The position numbers were made by a program, and so were the translations under genes. A DNA stretch of 64,000 nt from Diadema antillarum (lineage: Eukaryota), in contig NW_027272282.1 in assembly GCF_040938485.1 (NCBI RefSeq), positions 558,001 to 622,000 on the forward strand. The letters are read 5' to 3'. The notes under the pieces were generated by a model, which saw only the letters and a program-made list of their open reading frames with translations, ran no database searches and had not been told where the DNA came from. Shown here in pieces: positions 1 to 64,000 of this stretch. Numbering within the stretch: position 1 is the first letter of the stretch; each line of letters opens with the position of its first letter.

Positions 1-3000
1 AAGTTGTTGTCCTCCATTCTACTTCCTGTTTGTTTTCGGTACTCTTTACTATTTTGGTGTATTTTTCATCTTTCTTACTGCTGCTGGAAAATCGCCACGA
101 CTCAACCGTCAGACGACAGACCTCGCCAAGCCCAAGCGAACCAACCTGACTTCCTTCTTGTGAGTGGAGCACATTCGTGAAGAGGGCGCACTGAACATTT
201 CAAAGAAATGTGACGTTGAATTTGTCGCACTCTCTCCGAGGACACGCCCTTACGACCTTTGCCCCAAATTTTCTTACGGAAAATCTGCCCCTAAATCCCC
301 CTGAAGGCACGCCTCATACTTTTACCGTTCCATAATGACAACATTATCAACGTATCTCCTGGGTCCCGTTTCACAGTCTTATAAAAATAAAGTTTACGAC
401 GATGGCAACATACCATGAATGTGGTTACCATGGAAGCACCATCAGGCAAGAGCCAATCAGATGTCAGTTTGCCGTTGTTATTTTGATGAGTGTCCGCACT
501 TGGACTCGCAGTCATTCCAAGCTTCCTCCTTGTGAATGATACCTGGGGGCAATCCTATAATATGTACTCGCTAGCTGCATTTACATCACGGAAGTGTCTA
601 GCCTTTAATCCCAGCATCGAGGTTAGTTCTTTTGATTACCAGCTGAACCTATTTAAAATGATTATCCACTTTTCGCCAGGATCCGCGGGAGGGAGATGGT
701 GTTTCTTGTTGCTACATCTCACGGAATTTCATTTCTTTTTTAATCGGCAGAAATATACACGAAGACAGAAAGAAAGAAAGAGCGTGTAAGCGGTAACTTT
801 CTAGTGATGTGTGTGATCAAATAAGTTGACCTTGTGATTTGCCCTACTGAATTGATCGCTGTATGATTTTCGTCCCTTGTTAGATATTGAGTTTCCAAGT
901 TTCCAGCACACTGCACACCCCTTACGCTAATTAGATTGTAGTATATTACTACCAAAGAGTGGGGCAAAGACTACTAACAGTCACCAGGGACTTGACTCAA
1001 ATGAGGGGAAATACTCCGTTGTGTATAAGATGCGGTCGTCTGCTCCGTGAAATGTGGGCCAACCACCAAGCCGCAAAGTGTCTATCTGTCCCTGGTGCAG
1101 TGGTGGGGCTATCACAGAGGATACGCGCTCCTGAATCGTGCGCTATAGCTGTTTGACTGAACACCGGTAGGTTGACTGGAGATTGTGATATGCTTCTTCC
1201 TATACTAGTAGTAGAGAAAAACAAGATTTTGTCCGTGTTCATTCCTTGCAGAAGTGTGGATTTTGATGACTGCACCGTCCTTGCGTTGTACTGTCACCAA
1301 GCACTGATTCAAAGTACAGTTCTTGCAGTTCGGCTTTCCGAGGTACGTCTATGCGTTTCCGTTCGCTAATTTTCAATGGCACGCCATTAGTTTCTCCGAC
1401 CATCTCAATCACGTTACGTTCACCGTAGGTACAGGCTAATTGGCGAAGCTTTCAGTTACGGCACTTAAATAGGTGACTGACGCTGAAACTCGCCCATAAT
1501 ACACGCTTTTTGAGGGCAAGAAATCTACTTAGTACTTTACGTAAGAATCAAACGGCGAACGAGGAAAGGAGAAGCAGCTTGGCAAATGTCGCCTGGAAAC
1601 TGCCTTTAAAGGCTTCTTTTTAAAACCAGCCAATACATTATTATGTACTTTTGTAACAAAATAAGGTGATTTTGCGAGTTTCAGCAAATATTGATTAATA
1701 GTCTTCTTGTTCTAAGAGTCAAATGTGTAGGCCTACTTCTCGCCTTCTTGCCTTAACAATAGTAGGCGCCTTCAATTCCAAAACGAGTCACCCTCGATTG
1801 CCCTCTCTCTCCCTCGGTCGTCCTGAACAAGTCGCCTTTGCCAGTTTTAGCAAGTCGCCTTCTAGCCGCGTGTTGCCAATTTTCAGAGGAGAGTCGATCG
1901 TTTTTATTGGCAGTTTGAGTATATACACGTCTGCATTCGGGCAGTTGCAATAAGTGCAATTATTATAGCAACAGACAACTTCGGATGCAAAATTATCTCT
2001 TTGTAGACAGCTATAGATCGATCCCGTCTCTTCAATGGTTATATTACAAGTAAATGGGAGTAGGCTTTTCATCCTGTCATTGTCATGCTCTCGTCGTAGT
2101 GTTACTGTAAAAAAAAAATGATGAATAGATGAATGAAATAGATAAATAAAAACGGGAGAAAGAAAATTTGTTCATGGCGACCAAGCGGCCATGCCAAGAA
2201 AGTATACCTGATTGAGGTCTTGTAGCGTTTGTTGTTGAGTTGCTATTTTTACCATTCAGACGCACAGATTGCAGTGAGTTTGATACCCTGCATGCATAAG
2301 TCCACCGATATTTGCCGAATAAAACATGTAAAATATCTATAATAATGGCTGAGAAATTCCACCTTTTGTTCGCTTCAAAATTATCGATCAAACGCTTCAC
2401 GCGCCTCAGCCGCCTCCCCCATTTTCACACTCTCCCTGTTTTCCCCCTTTGGAGTGTGTCCACAATGATTTCAATGAAGTAAATATAGATACACGCTTGC
2501 AAATATTCCCTCCTCACTTCAAATTTACTCAAGACCTTACTCACATGGCTGTTTGCGTGCGTTCGAGCCGAGATTGAAGGGTATGTTGCCATTCGTTACG
2601 AAGGATTTGCGATGAACTGCGCGTTGTCTCAACAGAAATATTAAAGACATTCTTTCACGTCGCCGAATGTTCAAAAGTATATAGATATTAGCTCAAGACA
2701 AAGTGACTATAGAACTTGAAAGAGGTAGTCACGACATCGGTAATTTCTAAAACCTGCAATAGACACAGGGACGAAAAAGATAGAGAAATCATGCATTCTT
2801 CGTCCAGAGAAAGAGTGAGAGAGGGGGAGGGGGATGGGGAGGGGGAGGGGGAAGGAGAGGGGGAGGGGGAGAGGTACAGTCATAAACAGATAGGGGGTTA
2901 GACCATGGGTATTTTGCCGATGATAATGACAATCCAGCGGCGCAGGTGATGTTTTCATTCTCTATCCTTCATCCCTCGCTGTTGTTTTCCCGAAACGGTT

Positions 3001-4015
3001 GAAGGACGCAGACCTCCAGTTTGACCTGAGCTCAGCGTCGAAAGTGACCCTACCCATCGGGCAGATCGGCATTCCAATATCACGGCACGCCAGTCTGTCG
3101 TTTGTGTGTCACAGCACTTTTCGCCGCAGAAGCAGTGTATATTTTCTACCGCTGCAAGTGAAACAGTAGACCTACTTTTCGTATCACGTCGCTGCTGCCT
3201 CGATATTGCGCCCTGCGACTTCTTTATTTCTACTCCAAGATTACTTTCGACATTACAGTTTTTAATCAGGGAATAGAAGTTCTGCTCTGAATCAATGTCA
3301 TATCGAAGCGCACGACTGGCGGTATTAATACATGACTCGCAAATGTGAGGGGCGCGGTGATGAAGGTCGAGGAAGGGGTATAAAACTATCCCCTCCACCT
3401 CCCCTCCGTATCTTCGTAGGTAAAGGTATTGACCCCAAGAATGTTTTGTCTCTTTTTCATACGGTTTTGAAGATTATTGTTATCTCAGTCGATTTTAATT
3501 CGCGCAAATGTTCTTTTTATCACGTCGAGAAAAGTGGTGTTAAGGATATACTGAGTAGGCCTAGGGGATATCTTCTTACGGCGAAACGACTCGAAACAAA
3601 ATAAAGAGATTATGAAAACGTGCCAGATTATGTAACTTTGAAATGTTTTCTCATTTATATGTTCAAATTGACTCTTATCAATGGGAAAATCTAATCAAAA
3701 GTTATTACAGCAATGAAATATGATCCCTCTACCACCATCTCCCGAACCAGTGAAAAAAGTGGATCAGAAAATCAATCACTACCGTCTTTTAAATATCATT
3801 GTTAAGCACTGAATTTGTCTGCAAAATGGCTCTTCATACTGCTACAAATTGACGAATTTTGTACGATTTTTCCCCTTGATCATGTGGGTTAGCCAGTAAA
3901 GGAGGGTTCTGTAGTGTTAACAACTTTTGATCTGTAGGCCTTAATCAAAGTCTACTTTACATTTAACCGAAGTCAATCCTTTGATTGATTTCAGAGATTG
4001 AACTAAATCAGTATG

Positions 4016-4157
4016 NNNNNNNNNNNNNNNNNNNNNNNNNNNNNNNNNNNNNNNNNNNNNNNNNNNNNNNNNNNNNNNNNNNNNNNNNNNNNNNNNNNNN
4101 NNNNNNNNNNNNNNNNNNNNNNNNNNNNNNNNNNNNNNNNNNNNNNNNNNNNNNNNN
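4016..4157. other. Assembly gap (N-run)
   Basis: 142 N. Confidence 0.98.
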
Positions 4158-5074
4158 AATTATGTTATAGCAAGAGAAAAACGGTGAAGAGGGAAAAGAA
4201 TGAAGCAAAAAGCATGTCTTACATTGTCTAGAGAAAGGCAATTGTTTATTAACAACATGACGTCATCAGCGGAGGAAAGTAGAACAAACAAATAGAGAAC
4301 TTAGAAAAGGAACATCAAATGAAGGAACGATAAAATGGAACATGAAGACAGACGGCAAAGAAAAAAAGATAAAGAGAGAGATTATGCCGGGAAAAAAAAA
4401 AGCGGGCAAATGTCCGTGCTCTGACATTTGCTATGGCTAATGTAAAATGTCACATTTCCATTAAACCGAGGAGAACCGATTCGATTATCAGCCGGCGAGC
4501 GATTCGCGTGTTGCACAGGTCCAAGCTTCATCAGGCCTCGATTATTGCATTTGGTTCATCCTCCGCTACGGGGATGCGGAATTTTCGCCAGGGATAACTT
4601 GACACAGAAAAGACAATTCTCTGCAGCGGAGCTGTTACACTCCCGGCGGCTTGTTTACAATCGAAATTATTTAAATCTACCGAAAAAAGAACAGATGTAA
4701 AGGAATAATGTCGACAAAGAGAACGGTACGTATTGCATTGATCCAAATCCCCTTTCCATGTATCTGCTTGTTTATTATACAGGTTATTCTGGGCTAAAAT
4801 TTCCTCGTGCCCGTATTGGATTATGTTACCATAACAACGACAAACCAATGTTACTAAACATCCGCAACTGCATTTTCATGTTATTGCATGTACCACTTCG
4901 CTTTTACTTTGTCTAAAATGACGATATGCTGCTACAGCAACTACAGACGTCTGAGTAGCATGGCTAGTTTTATCATTAGTAGTGTTTCAACTGATTTATA
5001 GCTTATAATAACTGCACCTTATTGGCCAGAGGTTCTATACGGTTCCATTGATAGCAAAGTACGGTCTCAATTAT

Positions 5075-5358
5075 GAGGCGGAGGGGATGGAGGAGGAGGA
5101 GGGGAAAGGTTGGTCGGAAGAGGAGAGGAGGAGGAGAATGAGAAGGAAGAAGAGGAGGAGGAAGATGGTGGAAAGGAGAGCCAGACAAAAAGAAGGGAAG
5201 AAGAAACAAATGGAAAATTATTATAACAAAGATAATTGTCATGGCTAGAGGGGAAAGACGAGGCGGAGGAGGATGAAGAGGAGGAGGAAGCAGAAGAAGA
5301 AGAAGGAAGAAGAAGATAAAAAAGGATAGAAGGAGATAGATAGAAGATGAAAGAGAAG
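5075..5358 (+). repeat. Purine-rich (GAG/GAA) low-complexity tract
   Basis: Imperfect GAG/GAA triplets directly visible. Confidence 0.85.
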
Positions 5359-6752
5359 ATTAATAAATATGAAATCCAGCCACCTGCTATACAGTTATGC
5401 AGCAGGGAAATACAGCGAACAAAATAGATTGTTGAGCATACATGCACGTGAACACGCACGCAAGCCATGCACAGTAAACTGTTCAACCGTGAAGAAGTAT
5501 AATGATGTCATTAAATTAATCCCACCGAATTGCGCCTCATTAGAAGAAATGAAATACTGGCACATTATCTCTAATTTGCCAGGTTACTGTCCGTATCGAC
5601 ATGGATTACTCTTTGCAATAATGCATGACATGACGTGATACTACGTGATAGTATACGCAACGACAGCGAAACCGAGTGCGAAATGCAGAATGCGTGAAGA
5701 ATGTCTCTGGGAAACCCTGAGCATTCTAATTAGAGGAAAAACCGCAATGCCGAAAGCATGATTTTATCCCTCAATGTTGCCTGATGAGGGGAGACGGATT
5801 TTGAAAGACTGATGAAGGGTTTTTCCTTCCTTTTTTCCGATAGTACTTCAGCGAAATGAAACTCGTGTCCGCCCATCCTCTCCTTCCCGCGCATTTCTGA
5901 TTAAAGGTTAATACACGCAGGATAAAGCTCGCGAAGTCTGCTAGAAAAACGCGCACGATCTGTTACGTCATTTGCATTACCATCGTTCGTCGTGAGCACA
6001 CGCGAGTCAGTCTCCTCTGCAGCGTGTCCTCAACCAAAGTCGCGGAGTTCGACCTTTTCAAAACCATTCGAAGCAGCATTTACATACTTCCGTTTCTACT
6101 TTTATGCACTCGGGGAAAAAGTGAAAAAAAAAGACTGAGAGAGTTCCTCAGAACCATCGGAATATTACCCTGCATAAATCCACCGGGAAATCAAAATAGA
6201 CATTCCATAAGCGAATGCTCAAAATTTGTTTGTCTTTTAAGCATTCCCGCGTGACTTTAACATCTACTTGTGATTGCATCGTATGAGCGGCAATGATATG
6301 ATTCTTCAAAATGATAAAGCGGACACATCCTCTCTGTCTCTGAACTCAGGGGAGTAAATAAAGCTGTGCTTGACTTTCCTTCCTTCTTTTTTGTGGTTCT
6401 GATTAGATTTATTCCTTATTGACAAAAGTGACTTCACGCATTTGCGCGGCGCGTTATTGAATCACTCATTCTTATGTTTGACATCCCGTGCAGTGTTACC
6501 GACCGCTGGGCGCTTCACTGACGGTCGAGAGCCGAGGCATGCTAGGAGCGGGAACATCAAGGACTCCTACTCCGCCACGGAATCGACCATGTCGGGGACG
6601 ACAACCATGGGCAGCTCAGGCGAAGTGAATATTTGGAAATTATCATGTTTTTAAGACTGCCGCTTTCCTGCATAGGCATTTAGCGGACCAATCTCGTCAT
6701 CATAATTGTATGTTTTGTTCATGTGCGGTCGGGACGAGGACTAAATCAAACT

Positions 6753-7319
6753 ATGTCCACGTTTTACACAGTGTGCGAGATTAGCATTGCGGTCATGTCC
6801 GTGTTGGGCAACGGTCTGGTGCTCTACGTCTACGCCAGCAACCAGAGGCTGCATTCTGTCACCAACTACTTCATCGTGTCGCTGGCCATTGCCGATCTCT
6901 TCGTGGGGTTGTTCGGGGTGCCGTTCGCCATCCTGACGTCGGAGGGACTTCCCCGCGACTTCATCGGCTGCATCATCATGCTGAACTTTCTTCTCTGGCT
7001 CTGCGGAGCCTCCACGTTTAGCCTCATCGGAGTGTCGCTCGATCGCTACGTCGCCATCTCCTACCCGTTGCGCTACAACGTCTTCATCACCCCTCTCCGA
7101 GCCCTGGTCGCCATCGTCGTGTGCTGGATAATGGCGGCCATCGTCGGATTCCTACCCGTGGTCGGGTGGCACCGCGGGCGGCCCGAAACACCCGCCTGCG
7201 TATTCATCGAAATCATCGACATGAACTACATGCTGTTCAATGCCATCATGGTCATTTACATCCCCCTTGTCGTCATGATAGTCATCTACGTCTTCATCTT
7301 CCGTGCTGTTAGAAAACAG
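6753..7319 (+). CDS. First coding exon (TM1-TM5, 189 codons) of an adenosine-receptor-like class A GPCR; gene incomplete in this window
   Basis: Translation MSTFYTVCEISIAVMSVLGNGLV...TNYFIVSLAIADLFVG...GC...SLDRYVAISYPLRY...GW...CVF...MNYM...IPL...YVFIFRAVRKQ has GN1.50, LAxAD, C3.25, DRY, W4.50 and P5.50. It follows the adenosine receptor pattern throughout (E1.39, NYFxVSLA, PLRY, ECL2 CxF, MNYM, RxQ after TM5). High GC3 relative to flanks; A at -3 of the ATG; ends at CAG|GTGAGT donor (intron starts 7320, phase 0). Subtype cannot be assigned. Confidence 0.92.
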
Positions 7320-9539
7320 GTGAGTTCATGTTTTCAAGTCATATACGTTCATACACATGCACGTACCCAATTTCATCATATACTAATGATTTAACGGTTT
7401 ACTCTTGCAAGCCTACTGCGCGAATATGTCACCCCCCCCCCCCCCAGGCATTATCAGTGATTATGTTTGTTCTCTGTTTAAAGATGCTGTGTGTTTGTAA
7501 GATCATGTGTGCATACACAAAAGCCGTCCGCTGTATGCACTATGCACTGACGCAATGACACTTATAAATACACGTCCATCTATCAAAACACCCATGAATG
7601 ATCACAGGACAGTTTGCAGGGAGGGGACCCATGATCAACCATTTTAATTACATGATTAACACCTAATTAACTCTTTCGCAAGGCAATTGCAACTTGAAGC
7701 TTTGCAAACTGACTCGAGAAAAAAAAGGTAAACTGTGTCCAGGCGTGACGTATTGATATGATCGCTTTCATGACTTTTCTTCTCATTTTCATCGGTGATT
7801 TATTTTCTTTCGTTGCATAGCCACCTACAAGAAGCCGACAATGAAGCAGAGCTGAAAGGGAAGATGATAAAGTTTCCTTTCTCTGGAATAACTTCAAATA
7901 TGTATAGGTCTATAGAAATGTAACATGATTACTGAAAGAACAGGAAGATATATTGCGTTACACTGTAACTGGAGACGAATCGTAAAAGTAAAACATGACG
8001 CGGAAAACGTAATATGTTCATTTACTATTCATATCGTCTTGTGATAATAACGTCATAATTTCCACATAACTACCAATTATCCATCCTCTCTTGACTCATT
8101 AGCCTAGCCACAGAAAAGTTATTTGTGGGATGACTTAAATAACGCAGGCCTCACAGTCCACGTTTGCATGTGTGTAATGAGGTAAACGCTGCCGCATTTT
8201 TATTGCTGCGATTTTGCTGTAAAACACCAAAGCACGACAACCAGGAGACAATCAGCAGTGCTTGCAAAGCACGCTCATCCGCCCACGCGCCGTCCCTCTC
8301 TAAAACGTAATGAGGAAACAAAAGAGAAAGCATTCAATCATGAATTATTCATTACCCTTACAAACCTAGTACATTTTGCATGTACTAGTATATGAGTGGG
8401 ATATTTTCCCCACAATATTGTTCAAAGCAATTCCCAAGTGATACTGGCAAGTGCACGGCACTGTTATCTGCGTTTTGTTTCAGCACAATCAACTTTGCAC
8501 GATATTGCAGGAAACTGATCTCACGTGTGATACTGTACTCTAGAATGAATACAAAATAGTTATTTCCCATATTGTTGCTGCACTACTGGACAATTGTTAA
8601 CTCCTAAGGAGGGAGTAACAATAAGCTCATGGAGTCAACTAAAGTTGAAACACGGAGTATCAGTTGGCTGAAAAAGAATAAGTCCGTCTGTAGTTTGCCA
8701 GTGACGTTTCGTCTTTATTGATTGTGACGTCATATCGCTGAAGAAATGAAAGGCATTCCTACTTAGTGAGCTTATTCTCTTGAAAAGCCATTGGGAGGTA
8801 AAAAAAAAAAGGTTGTATATCTCAATTCAGAAATATAGAAGTCTTCGTTCACAGTTTTCACCGTAATAGCAAAAATGTTGTCCCCATGAACCCAAATTTT
8901 GCTGAGCGCGAGTCCGTGTGTCTTTAGCAACAACCATGCCTCGACTTTTACAAAGCGTCCGCTAAGGCTGACTCGAAAGGCCAGATTTTACGATGTTATC
9001 AGAGTAGCTTCATGACCGACATTATTTCTGCTAATAATGTAGCAAAGCCAACATTTGTGACAATTTATGACAACCATCAAACAAAGTGCATTGTGTGGAT
9101 ATAGGAACAATAATTATGTTCCTTCAGCACACAAACCCCAATAAATTTGCAAACCCCAGTGACGGATGGCGTGATCTTGGGGGAAAAACAAAGTATGAAT
9201 ATCAAAGTTTGTCTAATGTTATATTATTATATACCATCACCCCGAAAGTAGAAGGCAATTCCGGACTAGTTACACTACTATTACTACTACTACTACTAGT
9301 TCGAGGGCATGTATTAGCTTCAGCCTATGCCAACTCGGGTTTCATTCAAACGGGTTGCACCTCCGAACCTGTCTATCTATCATGGATGGCTGTCCTCAGT
9401 TCATTAATACTATCAAGGTCTGTGTCCTTCTTCAGTACACTGATGAAAGTGGTCCTACTTCTTCCTCTTTTTGCAATTCCCTGTTTGGCAAATTAGTTAA
9501 AAGTTTGCCTGAAGAGATTTTTTTTTTTTTTAACGCAGC

Positions 9540-10037
9540 CGTGAACATTTGATCAAAATCAGATAAAAATTAGGGAAGTCAGAAATCTTTGAAGTTTCTC
9601 TGATTTTGAAAACGTCATCACCTCACAATTTTCCTTTGACCATGCACAGAAAAGAAAATTGGTGGAAATTAAATATTTCTGCTATGAAAATGTAGAACAT
9701 GACGTCATTCCTGATTGAACAGCTCCAAAATAACGATCAGTCAGCTGATATATTATGATTTGAGACTTAGACATAATTTGAACCAAGATCTAGACACATT
9801 TTGTCTGCAAACTATATAGCAAGTTGTAAGGCGATGACACAATTAACTCACTCATTTGCTCAATCATTATTGACTGTTCAACAACTATTATATGAAATCA
9901 AGCAATACTTTACGATGTCACAACTTCCCTGGCTTTGATCCAATTTTTACTTGATATATACTGCTGTGCTTATTGTTTATTAAACTTTACTCTTTCTTTT
10001 CAGAATATCTTTTGATGGGTCTGGAATTGCCCTTTAA
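9540..10037. mobile_element. Degenerate TTAA-type (Kolobok-like) MITE, left end eroded
   Basis: Right end GGAATTGCCCTTTAA. Internal imperfect inverted segments (TGATCAAAATCAGATAAAAATTAGGGAAGT vs ACTTCCCTGGCTTTGATCCAATTTTT) resemble the subterminal motif of the 59584-60227 element. Confidence 0.45.
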
Positions 10038-10973
10038 AGTCTACCATTGTTACGAAATATGATACTGTACAACTGCTATACATGACTGTTTTATGACACA
10101 TGTCGTACTGTTTGAATATGAAGTGGCCTTTTGTATTTCAATGACCAATCTTCAAGAATGACTGCATGTAAACTCGAAAACTATTTTTCTTTCAAACTGT
10201 GCTAATCCGATGACTGGCTTTCATGCCGTTTATGTGGTAATCAGTGGAAATGAACTGGGGCGGATTACGTAGTACTGGAACGCCCATAGTCTGGACAATT
10301 TGAAAATAGCAGGAAAATCACAAATGAATGATTGGCAAGAGTGTCAGGTATTTGTGGTGACGGCTCTCAACTGTAAAGCAAAATTCTTTCCGTCAGATTC
10401 ATCAGCGAGGTGTCTCAACTGCCTGAATTCAGATAATTAAAAGGAAGGAAAGGAAGGTTAAGGCAGAGTTAGGCAGATGAGGGTTCCTTCACTTTGAATG
10501 TATTCCACCTGAGAATCCACGGATTTGAAGTGCTTCACTCTTTGCGGGATATCCAGAGAAGGGGGGGGGGGTAGTGACTTTCCTGACATTTCAGCGTGCA
10601 AGTCGCCCCCCGTATCGGTTCTTATCAATGTGTGTCAAGCGACGAGAAACACGATCACGGATGACACTCATCGCCCACGGGATTATTTGTCCCGGAGCGG
10701 TTTACGGGAATTGACGAGATGGGATATGACGACTGTTTGCAGACTCCGAGAATATAAGGAAACATTACTAGGTCGCATGTTGATTAATCTGCCCTAGAAT
10801 TTCAAATCGATCGATTCCCCTCTTTAGGTGTGAATCATATCGGGCGCCATGAGCTTTGAAGGACCGCCGTTACAGATTGTCGAATCAAGTTTCGCCGAGA
10901 TTGCGGGAATGGAAATTTAGAATTGAGAGGTGCAAAGATTTTTCTTCACCCCCCACGCGCTCTCCCCCTCTTT

Positions 10974-10997
10974 CACACATACACACGCACACACACG

Positions 10998-11028
<31 letters not shown>

Positions 11029-11082
11029 TCCCCCTCTCTCTCATTCCTCCCGTCTCTGTTTCCCTCGCTCTCTCTCTCTCTT
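10974..11082 (+). repeat. Compound (CA)n-(CT)n microsatellite
   Basis: Directly visible. Confidence 0.9.
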
Positions 11083-11475
11083 TCCTCAAAAATCCATCCT
11101 GACATCATGGACAACAGGACTGTCACACTTTCATCGGATTTCCGCGCTTTTTCTGCAAATACAGATGTGGAGTGCAGAGCCTGCTGAGTACAGTAACCAT
11201 GACGGAGTATTCACCGCCTACACATGAAGACACAAACAAACAACACAAAGAAAGTCTGTGGGGTGAGGAATACGCACACACACACACACACACACACGCA
11301 ACCCACGTGGGAGAAAGCGAAGGGAATCATAAGGGGAATGCTTGCTGCTGGCTTAGAGTAGTCAGTGACTGATCGTTTGGCGGGAATAACGTCAAAAGTT
11401 ATTTCATGACGTCGGGTTTCGTCATGCCCCGCTCACCCACCCGTCTCCTTGGAGAGCAATAAACCCTCGATCGTC

Positions 11476-11879
11476 TAAAAGGGATCATTTAGTTTTGGTT
11501 GAGACTGAACTTCAGGTTTTTATTTATTTATTTTTTTTTTTTGGTGAGATAGTGAGAAACCTCTTATGAAATATGAAAAAGCATGTAATTCCAAGAGGGA
11601 TTCAAAGTTAATTCGATGAAAATTGGTTTTGAAATTGCCGAGATCTCCAAAACAGAGCGATCCTAATAAAGTGTGGGACCCACCTTTTATTACGATCTCT
11701 TTGTTTTACTTTGTTTTTGGATGTTTCAGCTATTCCAACCCCGATTTTTATCAAATAAACTTTGAATTCCTCTTAAATGGTTTGCTCTGTACTATTTCAT
11801 AAGTGTTTTCTTGGTATCTAGCAAAAAAAAAAGTTAAAGCCCAATTTTCATCTCCACCAATACTGTACCATCCCTTTAA
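11476..11879. mobile_element. Foldback MITE with TAAAAGGGAT...ATCCCTTTAA ends (TTAA/Kolobok-like)
   Basis: Nested inverted repeats: TTATGAAATA/TATTTCATAA, AAGAGGGATTCAAAGTT/AACTTTGAATTCCTCTT and GATCCTAATAAAGTGTGG/CCACCTTTTATTACGATC, all symmetric about ~11680. Confidence 0.65.
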
Positions 11880-13412
11880 CCAGTTCTCTCTCTCTCTTAA
11901 CTCCATGGATGTGCTACGTTATGACCTGATTCATGTACACTTGAGGATTAGAAGATTTCCTTCTCGAGTCATAAAGAGGAAACATGCAACAGTGAGGGTT
12001 ATCTTTCTGTCTCAGCAGAAACATGAACATTTTGTTGTCAGTCGGACTAGATAGCAGTAAGACATTTAAAAGAAAAGCAGCTTCCAAATGCTTACACCTT
12101 TACCAGAGTTGGTAGAGTAGTCCAGAAAAGAGCGTGTCGGAGCATTTTATTCTGGGGCGTCAGCGAGGGCGCTTTTGGTGAACTCTTCGCTCTCGAGTGT
12201 TTCGTCCAGTTTGCCTGCAGGCGCCGGCGGAATAATTTGAGAGCGATCTTGGCGAGCAGGCACCAATTTCGAACGTGCGAACGGGGTCGCGAGGTTTCAC
12301 TTCGCAAATTCTACCAATGGTCGCCACTCCAACACAACCAACAACTAGCTAGCGACCGCGCTGGTGAGGGCGTGGCGTATAGAGTTGTTACTTACAACTT
12401 ATTACTTACAAGAAAAAAAAAACCAACAACTTCGTCTTTAAGGCACGTTGACTAACAAGAGTAAACTCAAGCTATATAAGAGAACAATGAGAGTGTAATT
12501 TCAGAGAGAAAAATATAAAGGATTTATTACATTTTAAAGTTTTGGCTGCTTCTCAATCACATTGAATTATAGGAGGTGATAGCTCCATTGTCTTGTTGAT
12601 TCCTATAGGTATGTGCCTAAAATATTACAATACATTTACTTTTTTGTTTGTGTGTCTGTGTGTGTATCGACATCGACGAATAAGCGATTGCAGCTCGGCC
12701 CTCCTCAAACGGTAATATTGAAGCTGAGTCATTATATAATTCTAAAATAACCCAACTATAGGGACGATGGACAACCTACACACACAAACCCACACACATG
12801 CAAAGAAAACAAACATAGCCAAAAAAAAAAAAAAAGACGCCACACTTTCACGTCCATTAACATCCTGCATTTCCCCTTGGGCCATTTATGGAACTCGTTG
12901 AGTGTATTCATTATTATGCAAGCCATACGTTATTATCTGGCGTGAACACGGAGTGAAGTTGTCACCTTAAAAACCTCTGCCTTTACGCACCCTCATTTTT
13001 CACGCGCTGCGGGCGGATCAAATACGAAGCAAATCCCAAATGTCGGCAGGTAAAGTGACAGATCCAGGGCGCAGGGCGCCGTCAGAGACGGGCAGCCGAC
13101 ACGTGCGCTGCTATTTGCACAGATTTCACCGTTAATGGTGTGTGTTGCGATTGTTGCTGGCGTCAACACACACATGATGACCAGCGAGATGGACTGAGCT
13201 CTCTCACCGGTGCTGATTCATTCCTGAGTATAGGGATTTTGCGTCCACAGAGAGACAAGTTGTATGGAACATGTCGCAACGCTGCTGAACCAGAATTTGG
13301 CTAGTATGAAGACGAAGTAGCGTCATTGCATTAATGCTGTTGTCACTGTTACCGTATTGATAAAAGAATTATTCGAAGCAGAAGTACTTGTGTGAGTAGT
13401 AATGATCCTCAC

Positions 13413-13413
<1 letters not shown>

Positions 13414-13444
<31 letters not shown>

Positions 13445-13535
13445 TACATGTAGTAGAATTAGTAGAATTAGAAGTAGTAGTAGTAGTAGAAGTAGTAGTA
13501 GTAGCAGTAGTAGTAGTAGTAGTAGTAGTAGCAGT
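13414..13535 (+). repeat. (AGT)n microsatellite, interrupted
   Basis: Directly visible. Confidence 0.9.
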
Positions 13536-14360
13536 TATAGTAAAAGAATTAGTTTCAGTGTATGGCAGTTGCCGTCATTAACAGGTAGTACTTGTTGTTT
13601 TCATCTTCATGTAACTTGGACATAGCATGAATAAGAAGTTATGGAATCTACAAGTTCCCATGTTACCACCGGAAAGTGCTATTGGCAACCCCACGTGCTC
13701 ATTGGATGAGATGATGACGTAATAAACCCCCAACTCTGTTAAGTTTATACACAAAATACGATAAAAGAAAATATAGCATTGGTCATTAATTTTGCAACAA
13801 TATCTGTAGGTCCAATTTCTTCTCCAGGAGTCTTGAAAATTGTTATTCCATATTTTCTAAGGAAGAATTTGTGTGAAGACTTGTATGGGGATCTGCGTAA
13901 AATTTGTGAGGCTAACATTAGAGTAGCCACTTCATCTAATTTGCATAAGTGTGTTCTTTCGACCGTATCACTGTTACTTACATTCGATTTTGATGAAACT
14001 TCTATTTTGCTTTATTTTACTCCTTTTGTGGCAGTCAATCTCAACATCGAATGAAACGCACACTGAGATTTAAAAAAAATGTCCCAGTTCGCCGTTCTTG
14101 TATAATTTAGATTTCCAATGCGTGCTTATAGGCCGCGTGTCGTTGATAACACGCTGTTTCCATCTACTGCATGCCAAAGTCATCTTTGTCACTTGTAACC
14201 GCATGAATCCTTCCCAGCACCCCTAGCATTTCCGCTCTCAAACCATCACAGTGGCGACCCTAATTACGATATCGTCAGTCACTGCCCGAAGCAACTGCCG
14301 ATGTCGTTGTTTTTCTTCCTCCTCCCCCTCATCCTCCTCCTCTTTTTCTTCCCATCCATC

Positions 14361-14376
14361 TCTTCTTCTTCTTCTT

Positions 14377-14406
<30 letters not shown>
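14361..14406 (+). repeat. (CTT)n microsatellite
   Basis: Directly visible. Confidence 0.9.
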
Positions 14407-14407
<1 letters not shown>

Positions 14408-16743
14408 ATCTTTTCCTTCTCTGCTCTCGGATATGTCGGGGCGAAGTCATGGCGGCCTTAGCGGCTGGTTATTTATCGGCAAATCACGCCCGTGTTAGTC
14501 TCTTTTAGCACTGGCCGAACGGGGCAGTATAAAATGATTCATTATCTATCGACGAGGCCGCGGACATAGGGAAAAGGATAACGAGGCAAAGCTGAGCGAC
14601 TCGTCAGCTGGTTGGGTTGATGCTGAGGGGATTCATTTTGTCCCCTCGCAGATGATGCATCGCTCGCCGCTCGCAATTTTGTGGTGAGACGAGGCCCTCC
14701 TCCCCGCGAAAGATCTCGGGAAGATTGTTATTCGCGATAATTATACAGCTTCTTGAGAGTGATGTTTATCGTGTGCAACGTTATCCCGTGAAGTCGGCCT
14801 GTCCTCTCTTCTCGCTGAGGTGTTCTTCAACTCGTTGTGTCAATAAAGATGAGAATAAGAGAAGGGGGACGTGTAGATGTACAAAGGGGAAACAGGTTGT
14901 CTATTGAGATGAGTCGAAGACACACGAAAACTGCACGGTGTATCATTATTTTCTTTAACCATTTCGATCTGCAGTCCTGATGTGATTGATTATTCTCCAA
15001 CACACAGCATGTCCACAAATATACGTGTATACATAGTCGATTTCTCTTTCTCAGCTATCTTTAGCCTTGGTTGGCCAAAGGGCGTACCCCTGCAGATGAA
15101 AGTGATGAGAGTTGCAAGAGTCAAGTCAATATACTATTATATAGTTAGAGAAAATATCCAATACCCTGTCATGTTAATGTTACTTATAATGGCATGCTGT
15201 CGAATCTTGAAACGAGGTGGTTACTTTATCAAAGTTTCATAACTCCAAAACGTCAGTTTATGACAAAACCGCTTAGCGCTGATCCGTTTTGGGGTTTTGT
15301 GGGATGTGTTTCTTCTTCTTTCATTCCTAAACTTACTGGTTTTTTGTAGATTGAACAGACAACGAAAAAAAAAAAACCTTCACATGTGATTTCGAGCGAT
15401 CTATACATTTTCCCGCTAACGCTTTTTACCTGTCGTAATTTGTACGTGTAAAGCAGAGCACACTGACTGGATTGAAATCCACGTCGGACATCCATCGAAC
15501 GACAGTTTACCCTTTTGTGAACCTGTATGACGAATCACAACGTGGCATTTTCAGGTGTAGTGCACCTGCGTTTCATTTCGCTCTGAAAACAATTTGTAAA
15601 ACTGACTAACGTTTTTGTTCGATGCATTCTAAACAATTTCATGATGAAAAACTCTTGAAGAGATGACAGCCTCAAAGTGAAATGCGATCTTGGGAGGTGG
15701 TATTTTGTTTTGATATGTAGGTCCTATTCTTTGTTGTTGTTTTTTTCTGCAAGTGGTTTTCATTTCAGCTGCCAAGAAATACGATGCTACACTATCTGAT
15801 TGATTAATGTAGGTACAGAGATTTGTTGATTCAAGGGTGAAAGTTTCCCGGAAAACGAGTGCAATGGGAGCATGCGTGTAAATGTGTGCTGTCTCCAAAA
15901 TGATATGAGATGTAGCAGTGCCACAATCACGGCAAACTACTCACTGGCGTCAACCGCGAGAACACGCGCCAAGATGTTTTTTTACTGTGGTCCCATGTAG
16001 GCGTGTATATTTTTCTGGATGTCAACATACGTGCGTGAGCAGCGAGGTTTATTTGTTTTCTTCAAAAGTTTATCTTTCTTTTCTACTCCGTTTCTCTTCA
16101 TAGTCTTGCTCTTTTTAATCTGGATGTTATGCTATGATATTTGCCTGCAGCCTCGATACTGAAAATCTCACACCGTTTTATATTTCATCTCTTTTCTATC
16201 GATTCGTCCCTGCATGTTCTCGTCAACTTTTCCCTTGCCATGATAATAAATTATGGGTTTCTTTGGTAAATGTTTGGGTTTTTTTTCTCAGATTTGACTC
16301 TGCAATGGCTCTCCATCCATCCATCCATCCATCCATCAATCCAAGATCACCGTCTGTTACCGAACTCGCGTCACCCAATTCAAATTTTTATACACATTAA
16401 AGTCACTGTCATTCATGTAGTTTTCTTTGACCTTTATTCTCCTCTCGTTTCGTATGCTTTTCGATTCAATTTTGTCATCTACTTATTGCTCAATGAATTC
16501 TCCATTTCCTCGTCTAGTCCATACCAATGTATAGAGATCAAGGCTTATAACATGTCAACGCAGTCACTATTCAAATATATTACAGGAACCTGATCTCACT
16601 GTGTGAAGATAAACCATGGGTTGGTGACCGGAACTGAACTCATTGTCCCTCTCTTTTTCTCTCTTTCCCTTGTCCTGCGAGAGTTTGAAATGCACCTTGA
16701 CCTTGGTCCTACTATAAGTTCCCGCAGTCACAGGGCTTCCAGC

Positions 16744-16767
16744 CTATGCTATTCCCGAAATATTGTA

Positions 16768-16824
<57 letters not shown>

Positions 16825-16863
16825 TATTACAATATTTCGGGAATAACATAGTCTGGCCTTTTA

Positions 16864-16910
<47 letters not shown>

Positions 16911-16949
16911 TATTACAATATTTCGGGAATAACATAGTCTGGCCTTTTA

Positions 16950-17003
<54 letters not shown>
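16744..17003. repeat. (TA)n tracts with a tandemly duplicated 50-nt unit and an inverted 27-nt copy
   Basis: CACATATATATTACAATATTTCGGGAATAACATAGTCTGGCCTTTTACGA occurs at 16817-16866 and 16903-16952, each followed by (TA)n. 16744-16770 is the reverse complement of 16825-16851 with one mismatch. Confidence 0.9.
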
Positions 17004-17005
<2 letters not shown>

Positions 17006-17105
17006 TGGCATCAAAAGACTTAACCACAACATGGCGGGCGGTGCAAGAACAGTAAATCTATTGACATCAAATCTTGCACATTAATAGACGTGGCTGGTGT
17101 TGGGT

Positions 17106-17167
17106 AGCACCCCTTTAATCATCGAGCTTTCGGGCGAAAAGCCCTTCTTCAGGATTGTGTTGGTGCT
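17106..17167 (-). ncRNA. Mirror copy of the minimal hammerhead ribozyme motif on the minus strand
   Basis: Exact reverse complement of 17221-17282, in the left arm of the palindrome. Confidence 0.7.
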
Positions 17168-17220
17168 GAGTGTGGTCTTGTAGTGTTGTCTGTGTCAGAC
17201 AACACTACAAGACCACACTC

Positions 17221-17282
17221 AGCACCAACACAATCCTGAAGAAGGGCTTTTCGCCCGAAAGCTCGATGATTAAAGGGGTGCT
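17221..17282 (+). ncRNA. Minimal type I hammerhead ribozyme motif (Penelope-like-element type)
   Basis: CTGAAGA (17236-17242), extra A, helix II GGGC-TTTTC-GCCC (17244-17256), GAAA (17257-17260), palindromic AGCT replacing helix III, predicted cleavage after C17264. Helix I is ATC/GAT (17233-35/17265-67) plus distal AGCACC/GGTGCT (17221-26/17277-82). Confidence 0.7.
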
Positions 17283-17324
17283 ACCCAACACCAGCCACGT
17301 CTATTAATGTGCAAGATTTGATGT

Positions 17325-17376
<52 letters not shown>

Positions 17377-20300
17377 TAAAAGGATATATCAATGATCAGA
17401 TGCTGCTGTTTCGAAACGTTACATCTGAAAACAGCAGCATCTGTAGTTCGACTCAAACATTATAGCAGTTATATCATAAAATGCGAGAGTGCTTGCACCA
17501 GAGAATAATTCTACAACCCGTGAGTTCGAGGACGCAGGGTTATGACAAGTCCACAACAAATAATTGAGTTAGGCGACGTACTACCAGCTCGCGCGGGAGG
17601 GTTTTGAGTGCGTAATTGATATACTCCGATGACACCCTGAGTCAATATCTTGGCCAAACAATGCATCCATCTTGGGGTTCTCCATAACCTCTATTTGCCG
17701 TCATCCCCCATCTATTTTAGTCCCCCCCCCCCCCCTTCATCTCAATTCGTATTTCCCTCCTCCTCGTATTCAGCAGACTGAAATCTCCTCCCCGATCTGC
17801 TACAAATTGGGTGCACCGGTCCTGTTTGCATTGATGTCGATATTAGATGGTCCGCGTAATCTGGAGAGCCTTAACAACAACCGAAGCCAAATGCAGAGAC
17901 GAAGGCAAGGAGGAGAAGCCTAGAAAAAACAAAAACAAACGAAACCAAACCAGAACAAAGAGGGGAAAAAAGCTCGACTCTGCTTGATGAAAAGATGCGA
18001 CAGCAACAGATAACGGCGTGGTTCATTTAAAATGGCGACTGCAAATTTGAAATTACATGAGTGCGAGTGAACCTTGAAGCGAAATGATGAATGGCTCGTT
18101 AAGACATTGAGGTAATCCATTTCAAGGCAAGTATGACATTCTCGATGTCTATCTATTATGTAAACAGAGGTGCAAATAAGAGAACCTTAATACTAGGAGT
18201 GTGAAGTGGCCAAAGAGAGAGGGATAGAATGAAAGAGGAGATATGGGGAGAGAAGGAAGGATGGAGTATATACAGAAGAGAGACATGGGAAGCGAAAGAT
18301 AGGAAAGTAAATATCACTAAAAACATTTTGTTGCCTTGTCCCATTGTCTTGGAGACGAAACAATCTGTGACGCGCAATCGTGACAGAGACACCCAGAGTC
18401 GAAAGTTCCTGTATGGGGGAAATAATAATAACCCAAAGATGATTGACAGGTGTCACTGACAAGATATGTATGCTCATGATTTGATCAAAGGCGACAAAAC
18501 CATTGTATATCAGCTGCTTCTTATCAGAGGTTTAAAGGGAATTTCTTTTCTGTGGTCCAGTTGGCTGTAGCAAGACGAGTATTACGTCACACAACTAGAA
18601 CACTGAATGTTTCATTGAAATCAGATGCAAAATAACTAAATTAAAAGCTCTGGACCACTAACATGTAGTCACAAAACACTGGTGTCGAGTTCAAACACAT
18701 TACATACATATCCTGTAACTCTTTCTTGGTTTTACAATAAATTTCCGGGGGAAAAAAATCTTCTTTTTTTTCAATAAGTCCCCGTCTTCAGAGTCGCCAT
18801 TGCTAAATTCCTTGCAACTCCAGAACTATTTAGTGTGAAGGATGCCATTTTGTTCTAGTTATATCACATCAAAAGTGAACGAATGATATTAGGGGAATTG
18901 ATCGGTCATTACATCATTTAATTCATCGAAATTGTATCACTGAAAATGACACCATCGATCCCGGTAAGCTTACAACTTGAGATTTTGCCATTCATAACTT
19001 CATTTCTAGTCTAATTTTTGCCGAAACTTCCACTGTATAGATTTAATTTCCAAACAACGAGTGGAATTTCACGTCGAGTACAGTCACGAAGGTATCACAT
19101 ACCTCCTTGGTATACAGTAACCTTTCCGACACATCTTACCACTGTCGAAGAAAACCAGCGAGCATTCACCTTATTGATATCAACTTCAGAGACCATGTCG
19201 AGAAGTCGTGGTCAGTGGTGGTGACGTGAAATGGTACCGAACGTACATCACCGATATGCTCCTTTCCGATTCTCTCTTTTCTATACGGAGATCTTGTACA
19301 TGAATAAGAAAAATAAACGATAAAAAGAAAATTATGGCAATAAAATGACCTGGGAGCAGTCAGAAATTACATTCATGATATCCATTTATGCAGAAATACA
19401 TGTACTCAGTATCGGGTTTCAGCTGCGCTGCTGTGTACAACCCTGCTTCACAGATGAGAACCTGCCAGTATACAACTGAATAGGCTCTTCTGATGTTCTT
19501 GATCTTTTGTGGTTGTTCTTGATGAGCATGTAGTTCTTGTTCTTGCTTATATAGCTCTTTATCTTGCTCTTGCCAATGGCGTTTTGAAATGCGCTATAGT
19601 GTCTGCACTAGAACGCTAAGTAACGTAGAGCTCGACTTGAATAGAAATTGTGTCATTTCTCGTCAGTGAAACAAAATCTGATGTCTCTTTGGTCGGACTC
19701 TACCCCGCGGGGAATATTTTTTCTCTTCTTCTGAGCTCCTCTCATTCGTTACACAATTTATCATGTATGACATATATGAAATCAATTTAACCTGTTTTTG
19801 TGGCATTTGGAGGTACGAAAAATCGTCGTTATGGTGATGATTAAGTGAATAATTTGATTAATACGACTGGTGCAATTGTGATTGACAGTACAGAGAGTGA
19901 TAATATAGCGGCAAGGTTGAGATGAACGGTCGGATTTTTCGATTGCTGGTGTTGCATTCATAGTTATATCATTGTTGCGTGTTGACATTATTGTATCTGT
20001 TCAGCCTCCCGAAGGTCTCCACGTGCTTCGATGGTAACTGACGTCTTTCTGCTCTTACAAATCATCGAGAAATTAAAAGTGAATAAATGCAAGCAATTTG
20101 ATTTTAAGCGCGATTCCAAACCACGTTGGAGGTGACTCAAATCGGTATAGAGTGTGCTCAAATTGACAGAATTACACAAGTTTGATTTTTCCTGTCCTCT
20201 TCAGTCTCTTCTTGTCTTGTTTGTTATTCCTTCCTCGCTTACAAATAAAAAATCTCTTCTTTAAGAGAGCTGCCTCGTGTTTGTGTATGTTTGCATGTGT

Positions 20301-21061
20301 GTGTGTATGTTTTTTCTTCATTTTTTACAGGCAATCTGCCTAAGTTCTGTTATGGACAGACTTAGAATTATAAGCTTTGCTTTTCTGCAGCTCCCTCCAT
20401 TTCAAATAACTTTTCTTCGGTACAGGCATAAAAGTCACAGTATTTTCCTTTATTGCAACGTAGCAGTGATTATGTAGGACTATGTATGCGTAAATGCTTT
20501 ATTGTACTCTTTTTAATGAAAAAATTATAATAAAAGCGAATGAATGAATTCATGAATGAAAATGATAATTACCATAACAAAGTTACGTTCTCGCCGATTA
20601 ATGACTTTAGTTGTAATAAGTTATTCATATTTAGCTGACCTCATTACCTCATCACCTCATTATTCTCTTACTAGGTTGAACGCAAATTATGTCACCAAAG
20701 ACCAAAGACCAAACTTTCGGTCTAAATTTTTGCAACCAGAACTCTTCCCCCTGTACAGATGGCATCATAATTATATCTAAAAAAGGGGAGATGTCTAGCG
20801 AAAACTGGTGCAAGCTGCCATCTGAATTGCAAATGTGACTGCTACAAGTATCACTTTTTCTTCACGTTGTGTGAAATGTGATTTTTCTTAACCGTCTTTT
20901 GTTTGGGACCATTGTCAATGAAACCGCTGCATTTATTCAGGGGTTTTTTTTCCGATGATCTCTTTTAGAAACTACAAGCCGCGGCGTCACTTTACTCTTT
21001 TTTTTAAAAGGATCGTTAGGTTGTTTGTAGTCACACCGTCCCCTCTAGAAGAGGTAAAACA

Positions 21062-21300
21062 CTCTGTCCCTTGGATAGGACATAAAATGGTTGTCCCGTG
21101 TATGAGAGAGTCACAACTCATGCACGTAAAAGATCCCGCTTCATTCATTCATCACAAAGAGCAGGGTGTTTAACCCGGTGAAGTGGTCCTACCTCACATC
21201 CAACTGGACCCTATGCTTGATGGAAGACGAGTTTAGCGTAGCTGAATATGGGCTATCCAGCCATCTTTTCAGATGGAAATGAACAAAGAAAGAAAATAAA
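21062..21300 (+). mobile_element. 5'-truncated SINE with Deu/Nin-type central domain
   Basis: GGACATAAAATGG..GTCCCGTGT...GCACGTAAAAGATCCC...CAAAGAGCAGGGTGTTTAACCCGGTG matches my recollection of the Deu/Nin domain of DeuSINEs. No intact tRNA head. A related 3' motif (GGCTATCCAGCC) appears inverted near 46327. Confidence 0.6.
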
Positions 21301-21660
21301 GGTTGTTATGGATAACAATTGTTTTCAGAACCTGTGCATCGATGATCAAAGCAGCATGTATTTTGAGGGTTGTATAATTTTGGTAGTTTGGTGTTGGTAG
21401 TTACGTGCCCTGTTGGTGGTCATATCCCACTTCCGGTGTGTTGTATGGAGCGGAAAGACGATGGTCATTGGATTTCATCTCATTGATGGTAAATTTCCCT
21501 CTTCTTTTAAAGGTGCCGAGTAGTTTTCTCATGTCCAACTTCCATTGAAATCTGCACGTGTCTCTAGATCTGCAGCGACATATTAGATCAGCATGAAGGT
21601 TCATGTTAATTATTTGTTCAAGTAGCAGTAATCATGTTTCAATAACATGTAACTTCTGTC

Positions 21661-22275
21661 CATTCGTACCCTACTCGTATATGTAGAAATTTCCATCTTT
21701 TGAATCCCAAATTATCAGTGACACACAAATATATCAGACATTCGGGTCCGGATATTTGGAATAATCTCCCGGACAACATAAAGTCTTGCTCAACTATTTA
21801 TTCTTTGAAAGCTTCACTGAAGCGGTATTTGATACAATCATATTCTTCCCACTCATTACGTTAAGATAAGAAATACTTATGGTGAATGATTATTATTTTT
21901 ATTCAATCTCTATTTTCTTCCTTCAACTGCATCTTGCACCCACACCTGCAACTGCACTGCACCCACCTGATCACTCAATTTCCTCCAAGAGAGTTGTGTC
22001 GTTGGATAGTCCTTTTATGAGGTCCCATCCATTTCAAGCTTAATCGCTTACGATGGTGGTTTCCTGCATTCAGATATCTCTGTTATTTACTGAAAACAAA
22101 TACTTTATTTTTTATTTTATGTTTCTGTGTATATACACTGCTCAATGTAATTGCTCATGTGTACCTATCTTTTTTTATTCATGTTCCATATTCCACATTA
22201 CATACAAGTTTTATATTCCATTTGTTTTCAGAAGAGAAAGTGTTTTACACAACAGTCAATTTGAAATAAAATTGC
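21661..22275 (+). mobile_element. 3' fragment of a Crack/L2-type LINE (ORF2 C-terminus plus 3' UTR)
   Basis: 21661-21864 reads HSYPTRICRNFHLLNPKLSVTHKYIRHSGPDIWNNLPDNIKSCSTIYSLKASLKRYLIQSYSSHSLR*, the HxYxTR...GPxxWNxLPxxIK...LKxxL C-terminus typical of CR1-group ORF2. A downstream CCATC..CAAGC..GCTT..GATGG stem-loop lies near 22026-22056. Confidence 0.75.
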
Positions 22276-22299
22276 ATAAATGTATAAGGACATATAAGT

Positions 22300-23060
22300 A
22301 ACGTGTAATATGAGGAACCTACTAAAAAGCAAAGCTAGTATGATGTAGGTTCCAAAGATATAATATAGGCTTTTAGTACAATATGTCAATGTCAAAATGA
22401 CGAAACATGCAAGAATACAACATGTCGAGAATATAATAAAATTTACGAAGTGTACATGGTATTGTATGATGTTCATGATTACACTTGAGGTATCAATGCT
22501 AAGTAAAGTAACAAACTGATCAAACAAAAGTTAATGAAGTCACCCGAGCGAGGCATCATTGTGAGTATGCATAATATTTCAAGTCATTACGGCAAAATAA
22601 TTAAACATAGGCGTTTAGAAAATTGGCTTTAAGATTTTGCTTAAAGGAACTTAGAGAACTTCATTGCAACCGAACAGAATCTAACTAATTCCAGTAAGAA
22701 GGGCCGGTAGAAGTAATTTTCTTAATATAAAAATTCCGACATGATACAAGTACAAATCAGAAATTTTTAGCAATTTACTTGAAGCAAACGATTTATTAGT
22801 ATGATCCAAAAACATTTACACGATTTATAATCCGCAAGGGCTTTTTCTGAATCAAAAATGACGAACCAATTTTAGTCTTTGAACAATTTCCCCAGAACAG
22901 CATTCCATAATTCAAGTAAGGTAATAATAGAGTTGAGTAGAGAGAATGCAATATTGGCTTTGGGAAGAGATATTTCAGTTTATGAATAACTCCAACATAT
23001 TTACACAACAATTTACATAAATAATCAACATGTACCTTCCATGAAGACTGCTGTCAATAA
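22300..23060 (-). mobile_element. Degenerate 3' fragment of a Crack/L2-type LINE ORF2 (post-RT region) plus 3' UTR
   Basis: With one frameshift: IDSSL-WKVHVDYLCKLLCKYVGVIHKLKYLFPKPILHSLYSTLLLPYLNYGMLFWGNCSKTK...IQKKPLRII, the conserved post-RT segment of CR1/L2/Crack ORF2; stops and frameshifts follow. 3' stem-loop GGAACCTAC (22314-22322)/GTAGGTTCC (22345-22353). Confidence 0.85.
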
Positions 23061-23481
23061 AACCTATACCTGTACCTATACCTATAAAATTTGAATAAGA
23101 ATTTTGTTGAATCTATTTGTGTACTGTTATCGTTTTATTTCACTGCACTTGCTATTCTCTGTCTTTGTGCTTTTGAAATTTGTATTCGATTTGTATTTGA
23201 TTGAATGCAGAAATAAATCAAATCAAATCAAATCAAACCCTTGGCACCTTTGCCAAAATATCATCGGCATTAATACATTCAATATTCAATATATGTCATG
23301 TAATATATTAAATGGCAATCACAGGGGTAAACGCTGAATGGCTTTTATCATTTAGAACGAAAGTATTGAAAGCATGTGTGTGTTGTCATAATGAAATTTG
23401 TAATATTTTGCAATTAACTAATTTGTATATTATTGTTCATATGAAAATGAAAGAAAAAGAAAAGATTGACAAAAAAAAAAG

Positions 23482-23530
<49 letters not shown>
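23482..23530 (+). repeat. (GT)n microsatellite
   Basis: Directly visible. Confidence 0.9.
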
Positions 23531-23531
<1 letters not shown>

Positions 23532-25123
23532 TGTGGGTAGGTGGGTGTAAGGTGAGGAAAATCTGTACCACTCGTTAAAGTTTGATTTGAAGGCCTTATG
23601 TCATCAGATAAGTGTGTTAGATTATAAACGTGAATGAAACATTAAGGTAAAGAGGACAATTTGTCGCTATATTGGCTTCTTCATTCAGATGTAGTGATTG
23701 AACAAACAACAACCAATCTCGGGAAATATGAGTCGAAACACCACACAATGCCCAATATACGACTCATTTCCTTTACCCAGCAGATGCCTTAATATAGCAG
23801 TGAAAAAAACAACAACAAACGACTCAGCACATTGTCTTGTATCGCATCAGAGCTATCGCGACATATTTTTGTAATTAATGAGGAAAAAAAGTATTGCGTG
23901 GAGCAAATTCCAATATCTGGAAGAAGAACACACAAAAAAAGAAAAGATAAACATGACAATCATACAAATGGAAAAGGGATCACAAAAATGAGAAAGAATA
24001 ACAGAATATTGCTTCCAGCGACCCCTCCCCCCCCCCCCCCCCCCGGCCAGTTTAGAGTGTCAAAAGACAGGCCAATGCAGGGAATTTATCATAGACGTTC
24101 GTCCGTTGAAGGGCTCGTTTCAATTTTGCAAATTAGGCTATATAGACTAGGTGCACCGGCGCGATTAGTTTGGCAGACGACTTTGCTGTAGCTGATTGGC
24201 GATGCAATCGTCCATTAACCCGTCCTGTCTGAAAACCACATTTCTTTGTTTGGATGTTATATATATATTTTTAGTCAGAATTTGTACTATTTAATTTTAG
24301 TGCTTCAATTAAGGCTTTTGTTATCTAGCTGTATTTGTCTGTTTGGGTTGTGTCATTTCAAAAGCCTGTTAAATTCTCTGTTTACAATTGATTCTAAATT
24401 TGGCAACTCATTTAAGAATATAAAACTTCAAATCAATTCTCCGGTTGGCAAATATGTATGATTTCTTTCTATACTTCTGGGCAGATCTGATCATATACTG
24501 TATATTCCATTTAACTTTCTCCAAATTAAAGATGAACAATGGTATTCAGAGCTGACAGATTCAATAATGACAAAATGATGACTTCTACAGACATGACGTT
24601 TTGTAAGCGAAGTGAAACTATTTAAAAGGAACAGATACATTCAAATTCAGCACCCAGTTTAACCGGAATTAGGTATAGATAGGCTATAACTGAATTCACA
24701 CAGTCATAAGCATTCCTATGTGACTATGGCACCTCGAAGTTGTCTTCTCGGTCACATGGTGATGAATTGACTTGCGTCATAAAAATGATCATTTTTTTTT
24801 TCATTTCACACATGCATGTTCACATGCATGTTTTTTATTTTCATTTCCAATCAAACACAGGTAATACACTTTGACATGATTACATATATTGGAACATAAT
24901 AATACATATTGGTTCTTAAAAGAACTTCATGGAAATGGAAATTGAGGGGCTGCTAAAAAGCGAACTTGTAGATTGCAGTCCCCTCACTTACGTTACATTA
25001 CTACAATACATTAATTATATATGACTTTATAACACAATACAACGATACATGTACCGTACAAGCTAATCATTGAAAGTATACAGTTTTCATTCAATCAAAT
25101 CGGATGGTTACATGAAGTACAGT

Positions 25124-25298
25124 NNNNNNNNNNNNNNNNNNNNNNNNNNNNNNNNNNNNNNNNNNNNNNNNNNNNNNNNNNNNNNNNNNNNNNNNNNNNN
25201 NNNNNNNNNNNNNNNNNNNNNNNNNNNNNNNNNNNNNNNNNNNNNNNNNNNNNNNNNNNNNNNNNNNNNNNNNNNNNNNNNNNNNNNNNNNNNNNNNN
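25124..25298. other. Assembly gap (N-run)
   Basis: 175 N. Confidence 0.98.
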
Positions 25299-28200
25299 CA
25301 TTGTGCACACACAGAAGAGAGTAGGGAAAGAGAGGGCGGGAGGGGGAGAGGGGGAGTAGAGAGAGCGAAGGGCAGGTCAACATTCTCGATACAGGGTGAA
25401 GAAAAAGAACAACAATTCCAAACAGTCAAACTAATCATGGGGTACATATGAGCTAATCAAATATTTCTTTAATCATTCGTTGTGTGTAGGAAATGCTCGA
25501 AGCGTCACATTCTCTTGACTCTTGTCGTAAAATACTAAGTAAAGCACAGTATTTCATATCATCCGAAACAGGGAAATTGCTCCGAAAGGAACTTTACATA
25601 GTGGTCCCCTGTGCCGAGGAAAAAAAAATCCCCCAATGACGTCATTCATCATAATGTATACAGGATATTAAATACCTATCATCAATTTGCCTGTAATTAA
25701 ATTCTTAATGCCTTCCGATGGCCATTAATATTGCGAAGATATTCCCAATATAATTTTTTTCTTCTAGGTAAAGTAAGCGCTAACGCTTTTGTTGTACGTC
25801 ATTTTCCAGCTCCCACGAGCAAATGCGTGAAAAATTGTATCCTTTACGACACTTTAGCTCACTATACTTTGAACTCAATTCAGATATATTTTGACGATTC
25901 TGACGATTTTGACGAGCTACCTGTACTTAAAAGTCAGTCCGTTTATTTGTTTCTTCTTCTTGCTTCGTGGTCATTCATTTTTCGTTGAGCTCATTTTGTG
26001 TCATGTTTATGATCATCTTTATTTATGCCGATCCAACCATTTTTTTGTCAATGTAGTATGCCCAGAACTTTCACTCATGGTTCATTTATCTACTCTCTTT
26101 CACATCCTTTCGTCAGTCTTCCCTCATGCATGTTTTACAATTTGATAAGATTTATAACTCTGTTGTCAAGTTACAAGCAGTCTTGACCACCCAGCCGTTG
26201 TGTAAAATAGCGTTAAGAAAGGTTGTTTTGCTTACAATCTAAGACTCGAGTTTACCTTGGCGCCGCGCGCGATGTTATGATGACATGCAAGACTTGTTTA
26301 TTATTTGAAGAAATACAATTATAACACCAAGTTGGACAATGAGGGAGATATTTCTTTTGAAATTTGAACGTAAGTGAGCAAAACGTAAAATGATTATTTT
26401 GCAATGAAATCTCGGAAGGCGCTGTTTGTTCGTCATGGTTAAACTAAACTGTACAGAAAGCATTCATCTTATTTAAAATGCAACTGGATATATTTGTGAG
26501 GATTTCCTGCGTCTTTAGACGTCTTTTCTCAGTAAATGTTCAGGATTGAGGAAGAACCGGGAAACACACATCTCTCTTGCCTTGATTACTTTGAGCTATG
26601 TTTGCCTGAGAAGGTAAAAACATATCACTCACCTGCTGGCGTGTATGTGTTCGGAAAGCATAGAGAGTGAGCAGAGATGTAATAGCCTGCGGCAATTCGA
26701 TCAGAGTCAAACACAGCGGAAGTGAGATGAGATGTGTTAAGCTTCGGAAATCCGATAAAAAACCCCGAGCATCTCAGGTTAAACACAGATATTTCAATTA
26801 TCACTGTTATTCTCGAGCCGAAATGATAAATTGTTGATTCATGTTTGCCCGCGTATACATTGTTGTATAAGTACGAGGAATTTATTCGACCAACGGGCAG
26901 ATGAGCAGAATGTAGCGAATCCTAAGTAAGGTGTGACTGATGGCCTAAACAAACGGACTCATCCCTTCGCGTGGAAGATTCATGATTCGGTTTTGCAATG
27001 GTGTTAGAAGACATCCGGGTCTCGTTTGTCAGTACGATCAGTCTCGAGGCGTTCTAACTTCGCACTGCCGTCGGATATCCGACGGTATCCGAATATTGAT
27101 CACTTGTCGAATATTTTCACCCCCCCCCCCCCCCGTGTAGTATTGAAGTGGTATACTGACCTTTACAAAAGAACAAAAATAAAACGAAATAGCGCTTATG
27201 GGAACAATGAGAGTGTCTTTATCGTCGGTTAAGATATAAAAACATTTTTTATTATATCTGTAGTATAAATGAAAGAAGGTAATTATTCCCTTACTTCTCC
27301 CTATTCCTTCTGAATATCAAAAATATAAAAGAATATCAAAACAACACAATTGATAGCCATTTATTTAAAGTGCATGAGTAGCTGCACTTAATAATAAGAC
27401 TTGTTTGTTCGTTTGTTTGTTTGTTTGTTTGTGTACTTGATTGTTCATTCAAATTTACCCTTTAACAATAAAAACCTGGTTCAAAATAATACAAGTTTTG
27501 AATTGGGTTGTGTTCTGGTGATAGGTCTATAATTAGGCCTATGTCTTTCTTTCCGGTCTGAAAACATCTACAGTGCTACCGAGCATGCATGGCTTGCTGT
27601 ATAAATTGCAGAGAAACGGAATAAACAAAACTCCATCCAGCACCTCACGACTTCCTCAGTCGATCGATATATCGATATTGCCGATTAGCCGATAGGCTTT
27701 CATCCCGCCAAAACGTGCTTCAAGACGTAGACGTTCCGAACGATCTTGGGACCATGTGGACTTTCAAATCAATTTTGCATTAGCGCTGATTGGCTGTAAT
27801 AAATAGGGCACTGCGCTGTCAATAAAGTTGAATCATTTCATTAATCTCTTTTTGATTTCGAGTCCAGTGCAATATGTCTCTGGTGTGTGTTTTTTGGAAG
27901 GGCCCGACCACACTGCCATTATTCGATTTATTTTCCGTGTCTGCTATTTTCATTGAAAGCCATACCGTCAGCATTGATCGGATATCAGTATGGCGGAAAC
28001 GAAATAGAAAATTATATCAAACTGGTCTATACCTATACCGTTCTCCGTGGAAAGAGTTCATACACCAAAACACTCAGATTTCATTTGACAAACCTTGTGA
28101 TCTTCCGGTTTGAGCTGTATTTGTGCGCTATCCTTCACCAGTTGAATTTGACCCCAGACAAACAAAATAGAAAAATGAAAACATTAGATGAGCTGATGAT

Positions 28201-28511
28201 ATATTTCTAATTCATGAAACAACAAGAAATCCCTCAAATATGGCAATAGCAACGATTTCTTCATGAAGTAGAATAAAATTTGAAGGCGTTCCGTGTTTTT
28301 TGAGTCATTGAATTTGTCATTAGCTTTCATATTGAGGATGTGTGCTACTAATCGGTTTGACATGCAGCTATTATTTATTGTTTGGGGAGGAAGGTCCATC
28401 TTATACACTGTCGACAGGTTGACTCTTTATATCCAAAGCATCAGTGGGTGAGATTCACCTACACGTTTCTTTATCTCAGTCATCGAAATCACGTTCCATA
28501 AACAACATTAA

Positions 28512-28797
28512 CAGGGCCGACGGAGCGTTTTCAAAAGTGTGGGGGTGGCACTTTCGGGTTACATGAGCTAACAAGAAAAAAAAAAAGGGTCCTCAGCTCA
28601 TCTCTCCCCTTCCACTTCCGGGTTACTATAAAAAAAGGTCTTCTTTTTAGTACAACTTACGTACTTCCGGGTTAAAAAATTGGGGGGGGGGGGGGGAGGG
28701 GGCCCAACTGATGAAACCTTATGTATTCCTTTGTATGGTGCGCAAAAAGTGGGGGGGGGGGGCGAGCCCCCACGGTCCCCCGGTTCCGCCGGCCATG
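28512..28797. mobile_element. Non-autonomous DNA transposon (MITE) with poly-G tracts; superfamily unresolved
   Basis: TIRs CAGGGCCGACGGA / TCCGCCGGCCATG (11 of 13 match); flanked by an ATTAA direct repeat (28507-28511 and 28798-28802). Confidence 0.65.
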
Positions 28798-29864
28798 ATT
28801 AAGAATACAGACATAGGCCTATAGTGATGATGATAAGTGATGATGATGGGATGGTTATGACAATCATAATGATGATTTAACAATAATGACGATAAAAATA
28901 ATGATTATGATAATGATGATAAAGATTAATTTCAGTATCTTCACATGAATATTTTCCGTGTAAAGCATACAGTCGTGTATAATTTTGTACACACTCAATG
29001 ATCGTATTAAATTTGTTCAAGATAAGGAAATCCTTGAATGTTTAACAGTTTATTTTAACGAACGATAGCTATTTGTTTAATTAAGAGGAAAATATGTCAG
29101 ACACAAGAAAAAGAAGTAGAGAAATATCCGCAAGATTACAAAATGTAATATTATGTAAATGGATATTAATTGATTTGATTGCCAGTGATGTCAAGAATTC
29201 AAAGAAACGGCAGGAGGAGAGCCTATCTATATACACCATGTTTTACAAGCGTAAATTAACTGGTAGCCAACGTGTTTCAGTGCAGCTTTTTCCCCCTTTT
29301 CCACGGAGTTTTTAAAGTAATTTGGTATCATGTTTACGATAATCACTGTACGATAATCATTACGATGCCATTTCACTTATGCTTTAATTCTCTAAAATTA
29401 TATCTTATTATATTCTGCGTTTGTTACATGTTCTTGGTTCTGAAATGCATGACATGAAATGAATTGTATATTTATAAAGATAGAAAGCGAGAGAAATAGA
29501 TGTAGGTATCGATGTAGATATAATCATAATACGTTTATTTACATGTGTGTATATGCACGTGTATGCTTACACATTAAGATAGAAAGCAAGAGAAATGTAT
29601 ATGATACACAGTAGATATAGAAATAGATAGTCAACGACCATGATAAGTGTAAGTGCATGCAACCGTGCGTATGAATGTGTTATAGAATTAAAAAATGATG
29701 GAGGGTCCACTTTGGAGAGTAACCAGATTAAGTGCGGTTTTGGCGCAAGAATATTTCATACAGCAAATCAGCTCCAACGACTCACGAATCATAATATTGA
29801 ATTATAAATGACAATCTGATTCTCGCAGTGTTGGCATATGAATGACTTTGCCAGAATAGTGAGA

Positions 29865-30003
29865 NNNNNNNNNNNNNNNNNNNNNNNNNNNNNNNNNNNN
29901 NNNNNNNNNNNNNNNNNNNNNNNNNNNNNNNNNNNNNNNNNNNNNNNNNNNNNNNNNNNNNNNNNNNNNNNNNNNNNNNNNNNNNNNNNNNNNNNNNNNN
30001 NNN
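29865..30003. other. Assembly gap (N-run)
   Basis: 139 N. Confidence 0.98.
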
Positions 30004-31924
30004 GGTGAACAGAAAACGTCTCTCCAGTATATACAGTGCTCATGTCCCTACAAAGAGGCTAAGCCTTCGGATGCATTATCTAACATGGTTTATTCTTGTT
30101 TGGTGATGCACTTTGTCGAATAACATCAGATAGGTTCGTGCATTGTGGCTGTTCCAGATAAGACCCCAACTTGAGCAGCCTCCTTTTCACTTTCGCCCCA
30201 CATAAAACTCGATAAAAACTGCAATATTAGTACAGAAGAACTTTCCGAAAAAGATGGGGTAAGGAGAAGAAGAAATAAGTTTGCCCTTTTTTTTTCATAT
30301 GTTTTTAGTTAAGTCGTTTTATAATCAAGCTCGTCTTTAGAAGATATGGAAATAGAGTGACCGGTTGTGAAGTAAATGTCAAACATGCATTACGATGCCC
30401 ACTTATCGTTCGGTCATCGGAAGAAGAGCCCCAAGCAGTAGGTCGACGTTTCAACCTCAATATTGAAAATTGTTATTGCTAGATCGATGAGCGGATCAGC
30501 GGCATTACTTTTGACAAACAACTCCCCCCCCCCCTTCTCATTCCGACTAGCTCTGCCTCCCGCCATTATCTAGGACTATAATGGGAATGTTTGCCGTCCT
30601 ATTCTGAAGCAAGAATCGAGTTACATTATATCACGATTATGACTGTTTGTTGTGACTAAGGATTTAGGTACAGATAAAAGGAAATGCAGTCACAGTCACA
30701 GTTAACTCTTTAACTACGGGAATCGGTTGTGTCATCCATTAAGTCTATGGGGAATTGCCACATCTTGAAATCAATGCATTTGATGATGGTTGAGATGCAC
30801 GCCACGTCAGACCAGTGTCTTTTTTTTTCAGTATTAAACATTCAGACATAGGTTTTTCATTAGGATTTTTTTCATCATCTCTATTGACTCTTTTATTAAA
30901 TGTGCATTACGCATTGCATCTGATGTTCTGTTGTTGTTGTTTTTTTTATTGAAATACGACTGGAGTGATCAGTTCAAGTAAAACTTCTTCCTTTAATCAC
31001 ATTCCTGGCGAGTTCATCGATTTCCCACCAACATCATGTTACCCGGGGGAAAAAAGTATCTCTAAGCAATGCTTAGTATCGTGTCCGTTCGAATTTTACC
31101 TCGATAAGGGGGCAACCGAAGATTACGTGAATGGAATAACGATCACCTGTAACTCTTTCAATCTTCAAAAGTGTGCATGCAGTACGTACAGATGACAATG
31201 AAAAAGAGTGCATAACATTCAGCCCAGTCTAGTAAACCTTACCACAAGCAATAGACAGTAAGTCGAATTTCGCTTACGTGAAAAGATCTCTCCAAGGACC
31301 TATTTAGATTCATTTCTTAATGATTATGTGTAAAAAAAAAATCACAGCTTTTTTTTTTTAGTAACACAAAGTAGACTGAACTTTATTCCTACTCCTCATG
31401 CCATAAAAAGATCACTCATCGTACACACGATCCGTTGGTTGCGGATGGACCTAAGCATTGTAGTACAGTAACTCAAGCAGGTGCACATTGCCATTGTGCT
31501 ATTATCGGAGAAGAGTTCTCATTCTCACGTTCCAGTTTTATAAGCTGAGCGGACTGCTGGTCTTCTTCCATAGGTTTCTGTTGATAGGCGGTCCTTGGAG
31601 GGCATGTTCTCATTTTCGTGATCGATACCACTCAAGTTCGCTGTATGATCGATATCCCGAATTGACGCCACGTGGACGCCGTGACATTGTACACTATGTG
31701 AGACGGTGCATCAGCTGCTGCGGCGAATGCATTAGGTTTCGTGACCTTTTATGGTGACTGTGTGTGTGGGTATTAGTGTGTGACTGTGTTTGTTGATATG
31801 TGTGTGTAAGCATGTACGAGAGTATGTGTATGTGCATTTTTTTGTTTGTTACGACTCTGTGTGTGTATGTATGTTCTTGCCCTTATCTCTGTCAGTCTGT
31901 TTGCATGTTGACTTGTGACACCAG

Positions 31925-32088
31925 GGCCCTGTTTCATAAAGCTGTTCGTAAAGTTACGAACAACTTACGAGTGACTGGTGGTCAGTTCTGATGTACTATA
32001 CATATCAGAATTTCCATAATTCAGCACAAGAACCACCAGTCGCTCATAAGTCGTTCGTAACTTTACGAACAGCTTTATGAAACACCCC
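31925..32088. mobile_element. PHIS/Harbinger-like MITE with ~55-bp TIRs
   Basis: GTTTCATAAAGCTGTTCGTAAAGTTACGAAC.ACTTA.GAG.GACTGGTGGT pairs with ACCACCAGTCGCTCATAAGTCGTTCGTAACTTTACGAACAGCTTTATGAAAC. CAG lies on both flanks, but the exact TSD register is ambiguous by one base. Confidence 0.8.
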
Positions 32089-32688
32089 CAGGGCGTCACA
32101 TTATTGCTACAGGGTTGAAAAAGAAATATGCTTACTTAATTGAAGAGAAACGCTACAACGTTCCAAGAAAAAGAGCAGTTGACAGTTGACAAAAACCATT
32201 ACCAAGATTGGGTCATTTAATACTTTCACAATCAAATTTTGTCTGGTGTATGTCTGAATACCACAATTAGTCATTTAACTTGTTTTATTCTAGAGGGTGC
32301 GCTATATTTCTAATCTAATTCACGGAGTAATTACGATTATGGATGGAGTAATCCATTTGAACTGTAGCGCTAGGAATGGAAGGAAGGTCCATAACTTTGT
32401 CTTACGGTGGAAAGAGAATTAGCTTAGAATTAATCATTTCAAATTTCATTCACAATGATTTAAAAAAAACCCCAGAAATACCGCGGTTTGGGGGGATTGT
32501 TTTCATAGGCACCGATTAATTGTCTACGCGATGAGATACATTCACATTTCTCAGAACTTTTGGGCTATATTCATCATGAGAAGTCTTGGATTTGGTTCGT
32601 TGGCGATTGTAATGCAGAAGCCGAACGTCATAGAACACGGGGTTCTGATGTTTGTCATAGTTTCAGTGTATGTACAACGACTTAACAA

Positions 32689-32850
32689 GGACCCTGTTTC
32701 ATAAAAGATGTTAGAATAACAGCTCTTGATAGAATAGCAACTTCCCATAGCAACAGCTAATCAGGAAGCAGGATTATTCTTACTACACTGCCTGAGACTT
32801 GCCATTCCAGCAAGCGTTGCTATTACACCAAACTATTTTATAAAAACATG
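32689..32850. mobile_element. Older MITE with the same CCCTGTTTCATAAA terminus
   Basis: Left GGACCCTGTTTCATAAAA; degenerate right end TTTTATAAAAACATG. Confidence 0.45.
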
Positions 32851-33329
32851 AAATGTGCCCCAGATCAGCGTGATTTGCTGATAGCAACACGGGAGGGGTG
32901 GGGGGGGGGGGGGGTAGGTAGGGATGAAACGAAGAACTATTGCCGTAGTGGGAAAAGAAAAAAAAATAAATAAAAGGAAGAGATGATCAAGGCCGATATC
33001 CCCGACGGGCCGAGTCGACCTGCGTGGGACGTCAACGCGACATCGTCGGAAGTAAAGAATGCTATATACGTCCTTTCTTTCTTTCTGACGACATTGAGGG
33101 TCAAGGTTCGCGGGAAAATGTGTTAGACAAATCACAGAGATAGATAGATAGATAGACTTTCATTGATGTGTAGGAAAATTATACAACAAAACTATCCTCT
33201 CTAGGTCCTTTATACCATAATGGTGCTGTTGGCATATTCTGCAAAATTTTGAGTTTGGTATGAACAGTAACTCGTCTTGTCAATTTATGGCCGATTGTGT
33301 TTAACAGTCTTAACATCTTACAATTATAA

Positions 33330-33600
33330 AGTTGAATACAACGCTGCCCTTACTCCTTAATTACCCCTCTATCCTTGGATCTTTTTTTTTCTTTGTACGT
33401 ACAATACCTGTTCAATTATTGTCCGCTGTGTGCTCTTATGCTTACAGCCGTCTGTGTAGACATTTATTTAATCTTGTCCTTTCTTATCCAAACCTACAGA
33501 TCTATTCTATTTCGGGGTTGTTGGTTTTTTTTTTTTTTTTTTTGGTATATCTATTTCGGGGACTGGAAGTTCTAGTGCAAGCATTGCTTTTTGTTTAAAA
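33330..33600 (+). mobile_element. Possible LINE 3' UTR remnant
   Basis: T-rich stretch ending in ...TTCTAGTGCAAGCATTGCTTTTT, a CAAGC/GCTT stem-loop like those in the LINE tails at 22.0-22.35 kb; no coding remnant recognised. Confidence 0.25.
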
Positions 33601-34495
33601 CAATACTTCGTTCTTATCACATAAGATGGAAATATTTTGTTTGTGATTATTATTCGATATTTTTTCTAAGTTAGTTTAATCGTACTTGCGTGTGAGTCTT
33701 ATTCTCAGAGCCGCCGATAGCCAAAAAAAAAAAAAAAATGGGGGGAAGATATACGTTGAACTGAAGTAAATTGACAACTAATTGATGTGTTTGTCTTCTT
33801 TGAAAAGACACCCAGCGGTATCAAAACAACAATATTTCTTTCTGAATTTCCCCACTCAGTCAGTTCGGTTTCATTATTTCCCTTTTGAGCTTGTGCGAGT
33901 GACAAAATGGCGCCTGAAGGTCATTAAACTAAAATGATAACATGACATGGTGAGGTTTGAAATCTAGATCATGATAAATTGTCTGCTTCGTCGAACCCAT
34001 TCCTTATATCGTCAACTCATTCTTGATTTCCAGGCTCCAGATCTTTCATTCACTCTGCGTTTACGCAGAAATCTGATCGTGAAGATAAGGGAATAATCTA
34101 ATATACATGCAAAGCACATGATAAATTGCCGCTTCTGCAGTTCGGTTCCGCTTTTACAGCATTGTCAACCTAATTTGACTTCGAGCTTCCGAATGTTTCA
34201 TCAATCAAATAATTTTATTATTTTACTCCCTGGCTGTGCACGTCAAGACTCGGAGAACACGAAGTCACATTCGCACTGATGAAAGTCGCTTACGTTTTGA
34301 TGAATGCGTCGCCGCATAAACATGAATTTCTCATGAATTCGTACACAACGTCATGGGACGATCTTTACAATGGCGCCGCGACACCCGGTTCGCATCACGT
34401 GACATTTTGCCATCCGCCATCCCTGTAAGTCCTTAACCCGTTGCTTTGTCATTCGTGTAAGTCAGCATCGCTTAATCACATACGTATAGATAGTA

Positions 34496-34539
34496 AACCT
34501 GGTTTGCGTTAACAGAGTGAACCTGGTTTGCGTTAACAG
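34496..34539 (+). repeat. Short tandem duplication (24-bp period)
   Basis: AACCTGGTTTGCGTTAACAG at 34496-34515 and 34520-34539. Confidence 0.85.
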
Positions 34540-36193
34540 TCACCGTACTGACGGAGATTGAGGATTATGTTTATGCAACAGATAACACATCAGCCCAAAG
34601 TCTTTCTCCGCGCAGAAAACAGATGAAGGTTACGAGAGAGCAATGCACCCAGTGTGAACGAAATGGCCGGTCTAAACTACTTTTATCTCCAAAAGTCTGA
34701 TGTTGTATTGGTGATCTGTCAGCTCGTGTGCCTCGATTCCGCAGCTCGGGTTCTTTGGATGATAACTTTATCTTTTTCTCTTCTCCCGCGGGACTCCAAA
34801 AGGGGATAGTCTCGGAATTTCAATTTCATTACCCTGAGAAAAAAAAAAATACTCCAGTAAATGCAGTAGACTTTCAAAACATCTTACCTGACTCGGGTTC
34901 TGTTTGATCGTTTTATGAACAAATTAAGTTCTTGATGGTGGGAGGTTTCCACTTCATCGAGGCGTAGTTGCAGTCGAGTGGATCTCAACAAGAATTGTAA
35001 TAAGAGACAATGAAATCGTGAGACGTTATTCATCGTTGGGGCGATGTTGTGAATTTCCAAGAATCTATTTTTTTTAAAGACCTACAACAAGCAAAAAAGA
35101 CATTTCATCCCTTTTTCAGGACCCGTCGTGGAATTCTCTATCAAGCATAAGCGGTCTCTAAATCGTATATGTACATAATAGATTATGATATTCGCGTTCC
35201 ATACACATACAGTGTATACAGAATGTAACGGAGCGGTCATCGAGCGTTCACTATTATTATGTTCAGTCCAGCAGTGGAATTAATGAATGCCTCGATGAGG
35301 TTGACGGTACACAATTCCACCCCATATTACAAAGATATGAATGTAATTGCCGGAAGATTGGCGCATCATGTATATCGTGGTCACTTTATCATTATGAAAA
35401 CCAATTTACCATTTTCTGCATAGAGGCAAAAACAGAGGAGTGTGCTGTATACACGTAACTGAAGGTCAAAGCACTAATCATCGTGTTTTAGTGAGCCTCG
35501 ATCAGAGCAAGGAGCTACGTTGTAGCTCCATGATCAGAGGTCCAACCTAACGCTTTGACCTTTAAATCCTAAAACATCCATTATTGTTCAAGTCATTAAG
35601 AATACAAAGAAAAAATCAATATGGTTCTTTCATGATTGTAATGTATCATCCATGTACATTGACTAACGCAGAATTCAATCATTCAATGTACTATAGTAAT
35701 CATAAAACGTACATGCATGTACTTACATACATAGGCCGACATATATTATACATACATGCATTCACAAATGCATAATGCATACAAACCTACATGCATACAT
35801 ACATACACACATACATGTTATATAGCAGAAAAGAGTTAAAATAGATGGGTTTGTCTGCAGTCGACCAATCGAGTCCGCCCGTTACAGGAATCAGTTCTTT
35901 CTTTTATGACCTTGCCAGTGGCTGTTTCAACACGCCCCATCACCACAAGCTCACGAACGCGTTATTTTCAGCTTTGTCGTCACCAATGACGTAAGCTCTG
36001 AACTCTGTCACACAGAGGAGTGGGATTAAGATACGTTTAGACTGGATTAATCATACCTTTAACTTTCTCTCTCACTAAAAGCCATCGATTTTTTTTTTTC
36101 CGGCGAGTTTTCTGAAATTCAGTAACAATTGAGAATTCGAGAAACGGTCAAGCTCTCTGTAAGTGGAGTAATTTCAAATAGCCTGACGTGCTG

Positions 36194-36194
<1 letters not shown>

Positions 36195-36244
<50 letters not shown>

Positions 36245-36282
36245 TATATATTTATATATATGTATATATGCATAATATATAT
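36195..36282 (+). repeat. (TA)n microsatellite
   Basis: Directly visible. Confidence 0.9.
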
Positions 36283-36628
36283 AAAAGAGAGAGAGAGATT
36301 ATATATCAATTGTTTTTAATGACGGAATTTTATTGAATTTCGAAATGCATTATACAAATAAACGATTGTTATGGGGTATGCCGCATGTCCATTTGGATGA
36401 GTCGAATCCACACTGGTTCTGCCAAACAGTCCTTCAGTTCCCTTATAGTGATTCACGCCTAAAGTGTCTCTGCGGAAAGAAGATCAGAAAGTTGAAGAAG
36501 AGAAAAGCCATTACTGACGTGCGGCGTCTGTAATACTATCACCACGTGATTGCTCTTTCCCGCTTTTTTAAAAATCTTAACTGTGGGTGCGTCGCCTTCT
36601 CCAACGAATAACACCTTCCACCGAATAG

Positions 36629-36670
36629 GTGGAGAAACTGCAGCGGCTGATGTCCTTCGATGGGATGGAG
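36629..36670 (+). CDS. Candidate 42-nt phase 0-0 micro-exon (VEKLQRLMSFDGME), possibly ICL3 of the GPCR
   Basis: Preceded by about 119 nt without an AG dinucleotide, ending in ...CCGAATAG|; followed by GAG|GTATGA; 14 codons with no stop; phase matches the exon-1 donor. No homology confirmation. Confidence 0.3.

Positions 36671-64000: not shown

What the first reader, a model, noticed from the sequence alone, without database searches (positions are those of the whole stretch)
17059..17329. 271-bp palindrome carrying a minimal hammerhead ribozyme motif on each strand
Seen: two 134-bp arms pair perfectly around a 3-nt loop. Each arm contains CTGAAGA-A-GGGC[TTTTC]GCCC-GAA-AGCT-C, flanked by helix I (ATC/GAT plus AGCACC/GGTGCT). 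Established: minimal type I hammerheads with an extra A before helix II and a palindromic tetranucleotide instead of helix III occur in Penelope-like retroelement pseudo-LTRs and retrozymes, and are thought to cleave as dimers. Inference: this is a protein-free, inverted PLE/retrozyme-like remnant. A transcript from either strand would carry one hammerhead plus its exact antisense, so it could fold as a 134-bp dsRNA (ribozyme masked; possible ADAR/Dicer substrate) or as a self-cleaving unit. If it lies in the GPCR pre-mRNA intron, this could affect processing of that transcript.
Basis: partly seen in the sequence, partly recalled or inferred. Interest (0 to 1): 0.8.

Follow-up and report, generated by a model that had tools for sequence, protein, structure and literature searches.

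The report
Mirror-image Penelope retrotransposon stubs with hammerheads
The palindrome is real, but it is an ordinary product of a young Penelope-like jumping gene: two mirror-image copies of that element's short, spliced tail, each carrying the element's own minimal hammerhead ribozyme motif, inserted in a TA repeat.

Summary
Arms 17059-17192 and 17196-17329 are perfectly complementary around a 3-nt centre. Each carries a minimal type I hammerhead motif, predicted to cut after C17264 on the + strand and at the mirror position 17124 on the - strand.

The arm is the 3' end of a roughly 3.5-kb retroelement encoding a reverse transcriptase plus a C-terminal GIY-YIG endonuclease. The insertion shows the published PLE signatures:
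- it sits in a (TA)n microsatellite;
- the two copies lie head to head;
- a 48-nt "tail" is present at one end only.

Two points are added here. Full-length copies carry a 191-nt GTAAGT...TATAG intron directly 5' of the hammerhead core. The window's arms lack it exactly, so they were copied from spliced RNA. The 5' ends of spliced copies cluster 27-32 nt downstream of a TATAAG box. Both arms therefore look like complete cDNAs of a roughly 190-nt pLTR transcript, which would explain the symmetry.

This layout (start site, short exon, intron, hammerhead) is already described for Drosophila virilis Penelope. Earlier scan notes report the same kind of stub elsewhere in this genome.

Not shown: cleavage, expression, any effect on the GPCR gene, or read-level proof of this particular locus. 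It is not a retrozyme. Interest is low.

The parts
16952..17004 (.). Left half of the (AT)n target microsatellite
   Evidence: Every independent insertion of the family that was inspected is flanked by (AT)n.
17005..17052 (-). 48-nt PLE 'tail', the 3'-most part of the left (minus-strand) copy. The right arm has none.
   Evidence: 100% identical to the 3' end of full-length copies. In 21 of 22 head-to-head pairs with both ends visible, exactly one arm has the tail. Tail described in PMC8557442 and PMC11167929.
17053..17155 (-). Left arm, exon-2-derived part, carrying the minus-strand hammerhead. Core plus inner helix I lie at 17121-17155, C17 at 17124, and outer helix I at 17106-17111 / 17162-17167.
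17156..17195 (-). Left arm, exon-1-derived part. The spliced junction lies between 17156 and 17155. The copy ends at the inferred transcription start.
   Evidence: Read contigs of intron-bearing copies diverge exactly at 17155/17156.
17193..17195 (.). Centre of symmetry (TGT), the junction of the two cDNA 5' ends. These bases also fit the left copy.
17196..17232 (+). Right arm, exon-1-derived part.
17233..17329 (+). Right arm, exon-2-derived part, without a tail. It ends in (AT)n.
17221..17282 (+). Plus-strand minimal type I hammerhead motif. Outer helix I is AGCACC 17221-17226 / GGTGCT 17277-17282, and inner helix I is ATC 17233-17235 / GAT 17265-17267. The core CTGAAGA lies at 17236-17242, with a bulged A at 17243. 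Helix II spans 17244-17256, followed by GAA 17257-17259 and AGCT 17260-17263. The predicted cut is after C17264.
17330..17374 (.). Right half of the (AT)n target microsatellite.

Best explanation
The palindrome is one insertion of a young, probably still active, endonuclease-encoding Penelope-like retrotransposon (PLE) into a (TA)n microsatellite. It is made of two head-to-head cDNA copies of the element's terminal (pLTR) RNA.

The template was a short spliced transcript. It starts about 30 nt downstream of a TATAAG box and has a first exon of about 40 nt. A 191-nt intron has been removed. The second exon, of about 150 nt, carries the element's minimal type I hammerhead and ends in the 48-nt 'tail'. 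Both arms run to the RNA's 5' end, which is why they are equally long and meet in a near-perfect palindrome. One reverse transcription started at the distal site and kept the tail (left arm). The other started at the proximal site and has no tail (right arm).

Shown here: the anatomy, the parent element, the precise intron loss, the clustering of 5' ends and the tail asymmetry.

Inferred: the transcription start, the two-strand target-primed mechanism (taken from in vitro work on an Anolis PLE), and that the hammerhead can cleave. At this locus the two motifs are most likely inert fossils. A read-through transcript would fold into a 136-bp hairpin that buries the ribozyme. A lone min-HHR with a one-pair helix III is not expected to cut as a monomer.
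For: Family and structure:
- The 140-nt arm has at least 72 matches among 380 candidates in the 1.75-Gb genome, at 94-100% identity, mostly as inverted pairs.
- Independent copies lie at unrelated loci, always in (AT)n.

Parent element:
- A 28-nt pattern just upstream of the arm gives 65 hits against 0 for the reversed control, often as -/+ pairs 0.4-6.4 kb apart.
- Three such loci hold ORFs of 700-940 aa. RVT_1 scores E about 3e-11, and three of the four ORFs scanned also have a C-terminal GIY-YIG at E about 3e-5.
- The arm lies at their 3' end.

Intron:
- Full-length copies have 191 nt, GTAAGT...TATAG, between AACACA and ATCCTGAAGA. The window arms lack it exactly.
- Genome counts are 85 spliced junctions and 163 intron junctions, with controls at 0.

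5' ends:
- All 85 spliced copies were inspected. They represent 14 independent insertions.
- The 19 arms crossing the junction end 370-412 nt from the tail end, 15 of them at 375-383.
- That is 27-32 nt downstream of TATAAG.
- None of the arms that extend further upstream is spliced.

Tail: exactly one tail in 21 of 22 pairs.

Hammerhead: the descriptor gives 2 hits against 0 in 100 nulls. Three further HHR families with different helices but the same architecture occur in the fetched loci.

Literature:
- PLEs target (TA)n, form inverted 5'-truncated copies and have a one-sided tail (PMC8557442).
- The tail is the interval between two RT start sites, and both DNA strands are cleaved and extended (PMC11167929).
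- min-HHRs lie in pLTRs, and dual motifs on opposite strands are reported. In D. virilis the intron's 3' end lies at the 5' end of helix I (PMC4209133).
- In D. virilis the intron lies 46 bp from the transcription start (PMC2377424).
Against: - No RNA data: no run on record as RNA holds the sequence. Transcription, the start site, splicing and cleavage all rest on DNA fossils.
- Rfam hammerhead models do not score the motif.
- Thermodynamic folding of the single arm is not better than shuffles (z = -1.9 and -0.6). The MFE also uses a shifted register for inner helix I.
- Short-read unitigs do not cross the palindrome centre or the AT tracts, so this particular locus is not independently confirmed.
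- Only 14 independent spliced events support the 5'-end clustering.
- The comparison set of unspliced copies was partly ascertained with a pattern lying upstream of the cluster.
Confidence: 0.85

Rival explanations
1. It is a non-autonomous 'retrozyme': a hammerhead-bounded unit that is transcribed, self-cleaved and circularised, and spreads as a small circular RNA.
For: It carries a type I minimal hammerhead of the kind found in animal retrozymes. Animal retrozymes are now argued to derive from PLE pLTRs (bioRxiv 10.64898/2026.07.22.740005). The roughly 190-nt unit recurs at 14 independent sites.
Against: There are no tandem direct repeats at this locus or at the other inspected copies, only inverted pairs. 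Each strand has one sense hammerhead, so no unit is bounded by two cleavage sites. All copies span the cleavage site, so uncleaved RNA was the template. No circular-RNA evidence is available.
Confidence: 0.04
2. It is a DNA-level foldback element or MITE that transposes as a hairpin and only by chance or ancestry resembles a PLE end.
For: Its shape is a perfect palindrome flanked by TA repeats. One structural variant occurs in 49 near-identical copies.
Against: Those 49 copies share flanks, so they were carried inside another repeat. Independent insertions differ in junction and arm length. Precise loss of a GT...AG intron shows an RNA intermediate. The asymmetric tail is a PLE signature. No separate transposase-type terminal repeats were seen, and target duplications cannot be assessed inside the microsatellite.
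Confidence: 0.03
3. The palindrome at this locus is an assembly or chimeric-read artefact.
For: No contig of the laid runs bridges the centre or the AT tracts. Palindromes in microsatellites are hard to assemble.
Against: The same head-to-head architecture, with different centre junctions (0, 3, 4 and 9 nt) and the same one-sided tail, recurs at many unrelated loci. It is a documented property of PLE insertions. De Bruijn unitigs are not expected to cross a perfect palindrome.
Confidence: 0.04
4. The hairpin has been co-opted as a small-RNA or dsRNA source (endo-siRNA or miRNA-like, or an ADAR substrate) that affects the neighbouring gene.
For: A predicted 136-bp perfect RNA hairpin. Sub-threshold hits to miRNA-precursor models.
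Against: All miRNA hits are below gathering score and are generic hairpin matches. There is no RNA evidence. The insertion is very young (arms identical to each other and to the parent's sequence), so conservation cannot be claimed. Location inside a transcript is not shown.
Confidence: 0.04

Closest known systems
Head-to-head, 5'-truncated insertions of endonuclease-encoding Penelope-like elements (Penelope/Poseidon, Neptune and related clades; Evgen'ev and Arkhipova 2005, Craig et al. 2021)
   Same: RT plus C-terminal GIY-YIG parent, (TA)n target, an inverted copy abutting at the 5' end, an optional tail at only one end, a hammerhead near the 3' end, and a retained spliceosomal intron.
   Different: The tail is 48 nt rather than the quoted 30-40 nt. 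The clade within PLEs was not determined. Both arms here appear to be complete copies of a short spliced transcript rather than randomly truncated copies.
[quoted passage not shown]
   Same: [quoted passage not shown]
   Different: Helix II is 4 bp, against 7-8 bp in the Schistosoma families. The contiguous helix I is only 3 bp, with a possible 6-bp outer extension. Activity is untested.
Drosophila virilis Penelope regulatory module (Schostak et al. 2008, PMC2377424; Cervera and de la Pena 2014)
   Same: A short first exon, then an intron whose 3' end abuts the 5' strand of hammerhead helix I. Spliced and unspliced RNAs therefore have different helix I contexts, and both intron-bearing and intron-less genomic copies exist.
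   Different: The intron is 191 nt against 75 nt. The first exon is about 40 nt against 46 nt. A TATAAG box lies upstream here, whereas the fly promoter is described as TATA-less and internal. The start site here is inferred from retrocopy ends, not measured.
Animal non-LTR retrozymes (Cervera and de la Pena 2020, PMC7229834)
   Same: Type I hammerhead, PLE-related origin, and a short non-coding unit.
   Different: Retrozymes are tandem direct repeats that yield circular RNAs. This locus is a single inverted pair with no tandem repeat.

Membership tests
EN+ Penelope-like element insertion | Parent element encodes a reverse transcriptase fused to a C-terminal GIY-YIG endonuclease | tested here: met
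   Three of the four ORFs scanned in L073-L075 have RVT_1 (E about 3e-11) plus a C-terminal GIY-YIG (E about 3e-5). The fourth shows RVT_1 only. The translation shows two cysteines between the GIY-like and YIG-like motifs.
EN+ Penelope-like element insertion | The repeat in question is the element's own 3' terminal (pLTR) sequence | tested here: met
   Arm and tail align at 97-100% to the 3' end of the ORF-bearing copies, about 1.05 kb past the stop codon.
EN+ Penelope-like element insertion | Inverted 5'-truncated copy adjoining at the 5' end | tested here: met
   Head-to-head arms at the window and at more than 20 other loci, with arm lengths from about 50 nt to more than 3 kb.
EN+ Penelope-like element insertion | [quoted passage not shown] | tested here: met
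   A 48-nt tail on exactly one arm in 21 of 22 pairs. In the window it is on the left arm only.
EN+ Penelope-like element insertion | Insertion bias for (TA)n microsatellites | tested here: met
   All inspected independent copies abut (AT)n.
EN+ Penelope-like element insertion | Retained spliceosomal intron, with intron-less copies also present | tested here: met
   A 191-nt GTAAGT...TATAG segment is present in 163 junctions and precisely absent in 85. Splicing itself was not observed in RNA.
Minimal type I hammerhead of PLEs (min-HHR) | Conserved core C3-A9, G12-A14 and H17, with an unpaired nucleotide between 9 and 10.1, a G10.1-C11.1 pair and a palindromic 15.2-16.2 | tested here: met
   Script descriptor: 2 hits in the window and 0 in 100 null sequences.
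Minimal type I hammerhead of PLEs (min-HHR) | Helix I of about 4-6 bp closing the motif | tested here: inconclusive
   Only 3 contiguous pairs (AUC/GAU). A 6-bp outer stem AGCACC/GGUGCU appears in the MFE of the spliced form, but the inner register is shifted and the z-score is only -1.9.
Minimal type I hammerhead of PLEs (min-HHR) | Self-cleavage after position 17 (as a dimer) | not testable with these tools
   No RNA runs. Contigs cannot show RNA ends. Cofolding of two monomers did not give a clear dimeric hammerhead.
Rfam hammerhead families (Hammerhead_1, _3, _II, HH9, HH10) | Score at or above the family's gathering threshold | tested here: not met
   No hammerhead match at gathering score or at E <= 10. 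The likely reason, from my own knowledge and not checked here, is that these models expect a real helix III.
Non-LTR retrozyme | Tandem direct repeats, each with a hammerhead, so that a unit is bounded by two cleavage sites | tested here: not met
   Only inverted arms and no direct repeat of the unit.
MITE / foldback DNA transposon | Moves as DNA, with no sign of an RNA intermediate | tested here: not met
   Precise intron loss relative to the parent.

The most novel reading that the evidence does not exclude
The roughly 190-nt spliced pLTR transcript may be a distinct, recurrently retrotransposed RNA species whose hammerhead is completed by splicing. Removal of the intron brings AGCACC next to the core, so that the outer helix I can form. 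In unspliced RNA the intron's 3' end pairs across the cleavage site instead. If so, the hammerhead would be a splice-state-dependent switch, conserved in layout from Drosophila Penelope to this presumably echinoderm PLE. Such short spliced RNAs could also be the stepping stone from PLE ends to retrozyme-like non-autonomous lineages.
Probability: 0.15. Interest if true: 0.55.

Novelty: new member of a known kind. Interest (0 to 1): 0.2.

Why it matters
For this locus it matters little. It is a recent, probably neutral transposon insertion, and the same kind of stub was already noted elsewhere in this genome by the scan.

Its modest value is as a clean genomic record of PLE mechanics:
- precise intron loss, which proves an RNA intermediate;
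- retrocopy 5' ends that mark a likely transcription start;
- a near-invariable one-sided tail, which fits the two RT start sites and two-strand priming seen in vitro for an Anolis PLE.

The layout of start site, short exon, intron and hammerhead matches Drosophila virilis Penelope. That hints the arrangement is old and functional, and it could be tested with RNA data from this animal.

Tried and rejected
- **Rfam scans.** Runs at gathering score and at E <= 10 found no hammerhead family. The only hits were sub-threshold miRNA-type hairpin matches, rejected as generic.
- **L004 spacer.** I followed the 321-nt spacer in L004 as a possible 5' extension of the element. It is an unrelated 265-bp high-copy repeat.
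- **Possible cleavage footprint.** A recurrent arm variant resumes exactly at the predicted cleavage product (GATGATT...). All 49 copies belong to one flank cluster, so it is a single event. It is better explained as a deletion at a CTC microhomology in a palindrome.
- **Reads.** Four runs were laid on 16300-18300. The unitigs break at the AT tracts and at the centre, so the locus is neither confirmed nor refuted. The one raw-read run did not hold the organism. No RNA run was on record.
- **Within-family conservation.** Copies are too young (94-100%) to show selection. The two older copies (82%) are duplicates of each other.
- **GPCR intron.** Motif and hydrophobicity scans for a TM6-TM7 exon downstream of the GPCR exon found none, so the intronic location is not established.
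- **More PLE families.** I did not try another route.
- **Promoter scan.** The bacterial promoter/terminator scan on the pLTR is irrelevant to a eukaryote and was ignored.
- **Dimer fold.** Cofolding of two sense monomers was uninformative.
- **Masked stretches.** The N runs in the window were left untouched.

Full report
**Observation.** The sequence is as described. Window 17059-17192 and 17196-17329 are exact reverse complements (134 nt) around TGT at 17193-17195. Each arm carries ATC-CTGAAGA-A-GGGC(TTTTC)GCCC-GAA-AGCT-C-GAT, with AGCACC upstream and GGTGCT downstream.

A script encoding the published min-HHR features finds this motif twice in the 64-kb window: + 17236-17264 and - 17124-17152. 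It finds none in 100 Markov-simulated windows. Rfam's hammerhead models do not report it at gathering score or at E <= 10. The only Rfam hits are sub-threshold miRNA-precursor models that any perfect hairpin would match.

**Surroundings.** The palindrome is embedded in an (AT)n microsatellite (16952-17004 and 17330-17374). The left arm continues for 48 more nucleotides (17005-17052) before the microsatellite resumes. The right arm does not.

**A dispersed, young family.** The 140-nt arm has at least 72 matches (380 first-look candidates) at 94-100% identity in the window's own 1.75-Gb genome, mostly as inverted pairs. Independent copies lie at unrelated loci and always abut (AT)n.

The arms meet head to head, with centre junctions of 0, 3, 4 or 9 nt, or with very unequal arms. 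This argues against an assembly artefact at the level of the family.

**The parent element.** A 28-nt pattern just upstream of the arm occurs 65 times, against 0 for the reversed control. It often occurs as -/+ pairs 0.4-6.4 kb apart.

Three such regions contain ORFs of 700-940 aa. RVT_1 scores E about 3e-11, and three of the four ORFs scanned also have a C-terminal GIY-YIG at E about 3e-5. The arm plus the 48-nt extension is their 3' end. This is a canonical endonuclease-encoding Penelope-like element (PLE).

At least 14 ORF copies are 99-100% identical at the protein level and free of stops. Other PLE families at 72-48% identity also exist. The family is therefore recent and plausibly active.

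**Match to published PLE behaviour.** Craig et al. 2021 describe (TA)n targeting, an inverted 5'-truncated copy at the 5' end, and a 30-40-bp tail at only one end (PMC8557442). Frangieh et al. 2024 show that the tail is the interval between two reverse-transcription start sites, and that the PLE protein cleaves and extends both DNA strands (PMC11167929).

In the fetched loci, exactly one arm has the tail in 21 of 22 pairs where both ends are visible.

Cervera and de la Pena 2014 describe the min-HHR of PLE pLTRs with the same diagnostic features. They also report dual motifs on opposite strands 100-700 bp apart, and weak, dimer-dependent activity in vitro (PMC4209133).

**Spliced retrocopies.** Full-length copies carry a 191-nt segment, GTAAGT...TATAG, between AACACA and ATCCTGAAGA, that is 3 nt 5' of the hammerhead core. 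The window's arms and all other short copies lack it exactly. The genome holds 85 spliced junctions and 163 intron-3' junctions, with controls at 0.

I inspected all 85 spliced copies. They form 14 independent flank clusters, and one cluster of 49 copies was amplified inside another repeat.

The 19 arms that cross the spliced junction end 370-412 nt from the tail end in unspliced coordinates, and 15 of them end at 375-383. That position is 27-32 nt downstream of a TATAAG box.

No arm that extends further upstream is spliced. Unspliced pairs have scattered lengths.

The simplest reading is that the short copies are complete cDNAs of a roughly 190-nt spliced transcript initiated in the pLTR. That explains why both arms here have the same length and form a near-perfect palindrome.

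In D. virilis Penelope the intron lies 46 bp from the transcription start (PMC2377424). Its 3' end maps to the 5' end of helix I (PMC4209133). The layout is the same.

**The hammerhead itself.** In the spliced form the MFE includes the outer AGCACC/GGUGCU stem. In the unspliced form the intron's 3' end pairs across the cleavage site. Neither fold beats shuffled controls convincingly.

The fetched loci contain three further hammerhead families with different helices but the same architecture, including U3-A8 core variants and compensatory changes in helix II. This supports the motif class as real.

All genomic copies span the cleavage site, so uncleaved RNA was the template, as reported in vitro for the Anolis PLE. 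A transcript of the whole palindrome would be a -275 kcal/mol hairpin, so the ribozyme would be masked at this locus.

**Reads.** No run on record as RNA holds the sequence. Contigs from three differently labelled organisms hold the family. They include intron-bearing versions that diverge from the window exactly at 17155/17156. One related organism holds the right flank, with about 60 differences over about 800 nt. No contig crosses the centre or the AT tracts. The locus itself is thus neither confirmed nor refuted by reads.

**Host gene.** ORF 6723-7394 (+) is a rhodopsin-type GPCR exon (7tm_1, E = 4e-38, TM1-5), followed by a GTGAGT-type donor. No TM6-7 exon was found downstream in the window. 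Intronic location is therefore not shown.

**Verdict.** This is a real feature of a known kind. Earlier scan notes on other pieces of this genome, which call it a sea urchin, reached the same reading for similar palindromes. I tested the claim independently here. The spliced-transcript origin and the conserved start-exon-intron-hammerhead layout are the only mildly new points.

Noticed in passing
L015:1990-2050, L026 and L027 flanks (same repeat in 49 loci): The repeat that carried one spliced insertion to 49 copies itself holds a second minimal hammerhead family. It has a CTGAGGA core, a bulged A, AATT in place of helix III and U at position 17. Helix II shows compensatory variants (GATG/CGTC, GACG/CGTC, GATG/CATC), and the repeat appears to be another head-to-head PLE stub.
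   Followed up: partly
L098:63-94 and L044:2310-2341: Two further minimal hammerhead motifs with the U3-A8 core covariation (TTGAGAA and TTGAAAA). This is the variant described for Schistosoma Cercyon PLEs.
   Followed up: no
L004:1199-1463 (G000:C134): An unrelated 265-bp repeat with about 700 first-look candidates at 97-100% identity. It sits between the two arms of one insertion and again, inverted, 0.4 kb downstream.
   Followed up: no
window 16739-16951 and 17375-17383: Left of the insertion, an 86-nt unit is directly repeated twice. It consists of (AT)n plus about 50 nt ending in CCTTTTACG, and it forms inverted repeats around (AT)n. The target microsatellite is bracketed by the 9-nt inverted pair CCTTTTACG / CGTAAAAGG. 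It may be a microsatellite-centred hairpin repeat that served as the target.
   Followed up: no
window 17398-17446: A 15-bp stem (CAGATGCTGCTGTTT / AAACAGCAGCATCTG) with a 17-nt loop lies just right of the insertion. It has only weak sub-threshold miRNA-model hits.
   Followed up: no
window 6723-7394 (+): A rhodopsin-family GPCR exon covering TM1-5 (7tm_1, E = 4e-38) that ends at a likely splice donor. The TM6-7 exon was not found in the remaining 57 kb, which contain five masked N runs.
   Followed up: partly
L022:1100-1230 (G000:C909): One single-arm spliced copy lies about 270 nt from a degenerate (CCCTAA)n telomere-type array.
   Followed up: no
G000, many contigs: At least 14 ORF copies of this PLE family are 99-100% identical in protein and free of stop codons. 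At least five more PLE families (72, 61, 57, 51 and 48% identity) have many open copies, so PLEs look recently active and diverse in this genome.
   Followed up: no
G000:C20:575623-575856, C90:1449677-1449910, C343:557810-558043: Three intron-bearing head-to-head pairs have the same 207-nt spacing of their hammerhead junctions. A second trio or pair has 276-nt spacing. They may be amplified composite units or recurrent truncation points inside the intron.
   Followed up: no
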